This document shows, piece by piece, positions 1-64,000 of a stretch of DNA of 64,000 nt. Position numbers and translations under genes: made by a program. Position 1 is the stretch's first letter. Each line of letters starts with the position of its first letter. This DNA comes from Setoptus koraiensis. Its lineage: Eukaryota; Animalia; Arthropoda. The DNA is taken from the NCBI GenBank assembly GCA_048013815.1, contig CM106586.1, positions 22,506,001 to 22,570,000 of the forward strand, given 5' to 3'. Under the pieces are notes generated by a model, which had not been told where the DNA came from, did no database searches, and worked only from the letters and a program-made list of their open reading frames with translations.

Positions 1-1734
1 AAAGATTTGATATTCAACAAAACAAAACAAGTCAATGTGTTCATAATAGATTGGTCGTCCTGCTCTAAGCCATTGATTCCGGGCGATTATCCCCGTTCTG
101 CGGCATGCACACACATTATCGGCGATCAGGTGGCACAATTTGTCAACAGATTAATTCGTGCAACAAACGCCAGACCGGAACAAATTGAATTCGTGGGTCA
201 CTCGCTGGGCTCTCATATATCGGGCTTTGTGGGCAAGAACATCGAGGGAGATTTGGGTCGTATCACTGCCCTAGATCCGGCCGGCCCGTGTTTTGGTATG
301 ATCAGTGCCACAAGCGACAATATGAGATTGAGCCGAGGCGATGCGTTAATTGTCACCGCATTGCACACGAACGCCTTCATATTTGGCATCAACGAAAATC
401 TCGCCGATTTTGACATCTACATCAATGGTGGCGATTCGCAACCTGGCTGCCCATCGATAAAACAGTCATTCGCTGAATTGCTAACGCTTCAATTGGTATC
501 GTTCGTCAAAGATTTCTCACTCACGTGCTCACATTCCTACTCGCACGATCTAATTACGCCAGATCTGGGCCAGTGCCAATCTGTGGCCTACCGATGTTCG
601 TCCTATCGTTTGTTCAGGCTGGGCGAGTGTGGTCAGTGCGATCAAGAAAACGAAAATTGTCATCTGTCCTCACTAACGATTCAATCGGACAATGTGCGCT
701 ATTATATGGCACCGGAAGAGCTTAGTTTGTTGCAGAGGCGCCGCCATCAATCAGTGGGACAGAACAATTGCACCGACACTGTTGACAACTCGGACAACAA
801 CATCGACAATGCCGACGATTCGCAAGATGCCGATCTAAGTGAGGAATTCGAAGAATATGACCTAGTTGGACAACAGCAACAACAACAACAACAGCAAGAT
901 GGCAGAGGCAACAACAATTCGGACAGCGGACAACAATCTCCGGGTCGGCCACTAGAGAATGACCGCAACGAGCGCAAAGAGCACCGGTATTACGTGAGAA
1001 CAACCTCTGATAGTCCGTATTGTTGTAAGTATGAATAGTCTTAATGGGCCACGCTTAAATGTAATGGCCACGTCATGCAACAATTACATAACTGATAATT
1101 ACATTATGCCAATTACTGTTCATCATTATACTGTACTGTCGTCACCATAACAGTGTATCACTACCAAATTATTATAGAACTGAAGGAGAGGATGACTCGC
1201 CACAATAAACCAATATATCACGTTGAGCTCATAAAGGAAGACACGAAAGCCACAAGTGATAATGGTGCGCATGACGATGGTGATGATGAAAATTTTAAGT
1301 CACGTATTGTGCAAGTGAAACATTTGGTTTCGTCGTGCTTTAGAAAAGAAAATTTATTTGGCGATCATGATGAAGCCATGACCGCATTGATTACATTCCC
1401 CTATGCTGATGCAAATTCAACAGACGAACAAACTTTGGCCTGTCCGATAAAATTCCAACAAATTAGATTGTTTACAGACGACAAAAGCCAACTGACTAAA
1501 GTGAAACAAGTTAAAATTAACTACATGAGCAGTATAGATTATGACACACGCCAATCTCTATCAAGTGTCTATCCTGTGCCCAAAGATCAATCACCTAGGA
1601 AAAGGAAACGTTCCACGGCGTCGTGGTCGCTCGGATTGTGCGCACAAAGCTTGCTGTCGCCATCTAATCAGGATGGATGCTACAGCGAGCAGCGTGAGAC
1701 CTTCTATGAAATGAGTTTGCATGCTCAACAATAA
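1..1734 (+). CDS. Pancreatic/lipoprotein-lipase family triacylglycerol lipase, 5' end outside window; exons <1-1024 and 1154-1734
   Basis: GHSLG nucleophile motif, ITALDPAGP (catalytic Asp) and CSHS (catalytic His). Intron 1025-1153 (GTAAGT...CAG, phase 1) restores the typical PYC-L-YHYQI junction into the C-terminal domain. Confidence 0.9.
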
Positions 1735-2420
1735 TCATTATGATGATATCCGCTTTCATTCGAAATGCCTGAAATGAAATAAAAGATCGACACTTCATTA
1801 ATTGTACCCTTCACTATTCTGTTTTTTCTGTCATCGCTCGTCATTCCAGATTGTCGTTTAACTAAAACTCGAGATAACAATAAACGCTCGCTTAGGTGCC
1901 AGAGAATTTGAATTATAGAAAATTGCGAAACCATTATGCTGAATAAAAAGTGACAGTTGTATCTCGCTCTCTATTGATTGATGACGACACTATGCAAATA
2001 GAGCTGTACAAGTTGAGTGACAAAAGTTTCTATTAGCTCTTATATTATATCGATACAGGTACTCTCTATTTCATACAGCACAATTCTAGAATGAACCAAC
2101 TTTGTACATGGGGCGATTACGTCATCTCAATTGAGTGTTAATGTCAAACCTATCACCTATTCAGATAGATTGGAAATTTTTCTCTCCAGCTAGTACTATT
2201 GTTGTCACTAATACAAATGTACAGACACACAGGTTCGTTTAGTATTAGCATATTGAATCAAAGGGCCACACACGTTTTCATCAAATCAATTGATGCAAAT
2301 TAATCAATCACATCGTCACGACAAATCAACAGCTCCATTATAAAGACATTGCTAACAAAAACGGAGAAGCCATTAATTAAGGATAAATTGAATGAAGTCA
2401 TCAATAACTAGCTTTCAGAC

Positions 2421-3298
2421 ATGTCAGACAAGATCGTAATGGTAAATTTCTATGCAACAGTGTTGATATTTAGCGTGATCTTTGGGCTAGACACCAACTC
2501 GATAGAGGCCAGAGAAATAGTAAGTAAGGCAATCTCCATGGAGATTGCAAATTTTTATTCTAATGAATCAGTTGTAGTATTTGATATTAATTGATTGAAA
2601 ATTATTCGAAAAATCGTATCATTCAGGACGCTCTCCTCGTGCAGCCGTTCGCTGACTCTTTCAAGAGCCTTTTGAGCACTGTAACAACCGGAAGTAAGCT
2701 AGAGATTAATTTCAGCGCTCCCGACATGGCAAAAAATCTGATATCATTGAGCTGGCAAACGGGATTTCCTTTGACAATGCCTAGTAATTTGGGCGAAAAA
2801 TCTACCCTATTTTTGCAACAATTGAAAGACAGAATAAACGCGGCCCCTATCGAGGACATACCGAGACGCGGCATCGAAGGCATGAGGAATGATACAAATG
2901 CTATTGTTGACGCAATAGTTGACGAAATCAGACGCAGTCCGGACGGACTTTATACTGATCTCACTCAGACAATGGTCAATGGTAGACCATTGCAAGACGC
3001 AATGGTGAGCTTGGGTCAGCAAATGAAAGCGTTCGGTGGCGATCTTCGATACTATCAGAACATAGCCAAACAGGTGTTAGGTTTACCTATTTTGCCTGAT
3101 GTTGCATCGGTATTTGTTGGTGTGACCGACAGAATTCCCGACAGTCTGTCAGTGAATCAAATGAGCAACAACCTAATGTCGGTGCCATCAAATCTGGCCG
3201 GAACAGTACAATCGGCCACCTCCATGTCCATGAACGCGATAAACAGTTTGCCAGGATTTTCCTCAGTGTCAAGCCTGATAACAGCACCGGCCAGCTAA
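2421..3298 (+). CDS. Secreted protein of unknown function, about 256 aa; exons 2421-2519 and 2627-3298
   Basis: ATG 2421 gives MSDKIVMVNFYATVLIFSVIFGLDTNSIEAREI, a signal-peptide-like sequence. GTAAGT donor at 2520 and TTCAG acceptor ending at 2626 are both phase 0 and join it to the long ORF 2591-3298. Confidence 0.75.
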
Positions 3299-6200
3299 TG
3301 CGGAAAACAATGAATATTGCACACTGGAACTGGAATGTGTTTTATGTTAATTAATATTACCAGGATACTCTGGATAAAATTTGCAGTGGTGAATAGTTGT
3401 CGAGTACTAGCCAAGTGATAGTAGAAACAGCAACACAACAATAATTGTAGCGAATGCGAGAGTGACAGCGATAACAAGACATCAATAAAAGAATTAATTG
3501 ACATTGCTCTTCCGGTAACGATCTTTAACTTTTCAACGAAGTATTGTGCCTATCATGCTGACAGGTTTCGGATTCACATATCATGTACAATCTGTCCATG
3601 GTAGACAGACAAAATTAGAATGGCAATTAACTGTGTCATGTCAACAGTAAAATTGAACCGGCAAAGCTTAGATCAAGTTAGCTTGTTACATACAAATTGG
3701 ACGGATTAATTACAATTATACATCTTGTGCGACTCTCTGTACAGTGTTAGTAGCAGCCGTTGAGTAGTGCTCACACACGATAAAACAATGGACAAAAACA
3801 CAACAGCAACCATTACACAATATACTAATGTCATGATAGTTGATGTTAACAGCAGTTGCTTGAGACAGTCCGACAGTGTATATTGTTATGGTTGTGCGGT
3901 TGAATTGCATCACTCGCTCGCTCGCTCACTCAATTGCTCACTCAATCGGCTCGTCTAGGTCGACAGAGCCGATTTAATTGGCCTGATTGGACTGATCGCA
4001 TAAACGCAGACAAGAACAAGCAAGCATTGTACTTATATCGTAATCATTGGAAAAATTGGCTTCGTTGAAACGGCTGTTGTTAGAGCGAAGAAAAAAAGTG
4101 TGGCCAGAGTGGTAAAGCCATTTTTGATAAAATGGCATCTCCCGCTCTTGCTATTCTAATAAAAATCAAAATCATACCTGTCAGTGTGTCTGCAGCGATG
4201 ATTTTTGCCCCGTTAGGATTAGGTGCGGCTCTCTCCCCTCAGATAATTTGTTGTTGTTGCTGTTGTCAGTTGGTGTAATTACTCTTTGTTTATATTTATA
4301 TATATATATATATATATGATGCAACTGAAACTTAAAAATATACAAATATGACAAGCAGCTGACACAAAAAGAAAATTTGCCTTCGTTCGAGTACAAGGTC
4401 GCTAGATTTGAGATTGCTCGCATTAAACTGCATATCAAGTTTTCCATGAATGCGGTATAATAGGCAACAATAGCAAATAGTAGGCAAGAGAATATTTTTT
4501 GCAAAAGTAACTTGTATACATATCAATCAAGACATGATAGTCAGGCTGGGCACAGGTTGAGTTGTCACACATGGTCGTCATTGGTTACTCTGTCACCGTT
4601 ATATGATATTAGGAGGTGTTGATCGTTGCGTTTGTGTTCGTGTAAGTGTGTGTGTGTGTCGCGATGTAAATGTCGGGCCATTGACCGATGAGGAGTCGGC
4701 CTATCGGAACGGTGTAGGCAACCATTGAGACCGTGAGCCAGTTATGGCGACTTTATCTAGTAAGTTTGAGCGGCAGTATTACGACGATAACGGGTATGCC
4801 ACGATGATGTCTGAATTGAAATTAGCAATTTTGCTTGTTTCCTCGCCGAGTTACCGCTCTCTCTCTCTCCCTCTCTCACACACACTCTCTGGCCGTTGTT
4901 AGTTACCAACACAAACAATATATCACTACATTACATAAGTCGCACTTTGTATTATGTGGGTCGTGTCCAGGCTGCCATATCGAATGGCTGCCGCTCGACA
5001 GGCTCACTTGCAGTCGACCCAGAGAGAGAGAGAGAGAGAGAGAGAGATACACACTCTCCCGACTGGCTCATTAGCATGCCTCGGTTGGCTCGGCATGTAT
5101 TGTTGTTGTTAGAACGATGATAGCGGCTAACAGGATGAGACTTGCACAATGGGAGGAGAAGCGTAATCTTCTTAGCAGCAGCATTTCAAAGAGAGATCCT
5201 TTACAGGGAGAACAACAATGGCGACATCAACGGCGACACACAAACAGTCAGACCGACACATAGTTGGCACCATTGCCAAATAATAGTCACCGCTACTGAC
5301 CATTGGCTGGCTGGCTGACTGACTTGATTGACCAACATTTCCACTAAACAAGAGAGAAAGAGAGAGAGAGAGAGAGAGGGAAAAATATTTGGCAAGACCA
5401 AATATAGACACTAACGCCACTGTGACTAGCATATCATTGCTGGCGGCAAGTAGAAGTTTGCCTGAATATAATTATGTTTCAAATAAACACACCACAGCGA
5501 AGGGGTTAGACGCGTCTAAATAAATACTTGCTACACGCTTTCATTACACAATCAATAGTATAGTGAAAGTTTGATATTTTCTAGCAGCGGCAGCTGGCCA
5601 TACAAATGAGATATACGTATTAATAAGCACAGTTAAACACAACTCGATTAACTTGACTGATTAATGGTGACCTTTTACGCGAATCGTGCACAATCACTCA
5701 CACATCTCCGCTTTGTGTGCCGATGAAAATGATGATAAGCCAGCATTGGTCAGTCAGCTAACACATCCTGGCATTGTGTTGCAAGCCAGTTACACCATAC
5801 AAGTGGAAAAACTAGCCAACAACAACAACAACAAGTGACGGCGGATGGATACGACACAGCAATTAAGAGAGCGAAGAGCTTCTCTCAGAGTCGTGACTGC
5901 ATCAATATATCACGACTGAGAATTGTCGCACATCGCAGCCCAGCGGCACTTTTCTACACCTACATTTATACATCCATACAAACATTCAGTCACTGGTATG
6001 CAGCCAAGCTAGCAGTAACCGGTGAAATATTGGTATGCCCCGTTGGCACATTTGGCCATTTTTGTCTTGATTGTTCGTTGCATGGCAACTGCGAATCATG
6101 GATCATAATACTAATCAGCCATCGCAAACATAGAGAGAGAGAGAGAGAGAGAGGGTCAGCGGTGAGGGCAAGACGTAACTAATGAATTCATCAAGCCGAA

Positions 6201-9200
6201 TGCACAATACAGCGCGGTGCACAATATTTGTCGAGTTGAGCCAAAAAGGAAGCTCTGATACATGAGTGCACGGATAAATGAATACATGAGAGCACGAATA
6301 CATGAATATACATGAATAGATGGATACATGGAACATTATCGGATTATCTCCTCCTCATTGTCAACTCGCTCATGCATGCCCATTGACAGGCAAATCTGGC
6401 TTTACTCGACGGAGCCTTGATGGAATAAAATCATTAAAGGGTGTTTAATGTTGTGTCTGATCAACGTATGATGATATCAAAGTAGTGGCGGCTCAGAAAA
6501 CTCAAAGTGGCTCAAAAAGATTAGATTATAGTTGTACTTGTATTTGGGAATATAATGGTAGTGGTAACATTATTATTTATAGCAGGCGACTAGGAGATTC
6601 CATTCCATTCCATTGTCTTGGAAATCGTTGTTTAAATTTAGATCAGAGCATAACGTATTCTTATTATTAGGTGCACATATCAATAGCAACCATTGAGCAC
6701 ACACACATTCGGCACAAACAATAAATATCTTGTTAAGAACATGAGAAAAATTACTCTAGTTTCTTTCTTACTTCCAACAACTTGCTTCAAACGCATCATT
6801 GTGCCAACCAACAAATGGTCTGCATTTGGATATAGCTCAAATAGGCATCTATCATAATCCATGATCGGATGGTTGAATTCTGGATAAAGATATGCTCTCT
6901 GAAAGTGGCGTCATTGCAAAATCGTTGCTTACGCTTGCTGTTATTGTCGCTTGTATCAATTTAACATCATCCAATGGTTGGCAAGATCTGCAATCATATG
7001 GATAGATACAATTTCTGTGCCAGCAACAGTTTCAACAGAGTGGATAGAAATCAGTCTAGAGTGAAAGCTGTTTACAGTTAGAGTAACCTTGATATCTTGA
7101 GTTTTCTTAGAAGAAAACTAATCATGGTAGTCACAGTAAGCTGCATATGTCTCAATCAAAGTTGTTACAGTTACTTTGGCCTGCCACCCTCAACAAGGAT
7201 TCAACAAGAATTCAGAGATGGCGTGTCATGCTGAATAATCCACATCAACGATGCTCATTACCAGCAAACAACGTTATACAAGCCCCATGAACATGGCTGG
7301 CATCGCTAATTATTGACCAACGTTCTCAGAGTTACCAAACAGATAACTCAACTTTGTGTACTAAAGTGGTTGCCATCGTAAGAAATTCTCTTTCGCCAGG
7401 CAGGCTTCACACCACCATGAACATTGATTAGATTAGTTTTGTCCATCAACGACATTATAACACTAATGTAATATTATAATTAACTAACGAAGGGCTTATT
7501 TTAGACAGCACAATAGTCTTTTGTTTGATTGTGTGATCAGTTGAGTGTATCAACTAAACAATTGATCACCTCTGGGTGCTCGACCTGTTGCGCCAACGTT
7601 GCACACACACACACACACACACACATGACATGGCCATTGGGTGACGAGCCCAGTCGAAAAATTGTCAGCTATGAGCTTGTAGTAATTAGACCGTAACTCA
7701 TGATCGTAACTCTGGCTTGTGATCGTGCCAGTTTTTTCTAGAGTAGCGGCTTTCATTGCAAGTATAAGTGACTTTGTGTGTTACTGTATGTGAATCGTGA
7801 GAGTGAGAGACTTCACGAAGATGATGTCAAACAAAATAAAATATAGCTTGAACTCATTACACTCTCTGGCAGTCGCTTTCTCATCGTTTCGCTTGTCCTA
7901 TCTGCCATCAAAGACGGGCGAACCCATTACTGATTAATTGATTGTCGCTATAATAATAGGCTAATTACTACTGAACTCGCTTGGATCTAATTGCCATATC
8001 TTCTCTTTTCTCATTTTATATAAATGCAAATATATTTTCTGATGTCTAAGTGAGTGATTCATTGACATGCCATTAAAATAATAACACACACACACACACA
8101 CAATAATATTCGTCTGAGAATACAAGACAGTTACAGTAAACAACTAATGGCACTAACCTTTCAGCTGCTGTTTCTGCTACCAACTTTTTTTGCACAGACC
8201 AATATTTTTATTGTCGTCGTTGAGTGTATATTTCATGGTAACACTGTCAAAGTGAGTCAGCAACCGCTCATTTCTTTCATTCGATCCATCTATCCATCGA
8301 ATGAAACAGGCTGTCCCACTAACAACTGAAAGACTCTCAGCAGTCGTTCGTTTTGTCAGTTCGTTTGAGCTGTTTAGTCAACAATAGTGTTGTTGTTGCC
8401 ATCTCGAATATTTAATGTACATGTCCACTGTGTATGTTTGTGTCTGTGATCATGATGCCAAGCACCATAACTGACGTAAGATGGTGATGTATAGGACTCA
8501 CAAGTATACGACAACGTTGCCTAAGTAATTTTGCATCATCAATGTTAGCACAGTGTGTTTGTGTGTCAGTGTGAACGAATTTGATTCGAAAACACATTTA
8601 CTTTGATGTGTATCATTATTGCCCCCCCCCCCAACCAACCAATCAGTGTTAGATGTAAAAAGACATGATTCTCTGAGTGGTTGCTTGGTTGACGAGAGTG
8701 CGCCATCCCTATTAGACACAGAATATCAGACAGTTAGTCGCATGATCTGAGCGAGTGAAAACTACTATTTTACAATTAAACAAGAGAATGTTACAGCTCT
8801 CATTATATTGAGCACATATTCACACCACAATTCATCTGGAGCATCCTAGGCCTAGAATTGTGAGAGTCACTGTCACTATTACCTGAAAATGACCAATAGA
8901 CCATTTAATTTTAGTTCTCGGCAGCCTACAAACTAGTAACAGTGGTAGTAGCAGCAGTAGTAAAGTAGATCACGATTGTTGTTGGAACGATTTAATTTTA
9001 GATGTGAGCGCAAGCATGCGGGCCTGCGTCGCCTATTAACGAGACCTCCTAGTAGTAGCAGCAGTTGTAGTTGATGCAGACTATTGCATCATCAGTAGAT
9101 TGCGTGACAAACTAACAGACAATGGTGAGCATAAGCGGTGGCCTATCAATAAGATGCTTCAACATTACAATCTAACTACCGTTGGCTCGTCGAGAATCTC

Positions 9201-9553
9201 TCTACTTCAAGTATAATGAGTTAGAGAACATTATTCAGAGCGTAGGTATCTAGCTGAGATGATTGAATATGCCAGTGACTTGCGACCTCTAAGTGTAACA
9301 AATCCCAGCAAAAGCTGAATCAATCAAAAGCATTCCGAGGGAATATTTAGGAGCAAGCGATGTTCTCACAAAGATATTGGCTTATTTCAAATTCAACTCG
9401 GAAAACAATCATAGATACCCTGCTGTTGTTGACGATTCACTTATTCTAGACAAACAACTGGTAAAAAAAAGCACAACGATATTGTGTTACTCGCACTGTC
9501 TGTGTGAAGGTGATATTCAAGAGGAGAGAAAAAGCTCTTTCCACGGCACTTAC

Positions 9554-9672
9554 CTTGCTAACGGTCCGGATCTTTTCATGCGGTGAGCGAGAATATGCTC
9601 AACTTGACTAGCGTCTCCCGTTCTCGAAGCCTCCAATAACAATTGATCTTTTCCAACTTTGTCTTTGGTCAT
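9554..9672 (-). CDS. ANKS1: First coding exon of an ANKS1-like ankyrin/SAM/PTB protein; downstream exons not found in window
   Basis: Manual translation gives MTKDKVGKDQLLLEASRTGDASQVEHILAHRMKRSGPLA(S). This matches the ANKS1 N-terminus as I recall it (MGKDQELLEAARxG..VEKIL..R.KRSGPLAS). It is followed by a perfect AG/GTAAGT donor (phase 2). Not present in the ORF track. Confidence 0.75.
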
Positions 9673-12095
9673 TGTGCCGGCCGCTGTGCGTTGATGATCT
9701 TTTTCGCTTGGTATAATTGTTTTATAGAGCTGGGAGTAGTGTTATCACAATATTATTGAGTGTGGTGAGCTTGAGTATATAATATCTATCTATGATGATG
9801 ATGATGATGATGATGATGACGATGCTGAAGATGATGATGATAATGTCGATGATGTATGGATGTGTAATGATGTTGAGCTGCAATAGTTTGCAATAGTAAA
9901 TTTGAATTTTTGTGTTGGCGCCCGTCGCACTTGGCGCGACGGTCTAGTGTGGAAGCTGGCGAGTAAATTGGCGGCCTCCCTGGCGCGTTTCTAACTGCAA
10001 TCGCTAGAGGTAATGTTGTTATGAGAGGTTAATTGTGAATTCAAACTATTCTTTTAATTCATTGGGCGATCTTTCGTAGTTATGTGTCTGTGTGCTACTG
10101 ATTGGGAATTTCCGCTTATTGCACTCTGTTGTCCAGCTGTCAGTCATGTCTATCTGGGCTACTAGGATATCATCATTGCGGCAATCAGGCCGTTTGATTG
10201 GGGCCAGAAGTGATTGTTCGCTAGATAATGTGTTACTGCCAGTGGTGTGTGGTTGTTGGTGTGGTTGTTGCAGTTGGGCGCGATAGATAGTGAATAGCGA
10301 GAGCGTGCATAGTGATGGCGAGAAATGTTCCTCGGGCTCTCGCAAAGTGTCGCTTCGGAACCAACTCTTTGAACTCTTGGAACTCTTGGAACTCTTGGAA
10401 CTCTTGGAACTGTTTGAAGTCGCAAATTGGCCCTCTGACACTCACCAGAGAATAGCTGGCATAATTGTTGCGCGTTCCTGTGGGAGAATCTCTCGTTTTT
10501 CGACTGTGAAATCTGTGTGTCTGTTGTCTAATAATTATAACGACGATTTAATAATTATCACAAAAGCACAATAATGATAATAATAACAATGATGATACTA
10601 AATGTGTTGCCGTTGATGGTGATGTATTGCACTGAAGCGTGTCGTTATTACGTTATGTTGCCGACTGACTATTGTTTTGCTGTATTGTTGTTGCCGCTGC
10701 TGCTGCTGCTGCTATATAGCATAGATAATATGATGATGATATGATGATGATATTTTCACAACTGGACTACGATTCTCCATGCTCTTCCTATTACTCACAG
10801 ATGATATCATACAAATATGGATATCACCAATGCAAGCGTTTTGTCAAGACGTTAGTGTTATCTGATCGCTATTGTTGCTATTGTGATGGCAGGCGGCGGC
10901 AGAGGCGGCAGCGGAGGCGACAGCGGCAGCATCATTGGCTGGCTGCTGCATCAATTACACAACTAACTAATAATGACGATAATTATAATTGTGCTGATAT
11001 GTTCGTGTAAATAATATTCTTCTCTCTTCTTTATGTAAATATAATATCTTTCTTCATGTGGATGATAATAGAAAATAATAATAATAATTCTCTTGTTCGT
11101 CAGCTAAACGGAAAACACAGTATAATGGGCACAGAATAGAATGATCTCCACAAAATTCCACACTAGCTCGTGTTGACCAGCCAGCGTTGCAAGAAATGTT
11201 CGATTTTCGAACTCTTGCGTCTTGCTAACAACATGATGCAAGGATGTTATGAATTGTTATTATTCTGCGTGCACTTTAGTTCGAAACATCATGTCGATGT
11301 GTGTGTGCTGCTGCTCTCAAGTCAGCAGCTCAACGAGCTTCATCGAACAGTCTACGACTGTACACACGGGGGGAGGGGGAGGGGGAGGCTTGGCAGTGAG
11401 CGCTCGCGGGGGACGCGTTCAGGCATACACAATGCGAAAGACACAGTGCAGCGAACAATCCCATCACTGATTGCTCCATACACTTGAACATGTTGCAAAA
11501 CTAATGCACACACTGAACTTGTGCACTCCAGTTAGCCAAGACACAAGCTGGACACATCTGCGATTGCGCAGACTCTGTGGCGCCGCTTATGAACACCAAA
11601 AACAAGCTTACAAAACAGCTGGCAAGACCAATAGCAACCAACTTGCTATTTGGCTACATTCTCATCGTTTGCGTAATCTCTGTGCAAGCGCGCACACACA
11701 CACACAGGCCTCTCGAGACTCGAGTTGCCTGTGCACTCTCCGCACACAGTACCACTACCAATATCGAGCAGGGGGTGTAATCGGCCAAGTTGCGCCCTAC
11801 TTGCTTGTGTTCGTGCCCCCATTCACATGTGGATATCTATCCACTATTCACAGTGCATTTTTCAAATTTTCGCGCTACGCGTCTCATGGCCATCTGAACT
11901 GTGCACATCGAGCACATACGGTCCGTATGATACGGACCGATTTAGAGAAACCGAGTGCACAAACAAGCGACCAAACCACGCACAAACTGAATTTTCAGAT
12001 TTGTATGTAAATAGAGGCCCCTATTAGAGGTGCCCATTCACATATCCGAACCTAGACCAGTGACAACCCAATACCAAGCAGGCCACCATAAAAGA

Positions 12096-12422
12096 ATGAC
12101 TGAAGCCATACCGAGAGAATTCCACAGCCTAAGGGCCTGCCTTCTGTGTCACCTCATCAAACAAGCAGATCAATTCGAGAGAAATGGATGCGAAAATTGC
12201 GAACAATACCTGGGCATGAGGCACAACAGGGACGTTGTTTTCTCTTGTACCACACAAAATTTTGACGGTATGATAGCCATGTGTCATCCAGAGGACAGCT
12301 GGGTCGCAAGATGGCAAAGGATAAGCAGGAGGACCAAGGGCATGTACGCTATCGTTGTGTCAGGCAAACTGCCCAGCGGAATCGTACGCGATCTCAGAAG
12401 TATGGGCGTGACAGAGAAATGA
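12096..12422 (+). CDS. SPT4: Transcription elongation factor SPT4, intronless, 108 aa
   Basis: LRACLLC...GCENC zinc ribbon, CTTQNFDGMIA, SWVARWQRI and YAIVVSGKLP motifs. The first ATG is 12096; the ORF track starts at an upstream GTG. Confidence 0.95.
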   Translation: MTEAIPREFHSLRACLLCHLIKQADQFERNGCENCEQYLGMRHNRDVVFSCTTQNFDGMIAMCHPEDSWVARWQRISRRTKGMYAIVVSGKLPSGIVRDLRSMGVTEK

Positions 12423-12560
12423 CATCATCATGATAATACTGTGATCAAATAGTACAATTCATGTCCAACTACCATATTCATTATTATTAAACATATAGAC
12501 TGCTTTCTAAATTTGTACATATTTCTTTATTTTCAGATTATTCAATTTTTTTGCTATTGC

Positions 12561-12929
12561 CTAGTATACATGCACCATACCGTAGAGGAATGTCCAAAAT
12601 AATATATATGTAAAGAGACCATCAAATATTCCATTGGTTAATAGTATTTGCCTTTGTGTAAAATATTTGGTCCAATCGTTGAAGCCGGCTTTGTACAATA
12701 TCATTAGCCACAATATGAGGGCTGATAGGAAATAGAAAACGAAACCGTTGATACCTGTGAGTCCTATTATGCCTGCACATGAGCCAGACAGACATGATAC
12801 AAATGTTTTGCAGTATTCCACGGCTGAGAAATTGTGACGAATGGCATGGTCTGAAAATGCTACTAGTGGTGTCAATCTATCCGTTACTTTAGCTTGCTCT
12901 TGTTTTACTTCTGTTTCGGTACCGGTCAT
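12561..12929 (-). CDS. EMC6: ER membrane protein complex subunit 6, intronless
   Basis: AIRHNFSAVEYCKTFVSCLSGSCAGIIGLTG...GLFTYILFWTFLYGMVHVY, typical of EMC6/TMEM93. Confidence 0.95.
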   Translation of the reverse strand: MTGTETEVKQEQAKVTDRLTPLVAFSDHAIRHNFSAVEYCKTFVSCLSGSCAGIIGLTGINGFVFYFLSALILWLMILYKAGFNDWTKYFTQRQILLTNGIFDGLFTYILFWTFLYGMVHVY

Positions 12930-13475
12930 GGTAATAATTAATTGTTAGTGTTACCGAAGGTAAAAAATATACTCTAAATGTACAATCTAGATAGCTAGTC
13001 TAATAGAAGTGAGCTTGTTATTACTATGACTAGTGAGGCGATGATGTTATCGATACTGCTAGATCAGTACAGTATTGCTTTTATCATTTGTTATTTAGTT
13101 TAATCCCAGCAGATGCTCCTGTAACACTAACTGCCAGCACTGCAAATAGAAAGTACGATAGCGCCGCCCTTGCGGATTTTTGTTGAACCCTTTGTAGAGT
13201 CATTGGAATAACACAGTACAGCGGGTGACGTAAGGTAAAACCAACGCAGGTCACCTATCATGCACACCGACACACTCGGACAATTAAACTGATATCGTCT
13301 GAATTAACCGTCGTTTCCATCCGCATATAAACAACTTATTGGTGAACGGTTGTGAGTTATATCATGATTACCTATGATCCATACAATCCCAATCCTATCA
13401 TTAGCTGTTGGGTTAGTAATAAACTTATTCTTAAATATCACCAAGTGATGATCAGATGAGATCTGATTTGAGAAA

Positions 13476-15302
13476 ATGAATATTAACAAATTAAGCATCG
13501 GCACCACCGAAGCAATCAATGCTAGGAAGGTATCATTAGGAGCTTTGGAAGAGGCACTCAGAAGAAAGATCCATGAATTACGTGAAGTCTGTCTTAAAGA
13601 GGGGGTAAGTTAGCCACATTGAGCTACACTACATTACATTCACACTGTTAAGTCGAACCAGTACTGTCCTTACTAATGATACAACTGTAAAAAAAGCTCG
13701 CCGTGAACTGGTATCTCTCTTTTGTAAGCCTCTGTACATTGTACTAATTTAATAGATGCCGTTTCTAATCTGATCCAATATTTTTAGGAAATTACTGGTC
13801 AGCTACCTGTTGAGTATCCCCTGCAACCCAGAGAGCCGCTACCCCAGATAAGGCGCACAATTGAGTTTGACTTACCGAAAGAACCTGCAAAAAGAACTGC
13901 TGCTGGTGCATCATCAAAACAAATCACAACCACCATTCCAAACAAAATATTGTCATCATCATCAGCACCACAGAAACACCCCATAAGCCATTCAGTTAAT
14001 TTGCTGGACGATAATCCATCTCCTCTCGGAGATTTTAACAAGACTAGTAAACTCGAAGACATACAGCAACAAATCCTACAACTGCGAAAATCATCATATG
14101 ATCCTAGTAGATCATCAATTATGACTAGTAGTTCGACGATGTCCGATGGGAACTTCAACGGTATTGGCTCATCTTCGCATGAGGGTTTCAAATATCACGA
14201 GAATAAATTGGAGTCTGCCCATAACAGGAATCATTCGGAAACTAGCATAGATCAAGTGGAGAAGATGAAGTATAAACAGAGGCAAGCGAGTTTGTCTAGG
14301 AATAATCGAGAATTATCCGGGACATCGCGCAACGGGCACTATCCCAGGTCTGACGTGAGCTCTATATCTATCAAAACTATGATTCAACCGACCAATGCTC
14401 CAGCGTTTAGTAATCGTAAATCTGAAGATGGCCTATCTAGATCGAGTGATAGCCAATGCTCACAGCAATCTTTGCGACTCGCGAATCTACACAAAGAAAT
14501 TTTAAAACTACAAGCAAGCCAAAGCAATCAAACGTCGAAAGATAAGAGTAGTACGTGTAGTGACAAGACATCCAGTAGCGGAAAACTCGGAGATGGTAAT
14601 AGTGGACCAATGGATAGATTTTCTAAGATTAACCACGAGAGAGTTGTGTCGGATGGATGTAGTTATAACAATCGTGTGACACAACATAGACCTGGTATCT
14701 CGACAGTGCAATCAACCGACTTTTCTATCTCCAAATCCATTGTCCATCGGTCGTCTGATCAAAGTTTTAATATCACAGAAATACCAGCTGAGAGTAACAG
14801 AGGAAGTTCTCCAACCATTTCATCATCCGGTTCTATTGGTGATGAAAATTCTAATCCTTTGACTTCCAAGATCAGCCAATTGAGTATAACTGGTGTGGGT
14901 AACTTTCAGCCATACTGGGAAGAAACCAAGCCATATGAATTGAGCGACTTTTACAAATACAGTGCCAAACATCGAACGGGTGGTAGAACAAAGAAAAATA
15001 ATATTAGTGAAAGAATTGAGAATCTAGAACAAACTATAGCAGCTAAATCCAATAACCGTAATCAGGACGAAAATGGTCTTTTCAGAGATAGGGTAGCCTC
15101 TGATGCAAGTGATAATAACAATAGAAATTCAGCAATCAATAACAATATCAATAATGGACTCATTCATAATGCTCACTTTCAAACTCCTCACAATAGTAAA
15201 TTATCGGGATCCTCGCATCCCTCATCATCAATCAACGATCATCATTTTGTTAATGATCAACAATCAACATCCTCTCATCGAAGCAAATTGAGGTACGCTT
15301 AA
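13476..15302 (+). CDS. CUPID-domain cytohesin adaptor (CCDC120/INAVA/FRMD4 family, no FERM domain), about 547 aa; exons 13476-13604 and 13788-15302
   Basis: Spliced translation ALEEALRRKIHELREVCLKEG/EITGQLPVEYPLQPREPLPQIRR matches the CUPID consensus. Intron 13605-13787 is GTAAGT...TTTTTAG, phase 0. There is an in-frame stop at 13464 upstream of the ATG. Confidence 0.8.
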
Positions 15303-15957
15303 CAATACCAAAATAACCCATTGATGAATTAACTCGGTCGTAAAACTTTACCGACCAAAGCTCAAACTCTAACCAGGATGGATTTTAATCAAATCATTTC
15401 TTTCAAGATGCTACCATGACAACTAATTTAAATGATTAGAGCTACGAATCTCATTGAACATTATTCCAGCCTGCTGGTTTCTCTTTAAGTGGAACAGCAA
15501 ATTCAAGTCATCATTACATTCCAACCGACTATAGGCGACAATCAAATAAATCATATGTACTTGTAATCGAAAGGAAAACTTGAATTGTGTTTATTTCTTT
15601 CAGTTCTCTTAATTTGTTACTGTCGTTATGTTTATCCTTATCCTGTCTCTTGTGTGCATATATAGTTGAGCTCGATAAATTGCTGAGAACTTCAGTAAAT
15701 CTGAAGCACACACAGTAACAGGAAACAAACTGATTTGGTCTATGAATACTTGACAACTATGTAGTCAAAAACTTGTTGAATGGCAGTTTTTTCGATGGTC
15801 ATGTTTGAAAATGCTGATGCATGCTGTAGTTTAGTTACAGCTGACTGCTCGAATCCATTTCTTATCCTTATTCAACTTTGTTTTCGGCTTCTCGTGTAGT
15901 TAATTTAATTGAACTAATCTATCGAGCGAAGGAAATCATCTCTATTTATCCGCAAAT

Positions 15958-17160
15958 ATGGACAAAGATCCGAGTGGTAAGCTATTTCCAACACTAAAGA
16001 ATGATTGCATTCTACGTGCAGCAAGTGGTCAATCGACTGAGTACGTGCCTGTTTGGATAATGAGACAAGCTGGACGTTATTTGCCAGAATTTAGGGAATT
16101 ACGTTTAACCAACCCCTTCTTCAAGATTTGTGAAACTCCAGAATTGGCATGCCAGGTGACGCTGATGCCAATTAAAAGATTTGATCTGGATGCTGCCATC
16201 ATATTCTCTGATATATTGGTTATACCTCAGGCGCTCGGCATGGTGGTTGAAATGACTCACGAGGGGCCTAAATTTCCAAAACCATTGAGAAGCATTGACC
16301 AAATTAAATCTGATTTGAAAGCAGACGTAGACATTGCAAAGAGACTGAGCTATGTTTACGAGGCCATAACATTGACTCGTCATTCCTTGGAAGGGAAATG
16401 TCCTCTCATTGGTTTCTCCGGGGCGCCATGGACTTTGATGGGATATATGGTAGAGGGTGGTGGTTCGAAGACCATGTCGATAACCAAACGTTGGCTCTAC
16501 CAGTATCCTACCGAGAGTCATAGCTTACTCAAACTCATAGGAGACAAAGTTACTGATTATCTATTGCAACAAGTAAAGGCAGGAGCCCAGATGTTGCAGT
16601 TATTTGAATCAAGTGCCGAATATTTGAACAGAGATCTTTTCACCGAATTTGCATTGCCGTACATACTCGATATCTGTAAGAATCTAAAGTTACGCTGCAA
16701 ACAAGAAAACCTGACCACTGTACCTATATGTGTTTTTGCAAAAGGTGGTCATTTCATCATAAACGATCTGACTAATCTGGACGACGGATTAGTTGATATC
16801 GTTAGTTTGGATTGGACCATGGACCCAGTTTTAGGTAAAGATTGATTGTACAGAAATTGAGATACTTTTGAAACTCTTAGAACATTCATAGTCTAACTTG
16901 CTACTCTTTATGAAATTACTTAAGTGCGATCGAATTCCAACGGCAAGATTTGCCTCCAAGGCAACATGGACCCATGTGCATTATATGCGCACCCAGATCG
17001 AGTGAGATCTTTGGCTAGAAGCATGATAGATCAGTTTGGAACGCAAAGTTACATAGCGAATTTAGGTCATGGCATCTATCCCGACGCAAAGATTGAATGT
17101 GTTCAAGCACTCATCGAAGAGGTCCATTCATACTCTCGCAAGAAAAATACCGAATCATGA
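15958..17160 (+). CDS. UROD: Uroporphyrinogen decarboxylase, about 370 aa; exons 15958-16834 and 16925-17160
   Basis: PVWIMRQAGRYLPE, DAAIIFSDILVIP, IGFSGAPWTL, QGNMDP and YIANLGHGIYP motifs. The 90-nt intron 16835-16924 has a CTAAC branch point and an AAG acceptor, the first AG after the branch point. Confidence 0.95.
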
Positions 17161-18050
17161 GAAATCATTCGATGGTATTGAGATATCCACAAGAATTGCA
17201 ATATCACAATTTTTCAATAAATGACCTCTTTTATATGTCGAAATCGAAAATTTAAAAAAGGAAAAAAGAACTGATACGGATGAAGAATGTAAGTTGCTAA
17301 CAATTACTCGAAGTTAGTTATTCTCGCAAAGCTCTACTTTCTCTTGATATCTTTGTATGCCGCTTATTGCCTCTTCAGAAAGGGGCCTTTCGTCCACATT
17401 CAGCTCTCAATTAAAGATCTCTAATGGTTTTCTTTTCAATCAGCTCAAGTGGTGTTCCAGTTGTGGCGTTCCCAGGTGTGCCGAATTTGATTTTTTAAGG
17501 TCTTAACAATTTTTTCTTAGAAAGAAAAGTCAATCTTTAAGGAGAAAGAGCGAGTTAGGATTTTTTTTATTATACTACAGAAAAAGCTATTGGGTGGGTA
17601 ACTAGGAAACTTAGAGAGATGGCAGTCATGCCGAGACACATCCGAAGGGAACATCCCCCACCCCCAAAAAAAAGAAAAATTTATCCGAAATCATTTCGAA
17701 CTTCGATCGGCTGGATAGACCAGAATGTTATTCGAAAACAATGTCGGGAGTCAAAGAGACGCCTAGTTCGCACTGTGAATACAAGCAAGCCGATATTCAT
17801 GAATATTTGCATTTTGAGGCATATTTTGTTATAAAAAGCGGATTCAAATTTCGCTCTTTCGAACGATGTTTTTTTCATTGATTTATTTATGTAACGAATC
17901 ATCATGATATAAGCCATTCTCACAATAATAGAAGTTGAGAGCTCAGGCTAATAATATGGACAGTATTCTATAACAACAGGGTTACTACAAGAATTATTAC
18001 TATTGTCACTTCGAAATTATGTGGATGATTTACCCATTTTCATAGACATA

Positions 18051-19604
18051 ATGGATATGATTGAAACAATCGAGACCAACGATGCGAGTGATGATGAATC
18101 GAGCGTAGCTCAATCTATCAATGAGCAAGATCTGGGACAAGATGGCCAAGATGATACAGGTCCCAGTGAGGACGTAGACAATGTCAACGGCAAGAAGAAG
18201 AACAATAGAAAAAATAAAAGGTCAGATGTTGCCAAAAACACCAATCCATCTCAGAAAAAAGATAAACGATTATGTAGAAAGAAACCACAATTTACACCTA
18301 AGCAGCGTATGGACATGTACGCTTTCTGTGTATTAGAACTAGAGCTTCAAAATGAGAGAATTAGAACCAAAAAACAACAGATCGCTTCTATACAACAGGA
18401 ATATAAGGACTATAAGGAAAAACATGCAAATGTCCCTTCCAGTAAACCTACAACATACAGCTCTGTCGCACCCCAAAGTCATGTCGACAATTCAGCCAAT
18501 CAAAAGAAAATTATCATACATCCACCACAACAGCAAACTGTCGTCGTAGTGCACGGGCCACCACCGCAGTCGCAAGAGCAATTGCAACAATTACTCCAGC
18601 AGCCTCAAATGCAACAAATATTACAACCTCCATTATACCAATCGCAAGCTCATTTTCAGATTCAATTCGCTCAACCTCCTACACCAAGCTATCCCGCTAT
18701 GATCAAGGCACCAAATCAAAGCTCCGACGTTAAGCTTAACAGACAAACGCGTAGAACTAAGCAAGGCAATCCGGTTATGCATGTTACTCTCCCACCTTCT
18801 TCAACAATGTCAACAACCACTACAAATATAATAAGTTTTCAATCTGGCCAACCCAATTCTAATGCACAAGGAACACTCAATCTAGGTCAAAATCAAACAA
18901 AATTTGTCATAAATCAAGGAAATACAACCAATCAGCCGAGTTCGGCAAATAATAACAATACTGTCGGCTCTTCTATTCAACAACAGAATCCTACCTTAAG
19001 CAAGCAATCGACTACGACAAATTTTCAAGATGATCAAAATAAAGACGGTCAAAATAATGCTGTTGTACCAGTGCAAAGGGGAGATTCGTTAGATCAATCC
19101 TCTGAAGATCAACAGCAACCAGGTTCGACAGATGCAGCACCAAAGAGGCACGAGTGCTTTAGTGATTACCAGAACACACAAATATTGTCTAATCATATAT
19201 TGAAAGAAGTGCAGAAAAGATTTGCTTATTTCTATCCTAACTCACCAACTCCATCGCGCACGACAATCAAACACGTTTGGGATAACTGCATAACACTGGG
19301 TACTGTTCAAAACAAGAAGAAAGAGAGGAAGAAGACCAATCAACCGATGGCCGAAGTAATCGAGTATCTGCTAGTACATGAACCTCAGTTGTCTCTGCGG
19401 CAACTTGCCAAAAAGTTGAATGTGTCCACTGGAACTGTTAGTAAACGTTGCAAAGAGCTAGGTTTAGTTCCTGAAAGTGTCACTTTGAAGCACCATCAAA
19501 TGGCTCTTGCAAAGAGACAGAAACAACTAAAACAGTTAGAGCTAATGAATAAAACCTATGGAGAGGAAAACGAAGACACTAACCATCGTGTAAATAACTC
19601 ATAA
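18051..19604 (+). CDS. Q-rich low-complexity protein with a C-terminal bipartite HTH resembling the DNA-binding region of Tc1/mariner (DUF4817-type) transposases; 5' end uncertain
   Basis: Long intact ORF with first ATG at 18051; the frame is open from about 17955. The C-terminus reads QKRFAYFYPNSPTPSRTTIKHVWDNCITLGTV...EPQLSLRQLAKKLNVSTGTVSKRCKELGL. No DDD/E domain follows. Confidence 0.7.
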   Translation: MDMIETIETNDASDDESSVAQSINEQDLGQDGQDDTGPSEDVDNVNGKKKNNRKNKRSDVAKNTNPSQKKDKRLCRKKPQFTPKQRMDMYAFCVLELELQNERIRTKKQQIASIQQEYKDYKEKHANVPSSKPTTYSSVAPQSHVDNSANQKKIIIHPPQQQTVVVVHGPPPQSQEQLQQLLQQPQMQQILQPPLYQSQAHFQIQFAQPPTPSYPAMIKAPNQSSDVKLNRQTRRTKQGNPVMHVTLPPSSTMSTTTTNIISFQSGQPNSNAQGTLNLGQNQTKFVINQGNTTNQPSSANNNNTVGSSIQQQNPTLSKQSTTTNFQDDQNKDGQNNAVVPVQRGDSLDQSSEDQQQPGSTDAAPKRHECFSDYQNTQILSNHILKEVQKRFAYFYPNSPTPSRTTIKHVWDNCITLGTVQNKKKERKKTNQPMAEVIEYLLVHEPQLSLRQLAKKLNVSTGTVSKRCKELGLVPESVTLKHHQMALAKRQKQLKQLELMNKTYGEENEDTNHRVNNS

Positions 19605-20092
19605 TACAGTCTTCCAGGAGAAGATGTCTATTTATACCCTCTATGAGGGGGAAAATATTATGTCGTATTTCGACTAAACCTCTCTCGTTATGATTCATAA
19701 GTATAATTGAGACATATAACTATAACATAACTCAAAGCCTATTATGCTATAGATGCTACTTTGAAATTTATTCTAACAAGTAGTCAAGATTGAAAATAAG
19801 ATTGATATGATTTTTCATTGGATTCAATAAAATTCCTTGTTGACAGTTCCCTATGCCATGTAGTGTCTGGTACTCAAACTGCAATTGAATGTTTTATAAA
19901 ATTCACTTTCTCTGATACACTCATAATTTTTCCACAGCCTGCTGAGAGCATCCGTCAAACAATATCAGTCATATTGATCATGATCCGGCGCATTAGATTA
20001 GGAATACAGTATTGTAGTATCAAATTTAGTTTCGTAAGCAATTTGGATGATGTCATCCAATTAGCATTTGACTCACCGTGATAAAACTGAAC

Positions 20093-20452
20093 ATGTACGA
20101 GGAAATTAAACTAACCAGAACGTCCAGCGAGAGCGGAATTATGACAATTTAGCAGATTATTACTCCCTAATGAACAAGGAGGCCTACATCAAGGACGCCA
20201 TCACATCCACGGAATACACCGCTCCGTCCATGGATGACCTGCTACCAGATCTACGCGAATTGCACCAACTTGCGCCTAACTATTATACCCACCTCTCATG
20301 AGGGTACCAAGCGTGTTAATAATTGGATTACGATTATGTCGACAATGAGCGCTAGTGACAATCTGGATGAGACATAAGTCAGACAGATCACATTCGATTT
20401 AGACACATCATTTCAAGAATTTAGCAAAATGTTGAAGCAAGACAATAATTAA
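20093..20452 (+). pseudogene. VPS28: VPS28 (ESCRT-I) pseudogene with internal deletions
   Basis: Pieces across frames read MYEEIKL, RNYDNLADYYSL, KEAYIKDAITSTEYTA, MDDLLPDLREL, LTIIPTSHEGTKRVNNWITIMSTMSASDNLDET*VRQITFDLDTSFQEF. There are two frameshifts (about 20133 and 20270), a TAA at 20375-20377 where Gln is expected, and the middle of the protein is missing. Confidence 0.85.
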
Positions 20453-20762
20453 ACAGAGTAATATAGAAACAACAGCCAATCTGATGGTTGTCGTCGCTTG
20501 TCGGCTGTTGTTTTTTCCAATTTGAGCTCGAGAGCAGCGCCACCGCTTCGAGTTGAAGATTTGAATTATTGCGCCTGTTCTTGAGCCTCGCGTGCTTCCA
20601 ATTGATTTTCACCCACGTTGTATTCAGCTGACCAAGTTAGTCATTCATCTCTAGGTCTCCTGAATTGCTACAAAAGTATTTAAGGCTTTATGCCGCAAAC
20701 CATGAGTGTCATTTATTCTAACAACACCTCATCTACATTGCACCGATGCATCAATTTAAACA

Positions 20763-21572
20763 ATGGAATTGAAAAGTATATTAGCTAATATAGACAACTG
20801 GTTCGAGGTGCTGCACGATGTGCCGGTATCACCCCTCGAGTGTAATAAGAGTGACTCAGCAGCTTTAAAGAGGATCTCTCAAGATGTCGCCAAATGGTTT
20901 GCTCCTTTAAGATTAGAGCTCGTGACCTCAGACGGTCTAGAAATAGATGGATGTATCATAAAGAAGAGTACACACCATTCATCCTTGGGCCATGAAAAAA
21001 AGAAAAGAAAGCGAGCTGCCAGTCGTATGACAGCGATAGATATTCTAGCCAAGGATCTAGAGAATTTGTTAGAGGAATCTAGAGCCCCTGATGTGATAGA
21101 AGACCACCATAGTGAATTGTTCTCTTTTGGATACCATCCTAATCATGATATTTCACTTCTTGATCAGACAGTTGGTGCATCCATCAGCATAGAATCCTGT
21201 GTTCAATTAAATTCTGCGAATTTTATACAGGTAACAATACCAACTGAAACGTCTCTAGAAGAGCAGTCAACCATGATTGAGACTCAGAATAAGCTAGACA
21301 ATTCGACAAAGCAATGTGTTCAAACAGTACCTTCGATGCCCGATCATGACTACCTAAAACGTTTTGATGGAGAGCTTTTAAAGTCATCATCAGACAGTAA
21401 TAAAAGGGATAGGAACAGATCGCCAAGGAAACAACGTAAAACGCAAAATAACCATAACTTAGATAGGAAATTTTCTTGTTTGAGCGGTGTAGCTTTAAGT
21501 AGATTTGCTAGATTTTCACAACCTATCAGTAGACTATGTTTATTAGTGGACAATAATAGCCCATCAATTTAA
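20763..21572 (+). CDS. Hypothetical protein, 269 aa, intronless, with NLS-like basic patches
   Basis: ATG-initiated 810-nt ORF with coding-like composition. Contains KKKRKR and RSPRKQRK. No family recognised. Confidence 0.6.
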   Translation: MELKSILANIDNWFEVLHDVPVSPLECNKSDSAALKRISQDVAKWFAPLRLELVTSDGLEIDGCIIKKSTHHSSLGHEKKKRKRAASRMTAIDILAKDLENLLEESRAPDVIEDHHSELFSFGYHPNHDISLLDQTVGASISIESCVQLNSANFIQVTIPTETSLEEQSTMIETQNKLDNSTKQCVQTVPSMPDHDYLKRFDGELLKSSSDSNKRDRNRSPRKQRKTQNNHNLDRKFSCLSGVALSRFARFSQPISRLCLLVDNNSPSI

Positions 21573-21828
21573 GACAAAAGTTTTAAATAGACGTGTATGA
21601 CATATCAATGACTTAGTCTATTGTTAAACAGATGTAAGAAAACCATCTGTTATCTGAAGCTACAATAAGTCTTTCACTTTAGATTTGAATCTTAGCATGA
21701 GATTAATATATATATAGATATATATATTATATATTGATAATACAATAACAGTGAATCAATAAAATAATAAAAGTTTCACTCAATGAAAGTTACATAATAT
21801 TCAACTCGTTACTTCCTTATTATCTTCT

Positions 21829-23620
21829 TTAGAACGGTGGCATGATCGGAGGTAATGTTTTTTTACTTTCCTTCTCATATTCTTCCAATAAACTACTGAT
21901 TGTAACAATACCCGGTTGTGGAGGTGTCGTCGGAATCAGTGTAAATGGAGGGAAGGTGAATGGAGCTATCGTTCTTGGCTCATCTGTTGCCACCGTTACT
22001 ATAGATGGCATAGTGGTGATGGGCTGTTCGGTAGGAGTCGGATCTGTTTTAACCGGTGTCACTTCGTTTGTATCATCATCATCCTCATTAACGCCAATAG
22101 TGTCGCCTAATTTTCCGAATTTAATTTTTGCTTTCAAGCCTTGACCAACCATTCGATCATTTGCTGTTATTATAATGACAGCTCGAGGTCCATCCGACTT
22201 TAAAACTGTACCAGGTGCAATATCAGTTCCGCAATAAATATTACCATCGTACATGTCACTGTTTTTTAGCCTGATTTCAATTGTTTCGTTGAAGCACTTG
22301 TTTATAACTTTGGTTCCCGCCTTGGTGAATCGTGGAGCAAATTCGAAGCCTTCAAACTTTATAGATACTGTTTGACTAGGTGATGGTGCTCTGATATCCC
22401 ACATACAACTTTCGTGAGGTGCCAGACGTTGAGGGAAATTAGGTGTTTGTATCCTTCCTTCTTCTTGCACTATACCGCCACATGGTAAAGGCTCATAGTA
22501 ATCAGACCTCAGTACAGTTTCACAATGTGGTCCTTGAGTATTTGGAGGACAATCACAGCTACACTGTCCCTGAGAAGACTTCAAGTAACCACCGTTCTGA
22601 CATTGAGCAGTGTTTGAACAACTAGCTGAGCAAGAATAGATGAAATTGGCTAGTTTTCTATCTCTAAAACTCAATGGGTAGTTCTTACTGAGAAATCTTT
22701 GATGCGCAGGGTCTATAGCAACAATGGTGCTCTTCTCGAATAACTCTTTACTGAATGCCCATTGTGGATATTGCATAGTAGATGTATAATCATAAGGTAC
22801 ACCATGATTGAGATCGCTTTCTTTGCGAAATTGGATAAAATAACCCGGCAAGACATTGTTCCATGCGATATTAATGTGCTGATCCCTATCTGAGCGACTT
22901 TGTTCATGGTAAAATCCAATGACATGGCCTATCTCATGAACGACCACATTCAAGTTTGCACACCCGTGACCTATAGAGACATCTTGGCCTTGTCCCAATC
23001 TGTCCATCTGCCGGCCAACTAATGACCAGCAGCCTGGAGTATCTGATCTAAATCGTACAAAAAAGTAGTCTTGGGGTTGTCGTGGTCGAAACTTAATGCA
23101 GGTATGCTGTTGCCAATGCTGCATGGCAGACTCGATTACGTTCATTTCCTGTTGAGTAATTGCTAATGAAAAATTTTGAACAGTTTCCAAAGAATTATCA
23201 GTATTACAAATCAATGCAGTAATTTCATTTTTCGCTTGATATATAGAACATTAACTTATCATCTTAAAGCTAACAATTATACTAACACTCGTGGTACGAA
23301 TAAATCACTTCTCCATTAGGCCAGTAGACGCCGTTTTCTGTTGCTTTTCTGTGAGTGTAAACACTTTTAGTTGGAGTCACAATATCTCCTTCAATAATCT
23401 TCTGACCGTCTGGTGTTATCCTCGGATTTGCCCCACCAAACATGTTATATTGAGCTATGAAACTATCGTCTTCAGCATAATGTGAATTGTTACTTAAACT
23501 TGTGGCGCTAGCTTTAGTAATCGCTATTGAGGAACTTTCAACAAGATTCAAGAGATTCGCTAGTGACAATAGAGCCAATGATATTAAAAATTGATAGTTG
23601 ACTAACAGACAATTCTTCAT
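21829..23620 (-). CDS. Astacin-family zinc metalloprotease (signal peptide, prodomain, astacin, EGF, CUB, Pro/Thr-rich tail), about 555 aa; exons 23620-23287 and 23162-21829
   Basis: HEIGHVIGFYHEQSRSDRD zinc motif, STMQY Met-turn, EGDI prodomain motif, CQNGGY EGF and CGG...CxW CUB. The 124-nt phase-1 intron is 23163-23286 (GTTAGT...CATTAG). Confidence 0.92.
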
Positions 23621-25630
23621 TTTGTGTTATTCTAGTAGTGTCCAGGTAAAAGTAAAATGGTCAAACTTTTTGCTGATCTGTACTCTTTCAAAAGTTATTT
23701 TAGCAGCTATACTGTAATAATCTTGTTTCATACTATATAAACTCGATGTTATCTCACCTAGTACACAATGATACTGATTACTTAAATTTTCACCATTCGC
23801 ATTTTATACTAATAAACAATTGACAATCAAAAAGGAATTGATAGTCTGCGGGTCATATACATAAAACAAAACAACCACCAAATAGACTATTAAATATTCT
23901 ATCCCACCGGAGAGAGCTAACTTTAGTAAAGCTGCTGCTCTCATCTGTAATTGACCTTGCCGCTGCATAATTCTACTGATACAGACAACTGCTAATGCTA
24001 AAAAAGTCGCTCTCAATCATTGCTAAACTTGACAGTCTATAATCGAATTCAACAGTCGGATGCTAGCAGTTTATATTTAGTCGATATAATATTTGCTCAA
24101 CTTTTTACTAGACTGGAGAAACAATAGTGGAAGAACACTCTCACTATTTGGTTTAAAGCTAATGAACTTCAAATAGGTCTTGCAAGGAGATGGAAGAACA
24201 TCAACTAATCACAACGTGATGATAAAAACATCATCAACTTTGCCTAATTTTCAACAAAATTATGCAGAAAAGATATGCCGTCAAGTCACATGTTTGGCAT
24301 CCATTGATCAACATTTGGGGAACTGGGGTATATTGCATGAAAACAAATCAAATCATGACGACAGAAACAATACAACTGGGCATGAAGGGTTCAATATGTC
24401 TAACAATTTGTCTGGGCTTGAATCTGTTGACTATGATTGATCACATGAAGTTTAACATTGTAAGAGTGTGATGAATGCTAAATTGCGCGAAAGCGAAGGT
24501 CTAAAAAATGACAGTCATCATCATGAGTAGCCCAAATGTTTCCACAATTCTATCATTCCACCAAGGTCGCTTCCAATAAAATAGCTTGCTTATATTGTTT
24601 GGTAAATATTTTAGCTGAAAAACGTCTGCTAGTTAAATATTACCGATATCACGAGGAGAAGAGTATAGTCACTTACACATTTTAGTAACTGCAATTGTAT
24701 AGGAGGTCAGAATGAATGGACAAATAAAATTAGTTATAATGCATGATGAACGCAATGTGCTAACTTTGTGTATATTCCATCACATCCTAATAAAAATGGA
24801 GTTGATAACAAGGCCGGCAGCAACCGTATACAGATAGAAAGGTAATATCTAAGAATTAGCTATGTGATCTTTAGTCCACATGATTTGTTGCTAGTAGAAT
24901 TGAAGTACGGAGTAATCAATTTGAAAGAGAAATTCAAAACAATTTAACACAAATGAAGCGACTATTGACAAAAGAAAACCAGGTTAAATTAAGAAAATCA
25001 ATACATTGATTTAATCAAAGCCATGTGATGTTGCATAGTACCTCAAGACAAATTATCAAGACAGTGTCGCGAGATATCGGTAGATCAGACTTGACATTCT
25101 CGATACGATCTTTGACACAGAGACATTCTATCATTACTTTAGCCGGATGCTCGATTGATATTGGTGCTTCTGATTTTGTCATTGGCATAACATGCTAATC
25201 CCTCATCATCTTTTAGATGTTTGATTATATAGTGATGATGTTGATTCATTTTAGTGATGTTGTTTTAGATAAATTCTATTGATATTGATGCTGCGTTGAA
25301 TTTAAAGATTATATGCCTGGTGGTTGAATGTAGCTGCTAGATTTTGATGGTATATTGGTTACATCTAGGGTTGAAAAGGTGCTCGCATGAAGTTTCGTCG
25401 CAGGAGTTTTCTCGCTAACTAGAAACTAACCTTCCACACCATGGATATCTGCAGGTGCTTTTGTATTCGATTGTTCATATCAAATTTTATCTTTCAGTTT
25501 AATTTTGTTTTATAGCATGCATGTAAGATATGATGCCAGTTGAATTTGATTTTGAAGAAGAGAGAGGTAATCTCAGATTCCATCACCTTCGGCTGGCCAT
25601 TGTTGTTATTTAATTAAAGTCAGTTTTAAA

Positions 25631-27019
25631 TCATTGTTGCTCTTGTTTTACATTGGAGGTGTCTGGTGCCTGTTGTGCAGGATTATTAGATCGGCGATTA
25701 CGCTGAGGACGACGTGGGGCGAATCTGCGTCTTCGGGGTTTGCTAGATCCGTCTTGATTATCGTCGGCCTAATGTTGGGAAAGATGTGAATATTTAGAAT
25801 TGAGAAAGTTAGAGATAGATAATCTCATGATTGCAACTAGTTGGCATAAGATTTGTTAATGAAAAAAAAAAAATAATAATAATCGTAGTCAGATGAAGAG
25901 ATATCTTTTACTTACATTGTTATCGCCGTCGGCTCCTGATTGGCTGCCTTCAGTCTCACCATCACTTTTCCTGGGCCCTCGACGGTATCGGTTGTACCTG
26001 TCGTTATATCGTCTCTGCCTTCTGGGGGAGTTACCCGATGCGCTAGTGTTATTATTATTATTATATTGGCCTTGTTCTGTGTTACCATCTACAGGCTCAT
26101 TTTCATCGCCTCCTTCCTGCAGTCTTACACTATTATTTGGTCCATTCTGCCTATAATTATTACCGCGTCTTTCACCTCTGTAATATCCGCGTCCAGAGGG
26201 ATATCCGGGACGTCTGTAAGGTCTCCTACGGCCACCGCGTCGGTCGTCTGAGTTTCGCTGCTTATTTTCAGCGTCCCATTCACCTCCGTTGGCTTTGCCT
26301 GCCTCACTCAATTCGGCACCATTACTGGCATCTGGGCTACCCTCTGTTTGACCATTGGCATCCTGGTTGGCTTGGCCGTTAACATTGTTATTATCATTAG
26401 ATTGACCCTCGCGTGAACGATTCCTAGAACCGTGCCTGAATCTGCGTTTCTTATAGTAACCTCCGGGGCGATAAGAGGCCGCATATTGTGAACCTTTGAC
26501 AGGTATACCGCTTGGGCCTGTGACATTAGCAGCCTCGTTACCTTTCTCTCCTTCGACTATATCAAATTGAACAATTTCTCCATCGCCAACACTTCTGATA
26601 AGCCTAGATGGATTATTTCTGACTATGGCCGATTGGTGAACAAATACATCTTCATTTTCTTTGTCGTTACGACTTATAAAGCCATATCCATTTTTAACAT
26701 TAAACCATTTAACTGTTCCCGGAACGTTGGAAGCAATTAGACGTTTAGGTGGCTGTTGAGCGGCTTGGGCGTCCGCAGAATCCGTGGCTCCATTGGCTGT
26801 GGCTGCATCACCTGAATTGGCTTCATCACCTTGATTGGTGTTGGTTTCTTTGAGGGAATCTGTACCATTTCCTGTCGTAGCAGTACCTTGTGTAGCGGTC
26901 TGTTTACTATTATTATTATTTTGTTGTGTGGTAGAAGTACTATTTGAGTCAACTCCTGGTTTTGTATCTATTACTCCGTCTACTGGCTGTTCGGCCACGG
27001 CAACATTTGTGTCGCTCAT
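25631..27019 (-). CDS. YBX1: Y-box / cold-shock-domain nucleic-acid-binding protein, about 413 aa; exons 27019-25916 and 25768-25631
   Basis: [29 protein letters not shown]...[27 protein letters not shown] followed by alternating Arg-rich and acidic blocks. Intron 25769-25915 is GTAAGT...TAG, phase 0. Confidence 0.92.
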
Positions 27020-28975
27020 AGTGTTATGTGGTGTGTGGTTTGTGTGTGTGTGTGTGCTCGTTTTTATAATTAATTAATAATAATAATGTATATATATATA
27101 TATATATAGATATATATTAGTATAAATATGATAATATTATACAATGGTTGTATATTATTAGTATATTATATATGTATATATATGTATATAAAATTGTAAG
27201 AGGTAATAGTGTATTATTATATCTAAACAATTCTATGAGAATAATTTTGTAATAATAATAATAATAATTATCTATATAGCGTTTGTGTGTGTGTGTGTGT
27301 GTGTGTCCGTGTGTGTCTGTCTGTCTGTATGTTTGTGAATTTAAACCGAATCAGATTAATCTCCTTCAGCTTAAATTTATTGACATAGAGAACGATGAGA
27401 TGATCAATAAATAATATGGACGCGTCAAGATGTCTCTCGCTCTCTTTAACAGGGCGACGTCCATCGGTTTCAATGGAGAATTGGCCTGTGAGTTTTTGTT
27501 AGACTGTGTGTGTGTCTGTGTGTCTGTTTGTCTGTGTGTTTTTGTTGGACCTGTGTGGCGAATATGGACACCCTGTACAGGGTGTATACTCACAAACGTC
27601 AAATACACTGAAATGTTGTCGGGTGCCTTTGACAGAACATTTGCAAAAGATTGTGCTGCACAACTTTGAGTTTTCTGGCGTACGCACTGCGTAGTGTGCG
27701 AGCAGTCAGATAAATTCAATCGGGCACACTCTGTCGCTTCAGTGAACTGATTCATCTGTAAAAGGCACAACTTGTACCAAAATTGTGTCTGTGCACATTT
27801 GTGTGCCGCCAGCGAATAGTAACACCAGCTTTAGTTCGATACTATGAATAGGGGGCGCTGTTGTATCACAAAACCAAGCGCATGTTGTGACTCAAAGCGA
27901 CTTCTACAGTGAAAACTGCAAACCGTTTAGGTGGCCTAGCATCGGCAGTGTGATCGATGTTACCAAGTGTATACACCCTATACTCACATTCACACAAGCT
28001 CCTTGAATAGAGATTTCTCCATCAGAGTGCGTGCATCAAGTTATGTGTGTGCATGTGTTTCTGTCTATCGGTCGGTCGGTCGGTCTGCCTGTCTGCCGCC
28101 TGCCCGCCTGCTTGTCTAACAAGCTGCAAGCTTGTGCTCACTGATGGCAGCTACATCGGACTGAAAATCGGACTTGGCTGCATATAGAGCGCCTGCGCGA
28201 ACAGCAGCCAGGTTCCCATCATAACGGCTCGGCCGAACAGCCAGACTGCTCACTTTTGAGCCTCAAAAAAGCTACGAGCCCATTCATACGAGCTCATTCA
28301 TGTAGAGCTTGTATCGGGCACAAGTGATTCACAAAAGAAATCTGGGAATAAAGAAATGACGACAGTGTGCGCCCGGGGTATAAAGTGAACGAGACCCCAC
28401 GAGATTCATTTTTTCCCGCCAGACAAACAAGTACAGTTTACCCCAGCTGTAACATTGTAAAAGCTCTTTTTCTGTAAGCCTGGCCCCAACGGTGAGTCGG
28501 CCGCCATACCAAGTTGTGTTGTTGTCTGTCGTTGTGTAGAGTATGTCAGAGTCGTGCACAACTTTCAATCCCGGGATTTTATACAAAATTATAGGGTGTA
28601 AAGTATACAGTGTAAACATTTCACTGTGAGGACCGAGTCGAAATGATATTATGATGTGCTGCACAAAAGCACAAATTCCGATCCCAACTAGTCTGGACAG
28701 CCTATGTGTGCGCCTTGCAGCGCCCCCTACAATCTCGTTGTGCTCAGATTACTGTGTGAGCTACAGTGCAGCTGTCGCCCGGCGCGATGCCGTTCCGCTC
28801 ACCATACACACCCACTCGGCATTCGCGTACCCGCGTTCTCGAAAAACAATTTTTGAAACATCTATTTAGCCGCTAAATTTTTCTAGCCTTCTTCTAAAAT
28901 AACAAGACCACAGTGGCGCCAATGGTTCAACTGTACCAATTGTACCTGTCCAACTGAATAATCGCATAAAATTCT

Positions 28976-29760
28976 TCATATAGATATCATCTCAACCGGC
29001 ACTTGTGAGTTATTCAATTTGAGAGCTAGACGGTCTCGTGTAGGACATCTGAACTTCACTTTCCTAGCATTGTTTGCACCGCCATACTCCACCATAGTGA
29101 TACTCTCAAGCTTAGAGCTGATGGCAATTATCTTTTCAAGTGATTCCTTGAAAATCTGATCAACGAACAACTTCTCAAGTTTTGGAAAGCAACTTATTAA
29201 ATCTAGAACATCTTGGCATGGTAACGGGTAGCCGGTATCTAGCGAATGTAGGATATATTCTTCAATGGTGCTAGAAATACGTGAATATTGTGCACGTCAA
29301 GATGTAGGAGCCTTGATCTAACCACAGATGATCGGCCAACTTAACTCATCTTCGCTTTCAACAATGATAGAGCAGAGATACTTCGCGACAGTTTGGCACG
29401 AGGCAGAATAGCTCCAATGGGGCAAATTTTGCAATGGAAAAAAAGACAATTCCATTCGGAATGGTCGTCCGATCAACAGGGGACATCACCCGTCAAGTAG
29501 CGGGCGCGTGCGAGTCCGCGTGAAATCTTGCCATCCGCCGAGATTGACTTGACCAACCCTCGAATAGTAGGAGAGCCTCATGAAAATCGGTCCCAGGGTC
29601 TTGATATTGGTGCTCCTATTTCGACAATGGAGTCCCATTTGCTCGATGTCGTCGAATTCTGTAATTCGCTAAGATGATCGGTGACCATAAAATTCAGTTG
29701 ATCCATCCATTGTTGTTCACTTGTTCTGTTGATAATGTTGCAAGAAAGAGATAGGTCGAG
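28976..29760 (-). pseudogene. Possible degenerate leucine-rich-repeat (F-box/LRR-like) gene
   Basis: LRR-like fragments in different frames, separated by stops: LDLSLSCNII, ITEFDDIEQMGLHCRN, LELFCLVPNCREVSL, CQDVLDLISCFPKLEKLFVD, ISSKLESITM. Confidence 0.3.
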
Positions 29761-30432
29761 GCCTCATTCTCACAAGTTGTAGCGCTCGAAACAGACGCCG
29801 GTTGTACTAACTTTCGCCCGGTCAGTGCATTCGGACCTCTGGATTCGGACCCCACAATCCAAATGCGAGGTGTGCAACCAGAGGTCAATGGCGGCTTTAT
29901 GCCGGCGCCTCTACATCTCTGTTTTGGCACCCGCAAACGTCTGATCTACACTCACAACTCTTGTCCACTCTTGTCAGACTGATGATGAAATTCGTTTGAA
30001 TTGTGCGCGTTATTGAAGCTCACACGCGACAATGCACACAGTGATCTCATGCACGATCTGTGCTTGTATCGGCTGCACTGTACTGGTATGATTTAGAAAA
30101 TGCATTGTGGAAGGCAGCGAAGCTTCCACTGTAGGGCACGAGCGACTTGATTGTTACACCCCATAGCATAAACAGTGGAAAAGGTACCAATGGCTTCATG
30201 CACCCCTGTACTACGTAATCTAAGCACTGTTTATATGTACTGCGTGTACTGTGTCCCAAGTACAGCGAAAATACCACTTTGAAAGGACGGGCGGACGGAC
30301 GGACGGACGTAAAGAGTGATGAAGCGAAAGTCGTCACTTGGTCTCCATTCTCGGCGTTCATCGGATCAATTAAACAATAATCGTTCCACTAACAACACCA
30401 CTAAAAAAAGCCGATCTAATAAATCTAAGAAA

Positions 30433-31695
30433 ATGCAACTATTAGCCAAGCTAACGATTGAACATTTGAAGGATGTTATACCTAGCAAACGCGTCCTCAT
30501 TAGAGTCGATTTCAATGTTCCTATGAAAGACGGCAAGATAACAAATAATCAGCGCATTGTTGGGGCGCTCAAAACAATTCAATATTGTCTGGAAAACAAG
30601 GCAAAATCCATCGTCATTATGTCACATTTAGGCCGTCCCGATGGGCAAGCAAACCCCAAATTTAGCCTCAGGCCAGTGGCTGACGAAGTAAGCCGATTAC
30701 TCAATCGCAATGTTACATTCTTAAGTGATTGTGTTGGTCTAGATATCGAGGATGCTTGCAAAAACCCACAAGATGGATCTGTGATTCTATTAGAAAATCT
30801 CAGATATCACATTGAAGAGGAGGGCAGCGGTGTCGATGAGTCAGGCAAAAAAGTCAAAGCCGACCCAAAGGCGGTGGAACACTTCAGAAAGTCCTTAACC
30901 TCTCTAGGGGACATATACATCAATGATGCGTTTGGCACTGCACATAGAGCTCATTCGTCCATGGTCGGAATTGATTTACCACAAAGAGCGGCCGGATTCC
31001 TCATGAAGGCCGAACTAGACTATTTCGCTAAAGTTCTCAATAATCCATCAAGACCTTTCGTGGCCATCTTGGGAGGTGCTAAAGTCAAAGATAAGATACA
31101 ATTGATCGGCAATCTATTGAATCAGGTGAATGAGATGATAATAGTCGGAGGTATGGCTTTCACCTTCTTGAAAGTTCTACACAATATGGATATAGGTACT
31201 TCACTGTTCGATAGTGAAGGCGCTACAATCATAGAAGAGTTGATGTCTAAAGCCAAAAGCAATAATGTCAAGATTTGGTTACCAGTGGACTTCATAACAG
31301 GTGATTCATTTAGCGAGACAGCTAAAGTCGGCGAGGCAACCGTCGAGTCAGGTCTAGGAAAAACGATGGGTCTAGATTGCGGAAAAAAATCCATGGAGTT
31401 GTTTGCCGATCCAATCAAGCGAGCTCAAACGATCCTATGGAATGGACCGTGCGGTGTTTTCGAGTGGGACAATTTCGCCAGTGGAACTAAGGCAATGATG
31501 GATATGGTGGTAGCTGCCACTGAACGTGGGTGTGTGACAGTTATTGGAGGTGGCGACACTGCCACGTGTGCTGCCAAATATAATACCGAGAAAAAAGTCA
31601 GTCATGTTTCCACCGGTGGTGGAGCTAGTCTCGAACTGTTAGAAGGGAAACAATTACCTGGTGTGTCGGCGTTATCACCTGCACCTAGTCATTAA
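30433..31695 (+). CDS. PGK: Phosphoglycerate kinase copy 1, intronless; an upstream in-frame ATG at 30319 would add 38 basic residues
   Basis: [65 protein letters not shown] and [14 protein letters not shown] motifs. Confidence 0.98.
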
Positions 31696-31896
31696 ATATA
31701 ATAAAGCATGTTAAGTATACAAGCATGAGGGAATGTTTATTCTAAACTTTGATTGATCCGAATGATAGTTGAGAAAGTTTAAACATTTATGTTCGATAGC
31801 TAGTCTTGACAATCGGGGTCATGTTCGTCATTTTTTCTTGGAAGAAGATAAAATTAGTGTCTGAACACTGAGATTAGCGTAGTTTCTGATGTTTGG

Positions 31897-32016
31897 TCAT
31901 AGGAAGTAGCTTTGTCTGGCTTGGTTTTGATATGAACGGTAATATTTAAGCGCCAATGGTAGGCTGGGTTGGTGGTGAATGAGATTTATATTACAGCAAA
32001 TTGTCTAATATTTGTC
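31897..32016 (-). pseudogene. Truncated, frameshifted remnant of the SPSB SOCS-box C-terminus
   Basis: Translates TNIRQFA / [30 protein letters not shown], versus [40 protein letters not shown] at 34167-34290. It carries a 4-nt deletion relative to the intact copy. Confidence 0.85.
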
Positions 32017-32293
32017 GTTTATCCAGTGTCAATTGTTTGGTACAAACTGATAACTTGGGGCTGTCGTGAACGAAGCGATCTTGTTACGAATAATTTGAGT
32101 GTGCATAGGCGTAGAACATTTTCAACACTCGCTCCAACAAAGCTCTTAACGAAATCAAAAATAGACCTTCATCAAATGTCCGACTCGAGGTAGGTGATGT
32201 TTTGCGGTGACAAAATTCAGAATTTAGGAAAAAAAATTAGAAATAGATGACGAATAGAAGAGAGATGAATTCTCCCATTTTCAAATATTTAGC

Positions 32294-32299
32294 TATAAA
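32294..32299 (+). promoter_or_regulatory. Possible TATA box of the signal-peptide PGK gene
   Basis: TATAAA about 120 nt upstream of ATG 32417. Motif match only. Confidence 0.2.
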
Positions 32300-32416
32300 C
32301 TGAGGCAATATATGGGCAGAGCCACTTGAATCGATTTTTGTCGCCAATTTGAACTATTGAAAGAAATTTCTCCATATATTTTACATAACTTCGAATCGTG
32401 TGCAACTGGAAATACA

Positions 32417-33949
32417 ATGAAAGTGGTTGCAGCAGTCTTACTATTCGCAATTTTTTGCGTGGTTGCCTCATCAACCCTAGTTGAAAAGTTAAAAAGCAAA
32501 TGCAACTGTTGCTTTAAGCCCTCTCTGACCCACGAAACTCCCGATGAACAGCAATGTCCAGAGTCGAAAGAAAAACTTGATGAAGGTAAAGACGAAAAGA
32601 AAGAGGGACTGGTGTATAAAATTTTCGATAAGCTGAAGAACAAAAAATTCCGAGACAAATTAGTGGAAAAGAGCAAATCTAAGAAAATGCAAGTATCATC
32701 CAAGCTAACGATTGAACATTTGAAGGATGTCATACCTGGAAAACGCGTCCTCGTTAGAGTCGATTTCAATGTCCCTATGAAAGACGGCAAGATAACAAAT
32801 AATCAGCGCATTGTTGGGGCGCTCAAAACAATTCAATATTGTCTGGAAAACAAGGCAAAATCCATCGTCATTATGTCACATTTAGGCCGTCCCGATGGGC
32901 AAGCAAACCCCAAATTTAGCCTCAGGCCAGTGGCTGACGAAGTAAGCCGATTACTCAATCGCAATGTTACATTCTTAAGTGATTGTGTTGGTCTGGATAT
33001 CGAAGATGCTTGCAAAAACCCACAAGATGGATCTGTGATTCTATTAGAAAATCTCAGATATCACATTGAAGAGGAAGGCAGCGGTGTCGATGAGTCAGGC
33101 AAAAAAGTCAAGGCTGACCCAAAGGCGGTCGAACACTTCAGAAAGTCCTTAACCTCTCTAGGGGACATATACATCAATGATGCGTTTGGCACCGCACATA
33201 GAGCTCATTCGTCCATGGTCGGAATTGATTTACCACAAAGAGCTGCCGGATTCCTCATGAAGGCCGAACTAGACTATTTCGCTAAAGTTCTCAATAATCC
33301 ATCAAGACCTTTCGTGGCCATCTTGGGAGGTGCTAAAGTTAAAGATAAGATACAATTGATCGGCAATCTATTGAATCAGGTGAATGAGATGATAATAGTC
33401 GGAGGTATGGCTTTCACCTTCTTGAAAGTTCTACACAATATGGATATAGGTACCTCACTGTTCGATAGTGAAGGCGCTACAATCATAGAAGAGTTGATGT
33501 CTAAGGCCAAAAGCAATAATGTCAAGATTTGGTTACCAGTGGACTTCATAACAGGTGATTCATTTAGCGAGACAGCTAAAGTCGGCGAGGCAACCGTCGA
33601 GTCAGGTCTAGGAAAAACGATGGGTCTAGATTGCGGAAAAAAATCCATGGAGTTGTTTGCCGATCCAATCAAGCGAGCTCAAACGATCCTATGGAATGGA
33701 CCGTGTGGTGTTTTCGAGTGGGACAATTTCGCCAGTGGAACTAAGGCAATGATGGATATGGTGGTAGCTGCCACTGAACGTGGGTGTGTGACAGTTATTG
33801 GAGGTGGCGACACTGCCACGTGTGCTGCCAAATATAATACCGAGAAAAAAGTCAGTCATGTTTCCACCGGTGGTGGAGCTAGTCTCGAACTGTTAGAAGG
33901 GAAACAATTACCTGGTGTGTCGGCGTTATCACCTGCACCTAGTCATTAA
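32417..33949 (+). CDS. PGK: Phosphoglycerate kinase copy 2 with a 90-aa N-terminal extension beginning with a signal peptide, 510 aa
   Basis: ATG 32417 gives [19 protein letters not shown], then a Cys/Lys/Glu-rich segment, then the complete PGK in the same frame from Met at 32687. Confidence 0.93.
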
Positions 33950-34166
33950 ATGTAATAAGGCATGTTAAGTATACAATATTAGGGGATGTAAATTGTATCA
34001 GATATTTATTCTAAACGTTGATTGATCTAAATGATAGTTGAGAAAATATAAACATTATTGTTTAATAGTTAGTCTTGACAATCAAGGACATGTGTTGTCA
34101 CTTCGTCTTTAAAGGAGATAAAATTAGTGTCTGAACACTGAGATTAACGTAGTTTATGAGGTTGTG

Positions 34167-35108
34167 CTATAGGACGTAGCTTTGTCTAGCTTGATTTTGA
34201 TATAAAAGGTAATCTTTAAGGGCCAATGGTAGGCTCAGTCGGTGGTAGATGAGATTTATATTTGCACCAGCAAATTGTCTAATATTCGTCCTACAAATAT
34301 CTTTCAACGGCTTGGGTTCGGGGTCCAAACCATTAAGGTAACGTAACGTTATTTCGCAGTGTCCCCACACCGCGCTCACTATTGGATATAGTTTTTTGCC
34401 CTTGAGTCCGCGAAATGCAACACCCAAATATTGGCCGTCAACAACAAAGCTCATGGTGCCCTCGTCCATGTCTAACACTAACAAAAATTTATCTGGCACA
34501 ATGAAGGTCTCGTCTGGATTTAAGTGGCTAGGATAGGTGACACTGGGCTCATTTTTGTAGTCGTGATACAGCTTGTTCCGGCCCAGGTCCCAGCCCCACG
34601 ATTCTTTGTCGGCCCCAACTAAAATCTGGTAACCATTACGATGTAAAGTAGCCTGGCTCGTTGCCACCCCGATCACGGCGTGGGTGCCGCGCTGCTGCGA
34701 AGCCCAGGTAATTTCCCAGACGTGCAAACCGCGACTGTAGCCCTGTTTGCCCCTGATACAATCGGTACTTTGAGCAACAGGGTGCCTGTGCAGCGTGAGC
34801 TTATCACTTTCTTTGATGAACACGTTCAACGATCTGTCTTCTGGGTTCCACGAGTTCTTTTCGGCCACGTCCAGCGGACAGGGCGGCATGTCCAGTATGG
34901 CGTCTAGTCTGGATGGTCTTTGTAGATCAATCATGGTTTGTGAGGATGTGAAATTTTGAAATGGCGACAAAGAGTTGATATCACTGTGATGGTTGTTGTT
35001 TGTGAGATGGGGTTGATGTTGTTGTTGGTGATGATCTATTGTAAGTTGACTATTGCCGCGATGGCTGTGGGGCCGTTGATGGTGTCGTCGTTGCGATGGG
35101 GCCGACAT
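34167..35108 (-). CDS. SPSB: SPRY-domain SOCS-box protein (SPSB1/4, gustavus-like), copy A, about 313 aa
   Basis: [54 protein letters not shown] and SOCS box PLKDICR...[12 protein letters not shown]. The first ATG is 35108, with an in-frame stop near 35284 upstream. Confidence 0.95.
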
Positions 35109-36803
35109 GTGAATGTGATAATGAGGGCGTGTTGTTGACTTAATAGTTGGGCCTAACACTGTTGTGGCTGGCGGACGATATGATTGTTTGTGAATAAAAT
35201 CAAGACTGATGACGATGTGAGATGTGCGTATTATTTTATAAGTAATTGAGAGGCGAGGGTCAAGAGCGAAAGTTGCACACGATTAGTGGAGTCGCATTTG
35301 GTTGGTGTGTGTTCGACTAGCTAGCCTCCAATATCGAATGAGTGGTGCTCATTATTTGCGACATGACAACAACATGTCGTCTCATGTACACCGGCTGTCC
35401 GAACTGGGCACGATTTGTGCCGTACACAGCCACACATACTATGCCAGTTTGCCACTGTGAAAGGCGGATAGCTTAGCGCATTGCGCACGCTTGCCATGTA
35501 CATGTGCCAAGAGAATGCGTGATGTCTGAACAGTGTGCCGCGTTGCGTGCCTTCGGCAATGCAATGAGTGAGCGGCCGATGGGAGGAACGAAGCAGAAGG
35601 GCTGAAAATAGGCGCACAGCGACGCGGCGGCGGCGGCGAGTCAGTTTGTTCGAGTTGGCCACCACTTGTTGCCACTGTCGGTGCTAATTACAACAGATGA
35701 TCGATAATTGATAATAATCGATTCTTTTCACATTATAAAACTGATATTAACAAGCGAGAGAATCTTCTCGAAGATTCTTTCATAAAGCACCTAGAGACTC
35801 CTCGTGCATTAGGTAATACGCACGCAAGCGAGTACGAGCCACGCCGTCCCGACTGCTCGAACGCTGTCTCGAGATGCTGCAAGTTTTGCTCATTTTGGCG
35901 CCCAAAAGCCAAACAACACTGGCAATTGCGCACCATTTACGCCGTCTATACAATTGTTAGGTGGGCCGCTTAGCGTCCCATTTGCGGCCAGCCTCAGTCG
36001 TCGGCGCGATATACGCGATATGCAATATATACATTATGCAAGACTATCGTGCCCATATTATTATTATTAACTATTAAATATAATGCCATTATAATACATA
36101 TTGTATATTAGCGACAACGACAACGTTAACAACAACAGCAACCAGAGCGGCCGCGGCGACGTAATTACAATTATTGTGTTGTTACTGTCCAATAAACAGA
36201 ACCGATTGCACCGTTTTTGATTGATTCAAGGACACACACGCTAAAATAAAATGTCGGCGGTAGCGAAACGCACAAGGGATTGAATTACAATGGCGGACAT
36301 TATTTGCAGGTTGTTGTCCGGCAATGGTTATTATTATCGTTATGTATTGTTATTATCTATGCTTAACCTCTTTGAAGAAATGTCAATGCTAATCACGTCA
36401 ATCTTTGAACGGCAGCAAGCGGCGACATTGACTGATAACAGCAGCCAGTTGGGCCAATATTACTGTATGTAATGTATTACTACATTACATGCACTACCAT
36501 TATGACCATTGTCGTTGTCGGACCAAGGAATAGATTAATATTATTGCGATACAATAAATAATAATTTGTGTGTTAAATGGTAAATCAATCCCACCAGAGA
36601 ACACACTGTTACGGACCTACTTCTTAGGTGTACAAACCTAACAAAGGCAACCTTACATAATAACATGCTTGCAAGTTGCATTAACTCGGCTAGCGTATCG
36701 TACACATGTATAAATGTTTACGCATATAGTAATATTCGGGCCAAGCCGTCTCAACGCACACACACACACCAGCAACAGCGAAACTCTACAATAATAGTTA
36801 TAA

Positions 36804-37173
36804 AATAATAATAATAATAATAGTAGTAGTAGTAGTAGTAGTAGTAGTAAAAAGGCCTCACAGAGAAAACAACACGCCACGACAGTTACATGCATAATAG
36901 AATTATCAATAAGCCAACCAATTCAAACAACTTAGAGCCTAGAGAGCAACAAGAGGCAACAAACTCTTTCATAGAGTTTATCACACTCAGGTGATGACAA
37001 CACAGCACTAACACAATAGAACGAAAGAACAAGAATGAGGCAGAAACCATCATAATCATCAAACAACAACATAACACACATTCACTTGTTGCACTTGCAT
37101 CTCGTATGGCTGGCCAGGCTGACTGACTGACTGACTGACTGACTGACTGACTGACTGACTGACTAACTGACTG
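36804..37173. repeat. Compound (AAT)n(AGT)n tract at 36804-36849 and (GACT)n tract at 37119-37173
   Basis: Read directly from the sequence. Confidence 0.9.
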
Positions 37174-39284
37174 GCTAGATATTTTACGGACGAAACGCAC
37201 AGCCAGACGAGAGCAAACAGCCCCATGTCATGAACTCCTTTTTTGTGCCATTAGAACACTCTTACAACGCACATGCATACGCTGGCAGGCTGACTGACTG
37301 ACTGGCTGGCTGGCTGGCTGGCTCGTTTGCTCAATATGCCAACCACATGCCAACAATGATAAAAAACATTTGGCCATTAGACGACGCCAAAATACGACGC
37401 CCTACGCAACTAAAAGTGTCGACTTGCCGTCCATATTGTTGGTCATCTTTTTGCAAGTCAGACAACTCCAACGCCAACAGCCACATGTAACACTCAAACA
37501 ACAACGAGCAAACTTTGATCATGTCTGACACTTTCGATGGAGATCCTTTCGCTGAACAAACATTAGCCGGCCAGTCGCCTTCCAAAGTGAAAGTTATAAG
37601 GGCCGAACCAGAGAGTTTTTATTTGAGACTTTGTCAAGCTATTGTTGCCAATGTCCATTGTTATGCTAGCACGATGTTAGCAATGGTGGTTGGTAGTGTG
37701 TGTGTGTTAGTGCTAGATTACGGATGATGTTTAACATGTTGCTGTGTTAACGGTTGTTGACACTCTGATAGTTGCTTTAGCATCAGTAGAGGAGATATTC
37801 ATCAGGTGTGAACATCACCTCAATGTGCTGTTGATTGTTGTTTTTGTTACGCTACCCCACTAACTAGAGAACTAACTGATATTGTCTACATTATTATAAA
37901 CGAAATATGTTTGTTATGATGAAGCAAGCATGTTGTGACATATCATCAGCATTAATACCACTACCACCACAGCTAGTATTTTAATGTATGTATGGATAGC
38001 TATACAACTGTACAACAACGCTCAGATGTCATGTGAGTAAGATTGAGTGCGAATAAAAGAGACCAACAAACCATTAGTACTTCATTGACATAATCGGGGT
38101 CAAAAGATACATAATACCAACAGACCACCAGCAAATAATATTTTTTTTTTGTTTTGTTTTGTAATCTATCTAGAGAAAGAGAAAAAACTTGAAGAAGAGC
38201 GCTAAGCTAGCTGGCCAGATATAGATGGCTCTGTCATAGTTCACAATATTGATGTTGGCTACTAAAAACTTTCCCTCACATCACTCCTTGCTCTGTAACA
38301 TCATTCGTTGCGTTTAATGTTGTTTAACAATTCCGTAAACTAAACACTTGTTGATAATCAAGCCCGCCAATGACATGATGATGGCTTTAGGTGAAGAGAG
38401 ATCTATGTTTGCCATCATTCACGGAAGAGAGATCTAATAGGAGAGCTGAAAGGGAGAATTGCATTTTGAATGGATCAATGAACCATTGCCCTCGGTGTGT
38501 GAGTTGTGTATGCTGTAATAGTTATCAAAACAAACCGTTTATAATCAACATCGGCAGAGAGGAGGCATAAAGAGAGCACATGATGAATTCTTTTACCTCC
38601 AACACAGATATATCATAGAAGTATATACAATATTGTATACAATTGTGTAAAAAGAAAGGCTCATAGTAAGAGTAATAGGGCAAATAACAATCAATCAACA
38701 ACAAAAACAACATACTTACGTTCATTATGACTGTTGTGATGACGACAATGATAGTTATTATGATGTTAACTGGTAGGACTAACGAGCTATGATGGGTCTA
38801 ACTTGTTAAGCTATTGAATACAATGGAGAGAAATTAGAGTGGTATCAAGCAACATGGCAAATCGATGCCAACTTGATGAATATATGAAAGTAACTCGAGT
38901 GACCAACTTTAAACTAAAGACTGATAAAACGTCGTGTTAGTTAGTTATGCTTGTGTCTATTAGGCTATCTAAAGGTTCCACTGTATTGGTTCGACCACGT
39001 CCAACAATGTGAAACGGTCAATCGATGATGACGTTATCGCTAGAAAGTTCCAATAACAACAATAGTTGTAACTATTGCTGTTTTCTCGTGATAGGGGAAC
39101 AGCAACGATAATTTTCGGACAATTTATTTACGCTTTCATAAGTCTTGAAACAATCTATACAACGATCTACATGTATCATTATCATAAATGTACATAACAG
39201 TAATTTTGTCTATACAATACCAATATAGATGAGTGATAGTCGTTTCGCCATTTATGATAATGCAAGCTGGCTCGCTTGCTTGCT

Positions 39285-39314
39285 TGTTGCTGTTGCTGGT
39301 GTTGTTGTTGTTGC

Positions 39315-39356
<42 letters not shown>
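39285..39356. repeat. (GTT)n microsatellite
   Basis: Near-perfect trinucleotide run of about 70 bp. Confidence 0.95.
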
Positions 39357-42300
39357 CCATTGGTTGACATGTGAGAGCGGCTTGGATAATTCTAGTGTCT
39401 AGACCATTGAGCTTACACTTGGACTTATTAAGATGATCATTATGATCAAAGTTGTTCTGTTAACATTGAGCTGTTGTAAATCGTATGAGCCTCGGCATTG
39501 AGAAAGCGGATAGCTTCACATTTGAGTGCATTGAGCGACAACATTAACAACAGCAACAACGACAACAACGACAACAACACAAAAACCACAGCAAAGGTAA
39601 AGCTTTAAAGGATATAACCTTAGCCCGTTGGTTAATTGCGTCATCCGGTTCCTACCAAATCAACTGTTGTGTTGCCATTGTTGTTGCCTGTTGGTTGAAT
39701 TTAAAATATTTAAACCAAGAGAAAGGAAATATAGAAATGGGATGGATTTCAGGACTTAATGGTCTATGTCAATGTTTCTCTTCTCCTGTCTTGCCCCCCC
39801 TCGTTCTTTGCTGTCTCTCTCTCTCTCCTTCTGTGGTAGATGGAGATGGTTATACATCACCAGTGCACTCAGCCAGTAACCTTACAACCAGACTTTTACC
39901 AAATATATGACACATAAACAAGGTAGAGAGCATGACCAAGTTTGAGATAAACCAGACAACTGTCTCAACTGGCTGACTGGCAATGATGGCAATGTGCATG
40001 GTTTTGAAGGAGAGTGGTTGAGTTCGAGGGTAAGTTCGAGTGTGTGTGTTGTGTGAGTGCAACAACACATGTATCTAGAAATCGACAGGTGAATAATAGA
40101 AAGAGTGAGAAGAAGAAGAAGGAAATAAGTAGGGGTATAAGTGAAACTAACTGTGGTTGTTAGTTATCAGTATATACGCCATTTGAAGAGATGACTACCA
40201 CAAACTGTTGCGCAAGGCAACAGCGCTGGCATGAGTCAAGGGTCTAGTGGTGGTAGTGGTAGTGAGCAGTGAGTGGTGAGTAGTGGTCTTGTTGTATAAA
40301 GCTTCAATTAAAAGAAATTAACTTCTGTCGCCTCGTCTCGCTGGCTGTCAGTACGATCATAGTCTGACTAGGATGTTGTGACTTTTGGTCTTGTCTTGGT
40401 TTGTGTTTAATACGATGGCGATATTGAAATCGACAACAACAGTAACAGTAACAGTTACAGTAAATAAGTGAGCCAGAGAGCCAATGAGTCAATGAGCCAG
40501 TGGTTGTCAAGTTGTAACTAACGGACACAGTTATGCCATTACCTATTGTGACTGCCATAATCACTGCTACTGCTGCTGCTGCTGCTGCTGCCATTACTTG
40601 CACGGTTGCGGCAGCACCAACAGTAGCGGCAGTGATTATAGCAACAGTTATTACATATGGCAAGCTAGCTGGCTTTAGTGTGCAGGCTAGGGGAGCTTAT
40701 GTGTATTTGCTGGCTTGTTAGGTCGAGTTATAACATGCCAGTGTTGAGGTAAAAAAGTCAGTAGAGTTAGTAGAGGGATACATCACCATTTCGGCACCAT
40801 TTATTTAGCCAGATGTAGCCAGGTTATGCGGGCGATGCTTCTTCATCGTTGGCATATGTCGCCAGCAATGGATCAACAATGGAGCAATGGTTTGTCAACA
40901 TGACAAATAGACGACGATATAGATATTATGGATGCTACGTCATGTTACTACTATCCGCGATGCTACACTAGCATCACTCATCCGCTTCCTGCATTTATCA
41001 TCATAGCCACCATTATCTATGTAACTGTCAGGCTGATGAGTATTGATTAAAGCCACTACTGGAATAGGGATGATTGCGATAAACGCTTGCACTAGACACT
41101 TGTAGCCAATCTGATTTGTCAACAACCACTTACTAGCACACACACACACACACAATCGACATGATTAAGAGGAAGAAAGAGGCTGAGATTTGTACTTGTT
41201 CCACTAGCTCTACTTGGGGCATGTTAGTCAATTTAAACAATTGTTACACAGGCCAATGTTATCGGCATGAGCACCCAAGCTGCAATTTGGCAACAAAGGC
41301 ACACACATAACGAGCATTAAGTTACATAAGATTGCTAAAAAACGGATTGTAAGACGACAAGTAAATAGGTATCGCGCGGTATGTGATTGCATGATGAGAC
41401 AAAGGCCAACCTTGCAAAGGAACACTGTTTATCGCAAACAATTTGTGTGCGTTCTCAGGGTCTTGCCATCGAGCAATCAGACCATCATCTGTCCATCATG
41501 CCATCAAGCCATCAAGCCATCGTGTCATCGCATTAATAAAACAATAAAACAAATAAACGTTGTGCGTGCAATATCAAGATTAGAATGACACAATTATGTA
41601 ATGGTGACAGTAATAATATCGATAGTATTATTACATGCTGTAATACATGCTGTAGCAATGCGGTTGGCAAACGGAATAGCAAGATTTCACAAGCGAGCCA
41701 TTGCAGCCAAACAGCCAAAGGGAGCTGGGGTCGCCGAAGAGCTGACAAATGAGCTTGTAAGAGATGGGAAAATAAACGACAGAGAGATAAATTGGATGAA
41801 GAGATAAATAATGATAGAGAAATGTTCGAGAAATGCCATTGTAACAAAGAATGAGATGAGGTTGAGGATATGAATGTGAGTCATATCCTTGTCCTCTATT
41901 GCTTTTGCCAATAGAGCACAAAGTGAGAAAAGTTTGTTGCTTTTTTGTTGGTCTGGTCGCCGGTTGACGAAGGCTGCCAGAGCTTTCTTTTAGCGTGCGA
42001 TCATGGATGGTTAATGTCAATGGTGAACCTTGAATCTTCTTTATTTCTGTCACTATTTCTTCATTGATTTATGATGATAGTTGTTTTAGTTGGTAATTGT
42101 TGGCGTTGTTGTTTGCATTGGTAGCTGGCAATTGAATAGAGCGAGCTGGTATAGAAATAAACAACCACAACAACAAGCCAATGTCAGTTTCCTTGATCTA
42201 CTTACAGTTATTGTTGTTACGTATAACATTAAACGTTAGTTATCAGTGCAGAGCAACAGTGAGAGTAATCTTAAGTCGTCAAGTCAGATGATCCCAGTTA

Positions 42301-43056
42301 TAAAGTCACAGTGTGTGTCTGTAGAGCAAGAGCATTTTTCGGCTGGAGGCTTCGCCTTGCTCAGATTGCTCAGATTGCTCAGATCAAGATCAAAGTGTGA
42401 TAAAAACAACAACGACAACAACAACATTATTTGTTTTATCTTGTTGTATACATGTTAATAGGTTGAGTAACGTTAGCGAAAAGTTAGCGACGTAAGACTT
42501 TATGGGCACAAGCGCGTCCATCTTCACTAACAAGCTTGTTGCAAGCCCAACAACTGTTATTGTCTAACATGTCTATTTGGTAGTGATAAACAACAACTAC
42601 GGGATACCCACAGGCCAATTATTAGTTGGTGTTGGACCTTGATCGATCGCTGCTTCTGGTTCGCATTCTTCCTTGTTTTTTGTCTGGCTTGCTTTCTTTA
42701 TCCGTTTACCTGTCATTGTGTGTGTGTGTGTGTGTGTTGATACTAAATTAGTCAGTGCTCAGCAGAGAGAAGCCACCATTGCAAATAATGATCAAGGTTA
42801 CCTGAGTTGAGTGAGTGTAGTGAGCACAGTGAGTGTGTGTGTGTCTCTAGGATGAATGATATTTGAAAAGTGTCGGCGTTGGTAGTGTGTGGTTTGGCCG
42901 ACTCCAGTTTGCCCAATCCGAGTGTGTGTGTGTGTGTGTGTGTGTGTGTTGGGCAACAAGTGCCTTAGAGAAACAACTCATTCATATTATGCGATCAACC
43001 GTTACTTTTGTTTCTTGCCACTTGTCTGTCGCTACACGGCCAGCCAGCCACTTGGC

Positions 43057-43715
43057 AACAACGACAACAACAACGACAGCAACAACAACGACAGCAACAA
43101 CAACAACGACAGCAACAACAACAACGACAGCAACAACAACAGCAACAACGACAGCAACAACCATAACAGCCCCCATGGTAGATATTTCATGAAGGTCGTC
43201 TCGGTTTGCTAATGCACCGCCACCACCACAAGTAACATTTCAACTGGGATAGTGTCTTTTATGATCTCTCTTGTTTTACTACTGCTAGACCTTAGTTTGC
43301 TGCCGTAGTATCAACTGGGTCACACTGTTGGCTGTTTAAACTGGCGAGACTGTTGTTGTTGCCGCTGCTGCTGTTGTCTATGTCGTTGTTAGACAAGCGA
43401 CTGCTTCCATGATACAACATTCAATGACAACAGCAACAGCAACGACAACACACAGCAACAGCAACAACGACAACAAAGACAAATCAACAATAATGATCTT
43501 GAAGACGACCGAGTTGGCTTGTTGTGTGCGATTGTTGTTGTCTAGTTGTGATGACGGCGGCCATGGCCGACATCAGCATGGCCATCGCTGTTGTTGTTGT
43601 TGTTGTCGGTATGGTTGTTATGGAAAAGCCTTTAAAGCGACAATTGCAACTACTACACATAGTAAAGGTTGTTGTGGTGGCGGTGGCAGTACCAGTTGAG
43701 CCAGCAACAACAACG

Positions 43716-43746
<31 letters not shown>

Positions 43747-44045
43747 CTACGACGACGACTACGTATAACAATAATTTACTTTCCTCACTACTACTCAATG
43801 CTCTTGGTGGTGCAATCACGCTCGCTCAATTGATCGTTATCGACGACTAGACACAAACACACAACAACACTGGCTCGACTGTTTGACTGCAACGCTGCAA
43901 TGCCACCACTGCCAGTCGTAGTAGTAGTAGTTTAGTTATGTAAGCCCACGACTTTCTCACACGGATTACACAACATCCACAACAAGCGAAAACCCACAAC
44001 AAGCGAGAGTGCACTGCTGATAAATGTATCCAATGTAACCAATCA

Positions 44046-44076
<31 letters not shown>

Positions 44077-44090
44077 GCTGTTGTTGTTGC
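43057..44090. repeat. Cluster of AAC/GAC/AGC trinucleotide tracts (about 43057-43145, 43704-43765, 44046-44090)
   Basis: Read directly from the sequence. They generate spurious poly-T/V/N/Q ORFs. Confidence 0.9.
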
Positions 44091-44983
44091 TTGTCGTGGC
44101 GGAATGGCATTCACCTTGTTGAGTGTGTGTCCATTGGTATCGCCATCGCCATGAGTAGTGATAGTGATACCAATAGAATGCTCTGGCAAAAAAGCCACAC
44201 TGTCACCTGTCGCAATGGCAGGCAAGGTGACAAGGCTGGCCGCTGGCTCGTTTCGATAAAGTTGACGAGCCCACCTAAGAGTCTCGCTTGCCATTATACA
44301 GCGCAGTTGGCACTGTTGTGATAATGGTGAATTGCTATCCCCTGTAACTAGTCGGGAAATAGGCATCACGAGCGTGAGTAATAGCTGTGTGAGTATGCTT
44401 ATATCGATGATATAATGTCGCAAGCCCAACACACTTGCGTTCGCCGCCTCAACCGGATGTGCGGACAAGCCAGCAACTAACAAGCAAGGAACTAACATCA
44501 GCCGAAAAATCAGCTTGTTAGCTTGATAGATGGCAGCAGCCGGGTGTAATTGGCATTTTAATTTGTAAAATGATTACTAAATTAAAATGCGATGATCGAG
44601 CGATTGTCGGCTTGCGCAACGAGCCCAAGTGAAACAATGTGAATAATAAGGCGAGACAACAGATATTGACGCGAAGGTGTGTGTATATTTGGTAAAATTG
44701 CAATTGTGTTTATTCTAGACATTTTGGTTAAAGTTGTACTAAGAGATGAATGTATTTGCGTCGGCTTCATGAGTCTCAATAGTGAGGGTTGTCTGTCAGA
44801 TACATCTTTATCATTGTTTCGTTCATCTTCTATGAAGAATACAACTAGTTGTAGTAGTAGTGGTAGAATTGGTAAATTATAATAATAATAGGTCCACGCG
44901 CAGATTCTGGGCGGACTTTGTCGTCTTTGTTTTTGTATGTTTGCTTGCTTGTGTTTTCCTAATGAAAAAAATCTTTTGCTTTG

Positions 44984-46510
44984 TTAAAACATGTAGCTTT
45001 GTTTGGCTGTGTCTTGATATAGGAGGTAATCTTTGAGGGCCAATGGTAGGCTTAGTTCGTGGTAAATGAGATTTAATTTTGCGCCAGCAAATTGTCTAAT
45101 ATTAGTCCTACAAATGTCCTTTAGAGGCATAGGCTCTGGGTCTAAACCGTTCAGGTATCGCAACGTTATTTCGCAGTGTCCCCACACCGCGCTCACTATT
45201 GGATATAGTTTTTTGCCCTTGAGTCCGCGAAATGCAACACCCAAATATTGGCCGTCAACAACAAAGCTCATGGTGCCCTCGTCCATGTCTAACACTAACA
45301 AAAATTTATCTGGCACAATGAAGGTCTCGTCTGGATTTAAGTGGCTAGGATAGGTGACACTGGGCTCGTTTTTGTAGTCGTGATACAGCTTGTTTCGGCC
45401 CAGGTCCCAGCCCCACGATTCTTTGTCGGCCCCAACCAAACTCTGGTAACCATTACAATGTAAAGCTGCCTGGCTCGTAGCCACACCGAGCACGGCGTGG
45501 GTGCCGCGCTGCTGCGAAGCCCAGGTAATTTCCCAGACGTGCAAACCGCGACTGTAGCCCTGTTTGCCCCTAATACAATCGGTACTTTGAGCAACAGGGT
45601 GCCTGTGCAGCGTGAGCTTATCACTTTCTTTGATGAACACGTTCAACGATCTGTCTTCTGGGTTCCACGAGTTCTTTTCGGCCACGTCCAGCGGACAGGG
45701 CGGCATGTCCAGTATGGCGTCTAGTCTAGATGATTTTTGTAGATCAATCATGGTTTGTGAGGGCGTGAAATTTTGAAATGGCGACAAAGAGTTGATATCA
45801 CTGTGGTGGTTGTTGTTTATGAGATGGGGTTGTGGTTGTTGTTGTTGTTGACCTATCGTAAGTTGACTATTGCCGCGATGGCTGTGGGGCTGCTGCTGTT
45901 GGTGCTGTTGTTGTTGGTGTGATGGGGCCGCTGGGTGGCCGTTGGGCGCCGACATGTGAATGTGGTGGTTGTGACGATGGTGTGGTGGTGGCTGGTGAGG
46001 TGGTGTGATTGTTTGCTGGTGCTGATTGTTGCTATCAATTACTAAACTGTGACTGGTTGTTTGCGATGACGCTACATTGCCCATGGAGGTCGCTGCCGGC
46101 TGATTGGGATCGTGATTGGGATTAAATAAATGATGGCCAGCCATGGGGGCCTGGTGATGGTGACTATTGGGAGACATGGAATTGGGGCAACTGTGTGTTG
46201 TGTTGACTTGAGGTTGCGATTGAGGTTGTTGCTGTTGCTGTTGTTGATTCTGATGAGTATCTTGTTGTTGCGATTGTCTCAATTGTTGTTGTTGCTCGCT
46301 GGTGGCGCTGTTTTGCTGTTGTTGCGGCTGTTGTTGCGGCTGTTGTTGCGGCTGTTGCTGGCTAAACGACGACGATGTTGATCTCGCTGTTGATTGTTGA
46401 GACTGATGCTTCGCACTAATAGTCTGGTGTCTATTATTTTTAGTGGTTGAATGGCGAGGATCAACAGTAAAAAGTTTAGTCAGATACGTTTTAAGCTGGC
46501 TAGTCTTCAT
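44984..46510 (-). CDS. SPSB: SPSB/gustavus-like protein, copy B, 508 aa, with long Q/H-rich N-terminus; alternative start MGNVAS at 46084
   Basis: Same SPRY and SOCS-box motifs as copy A; the core is nearly identical to copy A at nucleotide level. Confidence 0.95.
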
Positions 46511-49500
46511 TGTAGGACGATTAAATGGGCAATGAGTGAGATATTTGCAAATGTGCTCCTATTATATATATGATTGCTTGGTTGGCGCATGCGCACACCA
46601 GCCAAACGAGGCTGCAATCATGTGTTTGCTGCCGTTCAAAGTTCGAACTCGGAACTGTTGCCGTTGTGCGCGCTGTTGTTGTGCGCACACTTTGTACATT
46701 TTGTGCCATTTGGTACAGTTTGCGCACTTGCTGCGTGGTTGCGTGGTTGCGTGGCGCTGTGGCTCTGTGGCGGTTGCGCACGCCAGCCTGTTGTTCTTTC
46801 CCAACATAACAAGCCGCCGACCGCACCGAGTGCTCAACACAGCGTTCAATTTGCACAAACTGTGCCGACGGCCACCGGCTGTGCCGGCGACAATTTGCGC
46901 TCGAAAGTTGCCCGATCAAAATGCACCAACACGATCTAGCCAGCAACAAGTGCATTGTTGTTGATACTAGAGAACGCAGGCCAGAGAACGCCAGCCAGAG
47001 AACGCAGGCCACTAACAGTGTTCGGTGGCCGGGCCAACTGGCTGGGCCGGACAAGTGCAAAGGCAGCGAGTGACAAGTGACAAATTGTCGGCACAATAAC
47101 GCGACCGACCGGCTCGCAACGATCGACTGCGCGCGAGCGACAAAATTTATGGCACAATCGCAACGGCTGCCAAGCTGCCACCGCCATTGCCATGGATAGT
47201 GGCTGTGGATATGGCATGGATATTCACGGTGTGGCCGGCATCGCATGAGACCGCGATGATGGGAGCGGTATCGCATGAGCATCATGCCGTGAGCGCAGTA
47301 TCACGCCAGAGTATCGCACCACTTTCGCTGTCGGCGTGGCCACTAACAATCGGCGAACTGGTGGGCGAGCAATGGCGAGTGATGGCGAGCAATGGCGAAT
47401 AATGGCGAGCAATGGCGAAACTCGTATAACTCGCTTACAATGTTGCGAGTTATACGAGTCCCGAGCACCGGCCAGCGACTCTCGCGAGACACAGTGCGGC
47501 TAACTGTCCCGTGTTGTGCCGTTTGTTGTGCGCTGTGCCGGCCCGCCACCGACACACATACGCCACATTGATACATACGCCACATTGATACACACATCAC
47601 ATGCTAACCATTTACAGGTGCCGCTGTTCCCGGGCCGGCGCACTGTTCTGGCGCACATTATTACTTTGTCGTGTGCCCGACGACAAACTGGCACTAACAA
47701 CACCAACTAACCGACCTTTAACGAGCCGCCACTCATGTGCCCCAGCCAGCCAGCCAGACAGCCAGACTGCCATTCTGTGCGAATTGGGCGCGCCAAGGCG
47801 CGCACAGACTGCGCGGGCTTGGCTGCATTGGCAGTGCGCGCGCGTTTGGCAAGCTAGCACGCGCCGCCGCCGCACGCAACAAGTGTCATCGCAGCAGTGC
47901 AAACAATGCGCACAACGCACACACACACAACGCACGACGCACACACACAACGCACGACGCACACACACACGCGACATGACAACAAATACCGGTACAAAGT
48001 GCTGCCGTTCGACTAGCTGGCTCGACTGGCTGGCTCGTCGTGGAATTAGCCGGCCGATGGTTGGTTAGTTAATTAGTTATTTTATTGTTGTTATTCAAGA
48101 TCGTTTAACTGTGCGGCTGGCGCTCGAAGCTCGAGCGGGCCAACCAGCCAGCCAGTTGGCACAACGAGCTCGGCTTGTGTGTCGCTCTGGCACGAGCCCA
48201 ACAGACGATCGCTTGCGAGAGCACCTCTAATCCAATATTTCATCGCAAATTAGTTGAGCAAAATAACGAGCAATAATGGTGCGATCTGCCTCCCTCTCTC
48301 CCCTGTTGATCAATTACAGCCAACACACACACACACACACACACACACTGCCATAATGGTGTTACTGTTGCAGGTAATATCCTTAATGGTAAATCGGTGG
48401 TGTTATCAGTTTGCTTATCACACTGTCGGCGCTTCTGTTTGCCCTCCCCAGTCTGTTATTTCTAATTTCAACAGTGTGTGTGTGTGTGTGTGTGTCATAT
48501 CTGGCTGTTGCTGGTGCAACAAACAACCACAACAACTGGTCTGACGTTGTTGCGCGTTGTTGCGCGTTGGCCTGTCTCAGGTGGTCGCCCCCACTTTCCA
48601 TTTATCCGCCTCTGCGCGCGCGCGCCATTTTAGCCAATAGCAGCCACGCACAACAATGCGCGCCGTTCGTGTTCGATCGAATCCAATCCTTCGAATGCAA
48701 TCCTTCGAATCGTTTTCGATCGAGCCGGCATCTGTGTGTGCTGCCCAAACTGCGCATGCTATCTAAATACTATCTAAGCCTTCTGATTCGCAACTTCTCT
48801 GTCTGAACTGTCTGTACGGCCATCGATGGTTGCCAGCGTGCACGTACTGCCGCCATATCTTACAAAGAGCTCACAGTGAGCCTACAGTGAGCTTACAGTG
48901 AGCTTACAGTGAGCGTATTTCTTGTTAGGTATACACCGACTCACAAATTGCGAGTCACAATACGACATACGGTGTAGGATATGCACCGAATGTGTAGTAT
49001 AGATAGGCACGGATAGGTGTAGTGTCTCTGCTCAATTGTTTGTCGACCTTGAACAGGTGAGCGCTGAATAGGTAGCGGCCAGGTAGGGGCTAGCCAGTGA
49101 GTGGAGAGTGGCGCGATCGGGGGGACACGCGCACACTGATATAGACTGACATAGACTGGGACACAGGCTGGGATAGACAGACTTTTTAGACACTCGCAGA
49201 GACAGTAAATCTGTGCCTGCTTTAGTTAGTCGCTGGTGGTGCCCTTCCGAAAGAGTCTTTCAATCTACTGCAACGACAACAACAACGACAACAACAACAA
49301 CGACAACAGCAACGACAGCACCGACAACGACAGCAACCACCAAACTGGCTTGCGCTCGGCGCTCGGCGCGCGGCGATAGTTGATCTGGCTTGCGAGCGAA
49401 AGCGAGAGCAAGTAAAGAAACTGAAAACTAGACGACGACAACAACAACAAAGTCGACGACCAAGATTTATTTAGAAACAACAATCAGCGCCAACAATAAT

Positions 49501-49911
49501 GATAACGACACACACTCGCACAGGTAATACATATGAGGAGAGCAGGTTGAGAACTACTCATTATTATTCACCTTTACTTAATGGCTGCCGCCGCTGCTGC
49601 TATATCAAGCTATATCAAGCTATATCAAGCTATATCAAGCTGTATCGAGCTATATCAAGCTATATTAAGCTACATCGAGCCGTGCCAGCAGCGAGTAGAG
49701 GGCACCACCACTTTGCCTCCATCACTCAACACTGTGCCTGGCTGGCGTGTATCTCGGCTGGCTGGCTCGCTGGCAATTGAGCTCGCTGGCGGTTCGGCTC
49801 GCTGGCAATTTGGCGCTGCCAGCCAGCTAGTGACCGTGGGCTGCTCAACGCGCGCGCGCGCGCGCGCCGGCCTCCAAATTCAAGGTCGCGTTTGGGCAGC
49901 GCCTGTCGCCT

Positions 49912-49996
49912 ATCTCGAAATATCTCAAATCTCGAAATATCTCAAATCTCGAAATATCTCAAATCTCGAAATATCTCAAATCTCGAAATATCTCAA
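49912..49996. repeat. Five tandem copies of the 17-mer ATCTCGAAATATCTCAA followed by degenerate sub-units
   Basis: Units begin at 49912, 49929, 49946, 49963 and 49980. Confidence 0.95.
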
Positions 49997-51848
49997 ATAT
50001 CTCAAAATATCTCAAATATCCCAGCCAGCCCCTGACAGGGCTGGCAATGCGTTGCCGGCGATGGGCGAGGGCGCGACAAGTGCTGATCGAGTTGAAGAAA
50101 CGGCGTCACACACACAAACGTTTCGACACAAACACAAAGGCCGCGTCTTGATTGGCGTCTTGCCAGCGCGTCGACGCTAATCAAGCCGCACCAATAAAAC
50201 ACTAATAAGTGCGCCTTCGATAATACGCATAATCCGTCTCTGTCCCGGCTGTGGCTTGATCACTTTTGATAACTTTTGATCGAGAGTTTCGATCATCACA
50301 AGTGATGTGTGTGCAAACGATGAATAAATTACCATCACCTCACATCACGCTGTTGTCATACCGCATACTCTACTGGCAAGTTGTCAGTAGAGTTGACTGT
50401 TGCGCTGTATCGTCTTGCCAATATGCGAGCCTTATCAGGCCTCGCACAGGTACAGGTAAGCTAGCAGTGTAACTAACACTGTGTAGGGTGTTGCGAGTGT
50501 CGAGCCACAGGTAGTGTGCGCACCGTGGCTACAAAGTGGCTGCTTGTTTATCACCAATGGTTAATTGGGACGCAGAGCCGAGCCGAGCCACTTGCGAGCC
50601 GCGGCTCATCCAGTCACTTGTGGCTCGTCGAGCCGCTCGCTCGCATGCCACGGGCATCGCATGTGATCGGGCCGGCATCTGCGCCAATCGCGTCGGGCCC
50701 GCACCGAAATGTGTGACGGGCGCCCGTTGCGACGTCTGGCGTGTTCGGGTCGCTCGCGCCGGCCGACGTGCCGCCGGCCATCGGGCAGCGCGTCCAATTG
50801 CACACGTCGCTGCTGTCGGCCGCCGCTGCTGTCGACCGAGGGCACCGATGGCGAGCAGCGGCAGCTGTCTCTCGTGCCCGTTTGTTTGTTATTGGTCGAA
50901 GCCATCGGAACGCGCGGTTCGCGGCTCGCCGTTCGCCGTTCGCTGCTCGAACTCGGCACGGCCGCTCGAACGGGTCGAGCCGCGTTCGAGCCGCGTTCGA
51001 ACGCTCGAGCGTTCGGGCCAACGGTGCACTCGAACGCTGCCGATGTGCGGATCGGGCACGCGCTGCTCGCCCGACCAGCGGCGGCCACTGTCCGGCGCGG
51101 CCAAACATAAACGTATGTGCACAAACACAAATACATATACAAATACAATCGGCAGAAATGGCCACGTCGGGCCGGCGTGATCCAGTGGCGCACATAGACG
51201 CGGTGCCAGTTGAGCGAGTTGCCTGCTCGCGAAACAGCTGGCGACTCGGAAATGTGTACGCCGGGCATCGTAAACGCCAAGTGGTGCAAGCAGTGTAATC
51301 ACGTAAGTGGTCGGCCTAAAGGTGCGCACATTCGACGCCGGCCGTTCGACGCTGGCCGTTCGACACTGGACGTTCTGCATTGGACGTTCTACATTGGACG
51401 TTCTACATTGGACGTTCGGCGTTCTTCGTTCGGCGTTCGAAATGCGAATTCGCAATGCGCGCATACGAGCGTATGAGCGTATGAGCGTATGCGTATTAGA
51501 GTGGCCATGCGACGGGACGCCGGCGACGGCCCGGCTGACGCTCTGTGACGAGGCCAGCGAGTGGCACGGAAGAACACGGACAGATGTTGGCAGCGGCGGG
51601 CATCATTAGATGCAGCGACAGCAACAGTTGAGTCAACCGAGTTGGGCCGGGTTGGCCAACGCACGCTCTCGGTCGGTCGCCGGCACCGGCGACACCGCAG
51701 AGAAGCCGTCGAAGCCAGCTCAGAGAAGCCGGCGCAGAGAAGCCGGCTCAGAGAAGCAGAGAAGCGGCCAACAGCGGAGCGCGTGACAATGGCCCGAAGA
51801 AGCCTGCTTATCCGCTCCGATCCCGTCGCTCGCATGAGCCACTAATGG

Positions 51849-51960
51849 CCTGTTGCTGCTGTTGCCGCTGTTGTTGCTGTTGTTGCTGTTGTTGCTGTTG
51901 TTGCTGTTGTTGCTGTTGCTGCTGTTGCTGCTGTTGCTGCTGTTGCTGCTGTTGCCGCTG
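51849..51960. repeat. GCT/GTT trinucleotide tract with 9-nt higher-order periodicity
   Basis: (GTTGTTGCT)n grading into (GTTGCTGCT)n. Confidence 0.9.
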
Positions 51961-52898
51961 TCACTGTTGGCTCGGTCGCGCTGGCCGCGCCGAGATGCCG
52001 TCGTCCATCGGCAGCCATGTAAGGCGACCCATTCAAGAAAGAATGAATCGAGTTGCGAGCCCATTGGCCGGATTCCATGCCGCTCGCTGTTGTCTCTGGC
52101 AATCTGTTGTTGCAACAGCCTTTGTTCCTGCCAGCGACACACACACACACTCGGTCGGCCCAGAAGTGAGCGCTGTCGCAACTGAAGACAGTTCCGTCCA
52201 CATGCCGGCGTGCCAGACGCCCAGTTCGAGTTGCCATCCCGATTCGAAGCGCGGCCGCGATTCGCAGTCGAAGCGCAGCCCCGATTCGCAGTAGAAGCGC
52301 AGCAGCTCCAACTCGAAATTCGAATGCTGATTCGAATGCTGCACAGAGACGAGACACACGCAGACAGCGACACAGCGACGACACAGAGAACACACAGAGA
52401 AGAGTTCGCTGCGAGAACACACTCGCCACAACGATGCAAGTTACGACGCGCGAGCCACAATGTCGCTGTCGTAGATCGACAGTAGTCGAGCCGCGCTGAA
52501 ACTGGAGCGGCCATTCATGCCATTTCACTGCCCATTCGCTGCCCATTCGCTGCCCATTCGCTGCCCATTCACTGCCAACGACAACCGGCAACCGGCAACG
52601 ACAACCGGCAACAACGACCCACCCAAACGAGCGCCGGGCGGACGGGCTTCCTGTTGCTGATGCCGTTTTGGTGGCGCTGACGCCGCACTGAGTGCCGCCC
52701 CCCTCACAGGGGCCGCAACGACCGAATGGGGCACGCCGCACCGGAACACAACACCATAACCATTAGCGCGGGGTAGCGTCAGTTGCAAAATTGTTGCTTG
52801 TTTGCCGATGCCCGCTGCCCGATGTCGGCCAGTGTCGCCGTTGTCGCGATCGGCGCCGACAAGGCCAAAACGCTTCAAATATGCATAATCGTTTGTTT

Positions 52899-52903
<5 letters not shown>

Positions 52904-52976
<73 letters not shown>
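52904..52976. repeat. Compound (TC)n(AC)n microsatellite
   Basis: Read directly from the sequence. Confidence 0.95.
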
Positions 52977-52977
<1 letters not shown>

Positions 52978-53454
52978 GAGCGCCCGGTAGCGCCATTGGA
53001 GAGCCCTCTCCGCGTCATCCGACCGGGTCCGCGGCATCCGACCGGGTTTGCGGCCCGTCTCGCATGCAGCCCAACAACGTGTGACCCGTCGGTCGGTGTG
53101 GCAAGCAGCCAGCAATCAGCCATAATCTGTATCAATCTAGCGCAACAAACCGAAAGTATCATCCGAACGGAACCGACAATGACAATGAATTAGCAGACTT
53201 ATGCAATTTTCGTTGTGCGTGCCGTTGTCAGACGACACAGAGACAGAAAGAGCGCGTAACATTACTTATGCAATGAAGTTTGTATTTGTTGCTGTCGCTG
53301 TTGTTGTTGCCTAATGCCATTACTATCGGCCATTACCAGCGCTTGTTACTACACACAAATCCAATCAACTGAAGACACAATGCGCAGTTGTCAGTGGAGT
53401 GTAAGTCTCATTTAATTACATGATGCCACAATCATGACGAGCGACACACGATTA

Positions 53455-54525
53455 TCATTCTGCATCATCTATATCCATATCCATGTCGTCCGCAGCGCCA
53501 GACGCACTCAATTGAGTACAAATGTCCGCGTATCTATACGGATGTAATTGTGTTATTATGAAATTGTTGAATATCTTTATATTATTGACGCCATTGTCAA
53601 ATTCTTCTTCCAGCATTTCCAATGGCGACCATGTTATCATCATGTTGTTCAAATAATCGCCACATGACACTACAAAATCGTCTATTCTGTCCTCTATGGA
53701 CGGACTGAGATGTAGCAATGTCATAAGTGTCTCCTCTAATGGACCATTGGCTTCAATTGATTCCCGCGCATTGAAATCATTTGCTATATTGTATTTCAAG
53801 GTCACCATTGATGTGGACAAATCTTTCGATTGCAACGGTCTATTGTGGACCCCATTCACGTACAACTCAACCACTGTCTTGACAATGCTGGGCGGATGAG
53901 GTAAATCGGGCACTACAGCATACAGGCATCTTGTGTGCACATGTATCAATATTGTATCAAATATCATTGATAGTAGAGTCGATGATCTACTTATTTCTTC
54001 CAATCTGCCTAATTTGTTTGCAAGCAACTCGGCCACAATCTTGGAATTATCGCTATCTTTCACTGCATCCAACACTCTCATTGCATGAGGATAAAATTCC
54101 AGATATGTTTGCTGTATTGCAGCTAAATCCAATAAATTGTCTCTTGTAGTTTGATCTAAATTCTTGTTTCTCGTTATTCTAGAATTTACTACAAGCTCCT
54201 CCATAGTACTAGAATATTGTTGTTGTTGTTGCTGTTCATTGTCACCTGAACAGGCCGATGATAAGGAAAGCATCTCTGTGAACTCGTTTAATATAGAAAT
54301 CAAATTGTCTGAGATGAATGTTAATGTTGTCTCTAACAGAATAATGTCTACGCTTGAATGTTTAAGTGAACCTTGACTCTTTGTGTCGTTCTTCTTAGAT
54401 CGTGGCCTCGTCTTTCCTGTTGACATGCCAAGATCTAAATTGAGATCATTCATTTGAACACAAAGGATTAAGTTGGCGATTGTTCCATATATCACAATAA
54501 TGGTTTGCACGCTGGAGAATTTCAT
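53455..54525 (-). CDS. Putative secreted protein of unknown function, 356 aa, intronless
   Basis: ATG 54525 gives MKFSSVQTIIVIYGTIANLILC, a signal-peptide-like start, on a 1071-nt ORF. No family recognised. Confidence 0.7.
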   Translation of the reverse strand: MKFSSVQTIIVIYGTIANLILCVQMNDLNLDLGMSTGKTRPRSKKNDTKSQGSLKHSSVDIILLETTLTFISDNLISILNEFTEMLSLSSACSGDNEQQQQQQYSSTMEELVVNSRITRNKNLDQTTRDNLLDLAAIQQTYLEFYPHAMRVLDAVKDSDNSKIVAELLANKLGRLEEISRSSTLLSMIFDTILIHVHTRCLYAVVPDLPHPPSIVKTVVELYVNGVHNRPLQSKDLSTSMVTLKYNIANDFNARESIEANGPLEETLMTLLHLSPSIEDRIDDFVVSCGDYLNNMMITWSPLEMLEEEFDNGVNNIKIFNNFIITQLHPYRYADICTQLSASGAADDMDMDIDDAE

Positions 54526-55191
54526 GGTCACATTACTGTAAACGATGACGATGATGGAAATGATGCAAACAAAATTAAGACATTCATTAGCATAATAGAA
54601 GCTAACTTATTGCTCAACCAACAGACAGATATTCTCTATTGCTGTTGTTGAACTCACTGCTCGGTTGTAAGTGAAATGCGTCAACTTTTAACTGTAATAT
54701 AAATATATTACTTACATCGTATAAATTCTCCCCAAGATGCTAATTACTTTGCTAATAATTAGGCTACATGTGCTGGTGCTGTTGCGAATAAGTGTTTGCA
54801 TAAGACTAAACAAATAACGCCATTATACTGATGCTGGTCTTAGGTGAATTCTGTCTGCTTGTTAGACACGTTAAAATTAAAGCAGCACTCATGTATTGCA
54901 CTCATGGTATGATTAGGCCATCATAGTATCAGGTGATAGCTGGAGTTATTTTTAGACATATGAGGCTCACAGACAGTTACACGCAGCCAGTGCGCCCGAC
55001 TGGGTATCTGGTCTATCCTAAAAACCAATCGTTCCCACAAGATCAGGTCATTACGGCTAGACTTACTATTTTTTTGTTGGTCAAGTTGGTAGCACCTTCA
55101 AAAGGAAGTTGCGCTGTCGTGATTTACTGTCACTTGTTTTGCCTAACCATTGTAACTAATTAGATAACTATTGGGCAAATCTTGTGCCAAG

Positions 55192-55839
55192 ATGAGGCTC
55201 TATACATCTATGATTTTGGCCTTGATACTCGCATTATGCTACTGCTTATACTCCACAATTTCTGTCACAGGCCAACTCAAACCTGATGAACAAGCAATCA
55301 CTAATCCGGATTCTGATGAAATAAAAGAGACAAATAAGCAAACAAAAAGCTGCACCAAAGAGAACAAAGTAACAATTCGTAATGTTTTGAAAAAATTAAA
55401 AAAAGTAAAATATGAAAAAAGTCTACGAGCTGTGGGAGCCAAGATCATTGTTGAGGATCTCGCCAGAGAGGATAAGATCAAATTCGACACAAAAGATGAA
55501 GATCTGTTGCTTTATTTTATCATATCAAAGGATCGATTAAACTGGCCCATATTCCATAAGATAGTCAGTAATAGCTACTTTGAAACGGATCAATTGCTCG
55601 ATGGTTGCATCAAATCAAACATGGCCTTCTTTGGTGTCACCAGCAAAGTGCTTGAGTTAAAGAGCAAGTTCTCGTGCAAACCAGAACAGATTAGAGTGTT
55701 GCTTTACAACAATAAGACGTATAGGAAAAAATCAAACTATGCTCTACTATGTAAATTTGTCATGATGAATTATGGAAGCGAAGAGAAGCTACGCAATTGG
55801 CCTTACCCTCTGGGCAACTACAAAAAGTTTGAGATGTAA
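55192..55839 (+). CDS. Putative secreted Lys-rich protein of unknown function, 215 aa, intronless
   Basis: ATG 55192 gives MRLYTSMILALILALCYCLYSTISVTG, a signal-peptide-like start. No family recognised. Confidence 0.7.
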   Translation: MRLYTSMILALILALCYCLYSTISVTGQLKPDEQAITNPDSDEIKETNKQTKSCTKENKVTIRNVLKKLKKVKYEKSLRAVGAKIIVEDLAREDKIKFDTKDEDLLLYFIISKDRLNWPIFHKIVSNSYFETDQLLDGCIKSNMAFFGVTSKVLELKSKFSCKPEQIRVLLYNNKTYRKKSNYALLCKFVMMNYGSEEKLRNWPYPLGNYKKFEM

Positions 55840-56304
55840 GAGAGGCGAAAAAACCAACCAATGCTAATGATACTAAATGATGAAGATAATCAAGTGTGCG
55901 AAGTGCGATTTCTTCTCACGACAACAAGATCAGGAAAACAGCGTTGCAACTGATTGAATCTCTCTCTTTCACTCTCTCGCACCAAGTCAACCAATGACAA
56001 ACACGCCTCTAGTATAACTTGAATCAACTTGCAATCAAGTAAGAGCAATTAAATTTCAACATACCAAGCCATCAACAACAACAATAATCTTGCCAATCAA
56101 CAAATACTAATAGAATATATATATATTTATTTATCTTTAATGTCTGTACATTTTCATAAATTGAGCGAACGAACAACAAAAACGAAAAAATATGGGAAAT
56201 GAGACACCCAATCCATTAAAATCACGTTATTCATTTCATCGTTTGGGTAGGCACATCAATCTTTGCTATCTAACGCAATTGTAACCGCGCGCGCGCTAAC
56301 TATC

Positions 56305-59300
56305 TTACATTAGATTAATCGCTTGTGTATCTAACCATGCTGCACAACAATTAATGACGTGCTTTAAATCAATACGGATCGCTTCATCAAGTATTTTTCT
56401 AACAAGATCCGGACGGTTTAATTTGATTGCTAATAGTTGAGCATTACTCAATTGTCCTAGCTCAATGTAAAAATTCATCTTGGTTTCCTGACCGGATATT
56501 AGCTTAATCAACGCCATAACATAATCAGGTTCTTTGCAACTTCTGACAGCCGCGCTAACTATATCATCGCGTATTAACTCTGATTTTTTATCAATGCTCG
56601 CCTTAGTGGGTATTGTATCGTATTTGTTTAAATCCAATTTAATCTCAGATTCGATACACTGAATGAATTGTTCCACTCGTTGAACAAGCTCCGAGCCCTC
56701 ACACAAAACAAATATTCTTGCGGCTGTTCTCAATACTTTCATTCGATCCAGTTCGTTATCATCTATAAGTTGATTAGCCAGTGCTAGTCCCTCACTAGGA
56801 TAGTTGCCGTAATAACAAGCCACAAGGGCCGCAAATAGGGTCCGTCTCGTTAACGACTTGTCAAACAATGTCACCGGGTGGTCGAGCGACTCGGCAACAG
56901 GTGACGAGCCATCTGCTGTTGAGTCCTCGAGTTCTATTCCTTTAAGACAACCGATAACGTTATTTGCACTAAAACTTTGAGTTACATCAATTTGAGTACT
57001 AATTACCTTGATCTGTCTAGTGACATCGTTTTCGGACATATTCATCATGCGAGGGCGGTGAATCGATGTTTGATTCAAGTCGCTCAGATATTGCTCACAA
57101 TGACGCCTAGCTTTCACCAGATGATGCAAACGACCATTTAGATCGCGATAATTGATGATTGGTTTCTTCAAGAAGAAGCAATTAATTTGAGTAATAGCTG
57201 CCCGCAAATGATCATTCATATTTTCCTGCATGTAATAGAGTAAATTGTGCATTTGTTTTCTGGCACAATATTTGCAAACAGCCAATTTGTATTTCCATAA
57301 GCGATTCTGTGTTGGGTCCAAAGCAGTCATGTCATTAAGGAGTTCATTTAGGGAACCTTTGGCCGCTGCTTTCATAAAGACATCTTCAAAGAACAATTTA
57401 TTGTAGGCCTCGTTAGTTGCATTGTTGGACTCCGTCACTAGAAATTCAATTGTTTTTCGCCACAGTCCATTGGATACAAAAAATCTGACGTAATCCTCTG
57501 AGCTGCCATAGAGATCAAGATAATATAATGCTTCAGCAAATATTGCTGGCTTAGCGGATGGAAGTGACAAATCTTTCGGTTGATTGGTATCACTAAATTG
57601 TCCATGCTCAATAGCGTAAATACGGGCGGCTAGAGATCGTTGCTTGTCTTCTAATTTGACTATTGCACTTAAAATCTCACTAAGTAGCTTACTTTGAGTC
57701 TGATTTATTTGATCGCTGGCTTGTCTAGTTCTTGTGAAACAATGCTTGAACTTTTCTCTGGCCTCGGGAAAACGGCGATTCTTCAGACATTGCATAGCCC
57801 ATGTTCTCCACACAGCAGGCACGTCTAAGCCAAATTTCATTGCAATCTCTAAAGCCAAATCAAATCGCTCCATCTCCAGTAGCTTCTCTTGTAACCTAAC
57901 TGGCGAGTGATCTGGAGAGAACGCTATAGATAGAATAAATTTATCACAGCAATTATTATTGACCAGTGTTCTAATGACGTCCACTTGCGACAACATCCTA
58001 TCGAGGATATTCTTTGTTTCACTACGCTTATCACCCACATTCACTTTGGCTGATGTTAACAAGGATTTTATCATGTTGATTATCAGCCCACTATCTGTCT
58101 GATTCGACGTGAGTGTCTCAAATAGTGGCTGACATACGGAATCAATTAAAAATTTGCATCCTCTACTCTGATCTGAGTGCAATCTTAATATGGTCAAGCA
58201 TAATGATACGCTCGGAGCAGTGTCATAATAGAATTCTTTGCGAATTTCCTCGTTTGAAGCCAAATCACCTTCAACATCATTTGCGTTCAAAAGCCACATA
58301 AATGGTCTACTGTACTGGAAATTTGACGAAGTAGGACTACTCGCTGATGTGCTGGCCTCTATTATCTTGGTTTGCGAATAACAATCGCAACAAACTCTAA
58401 CGGCGTTTCTATTAGATACTTCTCGCACCAATAAAAACTTATTTGAACAGTTGGAGCATACTACTCGACCACAGCGACGACAATGGTGCCTTCTGTTGAG
58501 CAAACTGAACTTTTCGATTTTGCAAACCATACAATAAGAGACTTTCCAATCTGGAACCCATTCACTTTTGTCGGGCACATTGCTAGGCATAATAAATTCT
58601 TGCTCAACTGTTGAACCAATGCCAGCACGAGTGGGGTTGTTTGGCTCAGTAGACGATATTACTGTCGTCTCTGATACAGCATCTATATTTAAATTGGTAC
58701 TATTGGATTGACTCGTCGTCCCTTGACTGGTGTTACTATGCTGGAACGAGTGCTGTTGATTGAAAGAATGACTCAAGTTTGATGGCGGCGAGTCGCATAT
58801 CTGTATATCTACTGCCTTTTTGCAATATTCCTCTATCAGATTATCATACCTGGCTATTTTGACACATTCCTTCAAAGATTCATACTCTATATTCATCAGC
58901 ATTTGTTCTATAATTAGTTTAGGTTTTGTCAGCAGATGCATGTAAGAGCTTATCAGATCATCCGGTAGCAATTGGATTAGTTTGATGCCCGTTATACAAT
59001 CCCGATAATGTACAATCTCCTCTCTATTTAGAACTTTCTCGCACCGGTCAATGATATACTGAGCTAGGCTTCCTTTGACCTTCAAAGAATCAACTCTGGG
59101 TAAAACTCTACTAACGAGTCCTACACACGCGTAAGGCGTTGATACGATAGTATCCATGAAACTTATTGCTTCATCCAAAGCATCTTCTTCGCAAAGAGAT
59201 AACAAGACTAGCTCTTCTTGTAGCTCTTGACAATCTGTTTCAAACCCTTTCAGATCTACCCAATTCTTAGCTGATTTGTACTGCTTGCGAGCTTTAAATA

Positions 59301-62300
59301 CAGCCATCATGTCAGCAACAGATAAGCTGTTTCTCGCTTCACGCCACGTTCTCAATCCAGTCAATTTAGCTAACTCATCGTATAGTCTTACTTCAACTAG
59401 ACTGTCATCGAGACGTTTCTTTAGAAAAATGAGATGCTCGTTGCTAACAAGCGATTGTTTAGTGAGATCAACATTCGCTTCTCGAACGTTGTCCAATTTG
59501 AAATTTTTCAAAGTTGAAGTTTGGCCGGAAACCAGCGATCGATGCGATAATTCGTCCAATTGACTGACCTGTCTTTGTTGTTTCGGAGATTTTTGTGATT
59601 TTTGGCTGCTATTCGATGTTACAGATGGATGCGAAGTGAACGATCTCAAACATGATTGTACTGAACGTAGTACGTGTCTGTAGTCGTTGAATGATTCTGA
59701 ATTCTCAATCATGTCGAGTATGAACTGTGCTTTGAGATCAAATTCCTCCATTTGCAGGATATACTTGGGATCGTTGGTTTCTTTAGCTAGATCAGATAGT
59801 ATTGCCCTTCGCAAGGTTCTATAGGATGGAGAAGACTGCACGGTTGGCAATAGTTTGAGTATCTCGTGCATTCTCAGAAAGTTTTTCTCCACCGCATAGT
59901 GCTCCAGGATCTTCATGAAGATATTTAATTGACAAGATAATCTTGGATGAAGACAAGCTGTGACTAATGAAGCTTGATCTACAATTTCAGAGAAGCCAAT
60001 TTTTGACCTCACCAGATCGATGTACTTAAGAAGAGGCGAGTCAGGAGTGAAGGCTTGACTAGGAGTGCTATCGCTAAATATGCCATCTAGCTTTGCATCG
60101 GTATTAAAGCCATCTACCTGCGTGTCTGGAATGCTAATGACCCCGATAATACATAACAACTCTGTCACTATTTTACTATGTGAACGAAAAAACTGAATCA
60201 GTCCCGGGGACCATGACTTCTCCCTTCTCTGATCTACCATATCACTGAGGTCTTCCAAAGACACCCTGGAATGACTAGATGAAGTAGAATAATTCAAATT
60301 AGAAGATTGAGTATGCCCAGTTTTGAGATGTCTTGCGGCGAGGTCGCATAAAGCAGGAGCCATTGCCTCAATCAGTAGATGATTTTCATCCAATCTTGGG
60401 TTATAACTTGATGGAAGATTTGGGCACACAACAGAACATAGAGTGCCTACTAGATCAATCTGAAGCTCACGAGCCAGACCATTGATCTCCTCTGGAGACA
60501 TTCCGTCTTTTAAGACCATAGCACATAATATTGCGGATGGAGAATGATTCAATACAGCAAAATATTGTGTAACTGGGAATTGTCTATTGAAGGACGGACT
60601 TCTTTTGCGACATTCCTCCAAAGTTTCCCCAACTTTTTTCACATAAGACAGGAGGGCAGCTAAGTAGTTAAGCTTATTATCTTCACGTCCTTGGAAGTGC
60701 AGACTGATCTTTTGATAATTGGACATAAGTTTTTTCTGAAGATCGTTCGAGGCACGATGAATATCATCCAAATCAAGCGGTAGTAATGTCAGAAGTTGAT
60801 TATTGAAGTCATTAATATACTCTATGATGGTATTGCTGAGATGAGAACTGTGTATATCTAGATTTCGCTCAATATTGTCTATCCGAGGAGACAAATCGAT
60901 CTCATAATTGAGAGCTAATGTCTTGGACAGACGATAGTTGAGAAAATTATCTTTGGTCTTTGTATCTCCAGAGGATGCGTCAACCAACAAATCCATTATA
61001 TCCAGGAATTTGTTTATAAGCTTCTGAACCATTGGATCAAGGCCATTTGATCCATTGAATTTCTTCTCAAATAGAACATGCTCTCCGATGAAACGTGAGA
61101 CTTCCGCATGAGGACAAGTAGTAATGGAATAATCTAATAGAGTGATACTAGCTTTTTCAGGATTCAACAGTTCAGGATGTTGGGTGAAGTTTTGTATTGC
61201 TTTGAGAATGTCGTCGGAATAAACCTTGGAAATACTTGAAGTATCCTGGGACAGCTTGTGATGTCTTTTACGCAGATTGTTGTGAGATGGAGAGTTTTCA
61301 AGATTGTCAGCAGCGCTAGCGATGTTTGTAGCGGATTTCAAATGACTCGATATAAGCTTCGTCAAATTTTCGTGCAACTCATGAGTTTTTTCAATTAGAG
61401 TTAGCTCTTTCGCCTCGTTTGTGTCTGCTAGTTCAACCTCAAATAGTTTAAGTACTTGACGAGCTCTCGATATCTGGTCTTTGATTAGACAGTAAGTTAA
61501 TAATTTTTTAGGAGGAGCGAGCATGCTAGGAATAATTGAAGTCGAGTCAGCTTGAAGTAGATAAGGCCTTCTAGTTGGTTTCAGTTCATTCTCTATAAAA
61601 CTTGTTGTGGCACAATCAGAATTATCACTAGGTGTGTCAATTATCACAGTGTCTACAGAGCTATGAAATTTAGGTTCGTCATTAATTGTGGAACTGCTAG
61701 CTCTTGTTTGGACCCCAGAACTTTTTAGATCGAGGCTTTCGTTGTACGAATCTTTGTTGTACTCCTCATCAGTAGTATACTTGAATGTAGGCTCAATCAA
61801 ACATGACTGTTCGTCGAGAATACTTTTTGAGCACCATTCTGAAAATTCCATCATAGACTTCAGTCTGGAGATAATGTGCATGCATATTACGTTGCTGGGA
61901 TTACTTTTATCAATAGAGTCATCACTTTGCGAATCATGATATTCCAGAGTCTGTTTGATGAGTGATTCCAAATGGAGATAGTCACTTTCCTGTTCGAATT
62001 TCCCGTTATACAACCTAAACATGAGCGAAATCAATTTGAAGCATTGAGGCATCGACGTGAAGGCTGCGTCATCATAGAGCATATCTCTAATGAAATGTTT
62101 TCTGTCTAGAGCGCCTCTTAGAAAACATTCTCTATAATCGAACTCTTCTTTGCTGTTGAAAATGAAATTGAGTCCTCGTTCCTTGAGTAGTTGCCTCTTT
62201 AGGCGGCCCACTTTGACTAACAAATTTGAGGTGCGTCGACCTAGGATAGCATGATAAAGGAATTGTTTCTTGTTTTGGACGGACGCCTGTTTGTGAAGCA

Positions 62301-62463
62301 CAGAATTGTCACCATGACTCGGCGATTCCTCATAGATTTCGATCAGATCCAACAGAAATTTGTCGTCCAATTTATCGTCAGGTGCATCGAGCAGGTACTG
62401 GTACAACTGCCTCTGATTGGTAGTGTTGTCCGGCCTAATCGGACTTGGAGCCAGTATATTCAT
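56305..62463 (-). CDS. ZFYVE26: Zinc finger FYVE domain protein 26 (spastizin/SPG15), single 6.2-kb ORF; may have an extra 5' exon
   Basis: FYVE finger WVPD...CMVCK...FSLLNRRHHCRRCGRVVCSNCS...RVCCDCY at about two-thirds of the length, then EEIRKEFYYDTAPSVSLC, WRTWAMQCLK...AREKFKHC and DHLRAA, as in the spastizin C-terminus. Confidence 0.9.
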   Translation of the reverse strand: MNILAPSPIRPDNTTNQRQLYQYLLDAPDDKLDDKFLLDLIEIYEESPSHGDNSVLHKQASVQNKKQFLYHAILGRRTSNLLVKVGRLKRQLLKERGLNFIFNSKEEFDYRECFLRGALDRKHFIRDMLYDDAAFTSMPQCFKLISLMFRLYNGKFEQESDYLHLESLIKQTLEYHDSQSDDSIDKSNPSNVICMHIISRLKSMMEFSEWCSKSILDEQSCLIEPTFKYTTDEEYNKDSYNESLDLKSSGVQTRASSSTINDEPKFHSSVDTVIIDTPSDNSDCATTSFIENELKPTRRPYLLQADSTSIIPSMLAPPKKLLTYCLIKDQISRARQVLKLFEVELADTNEAKELTLIEKTHELHENLTKLISSHLKSATNIASAADNLENSPSHNNLRKRHHKLSQDTSSISKVYSDDILKAIQNFTQHPELLNPEKASITLLDYSITTCPHAEVSRFIGEHVLFEKKFNGSNGLDPMVQKLINKFLDIMDLLVDASSGDTKTKDNFLNYRLSKTLALNYEIDLSPRIDNIERNLDIHSSHLSNTIIEYINDFNNQLLTLLPLDLDDIHRASNDLQKKLMSNYQKISLHFQGREDNKLNYLAALLSYVKKVGETLEECRKRSPSFNRQFPVTQYFAVLNHSPSAILCAMVLKDGMSPEEINGLARELQIDLVGTLCSVVCPNLPSSYNPRLDENHLLIEAMAPALCDLAARHLKTGHTQSSNLNYSTSSSHSRVSLEDLSDMVDQRREKSWSPGLIQFFRSHSKIVTELLCIIGVISIPDTQVDGFNTDAKLDGIFSDSTPSQAFTPDSPLLKYIDLVRSKIGFSEIVDQASLVTACLHPRLSCQLNIFMKILEHYAVEKNFLRMHEILKLLPTVQSSPSYRTLRRAILSDLAKETNDPKYILQMEEFDLKAQFILDMIENSESFNDYRHVLRSVQSCLRSFTSHPSVTSNSSQKSQKSPKQQRQVSQLDELSHRSLVSGQTSTLKNFKLDNVREANVDLTKQSLVSNEHLIFLKKRLDDSLVEVRLYDELAKLTGLRTWREARNSLSVADMMAVFKARKQYKSAKNWVDLKGFETDCQELQEELVLLSLCEEDALDEAISFMDTIVSTPYACVGLVSRVLPRVDSLKVKGSLAQYIIDRCEKVLNREEIVHYRDCITGIKLIQLLPDDLISSYMHLLTKPKLIIEQMLMNIEYESLKECVKIARYDNLIEEYCKKAVDIQICDSPPSNLSHSFNQQHSFQHSNTSQGTTSQSNSTNLNIDAVSETTVISSTEPNNPTRAGIGSTVEQEFIMPSNVPDKSEWVPDWKVSYCMVCKIEKFSLLNRRHHCRRCGRVVCSNCSNKFLLVREVSNRNAVRVCCDCYSQTKIIEASTSASSPTSSNFQYSRPFMWLLNANDVEGDLASNEEIRKEFYYDTAPSVSLCLTILRLHSDQSRGCKFLIDSVCQPLFETLTSNQTDSGLIINMIKSLLTSAKVNVGDKRSETKNILDRMLSQVDVIRTLVNNNCCDKFILSIAFSPDHSPVRLQEKLLEMERFDLALEIAMKFGLDVPAVWRTWAMQCLKNRRFPEAREKFKHCFTRTRQASDQINQTQSKLLSEILSAIVKLEDKQRSLAARIYAIEHGQFSDTNQPKDLSLPSAKPAIFAEALYYLDLYGSSEDYVRFFVSNGLWRKTIEFLVTESNNATNEAYNKLFFEDVFMKAAAKGSLNELLNDMTALDPTQNRLWKYKLAVCKYCARKQMHNLLYYMQENMNDHLRAAITQINCFFLKKPIINYRDLNGRLHHLVKARRHCEQYLSDLNQTSIHRPRMMNMSENDVTRQIKVISTQIDVTQSFSANNVIGCLKGIELEDSTADGSSPVAESLDHPVTLFDKSLTRRTLFAALVACYYGNYPSEGLALANQLIDDNELDRMKVLRTAARIFVLCEGSELVQRVEQFIQCIESEIKLDLNKYDTIPTKASIDKKSELIRDDIVSAAVRSCKEPDYVMALIKLISGQETKMNFYIELGQLSNAQLLAIKLNRPDLVRKILDEAIRIDLKHVINCCAAWLDTQAINLM

Positions 62464-63316
62464 CGCCGATATAATCTCCTGGTTTGTTTCTCCTGTTGAA
62501 GGTGGTGGCGAAACGAACTCATGATAGACAATTGCAGAAATGATAGACGGTTCAGCAAAATATTTCTATAATCCGAATTCAACGCACTAAATGTACACAC
62601 GCACGCACACAAACAAACACACACACGCACGCACGCACACACACACACACACACTAACACAATGCTGAAAATTTTTCGTCCAAACTCTTCTGTGTGTGCG
62701 AGCGCTGCCTTATCGGTTCAATTTTAGAACTATCCGCGACCACCATTGCAACGACCGCAGCCTTGGGTATATTCTCGCTCACGCCAATGCCCGAGTTATA
62801 AAATTCACTGTGCTGCACGAAAGCACAGAAAGTGCAACAATTGCATTTGTGCGCGCGGAAACACATGCTGGGCAGTGACGGCCAGCCGACCATGCAAAAT
62901 GCTGCGAGCCGGGCGTTAGTCTGGATCATGTGCTCCAACAGATTTTGGTGTGCATCTCTGCTATGCATAGCGAAAATCGCCGCACCATTATTACTGCAAG
63001 TCGAATGTTTGGTAGTCTACACCCTGATGAATTTCTCTAGAATAAATGTGTGCGGTATTTGGACTAGCTAGCTCATTCATCAGTCGAATCTTCAACAGGA
63101 GTGACAATAGGTGGCGTTTAGACACATCTACATGTATTTACTATTCATCGATCAGTTTATTCATCCTACGTGTAATCTACACATCTTAACAACATTATCA
63201 CATTTATACACCATTGGAAACCACTACGCCATTACAGAATCGGCTACTATCCAATAACAACAATATCATCATAATTATTATTATTATCATATTAGTTTAA
63301 TTATACCGGAGAAAAA

Positions 63317-63967
63317 ATGAACATATTCCGTTTGTTTGGTGATCTATCCCATTTATTGGCCGTCATTATATTACTTCAAAAAATATGGAAGTCACGATCA
63401 TGTGCTGGAATCTCCGGCAAAAGTCAAGTGTTGTTCGCACTTGTATACACGTGTCGTTATCTGGATTTATTTACTGATTTCATTTCATTATATAACACAA
63501 TCATGAAGATTATATTTATAGCATCCTCTTATGCGACAATCTATCTAATTTATCATAAATTCAAAACAACATATGCAAAGGCCCAGGATACATTTCGCAT
63601 CGAATATATATTGGGCGCAGTTTTTCTCTTTGCATTGGTTATCCACGAGAGAGGTACTAATAGGTCAATTATCTTAGAAATTCTTTGGACACTATCTATT
63701 TATTTGGAGGCAGTCGCCATTCTTCCGCAATTATTTATGATTACGAAAACAGGAGAGGCCGAAACCATCACTTCTCATTATTTATTCTGCCTTGGAATTT
63801 ATAGGGGTCTATACATTTTGAATTGGATATACCGTTACTATTTCGAAGGCTTTCATGAGTGGATAGTAATTCTTGCTGGAGTACTACAAACTGTATTGTA
63901 TTGTGACTTTTTCTATTTATATATAACCAAGGTGGTGAGAGGAAATAGGCTGAGATTGCCAGCGTAA
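63317..63967 (+). CDS. KDELR: ER lumen protein-retaining (KDEL) receptor, intronless
   Basis: [45 protein letters not shown] and [12 protein letters not shown] motifs. Confidence 0.98.
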
Positions 63968-64000
63968 ATTATCGCACGTCCAGCATATTAATAAAGCAAG

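Follow-up and report, generated by a model that had tools for sequence, protein, structure and literature searches.

In Drosophila, the gene jingwei consists of a copy of Adh fused to the 5' exons of the duplicated yande gene. A second kind of example comes from cyst nematodes, whose glutathione-synthetase-like effectors are secreted proteins that were born from housekeeping enzymes. In Schistosoma japonicum, gene families that share a core promoter and a signal sequence have been described (PMC3434034). Phosphoglycerate kinase (PGK) itself has extracellular moonlighting forms, a subject covered by reviews (PMC4481411, PMC7409194). Mammalian PGK1 acts as a plasmin disulfide reductase, and PGK is present on microbial and helminth surfaces. 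In addition, algae with secondary plastids have plastid- or apicoplast-targeted PGK, which carries a signal plus a transit peptide; a diatom model is one example (PMC2173943). A limited literature search turned up no animal PGK for which a classical signal peptide had been reported.

Here we describe a locus, probably from a mite, in which the second of two tandem PGK copies is fused in frame to the 5' part of a different gene. The locus lies in the window, that is, the whole 64-kb stretch of DNA that was analysed. As in jingwei, a whole enzyme copy has gained a foreign N-terminal peptide together with putative regulatory DNA, and the parts can be traced to two identifiable kinds of parent: the PGK to the neighbouring copy 1, and the extension with its upstream DNA to a family of small proteins represented by P0121, P0124 and P0125. 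Unlike jingwei, which arose by retroposition, the PGK copy was made by a DNA-level tandem duplication that included the 3' flank. A further difference from jingwei is that the part recruited by PGK carries a predicted signal peptide; what is expected to change is thus the compartment in which the enzyme is found.

The other systems can be compared in the same way. The locus resembles the nematode effectors and the S. japonicum families in that an enzyme fold, or a new body, stands behind a secretory signal and a shared promoter in a parasite lineage. What sets the locus apart is that the enzyme part here is still identical to its housekeeping paralogue, and that its secretion and any host-directed role are putative. 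Like the moonlighting forms, the PGK of copy 2 is predicted to occur outside the cytosol; however, moonlighting PGKs are leaderless and leave the cell by a non-classical exit, whereas copy 2 encodes what appears to be a classical N-terminal signal peptide. The plastid-targeted PGKs likewise have an ER-type signal peptide before the enzyme, but their leaders are bipartite and occur in protists, whereas in copy 2, which belongs to an animal, the segment behind the signal peptide contains Cys, is rich in Lys and Glu, and has its homologues among small secreted proteins. Copy 2 is almost certainly a genuine chimeric gene with a jingwei-type origin, and we put the probability that it is a functional PGK directed by its signal peptide at about 0.55.

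Tandem PGK copies and the fused reading frame

Copy 1 (30433-31695) and copy 2 (32687-33949) are both intronless, lie on the + strand and are spaced exactly 2254 nt apart. Each consists of 420 codons and a stop. Copy 1 has an ancestral-like N-terminus, and the protein of copy 2 equals that of copy 1 from codon 24 on. The PGK Met of copy 2 at 32687 is preceded by 90 in-frame codons (32417-32686), and the whole of 32417-33949 forms a single uninterrupted frame of 510 codons, from the ATG at 32417 to the TAA at 33947-33949. An earlier sequence-only reading had reported this 510-aa frame with its 90 extra codons and had placed the start of homology between the copies at 30421 and 32675. Reading-frame analysis confirmed the frame, and the homology does begin at these positions, 12 nt before the PGK ATG. 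These 12 nt (32675-32686, + strand) form the fusion junction; they are the first nucleotides common to copy 1 and code for KSKK in frame. The stop-free in-frame stretch upstream of the PGK Met amounts to about 110 codons, for which we estimate a chance probability of about 1e-3 in DNA of about 41% GC.

The fusion protein matches PF00162 over residues 106-496 with 485 bits, against a cut-off of 27, and covers profile positions 6-379 of 379. The nearly invariant PGK columns of a 45-sequence alignment are kept. In the AF2 model of the fusion protein, which also used a 45-sequence alignment, the mean pLDDT is 83, and the PGK fold is two-domain with a pLDDT mostly above 90 across residues 100-500. 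From these features, the PGK part of copy 2 is predicted to be catalytically intact. The mature PGK of copy 2 contains no change specific to extracellular life, a point that speaks against the secreted reading.

The repeat extends about 320 nt beyond the PGK stop. The 3' flank of copy 1 (31696-32016) is homologous to that of copy 2 (33950-34290) at 80% identity with 4 gaps, and the copy 2 flank runs into the 3' end of a convergent SPRY/SOCS-box (SPSB) gene (34167-35159, - strand), whose 3' tip was co-duplicated with PGK. On its minus strand, the copy 1 flank holds a decayed remnant of the last ~35 SPSB codons (31906-32016). The two repeat units are separated by about 658 bp (32017-32674). Because the homology between the copies begins 12 nt before the ATG, copy 2 is without any of PGK's own upstream DNA. 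As a side observation, the SPSB gene has a paralogue 10 kb away (44984-46510, - strand); the two are near-identical over SPRY and SOCS, but the paralogue has a long Gln/His-rich N-terminal region that is mostly missing from the PGK-side gene.

The near-identity of the two CDSs, and the fact that short-read contigs break within the repeat, would fit an assembly artefact in which two alleles or a collapsed repeat were laid in tandem. We examined contigs from two independent DNA runs, X2 and X4. They span both unique 5' junctions (29982/30005-30475 and 31846/31857-32607) and also cover intergenic DNA. Given that both 5' junctions occur in separate runs, that the 5' flanks are unrelated and that the 3' flanks are 20% diverged, an allelic or collapse artefact is extremely improbable. 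The only signal-peptide variant in X2 and X4 is 32459 G>A (V15M), a conservative change in the signal-peptide core; its presence in these contigs indicates that the sequenced individual or strain was not the one used for the assembly.

An ORF also lies upstream of copy 1 and in frame with it (30319-30432, + strand), with 38 codons from the ATG at 30319; it is basic, Ser/Asn-rich and without a hydrophobic core. This ORF and the 3'-flank repeat were both absent from the sequence-only reading. A (GACG)n microsatellite (30281-30309) lies directly upstream of the ORF, with a 4-nt length difference at 30288 in one DNA run; its 31-mers also draw unrelated contigs in run X5. In composition, the ORF is like the extensions of related PGKs. 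Among the 30 nearest PGK relatives (P0005-P0034), 27 have open N-terminal extensions of 24-125 residues that are Ser/Asn/Lys-rich, and many of the relatives' extensions begin with a MVDxFCVFD(R/K)VEKK-like motif. This motif is absent from the copy 1 ORF and from all frames within 1 kb upstream.

The nearest PGKs are 75-81% identical and stand on Logan and metagenome contigs that also bear intronless genes. The PGK clade is supported at 100/100 and groups with the two included sarcoptiform mites, Oppia and Blomia (96/93, unrooted). At four of the relatives' loci (L001-L004), the order is UBAP2 (-), PGK (+), an ORF of 980-1159 aa (+) and a fatty-acid desaturase (-), with a single PGK on the contigs seen. 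None of the UBAP2, large-ORF and desaturase neighbours is found in the window; therefore, the PGK pair occupies a different neighbourhood, flanked by a cold-shock-domain gene on one side and by SPSB on the other. Every long gene in the window consists of a single ORF, one of them of 2052 aa. Intron-poor genomes of eriophyoid-type mites have been described in a paper that does not mention PGK (PMC7738191). The source of the window is thus probably an acariform mite with few introns, possibly eriophyoid-like, and the suggested role in saliva hinges on this placement. The single-ORF genes include an astacin-CUB protease (21829-23214, - strand), a lipase fragment at the window edge (7-1038, + strand), URO-D (15958-16845) and the 2052-aa protein, which is FYVE/ZFYVE26-like (56305-62463, - strand).

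Source of the extension and its upstream DNA

The 90-residue extension was searched exhaustively with HMMER against 1.84 billion representative proteins. Three small proteins matched it, P0121 (145 aa), P0124 (176 aa) and P0125 (116 aa), with E-values from 3.8e-12 to 1.3e-4; four further matches were long repetitive proteins that aligned over short stretches only. P0121 was the best (phmmer E 3.8e-12), with 52% identity across residues 1-84 of the extension, and tblastn of P0121 against the window gave an E-value of 8e-21 at 32411-32692. The three proteins are all from one public run, on three contigs (L006-L008). Their alignment spans residues 1-87 of the extension and takes in the signal peptide, the CxxCFK motif and the Lys/Glu-rich helix. 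Common to the extension and its relatives are a hydrophobic N-terminus, a site (A-S-A, S-S-A or A-S-S) with T/I-L/G after it, a C-x-x-C-F-K-x-S block that is invariant, and a Lys/Glu-rich stretch of the DEGKxEKK...KLKDKEFR type. The donor-derived mature segment of copy 2 (32474-32674, + strand; codons 20-86) carries CxxCFK, THET and the Lys/Glu-rich helix, and it is matched both by phmmer and by tblastn with P0121.

In terms of P0121, the extension represents about the first 110 of its 145 residues. The C-terminal acidic/Tyr-rich tail is absent and is replaced by PGK, so the chimera is a derivative of the P0121/P0124/P0125 family and not a member of it. There is only one GT-AG-like site, and the donor homology runs on across it without a change of frame, so no intron need be assumed. 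A derivation of the C-terminal part of the extension from the MVDxFCVFDRVEKK motif of related PGKs was considered and rejected; this part aligns to the donor KLKDKEFR helix.

A word-index protein search with residues 1-95 gave no match, and neither the fusion protein nor a neighbouring gene had a record identical in sequence. A four-sequence profile run against 5.8 billion proteins returned P0121, P0124 and P0125 alone, and a scan of metagenome contigs for relatives of the extension returned none. The donor family thus has a very narrow distribution. In the ESM Atlas, the extension has precursors of small secreted peptides as neighbours, with scores of at most 0.51, a weak lead that we do not count as evidence. 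The exact parental donor locus was not found, either in these searches or elsewhere in the 64-kb window, where tblastn of P0121 gave nothing besides 32411-32692 and blastn of 32000-32690 matched only itself. Judged by its homology, the extension is not a chance ORF, and the donor family is, on these searches, a lineage-specific orphan family of putatively secreted small proteins. The sequence-only reading had called the gene chimeric, with an extension from elsewhere; a source can now be named for it, an orphan family of signal-peptide proteins that shows homology both to the extension and to the DNA upstream of it.

For the upstream DNA, an nhmmer profile was made from 330 nt of non-coding DNA before the starts of the three family members, with coding sequence excluded, and was run over the 64 kb on both strands. 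The sole significant match was at 32128-32210 on the + strand (E 4.8e-8), at an equivalent distance from the ATG. This element belongs to a donor-type upstream region with 5'UTR (32017-32416, + strand), which has no homology to the DNA upstream of copy 1 and also contains a TATA-like box, TAGCTATAAACTGAG, at 32290-32304. The TATA-like block (TAGCTATAAA[C/T]TGAG) stands 123 nt before the ATG in the window and 109 nt before the ATG in L007. By homology, the DNA that separates the PGK repeats (32017-32674) represents a donor-family gene in its 5' half, with upstream region, 5'UTR and 86 codons. Because none of PGK's own upstream DNA is present, any copy 2 transcript should start in the donor-type region.

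The element at 32128-32210 ends TTTTTAG/GTGAG in L006, L007 and L008, and the window has GAG/GTAGGT 17 nt earlier. Instead of a promoter element, this may be a first exon that is non-coding and ends in a splice donor, in which case the TATA-like box would fall in a 5'UTR intron.

The AUG at 32417 has A at -3 and is the first to occur after the TATA-like box. Met91 and the start of copy 1 are preceded by the same 12 nt, and one may ask whether copy 2 mainly supplies cytosolic PGK, through a downstream start or through leaky scanning to Met91. We consider this improbable. PGK-type upstream DNA is missing at copy 2, the upstream AUG is in good context and is the first after the TATA-like box, and the five derived amino-acid changes of copy 2 cluster at its former N-terminus.

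Leader anatomy and read evidence

Codons 1-19 (32417-32473, + strand) encode the putative signal peptide, which aligns with those of P0121, P0124 and P0125. The leader begins with MK as its n-region (+1), continues with a 15-residue hydrophobic core (maximum KD(11) mean 3.31, Kyte-Doolittle) and has A-S-S before T20. The signal-peptide call was made from classical criteria by heuristic computation, together with family conservation. By this computation, the leader has the positive n-region, the h-region and the small residues at -3 and -1 of a classical ER signal peptide, and the protein has no further membrane segment. The n-regions of the relatives have a charge of +1 to +2. Their core is 12 residues long, too little to span a membrane, and Glu or Asn comes directly after it. 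P0121 and P0124 carry A-S-A, a textbook signal-peptidase site, and P0125 carries S-S-A. The short core, the charged or polar residue after it and the A-x-A or S-S-A site suggest that the leaders of the relatives are cleavable signal peptides.

Copy 2 has Val where the relatives have Glu or Asn, and this results in a 20-residue uncharged run (residues 3-22). Such a run, with a Lys-rich stretch and CNCC behind it, might serve as a signal anchor that is not cleaved, so that PGK would be membrane-tethered and lumenal or at the cell surface. In a less likely variant, PGK would face the cytosol and the juxtamembrane Cys cluster would be lipidated. However, the relatives combine the 12-residue core with a charged or polar residue next to it and with A-x-A (P0121, P0124) or S-S-A (P0125), and copy 2 keeps small residues at -3 and -1. 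An anchor is unlikely in our judgement, and a cleaved signal peptide remains the preferred reading of the leader. The mature extension would have four Cys and a net charge of +6; in the AF2 model, the extension is helical at 2-27, disordered at 28-62 and helical again at 63-95. From the signal-peptide anatomy and the family conservation, we infer that the product is secreted, and the fused gene probably routes PGK into the classical secretory pathway. The roles in saliva, host manipulation and redox chemistry that had been suggested for the fused PGK are speculation.

Read contigs were also compared with the locus. Run X1, which we guess to be RNA and which is possibly DNA, is about 3% diverged from the window and gave four short low-depth contigs, at 30333-30534, at 32315-32527 and in two stretches of the SPSB CDS. 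The contig at 32315-32527 begins 21 nt after the TATA-like box. There were no X1 contigs in the intergenic stretches, and none in the PGK body either; given the latter, X1 may be a low-coverage DNA run. Run X5, which may be either RNA or DNA, gave one perfect contig at 32466-32613. No contig of X1 or X5 crosses 32675.

Divergence of the copies and proposed history

The two copies differ at 19 codons. Five of the differences are non-synonymous, all of them within codons 3-23, and 14 are synonymous. Of the latter, 12 lie beyond codon 29, where no other differences occur and where the sequence-only reading had rightly given about 13. By the Nei-Gojobori method, dS is 0.047 and dN is 0 for codons 30-420 (12 synonymous and 0 non-synonymous differences), and dS is 0.14 and dN 0.087 for codons 1-29. 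The co-duplicated 3' flank has a Jukes-Cantor K of about 0.23. Since the synonymous divergence is fivefold below that of the flank, gene conversion that homogenised the CDS of an older duplication is the best account, and the earlier description of a young gene is not borne out by a flank K of ~0.23 against a dS of 0.047 for the body of the CDS.

With neutrality of both copies, the probability that 12 of 12 differences are synonymous would be about 1.6e-8 (synonymous-site fraction 0.22); if copy 2 alone were neutral, it would be about 0.004 by our estimate. This pattern suggests that purifying selection has acted on copy 2 ever since the copies were last homogenised. The idea that both copies are constrained, also put forward earlier, holds for the PGK body, where gene conversion adds to the identity. 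In the PGK tree, the two copies are sisters (100/99); the terminal branch of copy 1 has length 0, so that every amino-acid change is assigned to copy 2. In agreement with this, the relatives have QLLAKL...LIRVDF like copy 1. The changes in copy 2 cluster at the old N-terminus, which is now an internal linker.

These data also bear on whether the chimera is real but a by-product, silent or with no selected function, whose PGK is repaired by recurrent conversion from copy 1. Conversion is very likely, as the dS of the CDS body is five times below the divergence of the flank, and from codon 24 on the mature PGK does not differ from that of copy 1. In addition, the run contigs show no transcript across the junction. 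Nevertheless, all 12 differences that arose after homogenisation are synonymous, for which the estimate with one copy neutral applies. The extension lies outside any conversion tract, yet it keeps its frame, its signal peptide and the family motifs, and the divergence of the flank suggests a considerable age for an extension that stays open. We regard the by-product explanation as rather unlikely, though it is the strongest of the rivals.

We therefore propose a history for copy 2 as a functional PGK directed by a signal peptide. First, a segment that begins 12 nt upstream of the PGK ATG and reaches into the 3' tip of the adjacent SPSB gene was duplicated, and the downstream duplicate was joined in frame to the 5' half of a donor-family gene. 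The donor half supplied upstream regulatory DNA, a 5'UTR, a signal peptide and ~67 mature residues. Transcription would then start from the donor-type region, and the first AUG, at 32417, would open the signal peptide. The product would enter the ER and be cleaved after about residue 19, giving a secreted form with a Cys-containing, Lys/Glu-rich leader on a catalytically intact PGK. The chimera would be expressed wherever the donor family is, and gene conversion and purifying selection would hold the PGK body near-identical to copy 1.

The fused protein may also be viewed as a secreted effector of a plant-feeding mite, or as a gland or seminal product, which we think quite unlikely. As an effector, PGK would leave the animal in active form and might reach the host cell cytosol, where its substrates exist, and the donor leader would set gland-specific expression and delivery.

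The locus offers a clean, datable case in which a housekeeping enzyme appears to have been re-addressed in one step by a module of promoter and signal peptide, with the normal PGK copy remaining adjacent to the re-addressed one. It also shows gene conversion and selection acting jointly on a chimera and its parent. If copy 2 is secreted, it would be a natural test of how the classical secretory route affects a glycolytic enzyme, and a candidate for a secreted factor of mites that are probably parasitic. If it proves to be an effector, no earlier case would exist of an animal glycolytic enzyme that entered the classical secretory pathway through the capture of a promoter and a signal peptide.
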